DNA of 64,000 nt from assembly GCF_003019035.1 (NCBI RefSeq), contig NZ_CP027447.1. One strand, given 5' to 3'. The notes below the pieces were generated by a model. The model was not told where the DNA came from and searched no databases. It was given only the letters and a program-made list of their open reading frames with translations. The stretch is from Escherichia coli. Its GTDB lineage: Bacteria > Pseudomonadota > Gammaproteobacteria > Enterobacterales > Enterobacteriaceae. Below are positions 1 through 64,000 of the stretch, piece after piece. The translations under genes were made by a program, and so were the position numbers. Numbering within the stretch: position 1 is the stretch's first letter; every line of letters starts with the position of its first letter.

Positions 1-5143
<5,143 letters not shown>

Positions 5144-5145
5144 CA

Positions 5146-5487
5146 ATGCGAATATTTGTCTACGGCAGTTTACGCCACAAACAAGGCAACAGTCACTGGA
5201 TGACCAATGCCCAGTTACTGGGCGATTTCAGTATCGATAACTACCAGTTGTATAGCCTGGGCCACTATCCAGGCGCAGTTCCGGGGAACGGAACAGTACA
5301 CGGTGAAGTTTATCGTATTGACAACGCCACGCTGGCCGAACTTGATGCCTTGCGCACCAGGGGCGGTGAATACGCGCGCCAGTTGATTCAGACGCCGTAC
5401 GGGAGTGCATGGATGTACGTTTATCAACGACCCGTCGATGGATTAAAGCTAATTGAAAGCGGCGACTGGTTAGACAGGGATAAGTAA
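5146..5487 (+). CDS. ytfP: YtfP, gamma-glutamylcyclotransferase-family protein (113 aa)
   Basis: ORF immediately after tamB; starts MRIFVYGSLR, typical of the GGCT/AIG2-like family. Confidence 0.85.
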   Translation: MRIFVYGSLRHKQGNSHWMTNAQLLGDFSIDNYQLYSLGHYPGAVPGNGTVHGEVYRIDNATLAELDALRTRGGEYARQLIQTPYGSAWMYVYQRPVDGLKLIESGDWLDRDK

Positions 5488-5499
5488 CCATACGCATAC

Positions 5500-5526
5500 G
5501 CCACCTTCGGGTGGCGTTGTTTTTTG
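5500..5526 (+). terminator. Rho-independent terminator after ytfP
   Basis: GCCACC-TTCG-GGTGGC hairpin followed by a T-run (GTTGTTTTTTG). Confidence 0.6.
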
Positions 5527-5698
5527 CGAGACGACTCGCATTCTGTTTTGTAATTCCCTCACCTTTTGCTTTTCTCTCCGAGCCGCTTTCCATATCTGTT
5601 AACGCATAAAAAACTCTGCTGGCGTTCACAAATGCGCAGGGGTAAAACGTTTCCTGTAGCACCGTGAGTTATACTTTGTATAACTTAAGGAGGTGCAG

Positions 5699-5950
5699 AT
5701 GCGTATTACCATAAAAAGATGGGGGAACAGTTCAGGTATGGTCATTCCTAATGTTGTGATGAAAGAACTTAACTTACGGCCGGGGCAGAGCGTGGAGGCG
5801 CAAGTGAGCAACAATCAACTGATTCTGACACCCATCTCCAGGCGCTACTCGCTTGATGAACTGCTGGCACAGTGTGACATGAACGCCACGGAACTTAGCG
5901 AGCAGGATGTCTGGGGTAAATCCACCCCTGCGGGTGACGAAATATGGTAA
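5699..5950 (+). CDS. chpS: ChpS antitoxin (MazE-like), 83 aa
   Basis: Sequence MRITIKRWGNSSGMVIPN... recognised as ChpS; overlaps start of chpB; ORF-track start at 5693 is probably two codons too long. Confidence 0.85.
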   Translation: MRITIKRWGNSSGMVIPNVVMKELNLRPGQSVEAQVSNNQLILTPISRRYSLDELLAQCDMNATELSEQDVWGKSTPAGDEIW

Positions 5951-6294
5951 AGAAAAGTGAATTTGAACGGGGAGACATTGTGCTGGTTGGCTTTGATCCA
6001 GCAAGCGGCCATGAACAGCAAGGTGCTGGTCGACCTGCGCTTGTGCTCTCCGTTCAAGCCTTTAATCAACTGGGAATGACGCTGGTGGCCCCCATTACGC
6101 AGGGCGGAAATTTTGCCCGTTATGCCGGATTTAGCGTTCCTTTACATTGCGAAGAAGGCGATGTGCACGGCGTGGTGCTGGTGAATCAGGTGCGGATGAT
6201 GGATTTACGCGCCCGACTGGCAAAGCGTATTGGTCTGGCTGCGGGTGAGGTGGTGGAAGAGGCGTTATTACGTTTGCAGGCGGTGGTGGAATAA
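5944..6294 (+). CDS. chpB: ChpB (ChpBK) mRNA interferase toxin, MazF/PemK family, 116 aa
   Basis: PemK/MazF-like sequence; overlaps chpS stop as in the K-12 chpSB operon. Confidence 0.85.
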   Translation: MVKKSEFERGDIVLVGFDPASGHEQQGAGRPALVLSVQAFNQLGMTLVAPITQGGNFARYAGFSVPLHCEEGDVHGVVLVNQVRMMDLRARLAKRIGLAAGEVVEEALLRLQAVVE

Positions 6295-6372
6295 GGTGTG
6301 TTTATTTATCGCGGGCATAAAAAACCCCTACTAACCGAAGCCCGGCGTTCAGGGTTATTACGCTAGAAGAAC

Positions 6373-6903
6373 TTATTTATTCTTTGCGCGCTCGAAGGAG
6401 GCAACGATTTCAGCTTTAGCGGCTTCTGCGTTTTCCCAGCCTTCAACTTTCACCCACTTGCCTTTTTCGAGGTCTTTGTAGTGCTCGAAGAAGTGAGCGA
6501 TTTGCGCTTTCAGCAGCTCTGGCAGATCGTTAACGTCTTTAATGTGATCGTATTCTTTGCTCAGCTTGGTGTGCGGAACAGCAATCAGTTTCGCATCTTC
6601 ACCGGCTTCGTCGGTCATTTTCAGTACGCCAACCGGACGGCAGCGGATCACAGAACCCGGCTGCAGCGGGTACGGAGTCGGGACCAGTACGTCAACCGGG
6701 TCGCCGTCCAGAGACAGGGTGTGGTTGATGTAACCGTAGTTGCACGGATAGAACATCGCGGTGGACATGAAGCGGTCAACGAACAGTGCGCCGCTCTCTT
6801 TGTCGATTTCGTATTTGATCGGATCTGCGTTAGCCGGGATCTCAATAACAACGTAGATGTCTTCCGGCAGATCTTTACCCGCAGGGACGTTGAGTAAGCT
6901 CAT
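6373..6903 (-). CDS. ppa: Inorganic pyrophosphatase, 176 aa
   Basis: Starts [38 protein letters not shown], the classic Ppa sequence. Confidence 0.95.
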
Positions 6904-7212
6904 GTCTGTTTCCTTTAAAAATATGTGGCAAACAAGTGCCGAGTATTATAGCCAACTCGCGCCGAATGTCTTCGCTTGTTTTCTTCTTCATTTTCCTTTT
7001 TAGCCAGTTTTAAGGTGGTTTAAAGAGCAGGAAAATCCATAACCGTAGCCGCATTTTTCATAGTGAGATGAAAGCGATTACAAACTTGTGATTAACGTTT
7101 TATTTACTTTTTTGAAGTGTGATGTAACGCAATCCGTTACATAACGAATTGTCTATAGTTTTTTCGCGAACATCTTTTCACCAATAATAATTACCCCGAC
7201 GAGGACAACCCT

Positions 7213-8169
7213 ATGTGGAAACGCTTACTTGTAGTCTCTGCAGTCTCGGCAGCCATGTCGTCTATGGCGTTGGCCGCTCCATTAACCGTTGGATTTTCGC
7301 AGGTCGGATCGGAATCCGGCTGGCGCGCCGCAGAAACCAATGTGGCGAAAAGTGAAGCCGAAAAGCGCGGAATTACGTTGAAAATTGCCGATGGTCAGCA
7401 AAAGCAGGAAAACCAGATTAAAGCGGTACGTTCCTTCGTCGCGCAAGGGGTGGATGCGATCTTTATCGCTCCGGTGGTAGCGACCGGTTGGGAGCCGGTA
7501 TTAAAAGAGGCGAAAGATGCCGAAATCCCGGTCTTCTTGCTTGACCGTTCCATCGATGTGAAAGACAAATCTCTCTATATGACCACCGTCACTGCCGACA
7601 ACATCCTCGAAGGCAAATTGATCGGTGACTGGCTGGTAAAAGAAGTGAATGGCAAACCATGCAACGTGGTGGAGTTGCAGGGCACCGTTGGAGCCAGCGT
7701 CGCCATTGACCGTAAGAAAGGCTTTGCCGAAGCCATTAAGAATGCGCCAAACATCAAAATTATCCGCTCGCAGTCTGGTGACTTTACCCGTAGTAAAGGC
7801 AAAGAAGTGATGGAGAGCTTTATCAAAGCGGAAAACAACGGCAAAAACATCTGCATGGTTTACGCCCATAACGATGACATGGTGATTGGCGCGATTCAGG
7901 CAATTAAAGAAGCGGGCCTGAAACCGGGCAAAGATATCCTGACAGGCTCTATCGACGGCGTGCCGGACATCTACAAAGCGATGATTGATGGCGAAGCGAA
8001 CGCCAGCGTTGAACTAACGCCGAATATGGCAGGCCCTGCTTTTGACGCGCTGGAGAAATACAAAAAAGACGGCACCATGCCTGAAAAGCTGACGCTGACC
8101 AAGTCCACCCTTTACCTGCCTGATACCGCAAAAGAAGAGTTAGAGAAGAAGAAAAACATGGGGTATTGA
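7213..8169 (+). CDS. ytfQ: Periplasmic sugar-binding protein of the galactofuranose ABC transporter
   Basis: Signal peptide plus periplasmic-binding-protein fold sequence; first gene of the ytfQRT-yjfF operon. Confidence 0.9.
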   Translation: MWKRLLVVSAVSAAMSSMALAAPLTVGFSQVGSESGWRAAETNVAKSEAEKRGITLKIADGQQKQENQIKAVRSFVAQGVDAIFIAPVVATGWEPVLKEAKDAEIPVFLLDRSIDVKDKSLYMTTVTADNILEGKLIGDWLVKEVNGKPCNVVELQGTVGASVAIDRKKGFAEAIKNAPNIKIIRSQSGDFTRSKGKEVMESFIKAENNGKNICMVYAHNDDMVIGAIQAIKEAGLKPGKDILTGSIDGVPDIYKAMIDGEANASVELTPNMAGPAFDALEKYKKDGTMPEKLTLTKSTLYLPDTAKEELEKKKNMGY

Positions 8170-8174
8170 GGGGC

Positions 8175-8262
8175 ATCAATGCCTGATGCCGACTTGTGGG
8201 CCGCCGGATAAGGCATTCACGCCGCATCCGGCGGTTGTGCGAGATGCCTGATGCGACGCAGT
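8175..8262. repeat. REP/BIME palindromic repeat cluster between ytfQ and ytfR
   Basis: Repeated GCCTGATGCGACGC and GCCGGATAAGGC...GCATCCGGC motifs typical of E. coli REP elements. Confidence 0.7.
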
Positions 8263-8301
8263 TGTGTCTTATCTGGCGCACGCTTTACAACGGGGGAAAC
8301 T

Positions 8302-9804
8302 ATGAATACTAACCAACACCAGGAAATCCTCCGCACCGAAGGATTAAGTAAATTTTTCCCCGGCGTCAAAGCGTTAGACAACGTTGATTTCAGCCTGCGC
8401 CGTGGTGAAATCATGGCGCTGCTCGGTGAAAACGGGGCGGGAAAATCAACGCTAATCAAAGCCTTAACCGGTGTCTACCACGCCGATCGTGGCACCATCT
8501 GGCTGGAAGGCCAGACTATCTCACCGAAAAATACCGCCCACGCACAACAACTCGGCATCGGCACCGTCTATCAGGAAGTCAACCTGCTACCCAATATGTC
8601 GGTCGCTGATAATCTATTCATAGGTCGCGAACCCAAACGTTTCGGCCTTCTACGCCGTAAAGAGATGGAAAAGCGCGCCACCGAACTGATGGCATCTTAC
8701 GGTTTCTCCCTCGACGTGCGCGAACCGCTCAACCGCTTTTCAGTCGCGATGCAGCAAATCGTCGCCATTTGCCGGGCCATCGATCTCTCCGCCAAAGTGC
8801 TGATCCTCGATGAACCCACCGCCAGCCTCGACACTCAGGAAGTAGAGTTACTGTTTGGCCTGATGCGTCAGTTGCGCGATCGCGGCGTCAGCCTGATCTT
8901 CGTTACTCACTTTCTCGATCAGGTCTATCAGGTCAGCGATCGGATCACCGTCTTACGCAACGGCAGTTTCGTAGGCTGTCGGGAAACCCGCGAGCTACCG
9001 CAGATCGAACTGGTAAAAATGATGCTGGGGCGCGAGCTGGACACTCACGCGCTACAGCGTGCCGGACGAACATTGCTGAGCGACAAACCCGTTGCCGCGT
9101 TCAAAAATTACGGCAAAAAAGGAACGATCGCACCGTTTGATCTCGAAGTACGCCCCGGCGAGATCGTTGGCCTGGCAGGCTTGCTGGGATCAGGACGTAC
9201 CGAAACCGCCGAAGTGATCTTCGGGATCAAACCTGCTGACAGCGGCACGGCGTTGATCAAAGGCAAACCGCAAACCCTGCGATCGCCACATCAGGCTTCG
9301 GTACTGGGTATCGGCTTCTGCCAGGAAGACAGGAAAACCGATGGCATCATCGCTGCCGCCTCGGTGCGGGAAAATATCATCCTTGCTCTCCAGGCCCAGC
9401 GCGGCTGGCTACGACCGATTTCCCGCAAAGAACAGCAAGAGATTGCCCAACGCTTTATCCGCCAGCTTGGCATTCGCACACCTTCAACTGAACAACCGAT
9501 TGAATTTCTCTCCGGCGGCAATCAGCAAAAAGTGTTGCTTTCACGTTGGCTACTGACCCGACCGCAATTTCTGATCCTCGATGAGCCAACCCGCGGCATT
9601 GATGTTGGTGCCCACGCCGAGATCATCCGCCTGATTGAAACGCTGTGCGCCGATGGACTGGCGCTGCTGGTGATCTCCTCCGAACTGGAAGAACTGGTGG
9701 GCTATGCCGATCGGGTGATTATCATGCGCGATCGCAAACAGGTGGCGGAGATCCCGCTGGCAGAGCTTTCCGTTCCGGCGATCATGAACGCCATCGCGGC
9801 GTAA
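8302..9804 (+). CDS. ytfR: ABC transporter ATP-binding protein with duplicated ATPase domains
   Basis: Two Walker A motifs (GENGAGKST and GLLGSGRTE) and an LSGGNQQK signature; ATG at 8302 chosen instead of the ORF-track start at 8251, which lies inside the REP cluster. Confidence 0.88.
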   Translation: MNTNQHQEILRTEGLSKFFPGVKALDNVDFSLRRGEIMALLGENGAGKSTLIKALTGVYHADRGTIWLEGQTISPKNTAHAQQLGIGTVYQEVNLLPNMSVADNLFIGREPKRFGLLRRKEMEKRATELMASYGFSLDVREPLNRFSVAMQQIVAICRAIDLSAKVLILDEPTASLDTQEVELLFGLMRQLRDRGVSLIFVTHFLDQVYQVSDRITVLRNGSFVGCRETRELPQIELVKMMLGRELDTHALQRAGRTLLSDKPVAAFKNYGKKGTIAPFDLEVRPGEIVGLAGLLGSGRTETAEVIFGIKPADSGTALIKGKPQTLRSPHQASVLGIGFCQEDRKTDGIIAAASVRENIILALQAQRGWLRPISRKEQQEIAQRFIRQLGIRTPSTEQPIEFLSGGNQQKVLLSRWLLTRPQFLILDEPTRGIDVGAHAEIIRLIETLCADGLALLVISSELEELVGYADRVIIMRDRKQVAEIPLAELSVPAIMNAIAA

Positions 9805-9814
9805 GGAGAACAGT

Positions 9815-10840
9815 GTGATGCCTCAATCTCTCCCGGACACTACGCCGTCGAAAAGGCGCTTTCGCTGGCCGACGGGGATGCCGCAACTGGTAGCGCTATT
9901 GCTGGTGCTGCTGGTCGATAGCCTGGTGGCCCCGCATTTCTGGCAGGTGGTGCTTCAGGATGGGCGTTTGTTCGGTAGCCCTATCGACATTCTTAACCGT
10001 GCAGCACCCGTTGCGTTACTGGCGATTGGCATGACGCTCGTTATCGCTACAGGTGGTATCGATCTCTCCGTGGGGGCAGTGATGGCTATCGCCGGAGCCA
10101 CAACGGCTGCGATGACGGTCGCGGGATTCAGCCTGCCGATTGTTTTGTTAAGCGCCCTGGGCACTGGCATCCTGGCGGGATTGTGGAACGGCATACTGGT
10201 AGCGATCCTTAAAATTCAGCCGTTTGTCGCCACCCTGATCCTGATGGTCGCCGGGCGCGGCGTGGCGCAACTGATCACCTCCGGACAGATCGTCACATTT
10301 AACTCACCGGATCTCTCCTGGTTTGGCAGCGGATCGCTGGTGTTCCTGCCAACGCCAGTCATTATTGCGGTGCTGACGCTTCTTCTGTTCTGGATGTTGA
10401 CCCGCAAAACGGCACTGGGGATGTTTATCGAAGCTGTTGGTATCAACATTCGGGCGGCAAAAAATGCCGGAGTTAACACGCGAATCATCGTCATGCTCAC
10501 CTACGTGTTGAGCGGGCTGTGTGCGGCGATTGCGGGCATTATCGTGGCGGCGGATATTCGCGGTGCCGATGCCAATAACGCCGGGTTATGGCTGGAGCTG
10601 GACGCCATTCTTGCAGTGGTTATTGGCGGTGGATCGCTGATGGGCGGGCGCTTTAACCTGCTGCTTTCGGTGGTGGGGGCGCTGATTATTCAGGGAATGA
10701 ACACCGGAATTTTGCTTTCTGGCTTTCCGCCGGAGATGAACCAGGTCGTAAAAGCGGTGGTGGTGCTTTGCGTGCTGATTGTTCAGTCGCAACGCTTTAT
10801 CAGTCTGATTAAAGGAGTGCGTAGCCGTGATAAAACGTAA
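9815..10840 (+). CDS. ytfT: ABC transporter permease
   Basis: Polytopic membrane protein sequence; position in operon; GTG start. Confidence 0.85.
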   Translation: MMPQSLPDTTPSKRRFRWPTGMPQLVALLLVLLVDSLVAPHFWQVVLQDGRLFGSPIDILNRAAPVALLAIGMTLVIATGGIDLSVGAVMAIAGATTAAMTVAGFSLPIVLLSALGTGILAGLWNGILVAILKIQPFVATLILMVAGRGVAQLITSGQIVTFNSPDLSWFGSGSLVFLPTPVIIAVLTLLLFWMLTRKTALGMFIEAVGINIRAAKNAGVNTRIIVMLTYVLSGLCAAIAGIIVAADIRGADANNAGLWLELDAILAVVIGGGSLMGGRFNLLLSVVGALIIQGMNTGILLSGFPPEMNQVVKAVVVLCVLIVQSQRFISLIKGVRSRDKT

Positions 10841-11822
10841 CTTGCCGCTGATGATCACTATCGGCGTCTTTGTGTTGGGTTATCTCTACTGTCTGACGCA
10901 GTTTCCCGGTTTTGCTTCCACAAGAGTGATCTGCAATATCCTGACCGATAACGCTTTTCTGGGGATCATCGCCGTTGGCATGACCTTTGTGATCCTCTCC
11001 GGTGGGATCGATCTCTCCGTCGGTTCGGTGATCGCCTTTACCGGCGTGTTTCTGGCAAAAGTGATTGGCGATTTCGGCCTCTCGCCGCTGCTGGCGTTTC
11101 CGCTGGTGCTGGTGATGGGCTGTGCCTTTGGCGCATTTATGGGGCTTTTGATCGACGCCCTGAAGATCCCGGCATTTATCATTACCCTGGCGGGGATGTT
11201 CTTTTTGCGCGGCGTCAGCTATCTCGTTTCGGAAGAGTCGATCCCGATAAACCATCCTGTTTATGACACGCTCTCAAGCCTTGCGTGGAAAATCCCTGGC
11301 GGCGGTCGCTTAAGTGCGATGGGGCTGCTGATGCTGGCGGTGGTGGTTATCGGCATATTCCTCGCGCATCGTACGCGTTTTGGTAATCAGGTGTACGCCA
11401 TTGGCGGCAACGCAACGTCGGCGAACCTGATGGGGATTTCCACTCGCAGCACCACTATTCGCATTTATATGCTTTCCACCGGACTGGCAACGCTGGCGGG
11501 GATTGTCTTCTCGATTTATACCCAAGCCGGATATGCGCTGGCGGGCGTAGGTGTGGAACTGGACGCTATCGCCTCAGTGGTGATTGGCGGTACACTTTTG
11601 AGTGGTGGCGTTGGAACGGTATTAGGGACGCTTTTTGGCGTGGCGATTCAGGGACTGATTCAGACTTACATAAACTTTGATGGCACGCTGAGCTCATGGT
11701 GGACGAAAATCGCCATCGGTATTTTGTTGTTTATTTTTATAGCATTACAGCGTGGATTAACGGTGCTGTGGGAGAATCGTCAGAGTTCGCCTGTGACAAA
11801 AGTCAACATTGTGCAGCGATAA
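10827..11822 (+). CDS. yjfF: ABC transporter permease
   Basis: Paralogous permease overlapping ytfT stop; GTG start. Confidence 0.85.
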   Translation: MIKRNLPLMITIGVFVLGYLYCLTQFPGFASTRVICNILTDNAFLGIIAVGMTFVILSGGIDLSVGSVIAFTGVFLAKVIGDFGLSPLLAFPLVLVMGCAFGAFMGLLIDALKIPAFIITLAGMFFLRGVSYLVSEESIPINHPVYDTLSSLAWKIPGGGRLSAMGLLMLAVVVIGIFLAHRTRFGNQVYAIGGNATSANLMGISTRSTTIRIYMLSTGLATLAGIVFSIYTQAGYALAGVGVELDAIASVVIGGTLLSGGVGTVLGTLFGVAIQGLIQTYINFDGTLSSWWTKIAIGILLFIFIALQRGLTVLWENRQSSPVTKVNIVQR

Positions 11823-11854
11823 AAACGCCTCTCCGTGTGGAGAGGCGCAGGAGA

Positions 11855-12853
11855 TTACGCGTCCGGGAACTCACGGATAAAGCGTTCGACATCTTCAACC
11901 ATATGGTCGTTGCCGACAAAGAACGAACGGCGCTGGTGCAGGGTTTCCGGGATGATATCCAGAATACGCTCTTTGCCATCGCTCGCTTTACCGCCTGCTT
12001 GTTCCGCCAGGAATGCCATCGGGTTGCACTCATACAGTAAACGCAGTTTACCGTCCGGGTGGCTGGCGGTGCTTGGGTAGAGATAAATACCGCCCTTCAG
12101 CAGGTTACGGTGGAAATCCGCGACCAGTGAACCGATATAACGTGAGGTATACGGGCGATTGGTAGACTTATCTTCTTCCTGGCAGAATTTAATGTACTTC
12201 TTCACCCCGTTCGGAAACTTAATGTAGTTTCCTTCGTTGATGGAGTAGGTTTTGCCTTTCTCCGGGAAGCGCATCCGTTCCTGGCACAGGCAGAAAACGC
12301 CCAGCGAAGGATCGTAAGTAAAGGCGTGAACACCGCATCCGGTGGTGTAAACCAGCATGGTAGAGGAGCCGTATACCACGTAACCTGCCGCAACCTGTTT
12401 GTTACCAGGCTGGAGGAAATCTTCTTCCGTTACCGGCGTGCCAACAGGTGTAACGCGGCGGTAGATGGAGAAAATGGTACCGACAGAGACGTTAACATCG
12501 ATGTTGGACGAGCCATCCAGGGGGTCCATCAGCACCACGTATTTTGCGTGTTCACAGCCTTCAAAGACGACAATCTCATCTTCTTCTTCAGAGGCAATGC
12601 CCGCAACGATATCGCGTGCTTTCAGTGCGGCTTTCAGTTTTTCATTAGCGAACAGGTCGAGTTTCTGCTGAACCTCGCCCTGCACGTTCTCAGCACCGCT
12701 GGCACCCAGGATATCAACCAGTCCTGCTTTGTTGATATCGCGATGGATAATCTTGGCGCCCAGTTTTATTGCCGACAGCAAAGCAGTGAGCTCACCGGTA
12801 GCATGAGAAAACTCGTGCTGCTTTTCGACAATAAATTCACCTAACGTTTTCAT
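11855..12853 (-). CDS. fbp: Fructose-1,6-bisphosphatase class 1, 332 aa
   Basis: Sequence [45 protein letters not shown] recognised; ORF-track start at 13036 is an upstream extension. Confidence 0.93.
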
Positions 12854-13028
12854 AAAACTTTCCCTGCAATGTTTATGGAGTAAAGCGACCGCAACAATCT
12901 TAACAAATAATCTCAATGTTGCGCTCAGGTGAATCGCGCCAGCAAATTGCGGATTATCCTGAAATGCGTTTCTCACTTGCCCGACATATGCGTAAAATGA
13001 GCGGCAGATTAAAAAAGGATAGTGACGT

Positions 13029-14402
13029 ATGCGCATTCATATTTTAGGAATTTGTGGCACGTTTATGGGCGGTCTGGCGATGCTGGCGCGCCAGTTAGGC
13101 CATGAAGTAACGGGTTCGGACGCCAATGTGTATCCGCCGATGAGCACCTTACTTGAGAAGCAAGGCATTGAACTGATTCAGGGTTACGATGCCAGCCAGC
13201 TCGAACCGCAGCCGGATCTGGTGATTATTGGCAACGCCATGACCCGTGGAAATCCGTGTGTGGAAGCGGTACTGGAAAAAAACATCCCTTATATGTCAGG
13301 TCCGCAGTGGCTGCACGATTTTGTGCTGCGCGACCGCTGGGTGCTGGCCGTTGCCGGTACACACGGCAAAACCACCACGGCGGGAATGGCGACCTGGATT
13401 CTGGAACAGTGCGGTTACAAACCAGGATTTGTGATCGGCGGTGTGCCGGGGAACTTTGAGGTCTCGGCGCGTCTGGGCGAAAGCGACTTCTTTGTTATCG
13501 AAGCGGATGAGTACGACTGCGCCTTCTTCGACAAACGCTCTAAATTTGTCCATTACTGCCCGCGTACGCTGATCCTCAACAACCTTGAGTTCGATCACGC
13601 CGATATCTTTGACGACCTGAAAGCGATCCAGAAACAGTTCCACCATCTGGTGCGTATCGTTCCGGGGCAGGGCCGTATTATCTGGCCGGAAAACGACATC
13701 AACCTGAAACAGACCATGGCGATGGGCTGCTGGAGCGAGCAGGAGCTGGTGGGCGAGCAAGGTCACTGGCAGGCGAAAAAGCTGACCACTGACGCTTCTG
13801 AATGGGAAGTCTTGCTGGATGGCGAAAAAGTGGGCGAAGTGAAATGGTCGCTGGTAGGCGAACATAATATGCACAATGGCCTGATGGCGATTGCGGCGGC
13901 TCGCCATGTTGGTGTAGCGCCGGCAGATGCCGCTAACGCGCTGGGTTCGTTTATTAACGCTCGTCGCCGTCTGGAATTGCGTGGTGAAGCAAATGGCGTC
14001 ACGGTATATGACGATTTCGCCCATCACCCGACGGCGATTCTGGCAACGCTGGCGGCGCTGCGTGGCAAAGTTGGCGGTACGGCGCGCATTATTGCTGTGC
14101 TGGAACCGCGCTCGAATACCATGAAAATGGGGATCTGCAAAGACGATCTGGCACCTTCATTAGGTCGTGCCGATGAAGTCTTCCTGCTGCAACCGGCGCA
14201 TATTCCGTGGCAGGTGGCAGAAGTGGCAGAAGCCTGCGTTCAGCCTGCACACTGGAGCGGCGATGTGGATACGCTGGCAGATATGGTGGTGAAAACCGCT
14301 CAGCCTGGCGACCATATTCTGGTGATGAGCAATGGCGGTTTTGGTGGGATCCATCAGAAACTGCTGGATGGACTGGCGAAGAAGGCGGAAGCTGCGCAGT
14401 AA
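13029..14402 (+). CDS. mpl: UDP-N-acetylmuramate:L-alanyl-gamma-D-glutamyl-meso-diaminopimelate ligase
   Basis: Mur-ligase sequence (GTHGKTTT P-loop); diverges from fbp as in K-12. Confidence 0.92.
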
Positions 14403-14417
14403 TTTGGCCTCAGCCTG

Positions 14418-14460
14418 ATATAGCATTGCCGGATAAGGCGTTTACACCGTATCCGGCAAA
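14418..14460. repeat. REP element downstream of mpl
   Basis: GCCGGATAAGGCGTTTACACCGTATCCGGC palindromic unit. Confidence 0.65.
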
Positions 14461-14484
14461 CCATACTCACATCAACAACGAAAA

Positions 14485-15036
14485 TTACCCTTCGTTTTCC
14501 GCTAACTCACGCAGATATTGGAAAATCTGGCGCGCGGATTTCGGCGGCTTATTCCCTTCTTTCTCTTTCTTCGCGTTGCGGATTAGAGTTCGCAGCTGCT
14601 GACGATCGGCATCGGGCCACAGATTTAATACTTCAGCAATGGCGTCATCACCCTGGTCGATCAGACGATCGCGCAGGTTTTCCAGTTTATGGAACAACAC
14701 CACCTGCTGGTTGTGGCGATTTTTCAGCTTATCCAGCGCCTGACGGATCGGTTCAACATCGCGCTGGCGCAGCATCTTACCGATGAGCTGCAACTGGCGG
14801 CGGCGACCTTCCATCTTAATACGCTGGGCGAGCTCAATAGCCGCGCGCAGATCCGCATCTAACGGGATCTTATCCAGCGCGTTTTTCCCCAGATCAACAA
14901 TTTCCGCGCCAAGGCGTTTTAGCTCCTCGGCATCGCGTTTAATTTCACTTTTACTGACCCAGATAATTTCATCGTCTTCGTCTTCGATGTCATCACCGGG
15001 AACGTCGTCGAGCCAGTCTTCGGGCTGCTTAGTCAT
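14485..15036 (-). CDS. yjgA: YjgA (DarP) ribosome-associated protein, 183 aa
   Basis: Acidic N-terminus and basic C-terminus; position opposite pmbA. Confidence 0.85.
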
Positions 15037-15130
15037 CTCAGGCTCCTTAAAAAAAAGAGGCTAATGTTACCAGTTAAGATGCGCACTGAAAAACGGTTCT
15101 CTGTTAGACTTCAGAGAAACTCTCTACATT

Positions 15131-16483
15131 ATGGCACTTGCAATGAAAGTAATCTCTCAAGTTGAAGCGCAGCGCAAGATTCTGGAAGAAGCAGTTTCGA
15201 CTGCGCTGGAGTTGGCCTCAGGCAAATCGGACGGTGCGGAAGTTGCCGTCAGCAAGACCACCGGCATTAGCGTAAGCACGCGTTATGGTGAAGTGGAGAA
15301 TGTTGAATTCAATAGCGATGGCGCGCTGGGGATCACTGTTTATCACCAGAACCGCAAAGGTAGCGCATCGTCTACCGATTTAAGCCCGCAGGCCATTGCC
15401 CGCACCGTACAGGCGGCGCTGGATATTGCCCGTTATACCTCGCCAGATCCCTGTGCCGGCGTGGCAGACAAAGAACTGCTGGCTTTTGACGCACCGGATC
15501 TCGACTTGTTCCACCCTGCGGACGTTTCTCCGGATGAAGCCATTGAACTGGCGGCTCGCGCGGAACAGGCGGCATTGCAGGCGGACAAACGCATCACCAA
15601 TACCGAAGGCGGTAGCTTTAACAGCCACTACGGTGTCAAAGTTTTCGGCAACAGCCACGGCATGTTGCAGGGTTACTGCTCAACGCGTCATTCGCTCTCC
15701 AGTTGTGTAATCGCCGAAGAAAATGGCGATATGGAGCGTGATTACGCCTACACCATTGGTCGTGCGATGAGCGATCTGCAGACGCCAGAGTGGGTCGGGG
15801 CCGACTGTGCTCGCCGCACTTTATCGCGTCTGTCACCGCGTAAACTCTCCACCATGAAAGCGCCGGTCATTTTTGCCAATGAAGTGGCAACCGGGCTTTT
15901 TGGGCATCTGGTTGGGGCGATAGCGGGTGGTTCGGTTTACCGTAAATCCACCTTCCTGCTGGATTCGCTGGGTAAACAAATTCTGCCGGACTGGCTGACC
16001 ATTGAAGAGCATCCGCATCTGCTGAAAGGGCTGGCCTCTACGCCATTCGACAGCGAAGGTGTGCGCACCGAGCGCCGCGATATCGTCAAAGATGGCATCC
16101 TGACTCAGTGGCTGCTGACCAGCTATTCGGCGCGAAAACTGGGGCTGAAAAGCACCGGACATGCGGGCGGTATTCACAACTGGCGGATTGCCGGACAAGG
16201 GCTAAGCTTCGAACAAATGCTCAAAGAGATGGGCACCGGGCTGGTGGTGACGGAGCTGATGGGCCAGGGCGTGAGTGCCATTACCGGTGATTATTCCCGT
16301 GGTGCGGCGGGCTTCTGGGTAGAGAATGGCGAAATTCAGTATCCGGTGAGCGAAATCACCATCGCAGGTAATTTGAAAGATATGTGGCGCAATATTGTCA
16401 CCGTCGGTAACGATATTGAAACACGCAGTAATATACAGTGTGGTTCTGTGCTGTTGCCGGAGATGAAAATCGCCGGGCAGTAA
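15131..16483 (+). CDS. pmbA: PmbA (TldE) metalloprotease subunit
   Basis: 450-aa ORF with PmbA/TldD-family sequence; K-12 position. Confidence 0.9.
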
Positions 16484-16663
16484 AAAAACTGGCGCGACCT
16501 GCCGCGCTATAAACTAAAAAATTACACAAAATCATTCGCACTGCATCGAGACGGAAAGCGAATAAGAGCCGGGGAGCGTACTCGTAGTAGGTGACCCGGT
16601 CGAATGAGCGTAGCCGTCGATGAGGCAGTGTGAAGGATGAAGTGTAAATAAAAAAGGAAGTGA

Positions 16664-17053
<390 letters not shown>

Positions 17054-17063
17054 TTCTTTATTT

Positions 17064-17091
17064 CCCTGTTGCCTGCACTCAGGTAACAGGG
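17064..17091. terminator. Bidirectional terminator between cybC and nrdG
   Basis: CCCTGTT...AACAGGG hairpin between convergent genes. Confidence 0.5.
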
Positions 17092-17097
17092 AACTTA

Positions 17098-17562
17098 TCA
17101 TCTCAAATGATGCACCACCTGATTGCTGCTGCCGCGCCAGATCAGGGAAGGGTCTTTTAAATCCTGCATAAATTTGCCGTCGACCAGCACGTTAATCAAA
17201 TCAACAACCTGCATTTGCGCAGCGTTGAGTTCGTCGAGTTTATAGCCTGTCCACACCCAGATGTCTTTACCCGGACATTCGGCGCGGATGCGTTGTACCA
17301 GTTTCAGAATATCCGGCACGTTTTGCGGATGCAGCGGATCGCCGCCGGAGAGGGAAATCCCCTGGCGTTTGATACGAGTGTCATTCAGATCGTTAATGAT
17401 CTGGTCTTCCATTGCTTTGGTAAATGGCTGACCGGAATTTACCCGCCATGTGCTTTTGTTATAGCAACCGGGGCATTCATGAACACACCCGGAGACAAAC
17501 AGGGTGCAGCGAGTGCCGGGGCCGTTGACGATGTCGACAGGATAGTACTGATGATAATTCAT
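17098..17562 (-). CDS. nrdG: Anaerobic ribonucleotide reductase activating protein (radical SAM)
   Basis: CxxxCxxC radical-SAM cysteine motif (CVHECPGC); downstream of nrdD. Confidence 0.92.
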   Translation of the reverse strand: MNYHQYYPVDIVNGPGTRCTLFVSGCVHECPGCYNKSTWRVNSGQPFTKAMEDQIINDLNDTRIKRQGISLSGGDPLHPQNVPDILKLVQRIRAECPGKDIWVWTGYKLDELNAAQMQVVDLINVLVDGKFMQDLKDPSLIWRGSSNQVVHHLR

Positions 17563-17574
17563 TATTTCGCCTGG

Positions 17575-17700
<126 letters not shown>

Positions 17701-17719
17701 GCTTAACGCAGAGTGAAGA

Positions 17720-19858
17720 TTAACCTATCTGCCCATTCCCCAAATGTTTAACGCGGCGCTTAACTTCTTCCTGCTTACCAGCGTTAAACGGACGCGCATC
17801 CGGGCTACCTAAATATCCGCACACGCGGCGAGTCACCGACACACGGGAGGCGTCATGGTTACCACATTTCGGGCAGGTGAAGCCTTTACTGGTGCACTCA
17901 AACTCACCGGTAAAACCACACTCGTAACACTCATCAATCGGCGTATTGGTGCCGTAATACGGTACATGCTGATAGCTGTAATCCCAGACATCTTCCAGCG
18001 CCTTCAGGTTGTGCTGAATGTTTGGATATTCGCCGTAGCAAATGAAACCACCGTTCGCCAGCGGCGGGTAAGGCGCTTCAAAGTCGATCTTGTCGTACGG
18101 GTTCACCTTCTTCTCCACATCGAGGTGGAAACTGTTGGTGTAGTAACCTTTATCGGTCACGCCCGGCACCACGCCAAACTCAGCGGTATCGAGACGGCAG
18201 AAGCGGTCGCACAGGTTCTCACTCGGCGTACTGTAGAGGCTGAAACCGTAGCCAGTTTCTTCTTTCCACTGATCCACCGCCTGACGCAGACGCTCAACAA
18301 TCGCAATACCTTTCGCGCGCAGCTGCTCGTTGTCGTAAACATGCTCGCCGCCGAACAGCGCGTTAATGGTTTCGTGGATGCCGATGTAACCCAGCGAAAT
18401 AGACGCACGACCGTTTTTGAAGATTTCAGAAACATCATCGTCAGCATTGAGACGCACGCCACAAGCACCTTCCATATAGAGGATCGGGGCCACGCGCGCT
18501 TTCACGCCTTCGAGGCGAGCGATACGGGTCATCAGTGCCTTACGTGCCAGCACCAGACGTTCATCCAGCAGCTTCCAGAAGGTGGCTTCATCGCCTTTTG
18601 CTTCCAGAGCAATACGCGGCAGGTTCAGGCTGATCACGCCGAGGTTGTTACGACCATCGTGGATCTGCTCGCCGTTTTCATTTTCCCACACGCCGAGGAA
18701 GCTGCGGCAGCCCATCGGGGTTTTAAACGAACCGGTGACTTTCACTACCTGATCGTAGTTCAGGATATCCGGATACATGCGCTTGCTTGCGCACTCCAGC
18801 GCCAGCTGTTTGATGTCGTAGTTCGGATCGCCTTTTTTATGGTTCAGGCCATCGCGAATCGCAAACACCAGTTTCGGGAACACCGCAGTTTTACGGTTTT
18901 TACCGAGGCCTGCGATACGGTTACGCAGGATCGATTCCTGAATCAGGCGCGATTCCCAGCTGGTGCCCAGACCAAAACCAAAGGTTACAAACGGCGTTTG
19001 ACCGTTGGCGGTATGCAGGGTGTTTACTTCGTACTCCAGCGACTGGAAGGCATCGTAGCACTCTTTGATGGTACGAGAGTTAGCGTAGCCTTCGGCGTCC
19101 GGGATGTTCCACTCTTCCGCGGTCTTGCGATGTTTGTTGTAGCTGGCGGTGACAAACGGTGCCAGCACTTCATCGATACGGTTAATGGTGGTGCCGCCAT
19201 AAATATGGCTGGCGACCTGAGCAATAATCTGCGCAGTTACCGCGGTTGCCGTAGAGATCGACTTCGGCGGTTCAATCTCGGCGTTCCCCATTTTAAAGCC
19301 CTGGGTCAGCATGCCTTTCAGGTCGATCAACATGCAGTTGAACATCGGGAAGAACGGCGAGTAATCGAGATCGTGATAGTGAATATCGCCACGCTCATGT
19401 GCCTGCACCACGTCACGCGGCAGCAGGTGCTGGCGTGCATAGTGTTTAGCCACGATCCCGGCCAGCAGGTCGCGCTGGGTTGGAATCACCTTGCTGTCTT
19501 TGTTGGCGTTTTCGTTGAGTAACGAGGAGTTGGTCTGCTCGACCAGACCACGGATCTCCTGGTTCAGGCGACCGCGTTTTTCACGTTCAATGTCGCGATC
19601 GTGACGGTACTCGATGTAGGCACGAGCCAGTTGTTTGTATGGCCCCGACATCAGCTGGTTTTCAACTGCGGTCTGGATCTCATTGATATCCACCTGGTTG
19701 CGGCCCTGCATCTGCTCGCTGACAACCGCAGCAACAGTGGCGCAATAATCGGCATCATCGACTTCCGCTGCTTTAGCTGCACGCAGAATCGCTTCTTTGA
19801 TGCGCTCTGATTTAAACGGCACTTTGCAGCCGTCTCGTTTCATCACATGCGGTGTCAT
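17720..19858 (-). CDS. nrdD: Anaerobic ribonucleoside-triphosphate reductase, 712 aa
   Basis: C-terminal glycyl-radical motif (RVCGYLG) and Zn-ribbon cysteines; size matches NrdD. Confidence 0.93.
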   Translation of the reverse strand: MTPHVMKRDGCKVPFKSERIKEAILRAAKAAEVDDADYCATVAAVVSEQMQGRNQVDINEIQTAVENQLMSGPYKQLARAYIEYRHDRDIEREKRGRLNQEIRGLVEQTNSSLLNENANKDSKVIPTQRDLLAGIVAKHYARQHLLPRDVVQAHERGDIHYHDLDYSPFFPMFNCMLIDLKGMLTQGFKMGNAEIEPPKSISTATAVTAQIIAQVASHIYGGTTINRIDEVLAPFVTASYNKHRKTAEEWNIPDAEGYANSRTIKECYDAFQSLEYEVNTLHTANGQTPFVTFGFGLGTSWESRLIQESILRNRIAGLGKNRKTAVFPKLVFAIRDGLNHKKGDPNYDIKQLALECASKRMYPDILNYDQVVKVTGSFKTPMGCRSFLGVWENENGEQIHDGRNNLGVISLNLPRIALEAKGDEATFWKLLDERLVLARKALMTRIARLEGVKARVAPILYMEGACGVRLNADDDVSEIFKNGRASISLGYIGIHETINALFGGEHVYDNEQLRAKGIAIVERLRQAVDQWKEETGYGFSLYSTPSENLCDRFCRLDTAEFGVVPGVTDKGYYTNSFHLDVEKKVNPYDKIDFEAPYPPLANGGFICYGEYPNIQHNLKALEDVWDYSYQHVPYYGTNTPIDECYECGFTGEFECTSKGFTCPKCGNHDASRVSVTRRVCGYLGSPDARPFNAGKQEEVKRRVKHLGNGQIG

Positions 19859-20251
19859 GATCGCTCCATATTTTTAAGAACAGGTTATCCACAGAAATTG
19901 GGAAAGACGTTTTCCGGTTTTTTCGTTTCGTTTTCCGGTGCTTTCCGCAATCGCCATCCGCTTATCCACAACGCCGCACCTTTTTCGTGGGGAGCTGTAG
20001 TAGCAATTATAGTCGATTAATACAACATATTGGGTTGGGACGCATTTTAAAGTCTATATATAGTGCTTTGCATCAAGGATGTTTGAACTTTTTTTGATGT
20101 AGCTCAAAGTAAAAAGCAGAGCGTACGGATGACGGGCGCTACAGCGATATGTAAATTTTTTAATGAATTTTTTGATTATAAAATCAACAAAAACAACATG
20201 CTGACAGGCAAAACCCCGGAATGACAGGCATTACCGGGGCTTAGCGAAGAT

Positions 20252-21907
20252 TTACTTCTGTAACCACCAGACAGCCTCAAAAGGCCGTAAAGTCATGGCA
20301 CAGGGTTGTGGTGAGGCTTCTTCGTAGTTATGCATCACAAGCTGCCAGTTGCCGCGCATTTTCCCTGGCTGCCAGGGTTGGGTCTCACGGCTAAGGTTGG
20401 CAATGACCAGCAAGGTTTGCCCCTTCCACTCACGGCGATAGCACCACAATACAGGGCTGTTTGGCAGCAGATCCTGGTAATCGCCCCATGTCAGGACGGC
20501 TTCTTGCTTACGCAGTGCGATTAACTTTTGGTAGGTGTAAAACACCGAGGACTCATCGGCCAGCGCTGCTTCTACGTTGATTTCCTGATAGTTATCGCCC
20601 AGGCCAATCCACGGTTCGCCAGCCGTAAACCCGGCATTATCGCCGTTGGTCCATTGCATGGGTGTGCGACTGTTGTCACGGGACTTACTGGCGAGGATTG
20701 CCAATAACTCGTCGGCATCACGCCCATCGTTGCGCAGCTCGGCAAACATATTGAGGCTCTCCACGTCGCGATAGTCAGTAATGCGCGTGAAATGTGGGTT
20801 GGTCATGCCAATCTCTTCGCCCTGGTAGATATACGGCGTTCCCTGCATGCCATGCAGCACCATCGCCAGCATTTTTGCCGCAGGCACGCGGTATTCACCT
20901 TCATCACCAAAGCGAGAAACAATGCGCGGCTGATCGTGGTTACACCAGAACAAGGCATTCCATGCCACGTTGTGCATTCCTTGTTGCCAGTGGCGGAACA
21001 ATGTTTTCAACGCCACAAAGTCAGGTTTAGCCAGCGTCCATTTCTCACCACCGGGATAATCGACCTTCAGGTGATGAAAATTAAAGGTCATCGACAATTC
21101 ACTGCCTGTCAGAGCCGCGTATCGCTGGCAATGCTCAAGGCTGGTGGAGGACATTTCACCTACGGTCATTAACCCCCGTGGCGTAAACACATCGCGGTTC
21201 ATCTCGTGCAAAAACTCGTGTGCTCGTGGCCCGTCGGTGTAGAAGCGACGCCCGTCGCCATCCAGGTCATCAGGGAAACGCGGGTCTTTGGAGATCAGAT
21301 TCACCACATCCAGGCGCAACCCGTCGACCCCACGATTGGCCCAGAACTCACAGACTTTTTTCAGCTCTGCGCGTACCGCTGGATTCTCCCAGTTGAGATC
21401 CGCCTGTTCTGGTGCAAAGAGATGCAAATAGTACTGTTCGCTTTCCGCATGCCAGCGCCACGCACTACCACCGAATTTTGAACGCCAGTTGTTCGGTGGC
21501 GTTTCTGGTTCTCCATCGCGCCAGATATAAAACTGGCGGTAAGGGCTTTCTTTGTTCAGCGCCTCGCGAAACCAGGCATGTTGGGTAGAGGTATGGTTAA
21601 ACACCATATCGAGAATGATACGAATCCCACGCGATTTTGCCTGTGTCACCAGTTCGTCAAAATCGTCCAGCGTGCCATAGGTGGGATCAATCGCCGTATA
21701 ATTCGCTACGTCGTAACCGTTATCGACCTGGGGAGAGACATAAAAGGGGGTTAGCCAGATGGCATCAACGCCCAGTTTATGCAGATAGTCCAGACGCTGG
21801 ATAACGCCACGTAAATCGCCGGTGCCGCTACCCGTGGTGTCCTGAAAACTCTTTGGATAAATCTGGTAGATAACGCCGTTTTGCCACCAGTGGGGAAGAT
21901 GAGTCAT
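20252..21907 (-). CDS. treC: Trehalose-6-phosphate hydrolase, 551 aa
   Basis: GH13 alpha-glucosidase sequence starting MTHLPHWWQNGVIYQIYPKSF; ORF-track start at 22054 overlaps treB and is too long. Confidence 0.92.
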   Translation of the reverse strand: MTHLPHWWQNGVIYQIYPKSFQDTTGSGTGDLRGVIQRLDYLHKLGVDAIWLTPFYVSPQVDNGYDVANYTAIDPTYGTLDDFDELVTQAKSRGIRIILDMVFNHTSTQHAWFREALNKESPYRQFYIWRDGEPETPPNNWRSKFGGSAWRWHAESEQYYLHLFAPEQADLNWENPAVRAELKKVCEFWANRGVDGLRLDVVNLISKDPRFPDDLDGDGRRFYTDGPRAHEFLHEMNRDVFTPRGLMTVGEMSSTSLEHCQRYAALTGSELSMTFNFHHLKVDYPGGEKWTLAKPDFVALKTLFRHWQQGMHNVAWNALFWCNHDQPRIVSRFGDEGEYRVPAAKMLAMVLHGMQGTPYIYQGEEIGMTNPHFTRITDYRDVESLNMFAELRNDGRDADELLAILASKSRDNSRTPMQWTNGDNAGFTAGEPWIGLGDNYQEINVEAALADESSVFYTYQKLIALRKQEAVLTWGDYQDLLPNSPVLWCYRREWKGQTLLVIANLSRETQPWQPGKMRGNWQLVMHNYEEASPQPCAMTLRPFEAVWWLQK

Positions 21908-21956
21908 TACGTTATTCCTGCAAATGCGAGGGGGCGCAATTGCGCCCCGAAGAAAA

Positions 21957-23378
21957 TTAAACAATGTCCAGCGTGCCCAGGCGGTATTTCCGCTGATAGA
22001 TAAACGAGGTGAGTACAATCGGGATGATGATGGCGATAGCCATTGCCAGCGCAAACACCTGCCAGTAGCTCGGTTGAATCGAGAGAATTCCCGGCAGGCC
22101 GCCTACGCCGATGCCATTCGCCATAACGCCGTTCAGGCCGCATAGCAATCCTGCCAGACCAGAACCAATCATCGCGCACAGCATCGGGAAGCGATATTTC
22201 AGGTTGATGCCGTACATTGCAGGCTCAGTGACCCCAAGCCAGGCGGAGATCGCGGCAGGCACGGAGATCTCGCGTTCATTGTGCTTGCGGCTGGAAATGA
22301 TAATGCCTATCACGGCGGAGCCCTGAGCGATATTCGACAGCGCAATCAGCGGCCACACTGGCGTGCCACCCATGCTTTGAATCATCTGCAAATCAATAGC
22401 AAGCGTGGTCTGGTGTACGCCGGTGATCACCAGTGGGGCGTACAGGAAGCCAAACAATGCCGCGCCAATCGGAGCAAAGCTGCCGGTCATCAGGTGACGT
22501 ACCGCAAAGGCAACGCCATCGCCAATCATGCGACCAAACGGACCAATCAGCGCATGGGCGAGGAACACCGCGAGGATCAGCGAACAGACGGGCACCACCA
22601 CCAGATAGAGGTAATCCGGCACGATGCGCTTAAGACGAGTTTCAATAACGCCCAGCGCCAGCCCGGCTAACAGTGCCGGGATGACCTGCGCCTGATAGCC
22701 CACTTTGGCGATGCTGAACATGCCAAAGTCCCATACTTCCGGCAGCTGCTGCCCGAGCAGATAAGCGTTCATCAGCTGGGGAGAAACCAGCGTTACGCCA
22801 AGCACGATACCAAGGATCGGCGTGCCGCCCATTTTTTTCACCGCTGACCAGCAAATCCCGACCGGTAGGTAGAAGAAGATCGCTTCACCGATCAACCACA
22901 GAAAATCGTAGATCGTTTGCAGGGAAGGGTACATTTGCGCCAGCGTTTGACCGTTGCTCATGGGCAAATCGCCGATCACATTGCGAAAACCGAGGATCAA
23001 ACCGCCGCTAATCAACGCGGGCAGCAACGGGAAGAAAATCTCCGCGAAATGAGAGATCAACTGCTCATGCCATTTCATATTCTGCCGGGCGGCTTTTTTT
23101 ACCTGCTCTTTATCAACCTGCGCCTGTCCGGTTGACGCTATCAGTGCTTGATAGTAATCACCCACGTTGGTGCCAATCACCACCTGAAATTGCCCGGCAT
23201 TGGTGAAACAGCCTTTCACCATGGGGAGTTGCTCAATTTCTTTCGGTCTGGCATTGGCCGGTTGGTTGAGGACAAAGCGCAGGCGAGTAATACAGTGGCT
23301 CACCGTCGCAATATTGCCGCGCCCGCCGACCAGTTCAATCAACCGATCGATATCCGTTTGGTTTATTTTGCTCATCAT
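21957..23378 (-). CDS. treB: PTS trehalose-specific EIIBC component
   Basis: EIIB cysteine motif (CITRLR) followed by polytopic EIIC domain; treBC operon context. Confidence 0.92.
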   Translation of the reverse strand: MMSKINQTDIDRLIELVGGRGNIATVSHCITRLRFVLNQPANARPKEIEQLPMVKGCFTNAGQFQVVIGTNVGDYYQALIASTGQAQVDKEQVKKAARQNMKWHEQLISHFAEIFFPLLPALISGGLILGFRNVIGDLPMSNGQTLAQMYPSLQTIYDFLWLIGEAIFFYLPVGICWSAVKKMGGTPILGIVLGVTLVSPQLMNAYLLGQQLPEVWDFGMFSIAKVGYQAQVIPALLAGLALGVIETRLKRIVPDYLYLVVVPVCSLILAVFLAHALIGPFGRMIGDGVAFAVRHLMTGSFAPIGAALFGFLYAPLVITGVHQTTLAIDLQMIQSMGGTPVWPLIALSNIAQGSAVIGIIISSRKHNEREISVPAAISAWLGVTEPAMYGINLKYRFPMLCAMIGSGLAGLLCGLNGVMANGIGVGGLPGILSIQPSYWQVFALAMAIAIIIPIVLTSFIYQRKYRLGTLDIV

Positions 23379-23496
23379 AAAGCCCCATGGCAGATGACAT
23401 TTTTGGTTGGCTGCAGAATATATTGCGCGGAAAAATTTAAAAACGGGAACGTTCCCGAAACGCAGCGAAGATCACAATTTATCGTTCAGGAAACGA

Positions 23497-24444
23497 TCAG
23501 GACAGGGTGGCGGGGATGATGATTTGTTGCGGTTCGCTGCGCCCGGTGACCTGCGCGATCAACTGGCAGGCCGCCTGGCGTCCAGCTTCGGCGTAACCGG
23601 GATCTACGGTGACGATCTCCGGATGGAGGAATTTCATTAACGGTGTATTACCGACGCTCGCCAGTTGCAAGGTGTCGATGCGTTGCTCTTGCAGGTATTT
23701 ACTTGCGCCAAGTGCCAGCGTGTCGGTTGCGCACAGTAACGCGGTAGTTTCAGGCGTAATCACTTTTGCTACGTTCTCATAGCCTTGCTTCATAGCAAGG
23801 CCTGGCAGAGCGGCAACGGGATGCAGTTTATGCGCTTTGCAGAACGCCAGGTAGGCTTCGTGACGTCGCTTACCGGTCGTCACGTCACTATGCGGCACGC
23901 CGAGATAACTGATATTACGATGTCCCTGGTCATACAGTCGTTGCATCAGGATCTTGATTGCCCCTTCGTCGTCATAACAGACCGAAGCAAAGCCTTTTGC
24001 GTCACGCGCCAGCAGAACCAGCGATGACTGCCAGTGGGCTAACATTTCTTCTGTTATGCCGGTAAAACCGAACAGCACTACGCCGTCGATATTACGCCGT
24101 TTCAGCACCCCCAAATGTTCGGCAACTAATTGTGGGGAAAACTGACTTTCCATCATGATTGGATCGTAACCTTGTTCATAGAACGCTGGCAGCATGGTTT
24201 GAACGGCGAGATTTTCTGACAACGAATCCAGACGGGTAACAATGATGGCGACCACTTTATCGCTTTGCCCACGCATAGCGCGCGCAGAGCGGGAAGGGGA
24301 AAATCCATGCTGATTCATCACTGCTTCAACACGCTCGCGCGTGCGCTGGCTCACGCCGCTTTCGTTATTCAGCACCCGGGAAACCGTAGATTTCCCCACG
24401 CCGCTTAAGCGCGCGATGTCTTTGATGGTCAGCCGATTTTGCAT
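23497..24444 (-). CDS. treR: Trehalose operon repressor (LacI family)
   Basis: N-terminal LacI-type HTH (TIKDIARLSGVGKSTVSRVLN); adjacent to treBC. Confidence 0.92.
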   Translation of the reverse strand: MQNRLTIKDIARLSGVGKSTVSRVLNNESGVSQRTRERVEAVMNQHGFSPSRSARAMRGQSDKVVAIIVTRLDSLSENLAVQTMLPAFYEQGYDPIMMESQFSPQLVAEHLGVLKRRNIDGVVLFGFTGITEEMLAHWQSSLVLLARDAKGFASVCYDDEGAIKILMQRLYDQGHRNISYLGVPHSDVTTGKRRHEAYLAFCKAHKLHPVAALPGLAMKQGYENVAKVITPETTALLCATDTLALGASKYLQEQRIDTLQLASVGNTPLMKFLHPEIVTVDPGYAEAGRQAACQLIAQVTGRSEPQQIIIPATLS

Positions 24445-24559
24445 CCTGTTGTCCCGTAACGTGTTGTTTAATTATTTGAGCCTAACTTTACCCGTGCATT
24501 CAGCAATGGGTAAAGTCTGGTTTATCGTTGGTTTAGTTGCCAGCAGGTATTATATCGCC

Positions 24560-24822
24560 ATAGATGCTACGAATATTATTGGATTCTCCTTATTATTTGC
24601 GGCGCTTTTTTCACTTACCGGAGGTTATATGGAACCTGATCCCACGCCTCTCCCTCGACGGAGATTAAAACTTTTCCGGTAAGCCCGTCTTTTCACGGCG
24701 TTACCGGATGCGTAAGGCCGTGACGTTTTAACGTCCCTGCTCAGCTTTATTACCTTCAGGTAAGGCTTCGCCACGCCTGAAGACATTTCTGTACTGTTTC
24801 AGACAGTGCGGAGGGACTCCTT
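24560..24822 (+). promoter_or_regulatory. mgtA 5' leader (Mg2+/proline-sensing leader containing mgtL)
   Basis: Long untranslated region upstream of mgtA containing the proline-rich leader ORF mgtL; the regulatory role is established for E. coli/Salmonella mgtA. Confidence 0.65.
24629..24682 (+). CDS. mgtL: mgtA leader peptide MgtL (17 aa, [17 protein letters not shown])
   Basis: Exact proline-rich leader peptide read from the sequence, about 140 nt upstream of mgtA. Confidence 0.85.
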
Positions 24823-27519
24823 ATGTTTAAAGAAATTTTTACCCGGTTCATTCGCCATTTACCTTCCCGTCTGGTTCATCGCGATCCATTGCCTGGCGCG
24901 CAGCAGACAGTGAATACGGCGGTCCCGCCGTCCTTAAGTGCGCATTGCCTGAAAATGGCGGTGATGCCCGAAGAAGAATTGTGGAAAACGTTCGACACCC
25001 ATCCGGAAGGATTAAATCAGGCGGAAGTGGAATCTGCCCGCGAACAACATGGTGAAAATAAATTACCCGCACAACAACCGTCGCCGTGGTGGGTTCATTT
25101 ATGGGTCTGCTATCGCAACCCCTTTAATATTTTACTCACCATTCTCGGCGCTATTTCTTACGCCACGGAAGATTTATTTGCCGCGGGCGTTATCGCGCTA
25201 ATGGTCGCTATTTCTACGTTGCTGAACTTTATTCAGGAAGCACGTTCCACTAAAGCGGCAGATGCCCTGAAAGCGATGGTCAGCAATACTGCGACGGTGC
25301 TGCGCGTAATTAACGACAAAGGCGAAAATGGCTGGCTGGAGATCCCGATCGACCAGCTGGTGCCCGGCGATATTATAAAACTGGCGGCAGGGGATATGAT
25401 CCCGGCAGATTTACGTATCTTGCAGGCGCGGGATCTGTTCGTCGCTCAGGCGTCGTTAACCGGTGAGTCTCTGCCCGTGGAAAAAGCAGCTACTACTCGC
25501 CAGCCGGAGCACAGCAATCCGCTGGAGTGCGACACCCTGTGTTTTATGGGCACCACCGTGGTGAGCGGCACGGCACAAGCAATGGTGATTGCCACAGGTG
25601 CCAATACCTGGTTTGGTCAACTGGCGGGGCGTGTTAGTGAGCAGGAAAGCGAGCCGAATGCCTTTCAGCAAGGGATCAGCCGCGTCAGTATGCTGCTGAT
25701 TCGCTTTATGCTGGTGATGGCTCCGGTGGTGTTGCTTATCAACGGTTATACCAAAGGCGACTGGTGGGAAGCGGCACTGTTTGCGCTTTCGGTCGCGGTA
25801 GGCTTAACGCCAGAAATGTTGCCGATGATTGTTACCTCGACGCTGGCGCGCGGCGCAGTAAAGCTGTCGAAACAGAAAGTGATCGTCAAGCATCTGGATG
25901 CCATTCAGAACTTTGGCGCAATGGATATTCTGTGCACTGATAAAACCGGCACCCTGACGCAGGACAAAATTGTGCTGGAGAATCATACCGATATCTCCGG
26001 TAAAACCAGCGAACGCGTGCTGCATAGCGCGTGGTTGAACAGTCATTACCAGACCGGGCTTAAAAACCTGCTTGATACCGCGGTGCTCGAAGGTACGGAT
26101 GAAGAGTCAGCGCGCTCGCTGGCCAGCCGTTGGCAAAAAATTGATGAGATTCCGTTTGATTTCGAGCGTCGTCGGATGTCGGTGGTTGTGGCAGAAAATA
26201 CCGAACACCATCAGCTGGTTTGCAAAGGCGCATTGCAGGAAATCCTCAATGTGTGTTCGCAGGTGCGTCACAATGGCGAGATTGTGCCGCTCGATGACAT
26301 TATGCTGCGTAAGATTAAGCGGGTTACTGATACGCTGAATCGTCAGGGGCTGCGCGTGGTTGCGGTGGCGACGAAATACCTGCCAGCGCGTGAAGGAGAT
26401 TACCAGCGGGCGGATGAATCCGACCTGATCCTCGAAGGATATATTGCTTTCCTTGATCCGCCAAAAGAGACAACTGCTCCGGCACTGAAGGCATTAAAAG
26501 CGAGTGGCATTACCGTAAAAATCCTTACTGGCGACAGTGAGTTAGTTGCAGCGAAAGTGTGCCATGAAGTGGGGCTGGACGCGGGAGAGGTGGTCATTGG
26601 TAGTGATATTGAAACGCTATCTGACGACGAACTGGCAAATCTCGCACAGCGCACCACGCTGTTTGCCCGCCTGACGCCGATGCATAAAGAACGCATCGTA
26701 ACGTTGCTGAAGCGCGAAGGGCATGTGGTTGGCTTTATGGGCGATGGTATTAATGATGCGCCCGCCTTACGCGCTGCGGATATCGGCATTTCTGTGGACG
26801 GCGCGGTAGATATTGCCCGTGAAGCGGCTGATATCATCCTACTGGAAAAAAGCCTGATGGTGCTGGAAGAGGGGGTTATTGAGGGACGTCGCACTTTCGC
26901 CAACATGCTGAAATACATCAAAATGACGGCGAGCTCTAACTTCGGTAATGTGTTCAGCGTGCTGGTGGCGAGTGCTTTCTTGCCCTTCCTGCCGATGTTG
27001 CCGCTACACTTGCTTATTCAGAACCTGCTGTACGATGTGTCACAGGTGGCGATCCCATTTGATAACGTCGACGACGAGCAAATTCAAAAGCCGCAGCGTT
27101 GGAATCCGGCGGATCTGGGGCGCTTTATGGTCTTCTTCGGACCGATCAGCTCGATTTTCGATATTCTGACGTTTTGCCTGATGTGGTGGGTATTCCATGC
27201 CAACACGCCGGAAACGCAAACGCTGTTCCAGTCGGGCTGGTTTGTGGTGGGATTACTGTCGCAAACGCTGATTGTGCATATGATCCGCACCCGTCGTGTA
27301 CCGTTTATTCAGAGCTGTGCATCGTGGCCGTTAATGATCATGACCGTGATCGTGATGATTGTCGGGATCGCATTGCCGTTTTCACCGCTGGCCAGTTATC
27401 TGCAGCTGCAGGCGCTGCCGTTAAGCTATTTCCCGTGGCTGGTTGCGATTCTGGCAGGGTATATGACGTTAACCCAGTTGGTGAAAGGGTTCTATAGCCG
27501 TCGTTACGGTTGGCAGTAA
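24823..27519 (+). CDS. mgtA: Mg2+-importing P-type ATPase, 898 aa
   Basis: P-type ATPase motifs (DKTGTLT phosphorylation site, GDGINDAPAL hinge). Confidence 0.95.
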   Translation: MFKEIFTRFIRHLPSRLVHRDPLPGAQQTVNTAVPPSLSAHCLKMAVMPEEELWKTFDTHPEGLNQAEVESAREQHGENKLPAQQPSPWWVHLWVCYRNPFNILLTILGAISYATEDLFAAGVIALMVAISTLLNFIQEARSTKAADALKAMVSNTATVLRVINDKGENGWLEIPIDQLVPGDIIKLAAGDMIPADLRILQARDLFVAQASLTGESLPVEKAATTRQPEHSNPLECDTLCFMGTTVVSGTAQAMVIATGANTWFGQLAGRVSEQESEPNAFQQGISRVSMLLIRFMLVMAPVVLLINGYTKGDWWEAALFALSVAVGLTPEMLPMIVTSTLARGAVKLSKQKVIVKHLDAIQNFGAMDILCTDKTGTLTQDKIVLENHTDISGKTSERVLHSAWLNSHYQTGLKNLLDTAVLEGTDEESARSLASRWQKIDEIPFDFERRRMSVVVAENTEHHQLVCKGALQEILNVCSQVRHNGEIVPLDDIMLRKIKRVTDTLNRQGLRVVAVATKYLPAREGDYQRADESDLILEGYIAFLDPPKETTAPALKALKASGITVKILTGDSELVAAKVCHEVGLDAGEVVIGSDIETLSDDELANLAQRTTLFARLTPMHKERIVTLLKREGHVVGFMGDGINDAPALRAADIGISVDGAVDIAREAADIILLEKSLMVLEEGVIEGRRTFANMLKYIKMTASSNFGNVFSVLVASAFLPFLPMLPLHLLIQNLLYDVSQVAIPFDNVDDEQIQKPQRWNPADLGRFMVFFGPISSIFDILTFCLMWWVFHANTPETQTLFQSGWFVVGLLSQTLIVHMIRTRRVPFIQSCASWPLMIMTVIVMIVGIALPFSPLASYLQLQALPLSYFPWLVAILAGYMTLTQLVKGFYSRRYGWQ

Positions 27520-27563
27520 GCAAGTGATGAAGCTGGCCTGAAATACTCTTTCAGGTCAGTCTG

Positions 27564-38281: not shown

Positions 38282-41137
38282 TTACAGCGCGGCGATAACT
38301 GCCTGCTGTTCAATCAGCTTCGCTTTCGCTTCTGCATAACCTTCCAGCTTCTCACGCTCTTTCGCGATAACCGCTTCCGGTGCGCGGGCGACAAAGCCTT
38401 CATTTGCCAGCTTGTTCTCGATGCGGCTGATTTCACCTTCGATCTTCGCCACTTCTTTCGCCAGGCGCGCCAGCTCATCTTCTTTGTTGATGAGGCCAGC
38501 CATCGGGATCAGCAGCTCTGCACCGTCGATGATCTTCGTAACGGAAACCGGACCTTTATCATCGGCAGGCAGCACGGTGATACTTTCCAGACGCGCCAGC
38601 GTTTGCAGGAAGCCACGGTTTTCATTTACGCGACGTTCTGCATCCGCGCTGCAACCACGCAGCAGCAGCTCCAGCGGTTTGCCCGGCGCGATGTTCATTT
38701 CTGCACGGATGTTACGTACCGCAACGATCGCCTGCTTCAGCCACTCGGTGTCGGCCAGTGCGGCTTCATCGACCTGAGACGCATCGTACTGCGGGAACGG
38801 TTGCAGCATGATGGTGTCAGCAGTGATACCGCAAAGTACTTTCACACGCTGCCAGATGGTTTCGGTGATGAACGGAATGATCGGATGCGCGAGGCGCAGC
38901 AAACCTTCCAGTACAGTCACCAGCGTATGGCGAGTACCGCGCAGTTCGGCTTCTGTTCCACCGTTCATTACCGGCTTGGTCAGCTCGAGATACCAGTCAC
39001 AGAACTGGTTCCAGGTGAACTCATACAGAATGCCTGCGGCGATATCGAAGCGGAAGCTGTCCAGCGCTTCGCGGTACGCTTTGATGGTCTGGTTGAACTC
39101 CGCCAGAATCCAGCGGTCCGCCAGCGACAGCGTCATTTCGCCGCCGTTGAAGCCGCAATCCTGACCTTCTGTGTTCATCAGCACAAAGCGGCTGGCGTTC
39201 CACAGCTTGTTACAGAAGTTACGGTAGCCTTCCAGACGCTTCATATCCCAGTTGATGTCACGACCGGTAGAAGCCAGCGCCGCCAGGGTGAAGCGCAGCG
39301 CGTCAGTGCCGTGCGGCTCAATGCCGTTCGGGAACTGTTTCTCGGTGCGCTTACGGATTTTGTCCGCCAGCTGCGGCTGCATCATATTGCCGGTACGTTT
39401 TTCCAGCAGTTCTGGCAGTGAAATACCGTCAACCATATCCAGCGGGTCGATAACGTTACCCTTGGATTTGGACATCTTCTGGCCTTCGTCGTCACGAATC
39501 AGACCGGTCATGTAAACAGTGTGGAACGGCACCTGCGGTTTGCCATTTTCATCTTTGATGAAGTGCATGGTCATCATGATCATGCGGGCAATCCAGAAGA
39601 AGATGATGTCGAAACCAGATACCATCACGCTGGTTGGGTGGAACTGACGCAGGGCGTCGGTATTTTCCGGCCAGCCAAGGGTAGAGAAGGTCCACAGCGC
39701 AGAAGAGAACCAGGTGTCGAGAACGTCTTCGTCCTGACGCAGGACAACATCAGCACCGAGGTTATTTTCTTTACGCACTTCGTCTTCGTTGCGGCCAACA
39801 TAAACGTTACCCGCTTCGTCATACCATGCCGGGATACGGTGACCCCACCATAGCTGACGAGAGATACACCAGTCCTGAATATCGCGCATCCAGGAGAAGT
39901 ACATGTTTTCGTACTGCTTCGGTACGAACTGAATGTCGCCGTTCTCAACCGCTTCAACTGCCGGTTTCGCCAGTACATCGGCACGCACGTACCACTGGTC
40001 GGTCAGCATCGGTTCGATAACCACGCCGCCACGGTCGCCGTAAGGAACGGTCAAGTCGTGCGGTTTAATTTCTTCCAGCAGGCCGAGTGCGTCAATCGCA
40101 GCAACGACGGCTTTACGTGCAGCAAAACGCTCGAGTTTCTGGAACTCTGCCGGGATCTCGCTGGAATAAACGTCAGATTCGTTACCTTTGGTATCGAATA
40201 CCTGGGCGCTTTCACGGATATCGCCGTCAAAGGTCAGGATGTTGATCATCGGCAGGGCGTGACGTTTACCGACTTCATAGTCGTTAAAGTCGTGCGCTGG
40301 GGTGATCTTCACGCAGCCGGTGCCTTTTTCCATGTCGGCGTGTTCGTCGCCAACGATCGGAATACGACGGTTAACCAGCGGCAGAATGACATATTTGCCA
40401 ATCAGATCTTTATAACGCGGATCTTCCGGGTTAACGGCCACGCCAGTATCGCCCAGCAGGGTTTCCGGACGGGTAGTCGCAACCACCAGATAATCTTTAC
40501 CGTCTGCGGTTTTCGCGCCGTCAGCCAGCGGATAGCGGATGTGCCACATCGAACCTTTCGATTCGCGGTTTTCCACTTCCAGGTCGGAGATAGCGGTGCG
40601 CAGTTTCGGGTCCCAGTTTACCAGGCGTTTGCCACGGTAAATCAGGTCTTCTTTATACAGACGAACGAAAACTTCTTTCACTGCATTGGACAGGCCTTCG
40701 TCCATCGTGAAGCGTTCACGCTCCCAGTCGACGGAGTTGCCGAGACGACGCATCTGACGGGTAATGGTGCCGCCGGATTCCGCTTTCCATTCCCAGATTT
40801 TGTCGATGAAAGCTTCGCGGCCGTAGTCGTGACGGGTTTTACCTTCTTCTGCGGCAATCTTGCGCTCAACGACCATCTGGGTAGCGATCCCGGCGTGGTC
40901 AGTACCGACCTGCCACAGGGTGTTTTTGCCCTGCATGCGCTGATAGCGGATCATAGTATCCATGATGGTTTGCTGGAAGGCGTGACCCATATGCAAACTG
41001 CCGGTGACGTTCGGCGGCGGGATCATGATGCAGAAACTTTCCTGGCTTTCATCGCCATTAGGCTTAAAGTAGCCCTGCTTTTCCCAGTGCTCGTAAAGCG
41101 GCTGTTCGATATCTTGTGGGTTATATGTCTTTTCCAT
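38282..41137 (-). CDS. valS: Valine--tRNA ligase, 951 aa
   Basis: Class I aaRS HIGH ([14 protein letters not shown]) and KMSKS motifs; C-terminal coiled coil. Confidence 0.96.
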
Positions 41138-41580
41138 TATTTCCAGGTTGCCGTATTCAGGTTGAAACCAGCCACGCGGTAGGCTTTATAGCGTTCGCGC
41201 GCCAGTTGTTTCAGAGAATCTTCATAAGGAACGAAGTCTACCACTTCTGTGAAAGCGGTGGCAAAATCTGCAAAGCTTGTTCGCAGACTAATCAATATAT
41301 CGCGCGGGCTGCTGCTGCGTTTTTGCGGCCAGGCGATCTCCACCGGCGCACCGCCGCGCGGTCCTTCTCCCGCTAAATTATGCGGGACAAAGCTTTCTGC
41401 CGGACGCGCCCACAGGGCTTCATCCAGCCGGTAAGCCTGCTTTTCATCTTCACAGGCGATGAGCACGCGCTTACCGCTGCGCCAACGTTCTGCGGCAATT
41501 TCACACACCAGTTGCTCAACGGCGCTTAAGCCATCGACGGTGGTGTCATTGTCCAGAAGGTAGAACGTTGCGTTTTTCAT
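41137..41580 (-). CDS. holC: DNA polymerase III chi subunit, 147 aa
   Basis: Begins [12 protein letters not shown]; abuts valS as in K-12; internal ATG start chosen. Confidence 0.88.
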
Positions 41581-41665
41581 ATATGGGGCTTCTTGTGGTG
41601 GATTTAAATATTGCTGCATTCCTCACCCTGAAAGATGAGCAATGAATTTCTATTGCGCTCGATCG

Positions 41666-41701
41666 GTTCCCTCTCCCTTAGGGAGAGGGTTAGGGTGAGG
41701 G
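41666..41701. repeat. GC-rich intergenic repeat, copy 1 (box-C-like)
   Basis: CCCTCTCCCTTAGGGAGAGGGTTAGGGTGAGGG; a near-identical copy occurs at 45738..45775. Confidence 0.6.
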
Positions 41702-41713
41702 TAAAACGCAAAC

Positions 41714-43228
<1,515 letters not shown>

Positions 43229-43491
43229 CTACGCTCCTGAATCTTAAAGACAACGGCGGTGGCTACAGATAGAATTGCAAGCTTTCGTAACTCATTTCCG
43301 CTGTTGCGATGACTTCGTGTTAATCTTAACGTTATTACGGCATTGGCACGTCAGAACAAAATCTGAGAGGTGAATCCGTTGAGTATAATTATCTTAGCGA
43401 CGATTTCGACGACTCAAGAGAATAAATGACGTTTAAGCCATGAAACAAGCTAAAATCCTGCAAAAGACGAGTTTTTACGGGCGTATTTAAA

Positions 43492-44592
43492 GTGATAATC
43501 ATAAGATATCTGGTGCGGGAGACGCTCAAAAGCCAGCTGGCGATACTCTTCATCTTGCTTTTGATCTTCTTCTGTCAAAAGTTAGTGAGGATCCTCGGCG
43601 CAGCGGTTGACGGCGATATTCCGGCGAATCTGGTGCTCTCCCTTCTCGGGTTGGGCGTGCCGGAAATGGCGCAGCTTATCCTGCCATTAAGCCTGTTCCT
43701 CGGGCTGCTGATGACGCTGGGCAAACTGTATACCGAAAGTGAAATTACGGTAATGCATGCCTGCGGCCTGAGCAAAGCGGTTCTGGTGAAAGCGGCAATG
43801 ATCCTTGCGGTATTCACGGCAATCGTCGCGGCGGTTAACGTGATGTGGGCGGGACCATGGTCATCGCGTCATCAGGATGAAGTGTTAGCAGAAGCGAAAG
43901 CGAACCCTGGCATGGCGGCGCTGGCGCAAGGGCAATTCCAGCAAGCGACTAATGGCAGCTCGGTGCTGTTCATCGAAAGCGTTGACGGCAGCGATTTCAA
44001 AGATGTGTTCCTCGCGCAAATTCGACCAAAAGGTAATGCACGACCTTCTGTGGTGGTGGCCGATTCCGGACATTTAACCCAGCTGCGCGACGGCTCCCAG
44101 GTCGTCACTCTCAACCAGGGAACGCGCTTCGAAGGCACTGCACTGTTACGTGATTTCCGCATTACGGATTTCCAGGATTATCAGGCGATCATTGGTCACC
44201 AGGCGGTGGCGCTCGACCCGAACGATACCGACCAGATGGACATGCGCACATTGTGGAACACTGACACCGATCGTGCTCGCGCAGAACTGAACTGGCGTAT
44301 CACGTTGGTGTTCACCGTGTTTATGATGGCACTTATGGTCGTACCGCTGAGCGTGGTTAACCCGCGTCAGGGACGCGTACTGTCGATGCTGCCAGCCATG
44401 CTGCTGTATCTGTTGTTCTTCTTGATCCAGACCTCCCTGAAATCGAACGGCGGTAAAGGTAAGCTGGACCCGACGCTGTGGATGTGGACCGTTAACCTGA
44501 TTTATCTGGCTTTGGCGATTGTTCTCAACCTTTGGGACACCGTGCCGGTCCGCCGCCTGCGCGCCAGTTTTTCGCGTAAAGGAGCGGTGTGA
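43492..44592 (+). CDS. lptF: LPS export ABC permease LptF
   Basis: GTG start; 366-aa permease; divergent from pepA as in K-12. Confidence 0.9.
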   Translation: MIIIRYLVRETLKSQLAILFILLLIFFCQKLVRILGAAVDGDIPANLVLSLLGLGVPEMAQLILPLSLFLGLLMTLGKLYTESEITVMHACGLSKAVLVKAAMILAVFTAIVAAVNVMWAGPWSSRHQDEVLAEAKANPGMAALAQGQFQQATNGSSVLFIESVDGSDFKDVFLAQIRPKGNARPSVVVADSGHLTQLRDGSQVVTLNQGTRFEGTALLRDFRITDFQDYQAIIGHQAVALDPNDTDQMDMRTLWNTDTDRARAELNWRITLVFTVFMMALMVVPLSVVNPRQGRVLSMLPAMLLYLLFFLIQTSLKSNGGKGKLDPTLWMWTVNLIYLALAIVLNLWDTVPVRRLRASFSRKGAV

Positions 44593-45674
44593 TGCAACCT
44601 TTTGGCGTACTTGACCGCTATATCGGTAAAACTATTTTCACCACCATCATGATGACGCTGTTCATGCTGGTGTCGCTGTCGGGCATTATCAAGTTTGTCG
44701 ATCAGCTGAAAAAAGCCGGGCAGGGGAGTTACGACGCGTTAGGCGCAGGAATGTATACCTTGCTGAGCGTGCCGAAAGATGTGCAAATCTTCTTCCCGAT
44801 GGCGGCTCTGCTTGGGGCGTTGCTTGGTCTTGGGATGCTGGCGCAGCGCAGCGAACTGGTGGTGATGCAGGCTTCTGGTTTTACCCGTATGCAGGTGGCG
44901 CTGTCGGTGATGAAAACCGCCATTCCGCTGGTCTTGCTGACGATGGCGATTGGTGAATGGGTCGCGCCGCAAGGCGAGCAGATGGCGCGTAACTACCGTG
45001 CGCAGGCGATGTACGGCGGCTCGTTGCTCTCCACTCAGCAAGGCTTATGGGCGAAAGATGGCAACAACTTCGTCTACATTGAGCGGGTTAAAGGTGACGA
45101 AGAGTTAGGTGGCATCAGTATTTATGCCTTTAACGAGAATCGTCGTCTGCAATCCGTACGTTATGCCGCTACCGCGAAGTTTGACCCGGAACATAAAGTC
45201 TGGCGTCTGTCGCAGGTTGATGAATCTGATCTGACCAATCCGAAACAGATCACCGGTTCGCAGACGGTGAGCGGCACCTGGAAAACCAACCTCACGCCAG
45301 ACAAACTGGGCGTGGTGGCGCTGGACCCGGATGCACTCTCTATCAGCGGTTTGCACAACTATGTGAAGTATCTGAAGTCGAGCGGTCAGGATGCCGGACG
45401 TTATCAGCTCAACATGTGGAGCAAAATCTTCCAGCCGCTATCCGTGGCGGTGATGATGCTGATGGCGCTGTCGTTCATCTTTGGTCCACTGCGTAGCGTA
45501 CCGATGGGCGTGCGTGTGGTCACCGGTATCAGCTTCGGTTTTGTCTTCTACGTACTGGACCAGATCTTCGGCCCGCTGACGTTGGTTTACGGCATCCCGC
45601 CGATCATTGGCGCACTGTTGCCAAGCGCCAGCTTCTTCTTAATCAGCCTGTGGCTGTTAATGAGAAAATCGTAA
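44592..45674 (+). CDS. lptG: LPS export ABC permease LptG
   Basis: 360-aa paralogue immediately after lptF; ATG at 44592. Confidence 0.9.
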   Translation: MQPFGVLDRYIGKTIFTTIMMTLFMLVSLSGIIKFVDQLKKAGQGSYDALGAGMYTLLSVPKDVQIFFPMAALLGALLGLGMLAQRSELVVMQASGFTRMQVALSVMKTAIPLVLLTMAIGEWVAPQGEQMARNYRAQAMYGGSLLSTQQGLWAKDGNNFVYIERVKGDEELGGISIYAFNENRRLQSVRYAATAKFDPEHKVWRLSQVDESDLTNPKQITGSQTVSGTWKTNLTPDKLGVVALDPDALSISGLHNYVKYLKSSGQDAGRYQLNMWSKIFQPLSVAVMMLMALSFIFGPLRSVPMGVRVVTGISFGFVFYVLDQIFGPLTLVYGIPPIIGALLPSASFFLISLWLLMRKS

Positions 45675-45681
45675 TCTAACA

Positions 45682-45710
45682 AGGGAGCGAAAGCTCCCTT
45701 TATTATTGTT
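45682..45710 (+). terminator. Rho-independent terminator after lptG
   Basis: AGGGAGC-GAAA-GCTCCCT hairpin followed by TTATTATTGTT. Confidence 0.6.
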
Positions 45711-45737
45711 GACAAAGTCAAATACGAGTTCGAACGG

Positions 45738-45775
45738 TCCCCTCGCCCCTTTGGGGAGAGGGTTAGGGTGAGGGG
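45738..45775. repeat. GC-rich intergenic repeat, copy 2 (box-C-like)
   Basis: CCCCTCGCCCCTTTGGGGAGAGGGTTAGGGTGAGGGG; same family as 41666..41701. Confidence 0.6.
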
Positions 45776-45792
45776 CACAGATCACGTCTGAC

Positions 45793-47295
45793 TTACCTTT
45801 TTCTCCCCCCCAGCAAACTCCCCAACATCCCGCGTACAATCTGATTCGTCACCTGGCGAGCGGCGCTTTTCGCCATTGTTTGCACCACACCATCTTTCTT
45901 CCCGCCGCGTGGTCCGGTAGTGCCAAACAAAATATCCTTCAATCCACCAAGAATACCGTCATCCACCGCCACCTCTTTCCCTTTCACGGGGGGATTATTT
46001 TGCTGCTCGGTACTGGCCTGAAAGCCTTTTTGCAGCATCTCATAGGCGGACTCGCGGTCCACCTCATCTTCATATTTGCCATACACCGGGGAGTGATTAA
46101 TCAGGCCATTACGCTCATCTTCCGTCACCGGCCCCATTCGCGAACAAGGTGCGATCACCATCGCCCGTTCCACCACAGAAGGACTTCCTTTTGCATCGAG
46201 AAACGAGATTAACGCCTCGCCGGTCCCCAGTTCCTGGATTGCCTTTTCGGTATCAAATGCCGGATTGGCCCGCATGGTTTGCGCCGCTGCCTTCACTGCT
46301 TTCTGATCTTTTGGCGTAAAAGCCCGCAAAGCGTGCTGAACGCGATTACCGAGCTGGCCGAGCACATTATCCGGAATATCAGACGGGTTTTGCGAAACGA
46401 ACCAGACGCCCACGCCTTTTGAGCGAATAAGCCTTATCACCTGCTCAATCTTATCCAGCAGTACCTGCGGTGCATCGTTAAACAGCAGATGTGCCTCGTC
46501 GAAGAAAAACACCAGTTTTGGTTTCTCCAGATCGCCCGCTTCAGGCAATTGTTCATACAATTCTGAAAGCATCCACAGCAGGCTGGCGGCGTACAGTTTC
46601 GGCATCTGATAAAGCTTCTCGGCGCTGAGGATATTGATAACGCCTTTACCGTTGGCATCGGTACGCATCCAGTCTTTGATATCCAGCATCGGCTCACCAA
46701 AAAAGTGCGCCGCGCCTTGCTGTTCCAGCGATAACAGCCCGCGCTGGATGGCACCAACCGATGCGCTACTGATATTACCGTACTGATTCTGGAAGGATTT
46801 GGCGTTATCGCCGATGTACTGGGTAATCGCCCGCAAATCTTTAAAGTCGAGCAGCAACAATCCCTGATCGTCCGCAATGCGGAAGATAATATTCAGCACG
46901 CCAGATTGCACATCGTTGAGATTCAACAGTCGTGCCAGCAACAGCGGCCCCAGATCCGAAACCGTCGCCCGCACCGGATGGCCTTTCTCGCCAAAGATAT
47001 CCCACACCACCACCGGATTGGCATGCGGTTGCCAGTCGTTGACGCCGATATTTTTCAGTCTTGCGAGCAGTTTTTCCGACGCCGTTCCTGCCTGCGCGAT
47101 GCCGGTCAGATCGCCTTTCACATCGGCCATAAACACCGGAACACCGATTTCCGACAATGACTCTGCCAGTTTTTGCAACGTGACAGTTTTACCCGTCCCC
47201 GTTGCGCCAGTAATCAGCCCGTGACGGTTAGCCATTCCCGGCAGTAAAAACAGTTCTGTGTCCGGCGTGCGGGCAATTAACAGGGGTTCGCTCAT
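45793..47295 (-). CDS. yjgR: YjgR, DUF853-family P-loop NTPase, 500 aa
   Basis: Walker A motif (GATGTGKTV); K-12 position. Confidence 0.85.
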
Positions 47296-47372
47296 GAGAT
47301 TTCCTCCAGTTTCCTGCCTGGAGTATAGGCAACGTCCGGCAAAGAGAATATGTGTAATGAAGAGAAAATAAC

Positions 47373-48371
47373 CTAAAGCGTGTTACCGTGATAAATCTGA
47401 TACCCGAGGTCAACAGTGTTGTGGTTGTGATCGTTATTCTTAATCTTGCTCAGCAACATTTGGGCGGCCATCCGACCAATATCAAAACGGGGAGTAATTA
47501 CGCTGGCGAGGCTTGGGATCATTTGCCTGCCAATCTCCAGCCCATGAAAACCCGCAATGGAAATTTGTTCTGGCACGGCGAGGTTTCGCTCGCGGCACAG
47601 CAGAAGCGCACCCATCGCAATATCGTCATTGGTGCAAAATACACCGTCTAAATCCGGGTTTGCGCTAAGGGCATCACGCATTAACTGCATTCCTAAATGA
47701 ATGGATGAGATGGCGCGTGGATTCATGCGTAATGGGGAAAGATTATGCAGCATCATCGCATCGCAATACCCCTGATAACGCTGTTCATCGCGGGTGTCAT
47801 CTTTGGAACCGAGATACAGAATTTTGCGCCTGACTCGCTTATCCAGCATGGTACACACCATGTCAAAAGCAGCCTGCCGATTATCAAAACCGACCTCCAT
47901 ATCCAGCCGTTCTCCCTGTACATCCATCAATTCCACGACCGGAATGGTGGCTGAACGCAGAAATTTCACCGTCCTGATGGTGTGATATTTTTCCGAAAGA
48001 ATAATCCCGTCAATGTTATAAGAGAGCAGGTTAATCACCGACTCTTCTTCGGAATCGCGATCGTAATTGTAATTAGCAATAAGGGTCTGATAATTATGCA
48101 CAGAGGTGACGGATTCTATTCCCGCGAGAATGTCAGCGAAGAGTTGATTTTGAAATGACGGAATCAAGATACCGAGGGTATAACTTTGTGCATTCAACAA
48201 CATGCCGGGAGCGCGATTAGGGATATAATTGATCTCTTCCATAATTTTGGCGATGCGCTCGCCTGTTTCCTTTGCCACCTTTTTCGGCGAGCGGATATAA
48301 CGACTCACGGTCATTTTTGTTACGCCAGCCAGCGTAGCGATATCCTGTAAAGAAATTCTGTGATTGCGCAT
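47373..48371 (-). CDS. idnR: IdnR, LacI-family regulator of L-idonate catabolism, 332 aa
   Basis: LacI-type HTH ([21 protein letters not shown]); last gene of the idnDOTR operon. Confidence 0.88.
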
Positions 48372-48437
48372 AACTTCTCCCAACGTCGGGGGAATCTTCA
48401 ATCTTCCCCCGAAACTACATCACAATATTTTATTCTT

Positions 48438-49757
48438 TCAGTGCAATACGGCGTTAATGGCTAACACGCCGAGCAAACCCATAATAGAAATAAGGGTTTC
48501 CATCACTGTCCAGGTACGCAACGTTTCACCAACCGTCAGATTAAAATACCCTTTAAATAGCCAGAAGCCAGGGTCGTTTACGTGTGACGCGATCACGCTG
48601 CCCGCACCAGTTGCCAGTACCATTAAAGCGGGATCGGCATGGGTAACGTTGATAATCGGCAACACCACACCCGCGGTGGTAATGGCCGCGACGGTGGCAG
48701 AGCCCAGAGCGATACGCAACAGCGCCGCGACAGTCCAGCACATCAATAACGGCGAAAGCGTAGTTCCGGTCATTAAGTGTGAAATATACTGCCCGACACC
48801 ACTATCTACTAATACCTGCTTAAACGCGCCGCCGCCAGCGATAATAAACACAATCATCGCGATAGCGCCTATAGAATCCCCAATGATATCCATGATTTGC
48901 TCGATGGTGCGTCCATTACGTCGGCCCAGTGTGAAAATCGCAATAACAATGGCAATAAACAGCGCAACGGCAGGGTTACCGACAAATTCAAAGAAGAGGC
49001 GCACGGTGTTAGTTTTCGGTAACGTAATTTCACAAACGGCGGCGATAGCCATCAGGATGACCGGGATCACGGCAGCGAAAATACTGTTCCAGAAGGAGGG
49101 CATCTCCTCTTCGCTAAACAGATGAGGATTAAATAAGCCTTCCGGTGGTGCTTTCTCAAAGCGAGTTAGCAGTTTAGAAAACAGCGGTCCTGCGACAATA
49201 ACTGTCGGAATGGTAATGATAAATCCATACAGTAAAGTCGTTCCGAGATTAGCCTCAAAGATAGTCGCGATGGCAGTAGGCCCTGGATGTGGCGGCAGAA
49301 AACAGTGGGTTACAGAGAGCGCTGCTACCATCGGTACGCCAACATACAACAGGGGTAATCCAGATGATGCCACGATGGTAAATACCAACGGCAGCAGCAG
49401 GACAAAACCCACTTCAAAAAACATGGCGAGGCCCACAACCAGACCGGTGATCACTAGCGCCCATTGCACGCGTTTTTTACCAAAAGTAGCAATCAGCGTA
49501 GTGGCGATACGTTGTGCCGCGCCCGTATCAGAAATCAGCTTGCCTAACATGGCCCCGAAACCGAGGATCATTGCCAGCCCGCCGAGCGTGCTGCCGATAC
49601 CATTTTGTATAGAGTGCAGGACGGCCTGTGCATCCATCCCTTCGGCAAATCCGACGACGGCAGCTACCAGAACGAGGGCAATAAAGCCGTTAACTTTAAA
49701 GCCGATCATCAGGATAAGAAGCAGCGCGACGCCTGCCGCAATAATGATTAATGGCAT
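48438..49757 (-). CDS. idnT: L-idonate/5-ketogluconate/gluconate transporter (GntP family)
   Basis: Polytopic GntP-family permease sequence. Confidence 0.88.
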   Translation of the reverse strand: MPLIIIAAGVALLLILMIGFKVNGFIALVLVAAVVGFAEGMDAQAVLHSIQNGIGSTLGGLAMILGFGAMLGKLISDTGAAQRIATTLIATFGKKRVQWALVITGLVVGLAMFFEVGFVLLLPLVFTIVASSGLPLLYVGVPMVAALSVTHCFLPPHPGPTAIATIFEANLGTTLLYGFIITIPTVIVAGPLFSKLLTRFEKAPPEGLFNPHLFSEEEMPSFWNSIFAAVIPVILMAIAAVCEITLPKTNTVRLFFEFVGNPAVALFIAIVIAIFTLGRRNGRTIEQIMDIIGDSIGAIAMIVFIIAGGGAFKQVLVDSGVGQYISHLMTGTTLSPLLMCWTVAALLRIALGSATVAAITTAGVVLPIINVTHADPALMVLATGAGSVIASHVNDPGFWLFKGYFNLTVGETLRTWTVMETLISIMGLLGVLAINAVLH

Positions 49758-49821
49758 AGTCTTTATCTCTTATTAGTGCCAGAAAAGCAGCGCTTTCGCG
49801 CTGCACGTAGGGTGGTGGCTG

Positions 49822-50586
49822 TTAAACAGCCACTAACATGCCGCCATCAACAAACAACAGGTGGCCGTTTACGAAATCAGAGGCTTTTGAAGAAAGGAAC
49901 ACCGCAGCACCAATCAGTTCCTGCGGATCTCCCCAGCGTGCGGCGGGGGTCCGTTTGCACAACCAGGCGGTGAAGGCTTCGTCCTCAACCAGTGCTTTAG
50001 TCATTTCTGTTTTGAAATAGCCCGGCGCAATACCGTTGACCTGAATATTGTGGCGCGCCAGCTCGACGCACATGCCGCGGGTGAGCATTTTTACCGCCCC
50101 TTTCGATGCGGCATAAGGGGTGATGGTGTCACGTCCCAGTTCGCTTTGCATCGAGCAAATATTAATAACTTTACCTGCCTTGCGTTCAACCATGTGACGA
50201 GTTACCGCTTGCGATACCAGGAACACGGCGGTCTGGTTTACTGCGATCACATCATTCCACTCTTGTTCAGGGAACTCAGTAAAAGGATGACGGCGCTGGA
50301 TACCGGCGTTATTCACCAGCACATCAATGGGGCCGATGTCCTTTTCGATATGTTCAACGGCGGCATCAATTTCATGTTTATGAGTAACATTAAAAGGTGC
50401 GGCAACGGCCTGAATACCCTCCTGGTGGAGTTTTTCTACAGCAAGTTCTGCGCGTTCGGCAGTAATATCATTAATAATTATTTGTGCGCCATATTTACCC
50501 AGACCGGTTGCCAGTAAATAGCCAATGCCCTGTGCTGAACCGGTAATCAAGATATTTTTTCCTGCCAGTGAAAATAGATCGTTCAT
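49822..50586 (-). CDS. idnO: 5-keto-D-gluconate 5-reductase (SDR)
   Basis: SDR motif TGSAQGIG; operon position. Confidence 0.88.
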   Translation of the reverse strand: MNDLFSLAGKNILITGSAQGIGYLLATGLGKYGAQIIINDITAERAELAVEKLHQEGIQAVAAPFNVTHKHEIDAAVEHIEKDIGPIDVLVNNAGIQRRHPFTEFPEQEWNDVIAVNQTAVFLVSQAVTRHMVERKAGKVINICSMQSELGRDTITPYAASKGAVKMLTRGMCVELARHNIQVNGIAPGYFKTEMTKALVEDEAFTAWLCKRTPAARWGDPQELIGAAVFLSSKASDFVNGHLLFVDGGMLVAV

Positions 50587-50609
50587 TGTATTATTCCTTT
50601 ATTTATCTC

Positions 50610-51641
50610 TTAGAAAACAAGCTGGACTTTTGCTGCCTGGGTTTTATCACCGGCGAAACGTAGCGCCTCTTCCAGGTCAGTGAAGAGATATTCAGCACTC
50701 AGTAAAGGCAGTGGATTGATAACGCCATTCGCCAGCCATGACACTGCGGTATTAAATTCGCTGGTAAAACGGAAAGAGCCTTTGAGTGAAATCTCCTTAC
50801 CAATCAACGTCATCATTGGGAATTCTGCCATCGCGCCTCCCATCCCTACCTGCACCATTACGCCGCGTGCACGAGTGACCTCCAGACAGGTATTCACTGA
50901 TGAAGGATGACCGGACACTTCAAAGCTGACATCGAAATAGCCTTTTTCCGCTTTCCAGTGATCCATGTCGTCGTTTTGTGGGTTTACGAGCACCTCCGCC
51001 CCCATCTCTTTGCCCAGCGAAAGGGAACGGGGACTCACATCGGCACAGACAATTTCCGCGGCCCCCAGTGTTTTCACAGCACTGACAATCAGGCAGCCAA
51101 TGGGCCCAACACCAGAAATAAATACTCGCTTGCCCTGTAACTCGCCGGCCTGATGTGCGGCATGAATCGCGACGGCTAAAGGTTCGGCAAAAGCCATAAC
51201 CTTTTCGTCAGCTTTGGCCGGATAAGGGACACATTGCGACGTTTCGACCATTTTATAACGGGTAAAACCACCATCAACATGAGGGAAATACATGGCACTG
51301 CCAAAAAAACGCATATCTGTACACTGATTCTCGTTATGTTCAATGCAGTATTTGCAGTGACCGCACGGTTTAGACGGATTAATGGCTACCGTTTGCCCTT
51401 CATGTAATTCTGATGAGTCGCTATGAATAACTTTACCGATAACTTCATGACCTAACACCATCGGTGCCTTTATCATGAAATTACCTACTTTTCCTTCCTG
51501 ATAATAATGTAAATCGGAACCGCAAATTCCACCTCGGGTTATTTGTACTAATGTTCCATTATTATTCCAATCTATCGTCTGCTCGGTAACGGCAACAGTT
51601 TTCTTGCCCGCAACAACGCAGGACTGTGTTTTCACTTGCAT
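50610..51641 (-). CDS. idnD: L-idonate 5-dehydrogenase (Zn-dependent MDR)
   Basis: Zn-ADH motifs (GICGSDLHY; GHE); operon position. Confidence 0.88.
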   Translation of the reverse strand: MQVKTQSCVVAGKKTVAVTEQTIDWNNNGTLVQITRGGICGSDLHYYQEGKVGNFMIKAPMVLGHEVIGKVIHSDSSELHEGQTVAINPSKPCGHCKYCIEHNENQCTDMRFFGSAMYFPHVDGGFTRYKMVETSQCVPYPAKADEKVMAFAEPLAVAIHAAHQAGELQGKRVFISGVGPIGCLIVSAVKTLGAAEIVCADVSPRSLSLGKEMGAEVLVNPQNDDMDHWKAEKGYFDVSFEVSGHPSSVNTCLEVTRARGVMVQVGMGGAMAEFPMMTLIGKEISLKGSFRFTSEFNTAVSWLANGVINPLPLLSAEYLFTDLEEALRFAGDKTQAAKVQLVF

Positions 51642-51857
51642 AAATTCCTCACTGGTCAGGTAGACACCTCGGAAGCATTTAAGCGGTTTTAATTGTCATT
51701 ATTTGTGATGAAGATCACGTCAGAAAATTGTTACATTACTATGTTACGCATAACGTGATGTGCCTTGTAATTCTTATCAGCAGAAATAAAAAAACGTGAA
51801 ATTATTATGCCACCAGGCGTAGTATCGCAGCAGGTAAGATGATTCAGGAGATTTTAA

Positions 51858-52421
51858 ATGGCGGGTGAAAGCTTTATTTTGATGGGCGTTTCAGGGAGTG
51901 GTAAAACATTAATTGGTAGCAAGGTTGCCGCGTTATTATCTGCTAAATTTATTGATGGTGACGATCTTCATCCAGCCAAAAATATAGATAAAATGTCGCA
52001 GGGTATTCCATTATCTGATGAAGATCGACTTCCCTGGCTGGAACGCTTAAATGATGCTTCATACAGTCTTTATAAAAAGAATGAAACAGGATTTATTGTC
52101 TGTTCATCATTAAAAAAACAGTATCGTGATATTTTACGCAAGGGTAGCCCCCATGTTCATTTCCTCTGGTTAGATGGCGACTATGAAACTATTCTCGCGC
52201 GAATGCAGCGGCGGGCTGGGCATTTTATGCCGGTAGCGTTACTAAAAAGTCAGTTTGAGGCGCTGGAGCGTCCACAAGCAGATGAACAGGATATTGTGCG
52301 CATTGATATCAACCATGATATTGCCAATGTCACCGAACAATGTCGGCAGGCTGTGCTGGCGATACGACAAAACAGAATATGTGCGAAAGAGGGCAGCGCC
52401 TCAGATCAGCGCTGCGAATGA
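51858..52421 (+). CDS. idnK: Thermosensitive gluconokinase
   Basis: P-loop GVSGSGKT of the gluconokinase family; divergent from idnD. Confidence 0.88.
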   Translation: MAGESFILMGVSGSGKTLIGSKVAALLSAKFIDGDDLHPAKNIDKMSQGIPLSDEDRLPWLERLNDASYSLYKKNETGFIVCSSLKKQYRDILRKGSPHVHFLWLDGDYETILARMQRRAGHFMPVALLKSQFEALERPQADEQDIVRIDINHDIANVTEQCRQAVLAIRQNRICAKEGSASDQRCE

Positions 52422-52424
52422 TTT

Positions 52425-53444
52425 TCAAAAATCGGCTTTCAACACCACGCGGTAACGCGCCTTACCGTCGCGCACATGCTGGATGGCGTCGTTAATTTTC
52501 GACATCGGGAACAGTTCGGTAGTTGGCGCAACCTTGCTGCGGGCGGCAAAGCGCATCAGCTTACGCAGCTCATAAGGCGTGCCGGTAGCAGAGCCAGAGA
52601 CGCAGCGGTCGCCCGCAATTAACGTAAAGGCCGGAACAGACAGCGGCGTGAGAACCGCACCGACCGTATGGAAATTACCGCCATACGTCAGCGCCTCAAA
52701 ATAAGGCTGCCAGTCGAGGCTGACGTTCACAGTATTGATAATGAGATCAAACTGCCCCGCCAGAGTTTTCAGTGCCTGCGGATCGCGGCTATTCACCACT
52801 TTATCGGCACCCATCGCCAGTACTTCCTGCTCTTTCGCCGGATTTGAACTAAAGGCTGTCACCTCGCATCCCATTGCGTGCAGAAGTTTTATAGCGATAT
52901 GCCCCAGCCCGCCAATACCAATTACCCCAACGCGGCTGGTAGCAGTGATATGGTGCATCAACAGTGGTTTAAAGACCGTGATACCGCCGCACAACAGCGG
53001 CCCGGCGGACTCGATATCAATATTTTCTGGCAGCGGAATCACCCATTGCCAGTCCGCACGCAACTTCTCGGCAAAGCCGCCGCGATTCATAATTGTTGGC
53101 ACCGCACCTTGCTCGCAGTTGATCTGATTACCGCTAATACAGGCATCGCAATGCCCGCAGCTGCGTGCCGTCCAGCCAATCCCGACACGCTGACCGACCT
53201 GCAAACCTTTATCCTGTGCGGCACTCCCGAGCGCCACCACGCGACCAATCACCTCATGCCCGGCAACCAGCGGATACTGTGAAAATCCCCATTCATTGTC
53301 GATCATCGATAGATCGGAATGGCAGATCCCGCAATAATCCACCTGCACTTCAACATCTTGTGGCCTCAGCTCACCGGGATCGTACTCATAAACTTCCAGT
53401 TCGCCGCCCGCTTCTTTTGCGGCATAGCTTTTTATCATCGACAT
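52425..53444 (-). CDS. ahr: NADPH-dependent aldehyde reductase Ahr (YjgB), 339 aa
   Basis: Zn-ADH motifs ([11 protein letters not shown]); internal ATG start chosen. Confidence 0.88.
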
Positions 53445-53639
53445 GCTTTTATCCTTCTCTGGTGTTGTCTGGGAAGTGTAGAGCATGGCAGGGCGGAGTG
53501 CCTGGAGTGTGACAAAGGTTACACATCGCTGAGTGTAATGCTGAAAATTTCAGCACTTAGCGAGATGCGAGCAAGCTGGCGCTTGCATGGTGGCGTGCGA
53601 CAGGTATAATCCACAACGTTTTCCGCATACCTCTTCAGT

Positions 53640-53724
53640 GCCGAAGTGGCGAAATCGGTAGACGCAGTTGATTCAAAATCAACCGTAGAAATACGTGCCG
53701 GTTCGAGTCCGGCCTTCGGCACCA
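53640..53724 (+). tRNA. leuX: tRNA-Leu (anticodon CAA)
   Basis: GCCGAAGTGGCGAAATCGGTAGACGCAGTTGATTCAAAATCAACCGTAGAAATACGTGCCGGTTCGAGTCCGGCCTTCGGCACCA; anticodon loop TTCAAAA; encoded CCA end. Confidence 0.95.
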
Positions 53725-53913
53725 TACAAAGCTTTTTTTAAGTCTACTAACGTCTACTTTAGTCCATAAAAACAGTAAGTTAAGCGAGTTTCTGACTTGG
53801 CTTAGTCTGTTAACGTCTACTCAATTCCTTGAACATATACCAACCGATGATGGTATAACTGATGGTATTCCCGGTTCGATTGATTTTGATACCAACACAG
53901 GAGGTATCAACTG

Positions 53914-55161
53914 ATGGCTCTCACGGATATCAAAGTTAGGACTACCAAGCCCTCTGACAAACCCTTCAAACTTACTGATGGGCAGGGTATGCACCTCCTG
54001 GTCAACCCCAATGGTTCAAAATACTGGCGACTCCAATACCGTTTCGATGGCAAACAAAAAGTTTTAGCATTGGGTGTTTATCCAATGGTCTCTCTTGGTG
54101 AAGCTCGCAGGAAACGAGATGAGGCCAAAAAGTTGGTATCTGATGGTATCGACCCTTCCGAGAAGAAAAAAGCAGACAAGATCGAGCAGAGCGAAGCCCT
54201 GACATTCGAAGCTGTTGCAAGGGACTGGCATACTGCCTGTAAAAGGAAATGGTCAGATTCCCATAGTGAAAGGGTTTTAAAGAGCCTTGAAGACAACCTT
54301 TTCTCTTCCATAGGACAGAGAAAAATAGCCGAGCTTAAAACTAAGGATCTTCTCGAACCAGTCAAAACTGTTGCGGCTTCTGGACGACTAGAAGTAGCTG
54401 CTCGTCTGCAACAACGAACCACAGCAATCATGCGATATGCCGTCCAGAATGGCTTAATTGACTACAATCCAGCACAAGATATGTCTGGGGCAATTACAGT
54501 TGCGAAACGAACCCACAGACCAGCCTTACCATTTGATAGGTTCTCAGAGCTTTTAGAGCGCATTGAAAGCTTTAAAGGTAGGAAACTTACTAAATTAGTT
54601 GTGAAGCTGACATTGCTCATTTTTATCCGTTCCAGTGAACTCCGATTCGCAAGATGGTCGGAGATCGACTTTGAAAATGCGATGTGGACTATCCCTGGAG
54701 AACGCGAGCCATTACCAGGAGTCAAACATTCCCATCGAGGCTCAAAAATGAAGACCCCACACCTCGTGCCGTTAAGTCGTCAGGCCTTAGAACTTCTAAA
54801 AGTCATCAGAGAAATCAGCGGTGAATGCGACCTTGTATTCATTGGCGATCATGATTTCAGAAAACCTATGAGCGAAAACACAGTCAACAAGGCACTAAGG
54901 TCAATGGGTTATGACACAACCGTTGAGGTATGTGGGCATGGTTTTAGAGCAATGGCTTGTAGTGCTTTGATCGAGTCAGGAAAGTGGTCGAGAGATGCTG
55001 TTGAACGGCAGATGAGCCATCAGGAGCGGAACTCCGTTCGTGCCGCATACATTCATAAAGCTGAGCATTTGGACGAGCGTAGGTTGATGTTGCAGTGGTG
55101 GGCTGATTATCTTGATGAAACAACTAAGAGAAGAATTGCACCTTTCGATTTTAATAACTAA
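53914..55161 (+). CDS. int: P4-type tyrosine integrase (IntB-like)
   Basis: N-terminus MALTDIKVRTTKPSDKPFKLTDGQGMHLLVNPNGSKYWRLQYRFDGK typical of P4-family integrases; AGGAGG RBS; tRNA-adjacent. Confidence 0.9.
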   Translation: MALTDIKVRTTKPSDKPFKLTDGQGMHLLVNPNGSKYWRLQYRFDGKQKVLALGVYPMVSLGEARRKRDEAKKLVSDGIDPSEKKKADKIEQSEALTFEAVARDWHTACKRKWSDSHSERVLKSLEDNLFSSIGQRKIAELKTKDLLEPVKTVAASGRLEVAARLQQRTTAIMRYAVQNGLIDYNPAQDMSGAITVAKRTHRPALPFDRFSELLERIESFKGRKLTKLVVKLTLLIFIRSSELRFARWSEIDFENAMWTIPGEREPLPGVKHSHRGSKMKTPHLVPLSRQALELLKVIREISGECDLVFIGDHDFRKPMSENTVNKALRSMGYDTTVEVCGHGFRAMACSALIESGKWSRDAVERQMSHQERNSVRAAYIHKAEHLDERRLMLQWWADYLDETTKRRIAPFDFNN

Positions 55162-55179
55162 CTGATTTTTATAAGTAAA

Positions 55180-55218
55180 ATGGCGTATTCAATAACCAAT
55201 TGAGACGCCATTTTTTTA
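55180..55218 (+). terminator. Rho-independent terminator after int
   Basis: ATGGCGT...ACGCCAT hairpin followed by TTTTTTTATTT. Confidence 0.6.
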
Positions 55219-55230
55219 TTTGCGATTTAT

Positions 55231-56142
55231 GTGCTATTACGAAGTAAAGCTTTTTACAACGGAGTGGCATTAATGAAATCTTGGGTAAAAATGAATAGTT
55301 GGACATCAGAAGACACCAAAGCAGTGAAAACGTGGTTTGATTTGGACAAATATCGAGAGTTTGAAAACATTTCTATTAATATGCTTTACCATGAAATATG
55401 GGCGAGAACCTATTTTTTCAAACCAGTAATAGAAGAAGGAATGCAGAACACAGTATTGAAAAATTATATGCAGATATTGGATGGTGATCCTTTTCTTATC
55501 AAAGAGAAGCACTTAAATTATATGGATGCCGAAAATAAATTATATCAACCCCCATACTTTTTTATTACTACTGTTGATCGAATAGCAAATATCAGTTTTG
55601 ATTGTATGAGAAAGGCTTTATTCATTAGAGCAAATACAGAACAATATAAAATTGATTCCACTATTGAAAATGAATATATTTCCGAAAAAATTCCTGAACA
55701 GTTTCCTACTACGATTATGTTAGAAATCGATCTTGCGGGTGGAAGCGATGATGAGATAGCTGAGGCCCTGCGAGTATCATTACCACAATGGCGAAAAGTA
55801 AAAGGCGTTAAACCTGCACCACTTGATGCAGTCAGATTTGGTTATGGGGCAATAAAAAAATTAATTAGCTATCGAATTATTCCTATGCTTGATTTGCTCG
55901 CATGGTCAGAAAGAAAAAAAGTACTTCTGTCAGACGACAGATTATCTCGATTGCTATACACGGATGAAGATGATGATAAGGCGATTCGCCAAGGATATCA
56001 TATAAGAGATGCTGATCGGCCTTTCGCAATGAAAACTGTAGAAATTGATTTTTTAAGGCAATTTAACTTTTTTATCAATAAAAATCAGCATGTTAAAGAA
56101 ATGAGGGTTTCGGATGTTATGAAACTCTCAGATTCTGAGTGA
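55231..56142 (+). CDS. Hypothetical protein (about 290-303 aa) between int and alpA
   Basis: Uninterrupted AT-rich ORF; likely true start is ATG at 55273 (GGAG 9 nt upstream); no recognisable motifs. Confidence 0.6.
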   Translation: MLLRSKAFYNGVALMKSWVKMNSWTSEDTKAVKTWFDLDKYREFENISINMLYHEIWARTYFFKPVIEEGMQNTVLKNYMQILDGDPFLIKEKHLNYMDAENKLYQPPYFFITTVDRIANISFDCMRKALFIRANTEQYKIDSTIENEYISEKIPEQFPTTIMLEIDLAGGSDDEIAEALRVSLPQWRKVKGVKPAPLDAVRFGYGAIKKLISYRIIPMLDLLAWSERKKVLLSDDRLSRLLYTDEDDDKAIRQGYHIRDADRPFAMKTVEIDFLRQFNFFINKNQHVKEMRVSDVMKLSDSE

Positions 56143-56262
56143 TATGAATATCCAGAGACTCATAGTTTCGAGCCAAGGATGGCTCTGGTGTTCGTAATCT
56201 CGCTTCATCCATTCGAAATTCATTTGTACTGTAGCCCTGTAGACACAACAGAGGACATACAC

Positions 56263-56466
56263 ATGGAAAATCAAGCTCGTCTCATCCGTTTACCAGAAGT
56301 CATGAAGAAAACTGGATTTGGTAAAGCGTGGATCTATAGGCTTATCAGCAAGGGATGTTTTCCTCAACCAGTAAAAATTGGTCTTCGTGCAGTAGCTTTT
56401 GTAGAGAGCGAAGTAGATAATTGGATCCATGAAACGATTAGTTCTTCGAGAAATAAAGTTTCTTAG
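56263..56466 (+). CDS. alpA: AlpA-family phage/island transcriptional regulator (67 aa)
   Basis: MENQARLIRLPEVMKKTGFGKAWIYRLISKGCFPQPVKIGLRAVAFVESEVDNWI is the AlpA/Prophage_CP4-57 HTH signature; GAGGA RBS. Confidence 0.85.
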   Translation: MENQARLIRLPEVMKKTGFGKAWIYRLISKGCFPQPVKIGLRAVAFVESEVDNWIHETISSSRNKVS

Positions 56467-56913
56467 AAAATAAATAAAGAATATTAACACAAATTGTTAG
56501 ACTTTATGGTTGATGTTAATTAAGAGACGATTATGGTATATTAATATAATTTATGAGGTTGAATCCATTTTAAAAAATGGGGTAATAAAAAGGGGCTGTT
56601 TAGAAGCAATTACGCATTGTTATTCTAAATATGAACTAATTAATTATAAAATATCTTTTTTATTTTAAAATGATTATTGTGGTTCTTTCTTCAAATGTCA
56701 ATTTCCTTAACCTATTAAATTAGTGGATCACCGTAATGTATAAGAGTGAACCGTTTGTATTAGATTTTACTTATGAATATTTAGTCGTTTTCACTCAGGC
56801 ATCAAATTGTTGATGAATATATGTTGATTTTGATTCAAAACGAAATAGTCTATTTCTTATACATTTGATATAAAGGGTTATATTGGTATGCTGTACATCA
56901 GAAATGATATGCT

Positions 56914-57168
56914 TTATTTGTTTTTCGCTAATGCTACATATCGTCTATAATATGCAATTGCGCTATATTTTGTCGTATTCATTTTTTCAGCAACTTCTTT
57001 CCATTTTAAACCTGATGATCTTAGTTCAAAAGCAAGCTTTCTTTTTTCAGTTGCTACCCTTTCGTAATTCTCACGGCTAATGCCGTAATATTTTATCACT
57101 GTTGAACGAGATACACCTGCAGCCTTAGCTAAGTCTTTTGCTTTAATTAATTTCCCATGAATTATCAT
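56914..57168 (-). CDS. Small HTH DNA-binding protein (84 aa)
   Basis: HTH-like segment (KAKDLAKAAGVSRSTVIKYY); overlaps the stop of the upstream rep gene by 4 bp. Confidence 0.55.
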   Translation of the reverse strand: MIIHGKLIKAKDLAKAAGVSRSTVIKYYGISRENYERVATEKRKLAFELRSSGLKWKEVAEKMNTTKYSAIAYYRRYVALAKNK

Positions 57169-58013
57169 AATAATGCCTCCAATGCTATTTCTAATTTTTT
57201 TTGCGTTTTTCTTGTTTTTTTTGCTCTTATTGATTGTATTGTCGAAAATTTCTGAATTGAAAAATTACGCCATGTCCATTTACAAATACTGCTACAAATT
57301 TGTTTTGTCTCTTCATGAGATAATGGATTATGAGGGTTGCTATGATTATTAAGTAAAGTCGCTTTTGATAGCATATCATAAAAAAAACAACGATAGTTTT
57401 TACGTTTTTTAAAACTTAATACTTCTTTATAAGCAATAATTCTTAAATCTTCGAATAAGTTAACGTTGCGGCCCAACCCATGTATAACACTTTTCTTTTT
57501 ACTCGAAATTCTTATTTTGTCTGGGATAAAATCTAAGAGGTATTGTAGATCATATGCTGAAGTATTTGTCCATGTCGTTCTCCATTCATGAATGTTGAGA
57601 GGGTTTTTCATTAAAACATCAGCATAAGCTCTGTCTGCATCTAACCTTTCTGTAAATCCACTCTGAACAATAGCGGCCAATTTTAAAGGCTTATCTCTTG
57701 CCATGTCTGTTTTTAATACCGGATTTTTTAAAGCATAAAGTAAATGAGCATGGCCATTTTTTATGTTTTGTATGATCGTATTTGGTATTGGTAAACCAAC
57801 TAAGTCCCATGCGACCGCTCCATATTTGTGATCTATATCAAAAACCAAACCGTTAATAAAAGATTTGTTATTAAAACAAATATATTTCTTTAGAAGGGCT
57901 TTGTCTTTAGGGGCTCTGTATACCCCATCTCTAAAATCATCACAGCATAAAGCATATTTTTGAATTTGCAGCTTGTATTTTTCTACATTATATATATTTT
58001 CGTCATTTAACAT
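57165..58013 (-). CDS. Putative replication initiation protein (plasmid/satellite Rep-like), 282 aa
   Basis: Family-level resemblance to plasmid replicase/primase-type initiators, recalled from memory; flanked by AT-rich non-coding DNA. Confidence 0.45.
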   Translation of the reverse strand: MLNDENIYNVEKYKLQIQKYALCCDDFRDGVYRAPKDKALLKKYICFNNKSFINGLVFDIDHKYGAVAWDLVGLPIPNTIIQNIKNGHAHLLYALKNPVLKTDMARDKPLKLAAIVQSGFTERLDADRAYADVLMKNPLNIHEWRTTWTNTSAYDLQYLLDFIPDKIRISSKKKSVIHGLGRNVNLFEDLRIIAYKEVLSFKKRKNYRCFFYDMLSKATLLNNHSNPHNPLSHEETKQICSSICKWTWRNFSIQKFSTIQSIRAKKTRKTQKKLEIALEALL

Positions 58014-58561
58014 TTATAATCTCCTTATTGTATTCTCCATTTTATTGTATTTTTCTAAAAAGGAGATGCATATTATTTTTATAATTATTTAATAAGGGAT
58101 TTTAAAAGTTTGTCAAGTGTCTAAAAGCCATATCAGATATTAGGTGTTTCTTTTAGGGTTATAATAACAAGAGGGAGGTGCTTCAATGACAATATAAATG
58201 ATGATAGTTTTTTTTAAGTGCAGCTCATAAATCATTATGGCATATTGTAATATGATTACTTTTTATCTGATTAAAAGTAAATATCGATCGCAGATCTTTT
58301 AATTTAATTGTTAATTCAATAATCTGGTCTTGTCAAATTTTCATGGTTAAACTTCAACTTCCTTTATATACAAATCAGATATTTTAAATTTATAACAACA
58401 ATATTTGTAAGCCATAGGAGATATAGAATGTATAAGTTAATTTTTTTTCCAGTTAATACCTGTGATTGTTTTTATTTTGGCGATATAGTTCATTACTTGA
58501 CAATTTAAAAAAAGAATATATAAGTATTTAGATTGATATAGTTAAATTTAAGGATGGTACC

Positions 58562-58975
58562 ATGCAAAATACAAAGCTTAATATTATGGAGCGATATTTG
58601 ATACTGCTCGATAAGTTTGTCGATAAAATTATCGAATCAGGCGTTTCTGAACAACAATTGATCGAGAAGTCGTATCTGTTCTGTGCAGGGTATTATATTA
58701 AGTACCAGCAAGAAATTGAAAGGCTGACATTCTCAAATAAAGATGTCGTTTTAACATTTCTATTATTTTCATACTACAATTATATTAATGAGTTAGATAA
58801 TAATTTAATTAACAAAGTAAGGATGAGGAGAACATGTTCATTACTTATTAATTTCATTGTCGATAATGGTAGTCAGACAGAAAAAATTTATGTGCAGGAA
58901 AAAAAGAAGTACAAATCTTATACATTGAAAAGGGATTTATCAGTAAAGAATAAAAGGAAAAAATATGGTTTATAA
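58562..58975 (+). CDS. Hypothetical protein, 137 aa
   Basis: ORF with AAGGA RBS; AT-rich; basic C-terminus. Confidence 0.5.
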   Translation: MQNTKLNIMERYLILLDKFVDKIIESGVSEQQLIEKSYLFCAGYYIKYQQEIERLTFSNKDVVLTFLLFSYYNYINELDNNLINKVRMRRTCSLLINFIVDNGSQTEKIYVQEKKKYKSYTLKRDLSVKNKRKKYGL

Positions 58976-59292
58976 CAATATGAAAACTTCCGTGATTTGA
59001 ATTTAAGGCTTTCACCTTATTATCCGATGCCTACATGAAAAATGCCAAAACTTACATAGCTTGCTCCAGCACAAGCAATGTAGAAATCAACTTTATCTCC
59101 TTTAAACATAATCGTGATTGTTTCGTTGCTTCCATGGAGTACCGATGGCAGGGATTTATATCGTTGTCTGGGACTGACCGTTATGCTTATTGTATAAACA
59201 TTTATCTTTGCTGCCAGAAGGGCTCAGACTGTAAGATTCGATAAGGATGCTAACATATTCTATTCGCGATTTTACCGTTCAAGATTTTAATT

Positions 59293-59964
59293 TTAAAATT
59301 GTATTGACTTAATAACGCTTCTGAGTGCGTTATCAAATCTTTGGCTTCTTCTCTTTATCCATTTAATGCAGGTAAAGCTTCCAAGTCGTGAGGCAAAATA
59401 GGTTAACCACATATATTTGTGTTCGTCAAAAACATATCCAGATTTAAACCCCCATGGCAATACAAAAAATGAAATAATCGCAATGCAACAAAGCAAGATA
59501 AATATGGTGGAAAAAAATTTAGGAACAGGCATCGCCCTATAATAAAATGCCATCGAAGCGTTAGGGAAAAGTACGGTGAGAAACGCAGGGATAATAATTG
59601 TCTTTCTATTTAAGTTGACTTCGTATTCACCCGTGGTTGTATTAACAATGAGAGCATCTTTGAAGGCACTAAATGAACCATTAACTCTATACTGGCGAAG
59701 CTCGTATTTACAAATTTTGTGAGATTTTATAAATGTGATACCAAAGGCTGGAATCTGTGTCTCATCCCCCGTATCGGTTTTAACCCAAACTTGGTCAGTA
59801 ATTGGGAGGGGACTGATGACAGTAGCAGAAAAGGTCTCAACGAACATGTAGGTTTCGCCGAACAACTCGAATTTAGGTGTTGTCATCTCAGCTTTCGTTT
59901 CCCGGCGACTTAACGGGTCAATGTTAACTTCTTTATTGCAGTGTTTCGTGATGGAGCTGCTCAT
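59293..59964 (-). CDS. Hypothetical membrane-anchored protein, 223 aa
   Basis: Soluble N-terminal domain followed by two hydrophobic helices (IIIPAFLTVLFP..., FSTIFILLCCIAIISFFVL). Confidence 0.5.
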   Translation of the reverse strand: MSSSITKHCNKEVNIDPLSRRETKAEMTTPKFELFGETYMFVETFSATVISPLPITDQVWVKTDTGDETQIPAFGITFIKSHKICKYELRQYRVNGSFSAFKDALIVNTTTGEYEVNLNRKTIIIPAFLTVLFPNASMAFYYRAMPVPKFFSTIFILLCCIAIISFFVLPWGFKSGYVFDEHKYMWLTYFASRLGSFTCIKWIKRRSQRFDNALRSVIKSIQF

Positions 59965-60249
59965 ACAAATTCCTATGTTTAAGATGAAATCAGATTCGAT
60001 GATGTATGAAATCGTTCAGTTCCAAAGATGGAATAATGTCTGCCATTTCCAGTACCGGTGCATTAATGAAAAGGATATAGACTAGTAAAATCATAATGTT
60101 AGCATTACAGTGTGAACTAACATTTTGACTAGGTTTACAGGAAACGCAAATCACTTGTACCGATCGATTAACAAATAATGATAGATTATAGCTATCAGTC
60201 TATCTTTATCGATCGGTATAAACGATCAATTTTAGGGGTATGTTGCTTA

Positions 60250-61518
60250 CTAAAATCTACATGTAAGGTGGTAATGTTGCCTTGGCGGCACTAAATTGCC
60301 GTCAAGTAAAGGCTCCACAAAAGTGTTTTTGGGATTGATGGGATGGATTTCTATCTTCATCGCTTCAGTGATGACTTGGTGCTTTGCGGGGCGTCTAAGA
60401 ATTGGGATTTTAAGTTGTCTCAGCAGACGATAAATCGTATCAAGGTAAGGGATGGTTTCCATCCATCTGAATGCTGAGACCTCGTAGCTTTGATTAGGCA
60501 TCTCTTTTACGGCTATAGTAGCTATCGCTTTCTTACTCCCTGCTAAAGCTTCCGAGGAACACTTCTCTTCTACATAAGCGACAGCACTTTCGTCTTTACC
60601 TGCATGCCTATCAATAATAAAAGCTTCGAAGGAGTTTTTAACGTTTTCCTTTAATATTTCGTTTGGATTCGCTTTAGTGATAGTTGCTTTTAGGTCAAAC
60701 AGAAAGCCGTTATCGCGTTCTGGTCTATAATCGAGTTTACCCTGCAAGGTCGACCATGAATAACACTTAGCTAATTGCGAAGCTTTGAAAGCAATCCCGG
60801 CGTATTCGAATGAGAAACCATTCATTTTACCTGTAGATGTGATATTGGGTAATGCATTAATATTTTGTTCAAAAAGCTGTTGGACAAACTCAGTGGTCGA
60901 TACTCTTTTAGAAACTAACGTCTCTAAAGCGTTCTGGATGATGGTTTTTGGGCATTGTTCACCTGTCCTTTTCTCTTGCATCGCTTCATTTCGTGTTTTT
61001 TTTCGTTTTAGTTTAGGGCAGGGCAATGCTAAAGAGGTTTTTGTTTTAGGGCCTTTGGTTCTTAGTAGCGAATAGTCGTGTTCAAGCTGTTGGATAATGC
61101 GTGTACTAATCAGGTTTTCATTTTTTCCGAGATAGAGTTTGCCTGTAATACGGTCTATGCGGCTGGCGATAATGTGGATGTGTTGACCGACCGCATCGTC
61201 ATGCAACACGTAGCATCTGAGATGCGTTTCCGAGAAGCCGATGCGCTTCATATAGTCATCAGCTATAGCGGACCACTGAGCATCGGTTAGCACTTCGTCC
61301 TTTGGTAAACGAAGCGAATTGTGCCAAACAGGTTTATCCACATCAGGGCGAAGCGTTTTTGTTAGATTGAATTCAGTGATCAGATCTTTCGCTGCACACC
61401 CATCCATATTTCCCCCGATCACGACAGGAGCTACCCTATGATGAGAATCTGGTTTTAACGTATAGAGGACGATCCCGATAAAATTCTTACCTCTGCGGAT
61501 CTTTTGCATTCCCTTCAT
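60250..61518 (-). CDS. Mobilization relaxase (MobA/VirD2-type), about 422 aa
   Basis: Histidine-triad-like motif HDDAVGQHIHIIASRID typical of relaxases; ATG at 61518 with GGGGAG RBS, overlapping mobC 3' end; track ORF starts at an upstream TTG. Confidence 0.75.
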   Translation of the reverse strand: MKGMQKIRRGKNFIGIVLYTLKPDSHHRVAPVVIGGNMDGCAAKDLITEFNLTKTLRPDVDKPVWHNSLRLPKDEVLTDAQWSAIADDYMKRIGFSETHLRCYVLHDDAVGQHIHIIASRIDRITGKLYLGKNENLISTRIIQQLEHDYSLLRTKGPKTKTSLALPCPKLKRKKTRNEAMQEKRTGEQCPKTIIQNALETLVSKRVSTTEFVQQLFEQNINALPNITSTGKMNGFSFEYAGIAFKASQLAKCYSWSTLQGKLDYRPERDNGFLFDLKATITKANPNEILKENVKNSFEAFIIDRHAGKDESAVAYVEEKCSSEALAGSKKAIATIAVKEMPNQSYEVSAFRWMETIPYLDTIYRLLRQLKIPILRRPAKHQVITEAMKIEIHPINPKNTFVEPLLDGNLVPPRQHYHLTCRF

Positions 61519-61924
61519 CGGAGTCTCCCCACAAGTCGGCGGTGATGAGATGTAAGCGAAGATCGGCAATTTGTCGCTTCACTGCAAATAGTTCCGTTTT
61601 TGTCAGGTGGCTTCCGGTACTTTTGTTATCAAGGTGGGCAACAATTTTATTTAGTTTCTGTGAAAGGTCAGCTAAAGATCTCCATGCTTTTATATTAATA
61701 GCTGGAACAACACCAGGAAGCGCATTAAGAAAAGATAAACGAAGCCATTCCCCTTTGCGATGCTGGCCACGTTTTTCATTTAGAAGCGTCAGCTCTTTAT
61801 CATTAAGCCTGACACTGACGCAATGATTACGAATTTGCTTGCGTGAAAGCTTCGTTTCGCAAGAGCTTCTACAGGAAGCTCGCGTATTTATAATAGTCTT
61901 ATTGAAATTATTATTACTGACCAT
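61487..61924 (-). CDS. mobC: MobC-type mobilization accessory protein (145 aa)
   Basis: Characteristic RLNDKELTLLNEKRGQ... segment directly upstream of the relaxase; AAGAGG RBS. Confidence 0.7.
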   Translation of the reverse strand: MVSNNNFNKTIINTRASCRSSCETKLSRKQIRNHCVSVRLNDKELTLLNEKRGQHRKGEWLRLSFLNALPGVVPAINIKAWRSLADLSQKLNKIVAHLDNKSTGSHLTKTELFAVKRQIADLRLHLITADLWGDSDEGNAKDPQR

Positions 61925-62054
61925 ATTAACCTCTTTTTAAATATATAAATAAAAATATTATTTTATTTATATAATAAAATAGTCAGATGTCAATATACAT
62001 GTATTATATTGATTTTAACTTTTTTCAACTGAAAGGCGAAAAAACAAGGGGAAA

Positions 62055-62084
62055 CTCAATGAAGCAGCGTAGCGCTTCGTTGAG
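62055..62084. promoter_or_regulatory. Candidate oriT inverted repeat upstream of mobC
   Basis: CTCAATGAAGC-(8 nt)-GCTTCGTTGAG imperfect 11-bp inverted repeat in the AT-rich region between mobC and the divergent gene. Confidence 0.4.
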
Positions 62085-62160
62085 TTAGCCCTTGCTTTAA
62101 CAATATTGACCAAAATCTCTTTTTAATATAAAATGAATCCTAAGAGGGATGGAGGTATAC

Positions 62161-64000: not shown

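Follow-up and report, generated by a model that had tools for sequence, protein, structure and literature searches.

The chpSB toxin-antitoxin pair of the Escherichia coli ytfP-ppa spacer and its decayed counterpart

The chromosome of E. coli K-12 carries the chpSB toxin-antitoxin module between ytfP and ppa. Does the stretch of E. coli DNA analyzed here, 64,000 nucleotides long and referred to below as the window, carry a complete copy of this module, and is the module a constant part of the E. coli chromosome? The original prediction was a ChpS antitoxin gene and a ChpB MazF-family endoribonuclease gene, overlapping by 7 bp at positions 5699..6294, and it described the pair as a known K-12 module in the core region.

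The gene pair at the ytfP-ppa site

From the sequence and the list of open reading frames (ORFs), the chpS antitoxin gene occupies positions 5699..5950 of the plus strand (83 amino acids; ATG at 5699, TAA at 5948-5950), and the chpB (ChpBK) toxin gene occupies positions 5944..6294 of the same strand (116 amino acids; ATG at 5944, TAA at 6292-6294). The two genes share 7 nt on the plus strand (5944..5950, ATGGTAA), so that the start codon of chpB lies within the 3' end of chpS. Set against the sequence, the ORF list, and the annotated gene limits, the predicted coordinates and overlap proved exact. The antitoxin gene immediately precedes and overlaps the co-oriented toxin gene, which is the layout of a type II operon, and the ATGGTAA overlap suggests that the translation of chpS and chpB is coupled. 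A Shine-Dalgarno sequence, AAGGAGG, is present at 5687..5693 of the plus strand, 5 nt upstream of the chpS ATG. The ORF list opens the chpS ORF at GTG 5693. Since this codon falls within the ribosome-binding site and since ATG 5699 is the start that PGAP assigned to chpS in E. coli 2016C-3878, in a segment 100% identical to ours, we placed the chpS start at ATG 5699. The PGAP annotation of that identical segment contains the same gene pair.

The neighbors are the same as in K-12, with tamB (1364..5143) and ytfP (5146..5487) upstream and ppa (6373..6903, minus strand) and ytfQ (7213..8169) downstream. The order tamB-ytfP-chpS-chpB-ppa-ytfQ is common to the window, K-12, and strain 2016C-3878, and it puts the pair at its K-12 position, between ytfP and ppa and downstream of tamAB. 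The GC contents of chpS (0.50) and chpB (0.54) are like those of the neighboring genes (0.51-0.55), and the annotated neighborhood showed no mobile-element genes adjoining chpSB.

The chpSB module of K-12 was reportedly first described by Masuda et al. in 1993, and its biochemical characterization is said to be that of Zhang et al. in 2005. The K-12 operon (chpBI/chpBK; b4224/b4225) has the same gene order, 7-nt overlap, protein lengths (83 and 116 amino acids), and ytfP and ppa flanks as the window copy. Its upstream palindrome and ribosome-binding site are identical to those of the window, and the DNA over the two genes is 98.0% identical. Window ChpS is 95% identical to b4224 of K-12 MG1655 (A12S, I19V, Q27R, and A64T), and window ChpB is 98% identical to b4225 (H89R and D101G). 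Alignment to K-12, run for frameshifts or truncations, revealed none in ChpS or ChpB, which have the K-12 lengths, and at the DNA level it contained substitutions alone, without any indel. These identities and the shared gene order bear out the description of the pair as a known K-12 module. Together, these results leave us highly confident that the window contains an intact chromosomal Escherichia chpSB (chpBI-chpBK) type II toxin-antitoxin operon at its ancestral ytfP-ppa site; no observation spoke against this identification. The pair is real, already known, and ordinary, and it sits in its usual chromosomal place. As chpSB has been known since 1993, is biochemically characterized, and is annotated automatically by PGAP, finding it here matters little; what we add is that this copy is intact and that chpSB is not core, the ytfP-ppa spacer having long existed in two states, of which chpSB is one.

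Two states of the ytfP-ppa spacer in E. coli

We counted chpSB as present when at least 80% of its coding region was covered, in a set of 5426 complete E. coli genomes. The coding region was found in 3097 of them (57%), in single copy and with 95-100% identity to the window except in one record; 538 records had at least 99% identity. A further 2322 genomes (43%) contained at the same site a decayed remnant of chpB, 142 nt long and common to all of them. Intact and remnant forms account for 5419 of the 5426 genomes, and the site is therefore essentially dimorphic. The term "core region" in the original prediction thus suits the neighboring genes but not the chpSB module.

In BL21(DE3) and many other strains, the ytfP-ppa spacer measures 379 nt and keeps both flanks, with the 142-nt piece between them. 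This remnant (1154-1295 of the extracted BL21(DE3) locus) is 72% identical to nucleotides 19-145 of chpB and has stops in the three forward frames; the spacer that contains it is devoid of chpS, of the palindrome, and of the 3' two-thirds of chpB. Among the records listed, the remnant is unannotated in all but that of strain HH45. Copies of the remnant differ by up to ~9% between lineages (APEC O1, for example, 93%). Between the intact and remnant states, the left flank is 88% identical and the right flank 96%, so the remnant, with its 72% identity to chpB, is far more diverged than its surroundings. E. coli HH45 showed a third form, a 512-nt spacer (1698-2209 of the extracted HH45 locus) composed of a GC-rich low-complexity run, then a 5' piece of chpB matching the intact gene with 100% identity, and finally a 3' junction of the remnant type. 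PGAP annotated a partial PemK/MazF pseudogene in this spacer, which may be a recombinant of the intact and remnant states or an assembly artifact. Overall, the sequence comparison indicates that chpSB was lost through one old deletion, which now marks 43% of E. coli.

To place the intact state in a wider context, we used a degenerate GHEQQGAGRPA pattern, specific for ChpB, to scan one genome per species across 100,044 species; four Escherichia records alone were matched. All four contain tamB-ytfP-chpS-chpB-ppa, and their ChpB and ChpS are 91-97% and 88-94% identical to those of the window, compared with 98-100% for the neighbors. The same synteny was seen in three other Escherichia species-level lineages, including cryptic clades and E. 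whittamii. Given this shared synteny, chpSB is old at this site within Escherichia rather than a recent insertion. We also considered plasmid-borne copies. Seven near-identical matches in PLSDB were either very large records or a 94-kb record with the chromosomal neighbors tamB-ytfP...ppa-ytfQ; as these matches carry chromosomal neighbors, we rejected mobility of chpSB. More distant PLSDB matches (66-72% DNA identity) lie on Burkholderia and Mycetohabitans replicons, in genes whose annotation is that of a ChpB-family toxin.

Work that relies on the presence of chpSB as a marker should take the dimorphism into account; in association studies such as PMC6096937, a signal could stem from lineage structure.

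Protein families, predicted activity, and the window allele

ChpS matched the NCBIfam ChpS equivalog NF008463 with 192.8 bits (cut-off 101) over positions 1-83 of 83, and ChpB matched the ChpB equivalog NF007320 with 226.8 bits (cut-off 129) over positions 1-116 of 116. Both scores are nearly twice the cut-off, and these full-length matches support the predicted identities of a ChpS antitoxin and a ChpB MazF-family endoribonuclease. In Pfam, the MazE_antitoxin family (PF04014, AbrB/SpoVT/MazE DNA-binding domain) covered residues 5-49 of ChpS (E = 1.5e-11), and PemK_toxin (PF02452) matched ChpB with 88.7 bits (cut-off 23.1, E = 3.7e-25) over positions 1-108 of the 109 of the profile. The C-terminal tail of ChpS is acidic, contains Trp, and is of the MazE-like toxin-binding type; the alignment of ChpS with MazE (1mvf_D; also 1ub4) runs end to end, with the "WG" motif and the terminal W conserved. 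By these profile and alignment data, ChpS is an AbrB/MazE-type antitoxin with an N-terminal DNA-binding domain and ChpB is a full-length endoribonuclease of the MazF/PemK/Kid family. A sequence search of the PDB returned no structure of ChpB or ChpS, the nearest entries being Kid (1m1f) and MazE (1mvf and 1ub4). Among solved structures, Kid 1m1f is nearest to ChpB (E = 6e-21 over 107 residues), and eight other distinct MazF-family toxin sequences in the PDB matched ChpB with E values below 1e-6. The sequences of these relatives support for ChpB a predicted fold of the MazF/Kid/CcdB type, an SH3-like barrel dimer. Neither ChpS nor ChpB matched any of the PADLOC defense-system models, which leaves no support for counting it among the catalogued anti-phage systems.

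We then examined the catalytic positions. In a phmmer alignment to 3nfc_A, R30 and T52 of ChpB correspond to R29 and T52 of E. coli MazF, which act as general acid/base and stabilizing residue, respectively (PMC8887465). ChpB H23 aligns with Kid H17, and Arg73 and Asp75 of Kid are replaced by Leu79 and Asn81 in ChpB. The R73/H17/D75 set of Kid is also reported as not conserved between S. aureus PemK and aligned homologs (PMC8887465). K-12 ChpBK cuts single-stranded RNA at ACY (Y = U, A, or G), on either side of the A and independently of the ribosome, yields products with a 2',3'-cyclic phosphate and a 5'-OH, and behaves as a weak toxin that reduces protein synthesis just partly (PMC5408214, PMC2814082, and PMC12151602). 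The K-12 toxin is known to inhibit growth if produced without its antitoxin (PMC5408214); an acidic pI was proposed as the cause of this weak activity (PMC5408214). The window ChpB is presumed to be an ACY RNase as well, a property carried over from the published work on the 98%-identical K-12 protein.

On the K-12 work and by analogy with MazE-MazF and Kis-Kid, the module would function as follows. ChpB would cleave RNA at ACY, weakly and without the ribosome, in the manner of MazF and Kid. ChpS probably neutralizes ChpB by direct binding, as MazE-MazF homology and the K-12 literature suggest: its acidic, Trp-containing tail would occupy and block the RNA-binding groove of the ChpB dimer. Coupled translation across the 7-nt overlap would let the antitoxin be made before the toxin, proteolysis of the labile ChpS would set ChpB free, and ChpS or ChpS-ChpB would repress the operon by binding the palindrome that covers a -10-like hexamer.

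Among related systems, Kid/PemK-Kis/PemI of plasmids R1 and R100 (PDB 1m1f) shares with ChpB the GHEQQG..RP motif, the His at Kid position 17 (ChpB H23), and the GGNFAR loop. However, Kid is plasmid-borne whereas chpSB is chromosomal, ChpB has one more residue than Kid in the loop before the catalytic Arg, and the RNA specificities differ (UAH for Kid and ACY for ChpB; PMC5408214). E. coli MazEF (chpA) belongs to the same fold family as chpSB, has the same operon design, and likewise cleaves independently of the ribosome, but it occupies a different locus; the published identity is ~35% (PMC5408214), and ChpB recognizes a broader site (ACY compared with ACA) and is the weaker toxin (PMC5408214 and PMC12151602).

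Comparison with five other Escherichia sequences singled out several features of the window allele. Four residues occurred in none of the five and are thus derived in the window allele: S12, V19, and R27 of the ChpS DNA-binding domain, and G101 of ChpB. At ChpB position 89, the window and four of the five other sequences have R, and K-12 is the exception with H, which points to H89 as the derived state. ChpS T64 was seen only in the window among the six sequences, at a variable site occupied by A in K-12 and by P in the remaining four. At pH 7, ChpB has a calculated net charge of -2.2 in the window compared with -4.1 in K-12, or ~2 units less negative, and it is conceivable that the less acidic window protein has a somewhat higher toxic activity. 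Identity to 2016C-3878 is 100% over the chpSB segment (5480-6380), compared with 98.6-99.3% for the rest of the window (1-53725 compared); outside chpSB, the two genomes differ by several indels and in the leuX island. The window is therefore from a strain other than 2016C-3878. The locus looks, from these identities, like part of a recombination mosaic.

We weighed two other readings of the pair against an intact chpSB operon. The pair might be a different module of the MazEF family, either mazEF/chpA or an integrated, plasmid-derived pemIK or kis-kid, given that chpSB, mazEF, pemIK, and kis-kid form one superfamily and that the closest solved relative is Kid. We give this practically no credence: ChpB scored 62.7 bits against the MazF equivalog (cut-off 120) and ChpS 34.8 bits against the MazE equivalog (cut-off 113), both below the cut-offs, whereas the ChpB and ChpS equivalogs are passed easily. 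Moreover, the two proteins show 95-98% identity with their K-12 counterparts ChpS and ChpB and are encoded at the K-12 chpSB site, no mobile-element genes adjoin them, and the "plasmid" matches are pieces of chromosome. The K-12 alignments rule out mazEF, pemIK, or kis-kid as the identity of the pair.

The other reading is that chpSB, while still in place, has decayed in function through an inactive toxin or a nonregulating antitoxin, and is heading for the loss that 43% of E. coli genomes have undergone. In its favor, the locus is dispensable and deleted in many lineages, the substitutions of the window allele include lineage-specific ones (ChpB D101G and three within the DNA-binding domain of ChpS), and the chpS codons that differ from K-12 comprise 4 nonsynonymous and 2 synonymous changes, which are tiny counts. 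Nevertheless, both ORFs are full length without stop or frameshift, catalytic Arg30 and Thr52 of ChpB are retained, the profile scores are far over the cut-offs, the substitutions are all conservative or outside catalytic positions, and the same allele type (at least 99% DNA identity) occurs in 538 genomes. We consider decay very improbable and retain the intact operon as the preferred reading. On the persistence of the two spacer states, an unlikely scenario is that selection has kept both for a very long time, or that introgression from a divergent Escherichia lineage has done so, with a window allele functionally unlike that of K-12 in regulation or toxin strength, given the three changes in the ChpS DNA-binding domain and the less acidic ChpB.

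Upstream palindrome, flanking hairpins, and other elements of the window

An imperfect palindrome directly 5' of chpS (5654..5698) has arms of 21 nt that are 76% complementary, and the inverted-repeat search detected within it a perfect core, AGTTATAC-ttt-GTATAACT (5667..5685). Reading the sequence, we noted inside the palindrome a -10-like hexamer, TATACT (5670..5675, plus strand), with 5 of 6 matches to TATAAT. A consensus scan of 5100-7300 yielded no full sigma-70 promoter upstream of chpS, and no acceptable -35 element for TATACT was found by that scan or by eye, so the promoter at TATACT is tentative. K-12, E. whittamii, and two cryptic Escherichia clades have exactly the palindrome, core included, and the chpS ribosome-binding site of the window, and E. 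coli E69 has one change in the core; the palindrome is conserved across Escherichia, but the compared sequences are too close to show selection. By analogy with mazEF and kis-kid, the palindrome is a putative autoregulatory operator for ChpS or ChpS-ChpB.

As RNA, the palindrome (5654-5698) folds with -19.8 kcal/mol (z = -3.58), and none of 200 shuffled sequences folded as well. Were the palindrome transcribed from an upstream start, as in read-through from ytfP, the resulting hairpin would hide the chpS Shine-Dalgarno sequence, a possible second layer of control beside the binding of protein to the DNA operator. Transcription starting downstream of TATACT would leave one palindrome arm alone in the RNA.

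An intrinsic terminator of ytfP at 5498..5526 (plus strand) separates ytfP from the chpSB unit. It has an 8-bp GC-rich stem (ACGCCACC/GGTGGCGT) and a 4-nt loop (stem-loop 5498-5517), followed by a T run; it also appeared as an inverted repeat, was the sole terminator that the scan of 5100-7300 found nearby, and is kept in BL21(DE3), which is without chpSB. On the other side, the chpB-ppa spacer measures 78 nt. Folding of 6295-6375 on the minus strand gave a hairpin with a U run (6319..6356, minus strand), which is a candidate terminator of ppa. The fold energy (-18.8 kcal/mol, z = -0.43) is not significant, and the region 3' of chpB folds no better than shuffled sequence on either strand. The hairpin was absent from the terminator-scan output, and it is also present in BL21(DE3), without chpSB. 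Its assignment as the probable ppa terminator is therefore weak; lacking a T tail on the plus strand, the hairpin would stop chpSB transcripts weakly if at all.

A scan of the whole window with Rfam at gathering level found no RNA family in or adjoining 5488-6372. Elsewhere, it detected naRNA4 at 8202-8278, in the ytfQ-ytfR spacer; an Mg riboswitch at 24614-24729, apparently the mgtA leader by offset from the 2016C-3878 annotation; and Ysr276 at 42473-42667 on the plus strand, in the region equivalent to pepA, which is on the minus strand in 2016C-3878, so that Ysr276 would be antisense.

Other parts of the window also vary. In strain 2016C-3878, cybC and nrdG are separated by a type II toxin-antitoxin pair of the RelB/DinJ-RelE kind (17116-17638 of the extracted locus). 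The window is without this pair, its cybC (16667..17053) and nrdG (17098..17562, minus strand) lying 44 nt apart (17054-17097); the neighborhood of chpSB thus includes, at cybC-nrdG, a second site where a toxin-antitoxin pair is variably present. Two stretches, 27519-28083 and 36801-38235, had no megablast match in 2016C-3878; by offset from the annotation of that strain, these variable segments lie after mgtA and around yjgM/yjgN, respectively. At the far end (53640-64000), the tRNA-Leu(CAA) gene leuX (53640..53724) is followed by an integrated element. The closest complete genome is that of S19-651 (96.5% identical), where the annotation of this element includes a tyrosine integrase, a DUF6387 protein, an HTH regulator, a replication initiator, a relaxase, an sce7726-family protein, a "beta family protein," and an ImmA/IrrE peptidase. 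At least 80% of window positions 52000-64000 was found in just 3 of the 5426 genomes, and the leuX element is a rare mobilizable island.

Follow-up and report, generated by a model that had tools for sequence, protein, structure and literature searches.

The window, i.e. the whole 64-kb stretch of Escherichia coli DNA that was analysed, contains the gene mgtA and, upstream of it, a leader with the short ORF mgtL, a candidate promoter and the treR gene. The coordinates of these elements and of the RNA structures predicted in the leader are collected in Table 1. The mgtA gene is intact; 895 of the 898 residues of its product are identical to those of the K-12 MgtA, and the protein matches the equivalog model for magnesium-translocating P-type ATPases (TIGR01524) with 1607.8 bits (cut-off, 610.75). 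In TreR, 314 of the 315 residues coincide with the K-12 protein. A separate observation concerns E. coli SMS-3-5 (NC_010498.1), where treR (positions 3098–4048 of the retrieved locus, equivalent to 23497–24447 of the window) is flagged in RefSeq as a pseudogene "missing N-terminus". This strain matches the window at 100% between 24400 and 24900, a stretch that contains the ATG of the treR ORF of the window, and the flag is either an annotation quirk or due to a defect elsewhere in that copy.

Table 1. Elements located at the treR–mgtA locus (positions in the window)
Feature	Position	Strand	Basis and remarks
treR	23497–24444	-	Intact 315-aa ORF
Substitutions relative to K-12	24455; 24487; 24540		C for T; T for G; C for T (window base first)
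PhoP box GGTTTATCGTTGGTTTA	24519–24535	+	Direct repeat GGTTTA-N5-GGTTTA in place of a -35 element; same in K-12
-10 hexamer TATTAT of the PhoP-dependent mgtA promoter (probable)	24548–24553	+	Starts 12 nt past the PhoP box and ends 7–8 nt before +1
mgtA 5' leader RNA	24560–24822	+	About 262–263 nt, from the transcription start to the base preceding the mgtA ATG
Stem-loop A	24614–24683	+	Three-way junction; Rfam consensus structure and minimum-energy fold
RF01056 match (magnesium-responsive RNA element, "Magnesium-II")	24614–24729	+	Rfam covariance model
mgtL ribosome-binding site GGAGG	24620–24624	+	5' arm of stem A; 4 nt before the ATG; invariant in 53 sequences
mgtL, 17-codon leader ORF	24629–24682	+	Translation; annotated on identical DNA
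Stem-loop C, alternative ("ON") hairpin	24675–24708	+	-18.6 kcal/mol alone; excludes A and B
Spacer CCCGUCUUUU, pyrimidine-rich	24684–24693	+	Between stems A and B; sequence and C/G profile
Stem-loop B, attenuator ("OFF") hairpin	24694–24722	+	Rfam structure and minimum-energy fold; -17.2 kcal/mol alone
Small hairpin GACGUUUUAACGUC	24722–24735	+	Directly after stem B; pairing in 53 sequences
GUCCCUG motif	24733–24739	+	Nearly invariant; predicted partner, AGGGAC of the mgtA ribosome-binding site (24812–24817)
Conserved hairpin CUUCAGGU...GCCUGAAG	24754–24782	+	3' part of the leader; RNAalifold consensus; outside the Rfam model
Conserved hairpin adjoining the mgtA ribosome-binding site	24789–24811	+	RNAalifold consensus; outside the Rfam model
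mgtA ribosome-binding site GGAGGGA	24810–24816	+	Sequence; conserved in related loci
mgtA, magnesium-translocating P-type ATPase	24823–27519	+	898 aa; gene under control of the leader

Identity of the mgtA leader

An earlier note on this DNA, made from the letters alone, had described the stretch as the mgtA leader with an intact mgtL, and had named divergence from K-12 in mgtL or in the stem-loops as the sign of a wrong reading. No such divergence was found. The alignment with E. coli K-12 MG1655 showed 100% identity over 24541–24825, with zero differences across the transcribed leader, and both mgtL and the stems are undisrupted. Three substitutions are the only differences in the treR–mgtA intergenic region, each of them upstream of the transcription start; the one at 24540 falls between the PhoP box and the -10 hexamer, and the C found there in the window is common to many of the E. 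coli genomes that match 24400–24900 at 100%.

The region 24400–24900 was found by megablast in 5,425 of 5,426 complete E. coli genomes, annotated with treR, mgtL and mgtA, and the 263-nt leader (24560–24822) in 5,424 of 5,426, with at least 99% identity in 5,267 of them. On identical DNA, RefSeq gives the label "mgtA regulatory leader peptide MgtL". Three matches to the mgtA leader region in the complete E. coli genomes lie in records labelled as plasmids. One genome (strain N50) carries a leader copy that is only 92% identical and lacks the first 41 nt. In strain 14EC001 (NZ_CP024127.1) an 18-bp tandem duplication (TTATTTGCGGCGCTTTTT) was observed in the 5' part of the leader, at about positions 204–221 of that locus (about 24593–24610 of the window), just upstream of stem A, with mgtL and the remaining leader unaltered.

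The Rfam search identified RF01056 with 125.8 bits (gathering score, 40; E = 4.3e-26), untruncated and covering model positions 1–115 of 115. It was the sole Rfam match within 23500–28500, and mgtA starts 94 nt past its end. Each feature by which the known system could be recognised here was found, save for covariation in stem C, the core of which is invariant. Hence, 24560–24822 together with its promoter can be assigned, with a probability of about 0.95, to the E. coli mgtA promoter and leader, functioning as described for K-12 and Salmonella. It is the mgtL-mgtA leader itself and not a relative of it, and as such it is already known and ordinary.

Promoter and transcription start

The position of +1 was derived from the sequence GUAAGGCCGUGA, which lies at nt 152–163 of the E. 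coli mgtA 5' region according to the methods of PMC11552253, where C175 is given as a C; this places +1 at 24561 of the window. The earlier placement of mgtL inside the mgtA 5' leader holds with these limits, 24560 being within 1 nt of the published +1 and 24822 being the base before the mgtA ATG.

The PhoP box has the form (T/G)GTTTA-N5-(T/G)GTTTA and precedes the -10 hexamer by roughly one turn of the helix, as is typical of PhoP-activated promoters. No other exact match to KGTTTANNNNNKGTTTA occurs within the 64 kb of the window, where 0.02 matches are expected by chance. When the 160 nt upstream of mgtL were searched in 52 sequences (the window and 51 related loci), a PhoP box with at most one mismatch was present in 41, usually 110–118 nt ahead of the mgtL ATG. 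In E. coli E69 and Escherichia whittamii the box lies 100 nt before this ATG, as against 110–112 nt in other Escherichia, which implies that the leader has changed by about 10 bp in its 5' part. A generic sigma-70 scan predicted no promoter at the mgtA leader, probably because the PhoP box occupies the -35 position; with a promoter that depends on an activator this is no surprise, and it does not speak against the element. For the E. coli mgtA promoter P1, binding of PhoP and Mg2+-dependent initiation have been stated (PMC11552253). As judged from the candidate PhoP site, which matches the consensus, the promoter at 24519–24553 is predicted to be PhoP-activated.

The mgtL leader ORF

Translation of 24629–24682 gives the same 17-codon peptide that the earlier note had quoted. 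It has proline at codons 3, 5, 7 and 9 and acidic residues at positions 2 and 4 (EPDP motif), and on the same DNA it is registered as WP_001387276.1 and YP_003933616.1 (K-12 b4702; mgtA is b4242). The UAA stop codon (24680–24682) lies within CCGGUAAG (24676–24683), i.e. in the 3' arm of stem A, which is shared with stem C. That translation of mgtL represses mgtA has been reported for K-12, whose sequence is identical, from toeprinting and reporter fusions (PMC11282234).

It had also been noted that the stretch carries no longer ORF. This stands in the sense that no longer ORF there is thought to be a gene, but not literally, since three longer mechanical ORFs overlap the leader, at 24341–24682 (+; 113 aa), 24564–24668 (+; 34 aa) and 24625–24786 (-; 53 aa). 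The first, with a GTG start, is a mere upstream in-frame extension of mgtL; its start precedes the promoter, and it overlaps treR, encoded on the opposite strand, at the 5' end of that gene. The second was rejected as an additional leader ORF, its ATG being absent in most relatives outside Escherichia. Like these two, the 53-aa ORF on the minus strand is not thought to be a gene.

In order to compare the leader among relatives, a set of species-representative genomes was scanned with a pattern for mgtL codons 1–9 in which the third positions were left free. The scan returned 55 loci; the pattern itself fixes these nine codons, so that conservation of this part of MgtL cannot be judged from the set. 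Fifty-two of the 55 loci belonged to the Enterobacteriaceae, including Escherichia, Salmonella, Citrobacter, Kosakonia, Leclercia, Atlantibacter, Pseudocitrobacter, Superficieibacter, Silvania, Phytobacter and Franconibacter, among others. The other three, from Nonomuraea, an Opitutaceae member and Actinacidiphila, were discarded as chance matches, since they are not from Enterobacteriaceae and the pattern enters a longer ORF in them. All 52 enterobacterial loci have an mgtL ORF of 15–17 codons with a terminal Arg and a UAA stop inside the invariant CCGGUAAG. The differences in length are of whole codons (3 or 6 nt), so that the frame is kept, and the C-terminal residues of MgtL vary freely among genera. 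An mgtA homologue lies downstream, mostly 190–200 nt after the mgtL ATG.

These data bear on whether the ORF might be a chance reading frame within a structured RNA. Very short ORFs are certainly common, and 100 ORFs of at least 20 aa overlap the region 22000–29000. Against this, mgtL has a GGAGG at the right spacing, its frame is kept through the 3- and 6-nt length changes in 52/52 loci, it is annotated in RefSeq, and toeprinting and reporter fusions have been published on the identical K-12 sequence (PMC11282234); a chance origin is hardly credible. Another explanation for its maintenance would be that MgtL works in trans as a small protein in its own right, as its conserved length and constant terminal Arg might suggest. 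This is very improbable: the C-terminal half is freely variable between genera, it is the RNA motif CCGGUAAG, required for stems A and C, that sets both the terminal Arg and the stop, and MgtL is treated as a leader peptide only in the literature on this element (PMC11552253, PMC11282234). Taken together, the sequences compared point to selection acting on mgtL translation and not on the peptide.

Structure and conservation of the leader RNA

The RNA structure predictions recovered the alternative stem-loops A, B and C, undisturbed in the window and conserved in the Enterobacteriaceae; such alternatives had been proposed as a check on the earlier description of the leader. Stems A and B are both present in the unconstrained fold of 24560–24830, whose free energy is -87.3 kcal/mol (z = -4.4 relative to shuffled sequences). 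The outer helix of stem A pairs 24614–24624 with 24673–24683 (CUUACCGGAGG with UUUCCGGUAAG) and bounds two inner hairpins (24630–24644 and 24649–24664), so that the mgtL ribosome-binding site and the entire mgtL are enclosed by this stem. The 3' arm of stem B is GUAAGGCCGUGA (24712–24723), the replacement of which, together with deletion of C175, abolishes the response to cytoplasmic Mg2+ in E. coli (PMC11552253). In stem C, the 3' arm of A, UCCGGUAA (24675–24682), is paired with the 5' arm of B, UUACCGGA (24701–24708), and an inner helix of four pairs joins 24685–24688 with 24695–24698. A generic scan predicted no intrinsic terminator in the leader, as had been described for the mgtA leader (PMC3641672).

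The effect of the ribosome position was modelled by constrained folding with a mask of the ribosome footprint. When the mask was centred on the EPDP codons, stem C was part of the best fold, whereas placing it at the stop codon gave stem B. This ribosome-position-dependent switch between B and C reproduces the published logic and is plausible in thermodynamic terms only.

Pairing was next scored in the 53 sequences. The A and B structure was 96% paired, as compared with 38–45% when the partner columns were slid by 1–3 positions. The outer helix of stem A alone was 96.4% paired, with 7 of its 11 pairs invariant and 1 showing a compensatory change, and stem B was 97.7% paired, with compensatory changes at 6 of 10 pairs. 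Stem C was 88.5% paired; its 7-bp core never varies, which represents conservation with little covariation. This invariance is to be expected, because the strand must pair with two different partners. Stem C and the small hairpin at 24722–24735 scored together gave 88.9% paired versus 22–35% for the controls slid by 1–3 positions, and the small hairpin by itself was 90% paired, with compensatory changes at 2 of 4 tested pairs. Covariation is also seen in both hairpins of the leader's 3' part, with compensatory changes at 5 of 11 pairs (24754–24782) and at 8 of 10 pairs (24789–24811).

Proposed mechanism

The earlier note had ascribed the leader to the known Mg2+/proline-responsive attenuation system, and the literature on the element agrees (PMC11552253, PMC11282234, PMC6460261, PMC3641672). 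In these papers control by PhoQ/PhoP is combined with a model of mgtL elongation in which stems A and B are opposed to stem C; ribosome drop-off at EPDP and the role of EttA were described in PMC11282234, and EF-P together with stems B and C in PMC6460261. The published mechanism has also been reviewed recently (PMC12360218, 2025). The transcribed sequence being identical to that of K-12, the experiments done in K-12 apply directly to it, and the published mechanism can be assigned to this leader with high confidence.

According to this mechanism, transcription would start at about 24560–24561, activated by PhoP bound at 24519–24535 when PhoQ senses low external Mg2+, and the leader of about 263 nt would determine whether RNA polymerase gets to mgtA. 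A ribosome would load at GGAGG and translate mgtL co-transcriptionally with the synthesis of the leader. When cytoplasmic Mg2+ is sufficient (and prolyl-tRNA, EF-P and EttA are available), this ribosome would clear M-E-P-D-P-T-P-L-P and arrive at the stop codon, within the 3' arm of stem A. There it would block the downstream pairing of CCGGUAAG, so that stem B forms (OFF) and transcription ends before mgtA; in Salmonella, Rho loads on the pyrimidine-rich flanks of stem B. At low Mg2+ or low proline the ribosome would stall or drop off at EPDP, and the 5' arm of stem A would remain either occupied or free of pairing. Stem C (24675–24708) would then form between the 3' arm of A and the 5' arm of B, precluding stem B and permitting read-through into mgtA. 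The causes given for the inefficient elongation at low Mg2+ are destabilisation of the ribosome, low prolyl-tRNA and lack of EF-P or EttA, and sensing is now attributed more to ribosome destabilisation at EPDP than to proline supply alone. By analogy with K-12, the leader of the window is expected, with high confidence, to respond to Mg2+ and proline and to undergo termination in the same way. As read from the DNA, control of mgtA is predicted to have two layers, a PhoP/PhoQ promoter and an attenuator coupled to mgtL translation.

One question is whether the ribosome is the Mg2+ sensor at all. The leader might instead be a true Mg2+ riboswitch, the RNA binding Mg2+ directly and thereby picking A and B or C, with mgtL translation dispensable for Mg2+ sensing and serving only the proline or osmotic signal. 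In Rfam the element is classed among magnesium riboswitch aptamers, A and B are formed by the full leader in the absence of a ribosome, and Mg2+-dependent folding alone sufficed to modulate Rho termination in vitro (PMC11552253, citing Hollands 2012). The Pro-rich ORF has been argued not to act as the Mg2+ sensor (PMC3641672), and the choice between direct sensing and sensing through mgtL elongation was called unsettled (PMC11552253). Later work, however, credits mgtL elongation, on account of the destabilisation at EPDP, the dependence on bL31 and the effects of EF-P and EttA (PMC11552253, PMC11282234, PMC6460261), and the in-frame ORF retained in 52/52 loci despite length changes indicates that translation is under selection. 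We therefore regard direct sensing by the RNA as unlikely and favour sensing through the elongation of mgtL.

The route by which transcription is stopped in E. coli is a second point of debate. Pyrimidine-rich Rho-loading (rut) flanks around stem B have been described for the similarly folded corA leader (PMC11552253), and by analogy we infer that the spacer CCCGUCUUUU may be a Rho-loading flank in mgtA. The OFF state of E. coli might nevertheless be reached other than via Rho, through cleavage of the leader by RNase E, through another termination route, or through decay that follows translational repression of mgtA. For E. coli mgtA, the Rho termination score in the R66S mutant of Rho was 1.0, and RNA polymerase occupancy still fell along the gene (PMC5499598, Bastet et al. 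2017); according to a review, the mechanism with Rho "may not be conserved in E. coli" (PMC12360218). In addition, degradation of the Salmonella mgtA mRNA by RNase E is the subject of a paper that appears in the reference list of PMC11552253, and the pairing predicted between GUCCCU and the mgtA ribosome-binding site (see below) could add translational control. On the other hand, the leader is without a predicted intrinsic terminator and stem B retains its pyrimidine-rich flanks, some Rho terminators may escape the block in the R66S mutant, as its authors concede (PMC5499598), and the mapping of 3' ends in E. coli places mgtA among the leaders with 3' ends at known Rho-regulated sites. A Rho terminator is still drawn for E. 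coli mgtA (PMC11282234). The need for Rho in the premature termination of E. coli mgtA is thus disputed in the literature, and R66S may simply not reveal it; an OFF state reached without Rho is a minor possibility beside Rho-dependent attenuation.

The full-leader ensemble contains one further pairing that deserves mention. The GUCCCUG motif is predicted to pair with AGGGAC in the mgtA ribosome-binding site, with base-pair probabilities of 0.83–0.85, except for one of the six pairs (0.55). Across 24 species this helix was 91.7% paired, with zero compensatory changes. Closing over the hairpins at 24754–24782 and 24789–24811, it might add a layer of translational control beyond A/B/C, which we consider a rather doubtful prospect. 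If true, such a helix might explain the drop in RNA polymerase occupancy on mgtA that is unaffected by Rho R66S in E. coli. No mention of it was found in the later papers on the mgtA leader cited above, and the primary structural papers (Cromie 2006, Park 2010, Hollands 2012) may already draw it.

Relationship to known systems

The closest known system is that of E. coli K-12 (b4702/b4242; RF01056), which shares its peptide, stems A, B and C and PhoP box with the window, likewise has treR divergent upstream and ridA downstream of mgtA, and differs by the three substitutions before the transcription start and by 3 of the 898 residues of MgtA. The Salmonella enterica mgtA leader, of 264 nt with mgtL at nt 71–124 (PMC6460261), coincides with the leader of the window in architecture, length, Pro positions 3/5/7/9, the invariant CCGGUAAG/UUACCGG switch and the position of the PhoP box, whereas its peptide is MDPEPTPLPRWR(V/I)FLFR in the two subspecies sampled and its stem B differs by compensatory changes. 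Rho-dependence, in turn, is established in Salmonella but questioned in E. coli (PMC12360218, PMC5499598).

More distant likenesses are seen in other Mg2+ transporter genes. The leader of corA in E. coli and Salmonella also has a short ORF (corL) in a stem A with a three-way junction, an OFF state (A and B) opposed to an ON state (C and D), and repression by Mg2+ (PMC11552253). It differs in the gene and the ORF, in the UUG start and single Pro of corL, and in a constitutive promoter devoid of a PhoP box (PMC11552253). The leader of the Salmonella mgtCBR operon (mgtP, mgtM) shares a 17-codon ORF rich in Pro codons, alternative stem-loops ahead of an Mg2+ transporter gene and the lack of an intrinsic terminator (PMC3641672), but its sequence is unrelated, its attenuators are in tandem and its Pro codons are consecutive, whereas those of mgtL alternate. 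Since only CorA and MgtA are listed as E. coli transporters in PMC11552253, mgtCBR is presumably absent from E. coli.

The leader accounts for the 378 bp without genes that separate treR from mgtA, and no new question arises from it. For the most part, the comparative data bear out the published model once more, through the in-frame leader ORF in 52 Enterobacteriaceae loci and the covariation in stem B and in the two downstream hairpins. The value of the finding lies only in the correct annotation of this stretch as an intact, reference-identical textbook element, which couples Mg2+ status and translation capacity to the expression of the magnesium pump.

Follow-up and report, generated by a model that had tools for sequence, protein, structure and literature searches.

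The window analysed here, a stretch of 64,000 nucleotides, is E. coli chromosome, with its idn-ahr region being 99.3% identical to many E. coli genomes. It holds an island at the tRNA gene leuX, whose genes run in the order integrase, DUF6387, AlpA, HTH/rep, two genes without an assigned function, a relaxase gene with an overlapping ORF, and cargo. The island runs past the end of the window at 64000, and attR and the rest of a defence system lie outside it. The features are as follows, where the minus strand is that of rep.

53640 to 53724, plus strand: tRNA-Leu(CAA) gene leuX, integration site of the island and its left junction, attL (ARAGORN, Rfam)
53914 to 55161, plus strand: P4-type tyrosine integrase (Pfam Arm-DNA-bind_3, Phage_int_M and Phage_integrase; E=1e-28, 4.5e-28 and 3e-21)
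55231 to 56142, plus strand: DUF6387 protein of the integrase module (Pfam PF19924, E=3e-78; phrog_23422)
56179 to 56466, plus strand: AlpA-family HTH protein, likely excision regulator or excisionase (Pfam Phage_AlpA, E=1e-19)
56467 to 56913, no strand: AT-rich spacer (25.1% GC) towards which alpA and the HTH gene converge, with nothing origin-like or conserved
56914 to 57168, minus strand: 84-aa protein with two HTH motifs and a sigma-region-4-like C-terminal half, putative RepB-like DNA-binding partner of the initiator
57165 to 58013, minus strand: Rep, ColE2-family initiator-primase with an N-terminal AEP domain and a C-terminal PriCT/ColE2 Rep DNA-binding domain
58014 to 58084, minus strand: rep leader, with Shine-Dalgarno AAGGAG (58026-58021) and a hairpin (arms 58066-58058 and 43-34)
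58111 to 58119, minus strand: CACTTGACA, its TTGACA invariant in all relatives (upstream alignment); putative rep -35 or second protein-binding element of the origin
58127 to 58143, plus strand: predicted origin and Rep-binding core GCCATATCAGATATTAG, with the palindrome ATATCAGATAT and an AGA triplet at 58135-58137
58144 to 58561, no strand: distal, island-specific part of the upstream AT-rich spacer (88% identical to L001, unshared with plasmids), presumably containing the promoter of the divergent 137-aa gene
58562 to 58975, plus strand: 137-aa backbone protein, 73% identical to the homologue in mutS-type islands
60250 to 61569, minus strand: MobA/VirD2-type relaxase, 422 aa from the PGAP start (Pfam PF03432, E=1e-24; a relaxase in L001 as well)
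61487 to 61924, minus strand: 145-aa ORF overlapping the relaxase gene on its upstream side, by this gene arrangement a putative relaxosome accessory protein
62149 to 62724, plus strand: cargo gene of the sce7726 family (NCBIfam sce7726, E=9e-44)
62707 to 63822, minus strand: PD-Lambda-2_C-like cargo gene (PADLOC PD-Lambda-2_C, E=3e-47)

The initial annotation had described a 282-aa ORF overlapping an 84-aa HTH ORF, and both are real and as it had described them. The rep ORF starts with an ATG preceded by AAGGAG and the HTH ORF with an ATG preceded by GGAGG, the two overlapping by 4 bp (ATGA). Moreover, PGAP also calls both genes in the sister island that E. coli S19-651 carries. The AT-rich flanks described with them were also borne out: the spacer upstream of rep (58014-58561) is 548 bp long with 24.1% GC and that downstream of the HTH gene (56467-56913) is 447 bp long with 25.1% GC, the island as a whole having 35.6% and the chromosomal DNA of the window 51.1%. 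Both spacers also exceed in length the six other gaps between island genes that were measured (69-317 bp). Their description as ORF-free is true in practice, the longest ORFs within the spacers being 52 aa (TTG start, 56510-56668) and 39 aa, whilst a 65-aa TTG ORF at 56883-57080 (plus strand) is merely antisense and runs into the HTH gene. Such ORF-poverty is to be expected in DNA this rich in AT and therefore carries no weight by itself.

The larger protein had been put forward as a putative replication initiator, with an HMM search of initiator families as the proposed check, and this assignment was confirmed. Rep scores 105 bits against Pfam Replicase PF03090, far over the cutoff of 26, and falls slightly under the threshold for PriCT_1, whilst residues 180-274 match PDB 3VW4, the DNA-binding domain of ColE2-P9 Rep solved with its origin (E=5e-5). 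Among 40 homologues, D59, D61 and H90 are invariant and D127, K136 and N137 almost so. Rep thus combines PF03090 with the DxD, sxH and hD motifs of an AEP primase and carries a C-terminal PriCT-1 or origin-binding domain of the ColE2-P9 Rep type; on these profile and motif matches it is shown to be an AEP-primase initiator with a ColE2-type origin-binding domain. ColE2 Rep itself acts as a primase specific to its origin, making a short RNA primer from which DNA polymerase I continues synthesis (PMC4538821). Homologues of Rep are found on about 3000 plasmids in PLSDB, the closest (61-70% identity) being enterobacterial plasmids of 4-5 kb.

With regard to the element that carries the gene pair, an integrase and a putative directionality factor were found, the true start of alpA probably lying near 56263, which would give a 67-aa product like that of PGAP's 204-bp gene in L001. 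In the sister island L001, 18 bp of the tRNA 3′ end (GTTCGAGTCCGGCCTTCG) are found again 11.8 kb downstream as a direct repeat, which represents attR. The element has a relaxase gene and lacks type IV secretion genes, 0/13 genes of the complete L001 island coding for T4SS components. The 137-aa protein had no family match in Pfam, NCBIfam, PHROGs or PADLOC, nor did the 145-aa ORF have a significant one in Pfam or NCBIfam. The cargo matches components C and B of the PD-Lambda-2 anti-phage system by profile, the latter through the ImmA/IrrE protein of L001 (PD-Lambda-2_B, PADLOC E=2e-47). A collinear island, with 96.5% identity, occupies the same site in 3/5426 complete E. coli genomes.

An integrase, AlpA and a primase-type rep within about 12 kb at a tRNA gene would also suit a phage satellite (PICI or PICMI-like) whose Rep amplifies the element once a helper phage induces it; relatives of several of its proteins are found in PHROGs, and a likeness to PICIs had been suggested at the outset. 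That likeness did not survive. Searches of the island with Pfam and PHROGs found no homologues of terminase, capsid, portal or packaging-redirection genes, the element carries a relaxase and the accessory ORF upstream of it, and the closest relatives of Rep are on MOBQ mobilizable plasmids and not on phages or satellites. We therefore consider a phage satellite very improbable. Given a relaxase and no packaging genes, the host element is, by its gene content, an integrative mobilizable element (IME) of ~11.8 kb at leuX, and not a PICI.

The small HTH gene is an obligate genomic partner of rep: in every relative examined, rep is directly followed by a gene encoding 84-90 aa, either overlapping or no more than 5 bp away. 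Moreover, natural Rep-HTH fusions exist as four database proteins of about 355 aa, and the 84-aa protein aligns end to end with their C-terminal domain (E=4e-6), with 11 invariant residues and zero internal gaps. Its sigma-4/DeoR fold resembles that of a transcription factor. From these fusions, together with the gene linkage and the fold, we infer that the 84-aa protein would be a DNA-binding subunit of the initiator. Comparison of pAL5000 RepB with its sigma-4-like half gave a weak match over 49 columns (E=4e-4, probability 36%). We also considered whether the protein is the detached HTH tail of ColE2 Rep, that is, a split gene. This was rejected, as clean tests detected no homology between the protein and that tail, which lies at the C-terminus of ColE2 Rep; an early apparent match had used a profile that itself included the tail and was thus circular. 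What stands of the split-gene idea is a positional analogy together with the fusion proteins, and not a demonstrated homology.

Next we consider where this initiator might act. The flanks had been proposed to contain an origin, with a search for iterons as the check. No iterons were found in either flank, the only direct repeats being two-copy ones at chance level and TRF finding nothing in the spacers; DnaA boxes (≤1 mismatch) are likewise lacking from the non-coding flanks, and a scan of Rfam gave no RNA family above chance besides the tRNA. An iteron-type origin, with at least 3 direct repeats of about 17-22 bp and DnaA boxes in AT-rich DNA, is therefore rejected for both flanks. Instead, a single ColE2-like site was found. 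For comparison, the ColE2 origin TGAGACCAGATAAGCCTTATCAGATAACAGCGCC, which overlaps the rep stop codon, was read from a plasmid whose Rep is 100% identical to the crystallised domain. The sequence GCCATATCAGATATTAG at 58127-58143 shares 14/17 positions with the core of the ColE2 origin, GCCTTATCAGATAACAG, and is the single best match in the 10.3-kb island, a score attained by 3/200 shuffles. It is read on the strand opposite to rep, and 114 bp separate it from the rep ATG downstream. When the related elements L002, L007 and L011 were probed with the ColE2 core, the top match lay at the equivalent place, and that of L007 (15/17) was reached by 0/200 shuffles. The palindrome ATATCAGATAT corresponds to TTATCAGATAA of ColE2 and the AGA triplet to the primer of ColE2 (ppApGpA), so that at the sequence level this would be a single, short, iteron-free origin of the ColE2 type.

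The 12-mer TATCTGATATGG (rep-sense) occurs exactly in 13/14 related plasmids and islands, with one mismatch in the remaining L008, and only once in the 64-kb window; the closest plasmid, pKAM621_5, has a core identical at 17/17 positions. In the 14 related elements the core always starts 126-176 nt ahead of the rep ATG and is antisense to rep, with TTGACA 11-15 nt past it in every one. Both core and TTGACA are kept in elements whose Reps share as little as about 40% identity and whose DNA around the site cannot be aligned. Between the two leuX islands compared, the rep-HTH-core module is 97.4% identical as against about 88% for both outer spacers. A second, degenerate core at 58409-58424 was discarded as it is unconserved in L001, and CAGATAA-like words at about 58265 and 58325 are either unconserved in L001 or at chance level.

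Of the two flanks, then, the upstream one stood as an origin site, with a ColE2-like core in 14/14 relatives, and the downstream one did not. The downstream spacer is conserved only in the sister island L001 (88.5%, compared with 96.5% island-wide) and is missing from the plasmid relatives, where the HTH gene is followed by less than 50 bp of non-coding sequence. On this pattern of conservation, a core in one spacer and no conserved feature in the other, the origin likely lies in the upstream flank and not in the downstream flank.

The origin of ColE2 lies immediately downstream of rep (PMC6856555), and a conserved core upstream of rep could therefore be only an operator at which Rep and/or the HTH protein autoregulate at the -35, the origin being elsewhere, for example in the downstream spacer or within rep. 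The core does adjoin the invariant TTGACA, and the transcription-factor-like fold of the HTH protein would suit such a role. However, the plasmid relatives scarcely have a downstream spacer and that of the island is unconserved beyond the sister island. The island contains no ColE2-origin-like sequence other than this core, and the site also scores highest in the three related elements probed. Moreover, the origin of pAL5000 is placed upstream of repA. We thus judge an operator without an origin to be unlikely and favour the upstream core as the candidate origin.

The region between core and rep may also bear on control. The invariant TTGACA is followed by TA-rich hexamers at 16-17 nt; on consensus alone this weakly suggests a rep promoter, and a simple promoter scan scored no complete promoter at 58116. 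Folding of the window sequence shows that the 5′ arm of the leader hairpin can pair alternatively with an upstream GGAGA or with the Shine-Dalgarno sequence. An equivalent, stronger hairpin with different arm sequences is found in the leaders of most relatives, MAFFT and RNAalifold gave no consensus structure for these leaders, and a covariation test failed on the alignment. In ColE2, an antisense RNA on the leader controls rep (PMC6856555). A search for an RNAI-like counterpart here gave antisense promoter-like sites only in two closely related plasmids (L003 and L006); the terminator scan cannot score loops of this length.

The module is not confined to leuX. Long chromosomal contigs of Klebsiella, Salmonella, Pectobacterium, Cronobacter and Cedecea encode close homologues of Rep (65-72% identity), and of the 12 matches to the module in E. 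coli, 10 are in the chromosome. The module is carried by at least three more types of island. A mutS-adjacent type has another integrase and ThiF/MPN cargo, and there the rep-HTH cassette faces the other way with respect to the 137-aa and relaxase genes. A Klebsiella element of 7.6 kb was found in three chromosomal contexts, in two of which a tRNA-Phe gene lies beside the integrase, and an island with RT+AAA cargo also carries the module. Contig L018 (7.5 kb, with int and rep) was considered as an excised circle and dismissed, as it ends in the start of mutS.

Could the module be inert baggage, a relic of a small plasmid that recombined into the island? The island is rare, as noted above, PLSDB records no free plasmid form of either the leuX island or its Klebsiella relative, and rep is frameshifted in the related island of E. 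coli NMBU-W10C18, so its function is dispensable at least sometimes. Nevertheless, across diverged integrated copies both genes are under purifying selection, with dN/dS of 0.10-0.23 for rep and pN/pS of 0.18-0.54 for the HTH gene. Moreover, all islands examined have kept core and TTGACA intact, the module is better conserved than its flanks, and in several genera it is found alongside integrases and cargo in four different combinations. We consider a relic quite unlikely.

Our preferred reading is that the ~11.8-kb IME at leuX probably carries in this region a theta-type replicon of the ColE2/pAL5000 family that is still intact. By homology to ColE2, Rep together with the HTH protein would bind the single palindromic core within GCCATATCAGATATTAG, melt it and use the AGA triplet to make a very short RNA primer. 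Host DNA polymerase I would then extend this primer, so that replication would be unidirectional and directed away from rep. As the core lies 11 nt from the invariant TTGACA, binding of the initiator probably autoregulates rep transcription too, and the leader hairpin may give a post-transcriptional control similar to that of ColE2. By analogy with SGI1, the replicon would be silent or harmless whilst the island is integrated; after excision by Int and AlpA it would prevent loss of the circle and raise its copy number, and mobilization by the relaxase with a helper conjugative plasmid may follow. Replication after excision is the most plausible role by the SGI1 precedent (PMC7433901).

More tentatively, these elements may belong to an undescribed chassis of small replicative IMEs of Enterobacterales, which would swap integrases (leuX, tRNA-Phe, mutS-adjacent) and anti-phage systems (PD-Lambda-2-like, ThiF/MPN, RT+AAA) around an origin built into the rep promoter, the sigma-4-like HTH subunit reading CACTTGACA and Rep binding the core. 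We regard this as possible though doubtful. If true, rep transcription and origin firing would be mechanically coupled, in a layout unlike that of ColE2.

Among known systems, ColE2-P9 and ColE3, with a Rep primase and a 32-bp ori, share with the module a Rep that aligns over its full length (about 30% identity) with common AEP motifs, an origin candidate that has the palindromic core (T/A)TATCAGATA(A/T) and AGA, and freedom from iterons and DnaA boxes. In contrast to ColE2, the candidate origin here is upstream of rep and inverted, only one of the two CAGATAA repeats of ColE2 is present, and Rep ends before the C-terminal HTH tail, with a separate two-HTH protein instead. In these respects, the position and orientation of the origin, the lack of a tail and the separate HTH partner, the module resembles pAL5000 of Mycolicibacterium fortuitum (NZ_M60875.1) rather than ColE2. 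There too a small DNA-binding protein, RepB, is encoded right after RepA, and RepA matches this Rep family with an hhalign probability of 99.4% (E=3e-21). Replication of pAL5000 needs both proteins, RepB binding palindromic sequences of the origin (PMC7157519). It is, however, a high-GC actinobacterial plasmid, and the homology to its RepB is marginal at the probability of 36% given above.

Like SGI1, the leuX element is an IME with an integrase, a likely RDF, mobilization genes and a dedicated rep. Huguet et al. 2020 found that SGI1 replicates only after excision, from its own rep and an iteron oriV (PMC7433901). The Rep of SGI1 is, however, of the RepA_C type with an iteron/DnaA-box oriV, and SGI1 sits at trmE under the control of IncC AcaCD; the element at leuX differs also in its integrase and relaxase and in carrying defence cargo in place of resistance. 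Closer in their initiators are the SGI1-like islands GIVchO27-1 and GISen-26, whose Rep is PF03090 + PriCT-1 and whose oriV "remains to be characterized" (PMC7433901, PMC8409611). With replicative IMEs and such islands published, an IME with this Rep family is of a known kind.

A further likeness is to the enterobacterial rep+HTH plasmids of ~4-5 kb, mostly MOBQ (pKAM621_5, pB16EC0262-4 and pWW19C-6), which have the same two-gene module with Reps 40-70% identical, the same distance and orientation of the core and the same TTGACA, the 17-mer of pKAM621_5 being identical; they differ in being free and in lacking an integrase. The searchable literature held no functional study of their origins, and the assignment made here is a prediction for them likewise. 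What is gained is a concrete origin prediction, a 17-bp core beside an invariant TTGACA, and no new category is opened. Mobilizable islands that bear a replicon can, like SGI1, survive as circles, gain copy number and interfere with helper plasmids. The E. coli case would link a ColE2/pAL5000-family replicon to a relaxase and anti-phage cargo, and the same module occurs with other integrases and defence systems in Klebsiella, Salmonella, Pectobacterium and Cronobacter. The predicted origin addresses a Rep family whose oriV the SGI1 literature left uncharacterized, and would extend to the widespread ~4-kb rep+HTH plasmids.

The rep-HTH-137-aa-relaxase backbone is common to the leuX island of the window and to three further islands (L009, L010 and L018) located beside mutS, all of which carry an integrase of 487 aa that is unlike that of the leuX island. 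The position of two of these is as follows:

ygbA-mutS interval of E. coli: L009 and L010

Cargo differs by island, with ThiF and MPN genes in L009 and L010, and a reverse transcriptase and an AAA ATPase in L018. That one backbone carries another integrase, site and cargo in these islands suggests that it serves defence systems as a modular chassis. In L010, from E. coli NMBU-W10C18, the annotation gives rep (12252-13105) as frameshifted; upstream of it, the predicted origin core and its adjoining TTGACA hexamer are both intact.

The 137-aa protein is 73% identical between island types (window 58562-58975 versus L009 11430-11843), and the orientation of the rep-HTH cassette relative to its gene is inverted between the window island and L009. 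Judged by this inversion, the replicon behaves as a discrete, invertible module. Rep and its HTH partner are naturally fused in a single polypeptide of about 355 aa in four database proteins (P0059, P0061, P0062 and P0073), whose domains are PF03090 and Sigma70_r4 and whose contigs span 13-41 kb.

A promoter scan placed the best promoter-like site of the region in the downstream spacer:

56701..56673 (-): TTGACA-17-AATAAT, 11/12

This site reads towards alpA on the opposite strand, entering the gene at its 3′ end, so an antisense transcript against this likely excision regulator could be produced. In the rep leader (58034-58066 and 58021-58026, minus strand), TCTCCTTTT has two alternative pairing partners, AAAATGGAGA and the rep Shine-Dalgarno AAGGAGA, and a translational switch is a possible outcome. 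The leader hairpins of relatives are stronger, with compensated arm sequences.

An identical element of ~7.6 kb from Klebsiella was found at the same coordinates of three loci, L011, L012 and L013:

3858-11459: integrase, MobA_MobL relaxase, rep, HTH and alpA

A tRNA-Phe gene adjoins the integrase in 2/3 of the neighbourhoods. Since the identical copies occupy three different chromosomal neighbourhoods, recent mobility of the element is suggested. L015, an 8238-bp Logan contig without an integrase, carries rep-HTH (Rep 70% identical) and the exact core, and its termini overlap by 23 bp; from its sequence it may be a circular plasmid bridging the plasmid and island lineages. The leuX locus of E. 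coli S19-651 carries tandem islands, and a second integrase with a kinase/HerA-helicase gene cluster lies directly after the attR of the sister island (L001 24334-25599 and beyond).

Lastly, one block of cargo is shared by the window and this sister island:

62149-63822, extending beyond 64000 (L001 counterpart 21314-23865): PD-Lambda-2-like cargo

Alongside these genes lie a GNAT gene and a neighbouring sce7726-family gene. Two proteins match components of one system: PD-Lambda-2_B for the ImmA/IrrE protein (E=2e-47) and PD-Lambda-2_C for the ‘beta family’ protein (E=3e-47). By protein similarity, the island cargo resembles the PD-Lambda-2 anti-phage system.

Follow-up and report, generated by a model that had tools for sequence, protein, structure and literature searches.

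The question raised by this locus is whether the spacer that separates a pair of mobilization genes from the first cargo gene of an Escherichia coli genomic island holds the origin of transfer (oriT) of that island. We analysed a window of 64,000 nt from contig NZ_CP027447.1 (assembly GCF_003019035.1), in which all positions given below are counted from the first letter. An initial annotation, made from the sequence alone, had proposed that the spacer at 61925-62160 carries a candidate oriT hairpin as well as two divergent promoters.

The mobilization genes and their spacer

An 18-nt repeat of the 3' end of tRNA-Leu(CAA) delimits the island, which is 11.8 kb long and beyond which comes a second P4-type integrase. 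The sole recombinase of the island, an integrase of the P4 type, uses the 3' end of tRNA-Leu, and its modules are int, an alpA-like regulator, rep, a transfer module and, adjoining the latter, a defence-rich accessory region.

The relaxase gene (60250-61518, minus strand) matches the Pfam family Relaxase (PF03432, E 2e-24) and, weakly, the NCBIfam families Bacteroid_MobB and TraI_MobP_relax. We set its start at 61518 (MKGMQKI...) after a RefSeq homologue, which gives 422 aa, while the mechanical open reading frame runs to a TTG at 61569 and gives 439 aa. The relaxase domain stands alone in this protein of 422-439 aa, with no primase fusion. Its HUH motifs are an N-terminal tyrosine (Y19) and H-x-D-x4-H-x-H (HDDAVGQHIHI), and Y19, H106, D107, H113 and H115 are invariant in an alignment of six homologues. 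A phmmer search of the PDB sequences with the relaxase returned no match.

The start of the relaxase gene is overlapped over 32 nt by a gene for a 145-aa protein (61487-61924, minus strand), which had been labelled mobC. This label holds in part. The protein itself stays below the threshold of Pfam MobC (PF05713), with no match to that family, but among seven homologues the NikA-like family PF21983 was found in 2/7 at E<=0.001 and in 6/7 at E<=0.1; MobC was found in 0/7 at E<=0.001 and, weakly, in 2/7 at E<=0.1. The canonical NLNQL motif is present in the Pseudomonas homologues. The 145-aa product is therefore best called a putative relaxosome accessory protein of a diverged RHH, NikA/MobC-like type. 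A relaxase with HUH motifs and an adjoining RHH accessory gene count in favour of an oriT close by.

On the other side of the spacer, the first cargo gene encodes a 187-aa protein of the sce7726 family (62161-62724, plus strand; NF033832, E 9e-44; PADLOC 'cll', E 1e-22), and the next one is a PD-Lambda-2_C gene (62707-63822, minus strand; PADLOC, E 3e-47). The 236-bp spacer between the accessory gene and the 187-aa gene is AT-rich, as had been described, with a G+C content of 0.271 (27.1%). This composition is uneven, with 0.118 in 61925-62017, 0.432 in 62018-62098 and 0.290 in 62099-62160.

Both of the divergent promoters that had been expected in the spacer could be placed as predictions. 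First, the predicted promoter of the mob operon (61966-61993, minus strand) has a -35 box TTGACA (61993-61988) separated by 16 nt from a -10 box TATAAA (61971-61966), and a ribosome binding site AAGAGG lies at 61935-61930 on the same strand. It escapes the promoter scan, as its -10 box is without the final T. In about 30 Enterobacterales loci the mob strand keeps the arrangement TTGACA-16-TATAA[A/G/C], at a distance of 65-112 nt from the core described below. Second, the predicted sce7726 promoter (62106-62134, plus strand; TTGACC-17-TAAAAT) was a 10/12 match in the promoter scan. It is identical in an orphan locus (L003, see below) and moves with the cargo. Since both promoters find a place in the spacer, divergent promoters are plausible at the sequence level. 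An AT-rich palindrome (61931-61982; arms of 22-29 nt, 72-86% complementary) extends over the mob promoter and the 5' UTR and may be an operator, its low complexity making a chance origin possible as well. At the same place, E. coli relatives carry a different palindrome (AAGCATA..TATGCTT).

Anatomy and conservation of the hairpin-core unit

The imperfect 11-bp inverted repeat noticed by the initial annotation is present, with one mismatch (CTCAATGAAGC at 62055-62065 and GCTTCGTTGAG at 62074-62084), but the true repeat is much larger: these 11 bp are the inner portion of an inverted repeat with 25-nt arms (62041-62065 and 62074-62098) that are 84% complementary. As single-stranded DNA, the plus strand of 62035-62105 folds at -18.9 kcal/mol, compared to -7.15 +/- 1.89 kcal/mol for 200 dinucleotide shuffles, none of which folded as well (0/200; z = -6.2). 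The main hairpin of this region (hairpin B, below) folds at -17.6 kcal/mol on the minus strand (z = -5.6). A chance origin of the hairpin is ruled out by these z-scores together with its conservation. A Rfam scan of 61000-63000 gave as sole match a spurious SNORA63 snoRNA (30.6 bits vs a gathering score of 90). A blastn search of the plasmid collection with the spacer gave no match, and hence no detectable DNA similarity to IncQ-3 plasmids.

The conserved unit (62020-62096) has three parts: hairpin A, which is small, hairpin B, which is long and bipartite, and the core TTAGCCCTTGCT. Hairpin A (62020-62044, plus strand), delimited from the single-strand folds of 61 unique homologues, pairs TTTTTTC with GAAAAAA around the loop AACTGAAAGGC, which in most relatives reads AACCGAAGGGC. 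It occurs 5' of hairpin B in Enterobacterales, with compensatory changes in four loci (L003, L035, L054 and L083). Its CCGAAGG motif is also found in IncQ-3-like plasmids.

Hairpin B (62045-62094, plus strand), delimited by repeat finding and single-strand folds, has an outer stem (CAAGGG at 62045-50 with CCCTTG at 62089-94) and an inner stem (62053-65 with 62074-86) whose base is AAC../..GTT. Two bases, A62087 and G62088, bulge unpaired on the 3' side between the stems, and the apex (62067-73) forms a GC-GTA-GC mini-hairpin. Nearly all of the 61 unique homologues, folded one by one as single-stranded DNA, adopt the same architecture, that is an AAC../..GTT inner stem capped by a triloop and set on a basal stem, (A)GCAAGG / CCTTGC(T), with one or two bases left unpaired on the 3' side. 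Their median fold z-score is -4.7. At one end of its size range the hairpin has a 7-bp stem and a 3-nt loop, and at the other a 13-bp stem and extra apical hairpins. In 39 of the 61 sequences the plus strand has a GNA triloop, an especially stable motif in DNA, at the apex; in 8 it is the minus strand that has one.

Both stems vary in a compensated manner. The basal pairs of the inner stem covary (AACTC/GAGTT, AACTG/CAGTT, AACTT/AAGTT, AACCA/TGGTT, AACCC/GGGTT, AATTC/GAATT, AACTA/TAGTT and others), and the outer stem occurs as CAAGG/CCTTG, CCAGG/CCTGG, CGAGG/CCTCG or CAAGA/TCTTG. MAFFT combined with RNAalifold on 43 trimmed hairpins recovered a trivial 3-bp helix only, as stems of unequal length were misaligned. 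Instead, each sequence was folded singly as single-stranded DNA, and pairing was counted from the anchored stem base and compared with chimeric controls, whose right arm came from another sequence that differs in this arm. At least five consecutive Watson-Crick pairs from the stem base were found in 55 of the 61 unique homologues vs 3.2% of the chimeric controls. The independent folds show, at position 1 of the 15-mer defined below, the pair C-G in 42 sequences, T-A in 6, A-T in 5 and G-C in 4, and position 12, which belongs to the outer stem, was paired as A-T in 50, C-G in 4 and G-C in 2, thus with three pair types.

The core TTAGCCCTTGCT (62085-62096, plus strand), a putative nic region, is present as a single copy in the window. 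It is near-invariant, with about 1.3-2 bits per position through T62096 (about 1.9 bits there). Beyond T62096 the information falls to 0.7 bits and then to about 0.1, and homology to the relatives stops at 62096-62097; within the 15-mer, the choice of the sequences itself inflates the values, while the drop outside it is unbiased. This invariant core 3' of the repeat, the informative feature of the spacer, had been overlooked by the initial annotation.

To follow the unit beyond this island, we used 75 loci retrieved by alignment of the relaxase N-terminus alone in one-genome-per-species contigs, hence without presupposing the repeat. In 50 of the 75 loci, the strand opposite to the relaxase gene carries, 428-590 nt upstream of the start of this gene, a hairpin followed by the 15-mer GAGTTAGCCCT[TG]GCT with <=3 mismatches, and about 9 more have a 15-mer further upstream in the same orientation. 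The repeat is thus conserved in related elements, the lack of such conservation having been named beforehand as an argument against an oriT. Enterobacterales, Pseudomonas, Acidithiobacillus, Gallionella and Polaromonas are among the hosts, at a relaxase identity of 36-75%. About 11 relaxase relatives (56-58% identity) are without the core and have a different hairpin and a ..TTTATCA motif.

Within the species, 614 of 5426 complete E. coli genomes (about 11%) matched the core region in a blastn search with 61990-62165 as query. Nearly all of these matches span just ~62021-62099 and lie in unannotated DNA. In CB9615, 1283, EC21Z-048, CFSAN061761, EC28 and NCTC8623 the match is located directly upstream of a homologous accessory/relaxase pair, and the genes on the far side vary from locus to locus.

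Relation to known oriTs and alternative functions

The closest relatives of this unit among known systems are small plasmids. The IncQ-3 plasmids pGNB2, pBRST7.6, pQ7 and pJF-707 have a putative 12-bp oriT core, TTACACCTTGCT, derived by homology from Loftie-Eaton & Rawlings 2012 (PMC7557826). The island core matches it at 10/12 positions, so that the comparison with known MOB-family oriTs called for by the initial annotation identifies TTAGCCCTTGCT as a 2/12 variant of the IncQ-3 putative core. The IncQ-3-type core itself was present in the L085, L087 and L088 sequences. The layout is also the same as in the island, with an accessory gene and a relaxase gene facing away, a short hairpin and the core. 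The IncQ-3 hairpin has an AAC..GTT base and a AAGCGNAGCG apex; in L085, for example, it reads AACCA-agcgaagcgc-TGGTTACACCTTGCT and is located upstream of mobC. Variants of this layout are found in a Komagataeibacter plasmid and in an Aeromonas plasmid. The IncQ-3-type relaxases (pJF-707, pUL3AT, pBRST7.6 and kin) are 37% identical to that of the island over ~275 aa, and the IncQ-3 plasmids are typed MOBP by MOB-suite.

The two systems also differ. The IncQ-3 relaxase is a MobA-RepB fusion (PMC7557826), whereas that of the island is without a primase fusion, and the island is integrated, has its own integrase and carries a different Rep. We therefore rejected an IncQ-3-type oriT proper, given the 10/12 core, the absence of MobA-RepB and an accessory protein below the MobC threshold. 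What the comparison points to is a putative oriT that is related to but distinct from the IncQ-3 type and is carried by an integrative mobilizable element.

A more distant likeness links the island to IncP and IncQ-2 systems. R751 and pTC-F14 have the same orientation as the island, namely a relaxase operon facing away and a long inverted repeat 5' of the nic region, both on the strand running away from the relaxase operon. The inner part of the R751 repeat is AACCGGC..GCCGGTTAGC, and pTC-F14 has both the GC-GTA-GC mini-hairpin and a AAGCGTAGCGC motif. An RHH accessory protein is likewise found in IncP (TraJ) and IncQ-2 (MobB; pTC-F14 and pTF-FC2). However, the relaxases of R751 and pTC-F14 are only 23-24% identical to that of the island and their nic region is CATCCTG; compared to IncP and IncQ-2, the island also has no TraK-like or other extra mob gene. 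In IncP the nic region is YATCCTG|Y, the bar marking the nick. An IncP-type oriT was rejected here: ATCCTG, expected 8 nt 3' of the repeat, is absent from 61925-62160 and present in R751 and pTC-F14.

The nic-region motif thus goes from TTAGCCCTTGCT in the island to TTACACCTTGCT with the relaxases at 37% identity, ..TTTATCA in the 56-58% subclade and CATCCTG at 23-24% (R751 and pTC-F14). Because the motif differs among relaxase clades in this way, the core tracks the relaxase lineage, as a nic region should. Together, the position and orientation of the unit, the covariation of its stems, its invariant core and the kinship of this core with that of IncQ-3 support the candidate oriT proposed at the outset, and we consider it likely that 62020-62096 is the oriT of the integrative mobilizable element, 11.8 kb long, that sits at tRNA-Leu(CAA).

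The steps that may take place at this site can be modelled on the MOBP/MOBQ relaxosomes of RP4 (TraJ/TraI), R64 (NikA/NikB) and R1162 (MobC/MobA). By analogy with these, the RHH accessory protein (61487-61924) would bind the repeat region and help the HUH relaxase (60250-61518) to reach the plus strand. The relaxase would nick this strand within or at the end of the core TTAGCCCTTGCT and stay on the 5' end. The plus strand would be exported 5' to 3' via the type IV secretion system of a helper; therefore the cargo (sce7726 / PD-Lambda-2) would enter first and the mob genes last. Hairpin and core would re-form in the single strand, where they would be recognised for the closing cut-and-join. 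Our best guess for the nick is CCCTTG|CT, that is between G62094 and C62095 on the plus strand, and it draws on two analogies, the distance of ~8 nt to the inner stem and the IncP sequence ..CCTG|C.

Some observations tell against an oriT, among them the missing IncP nic consensus and the about 11 relaxase relatives that do without the core. In the best-studied MOBP/MOBQ systems, nic is located in a single-stranded tail 3' of the repeat, whereas the core is here partly base-paired, being the 3' strand of the basal stem, unlike textbook cases. Covariation can also come from a dimeric DNA-binding protein, and not just from hairpin formation. Also, the closest plasmid relatives are typed 'non-mobilizable' by MOB-suite, which probably means no more than that this relaxase clade is missing from its reference set.

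Two other functions of the hairpin have to be weighed at this point. On the minus strand, hairpin B is directly followed by the T-run TTGTTTTTTC, as would be the case for a Rho-independent terminator that halts cargo transcripts before they reach the mob promoter. Minus-strand cargo genes do end near the hairpin in L004, L005, L006, L091 and L095, in L006 even one base from the match, and 30 of the 61 unique sequences have, 5' of the hairpin, an A-run that reads as a T-run on the minus strand. But the T-run is absent in half of the sequences, including the examined non-Enterobacterales relatives that keep the hairpin and the core, and the cargo gene of the window points away from the hairpin. 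Moreover, terminators do not hold a 12-nt sequence invariant across classes of Pseudomonadota, and in small IncQ-3 plasmids a close variant of this core belongs to the putative oriT. A terminator scan did not report the full hairpin. That the hairpin is mainly a terminator is very improbable. A secondary role of this kind, restricted to Enterobacterales and exerted alongside the oriT, is a possibility that we entertain only tentatively.

The repeat could also be solely an operator, to which an RHH dimer binds in order to regulate the divergent promoters, with no nicking. RHH proteins do bind inverted repeats, oriT repeats being bound by TraJ/NikA/MobC-type proteins, the repeat sits between two predicted promoters, and a symmetric binding site would give correlated changes in both arms. 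Nevertheless, arm length and loop vary widely while the asymmetric 3' core stays invariant, the hairpin lies at least 25 nt upstream of the -35 box of the mob promoter, and intact copies persist without an accessory gene nearby (L003, L093 and L094). Since binding of the accessory protein is already part of the oriT model, an operator differs from it just by denying the nick, and we hold an operator alone to be highly unlikely.

The border between backbone and cargo

The putative oriT coincides with a change in the relatedness of the loci. In locus pairs whose mob sides are 95-99% identical, the cargo flanks are unrelated. Conversely, in the pairs L006/L018, L020/L031, L004/L033 and window/L003, the cargo flanks are 94-99% identical vs 60-83% for the mob sides. 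In every such pair, the switch between backbone and cargo falls inside the invariant core. The core thus marks the border between the backbone of the island and a variable anti-phage cargo, consisting of PD-Lambda-2/sce7726 in the window; other loci carry restriction-modification, ABC-three-component or further genes. Two processes are equally consistent with a junction at the core, namely recombination at the one stretch that the loci share and exchange mediated by the relaxase at oriT.

This junction, which maps to the core both ways, together with a bulged hairpin whose stems covary, could also suggest another single-strand DNA site, such as an attC-like recombination or cassette-exchange site or a priming (ssi) signal, and would explain why the cargo changes exactly there; yet this is the least probable reading and hardly credible, as there is no integron integrase and no second flanking site, AAC/GTT is found in the inner stem and the hairpin base is CAAGG/CCTTG, unlike attC, the sole recombinase of the element is the P4-type integrase at the tRNA-Leu 3' end, and hairpin and core always occur with a relaxase clade and change when the clade changes. 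An integron attC site in the strict sense was rejected, with no RYYYAAC/GTTRRRY at the hairpin base, a single copy in the window and an integrase of P4 type only.

Many copies of the putative oriT are found with no relaxase close by. Hairpin and core are intact, with no relaxase within 3 kb, in XJW9B277 (L003), APEC O78 (L093) and strain 025542-1. Among 40 matches listed (evenly spaced sample, 781 E. coli genomes), 16 were hairpin-only. It is conceivable, although rather unlikely, that the core serves as transfer start and at the same time as crossover where anti-phage cargo passes between unrelated backbones, through relaxase-catalysed oriT-oriT exchange, and that the hundreds of relaxase-less E. 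coli copies are functional orphan oriTs through which relaxases of sister elements could mobilize defence islands in trans.

These observations meet those of recent surveys. Ares-Arroyo et al. described relaxase-bearing (iMOB) and relaxase-less (iOriT) islands with predicted oriT regions, taking the first intergenic region of >50 nt upstream of each chromosomal E. coli relaxase and clustering these regions into families, and found defence genes concentrated beside oriTs (bioRxiv 10.64898/2026.01.13.699239). The spacer 61925-62160 is exactly such a region, and L003, L093 and L094 fit iOriT. Their 52 families, which may include that of the island, are undelimited and defined at the level of the region, whereas hairpin, core and junction are here delimited to the nucleotide. 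Another class of elements, the PIMEs, is defined by trbJ/trbL and has an IncP-like oriT with an IncP nic site, two characterised elements being located beside guaA (bioRxiv 10.64898/2026.01.12.698999). The island shares their modular plan (int, alpA-like regulator, rep, transfer module and defence-rich region). We did not assign it to the PIMEs, given its different oriT core, its tRNA-Leu site and, as judged from annotation only, no trb in the near-identical S19-651 copy.

According to Ares-Arroyo et al., an oriT was known for hardly any of the chromosomal islands that bear a relaxase (bioRxiv 10.64898/2026.01.13.699239). What we add here is a delimitation at the nucleotide level, the covariation of the stems, the link to the IncQ-3 core and the observations on the junction and on orphan copies. 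One putative oriT of a chromosomal island is now delimited to ~77 nt, with a 12-nt core and a candidate nick site. This raises the questions of which helper plasmids move such defence islands, and whether relaxase-less islands may be movable in trans, for a putative oriT family carried by ~11% of the complete E. coli genomes as well as by many further members of the Pseudomonadota.

Backbone and cargo on either side of the core

In the homologous loci compared with the window, we found that conserved backbone gives way to variable cargo (window 62097 onward) within the 15-nt core of the putative oriT, and that the switch occurs in both directions (L006/L018, L020/L031, L004/L033 and window/L003). 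In the first direction the backbone is the same and the cargo different; in the second the cargo is the same and the backbone only 60-83% identical. The cargo adjoining oriT here is an sce7726-family gene (PADLOC "cll") with a PD-Lambda-2-like set, at window 62161-63822 and then past the window end (9762-12859 in L001, the annotated locus). Gene order in this set is a beta-family protein, corresponding to PD-Lambda-2_C, then an ImmA/IrrE peptidase and a GNAT acetyltransferase.

The 18-nt 3' end of tRNA-Leu(CAA) (window 53701-53718; L001 1296-1313) recurs 11,811 bp downstream (L001 13107-13124) and thus delimits an 11.8-kb island, the right end of which lies outside the window. A second P4-type integrase island stands in tandem with it at leuX.

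Hairpin copies, relaxase fusions and plasmid carriers

Intact hairpin-plus-core copies were also observed with neither relaxase nor accessory gene within 3 kb, namely in E. coli APEC O78 (L093 3063-3077), strain 025542-1 (L094 3054-3068) and XJW9B277 (L003, about 5990-6065). Their surroundings are defence-type genes, including type I R-M, an ABC-three-component system and a 1646-aa helicase/methylase. A hairpin-only match was present in 16 of the 40 rows from an evenly spaced sample of 781 E. coli genomes.

Two E. coli strains, STEC17-183 (L002 5106-6308) and JNEC-KY179, carry a single 400-aa "relaxase" CDS, in which a deletion joins the accessory gene to the relaxase. Their match to the window begins at 61617, with no change in the oriT region.

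The four closest plasmid carriers of the relaxase clade (L007, L008, L009 and L086) each encode relaxase and accessory protein, and are typed as "non-mobilizable" by MOB-suite, as quoted by PLSDB; the MOB-suite reference set seems to lack this clade.

Motifs around the hairpins

The TTAGCCCTTGCT core is absent from a relaxase subclade 56-58% identical (L032, L039, L040, L043, L049, L051, L058, L076 and L007). Its members carry another hairpin with ..T[A/G]TTTATCA after it, at 2150-2215 in L007 and, in the others, some 350-450 nt upstream of the relaxase. This is presumably a different nic region.

Finally, the motif CCGAAGG(G), which reads ACTGAAAGGC in the window (62029-62038), lies 5' of the main hairpin and upstream of the hairpins in L085, L087 and L008. 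IncQ-3-like plasmids and this oriT family have it in common at that position. CCGAAGG(G) may be a binding site for the accessory protein.
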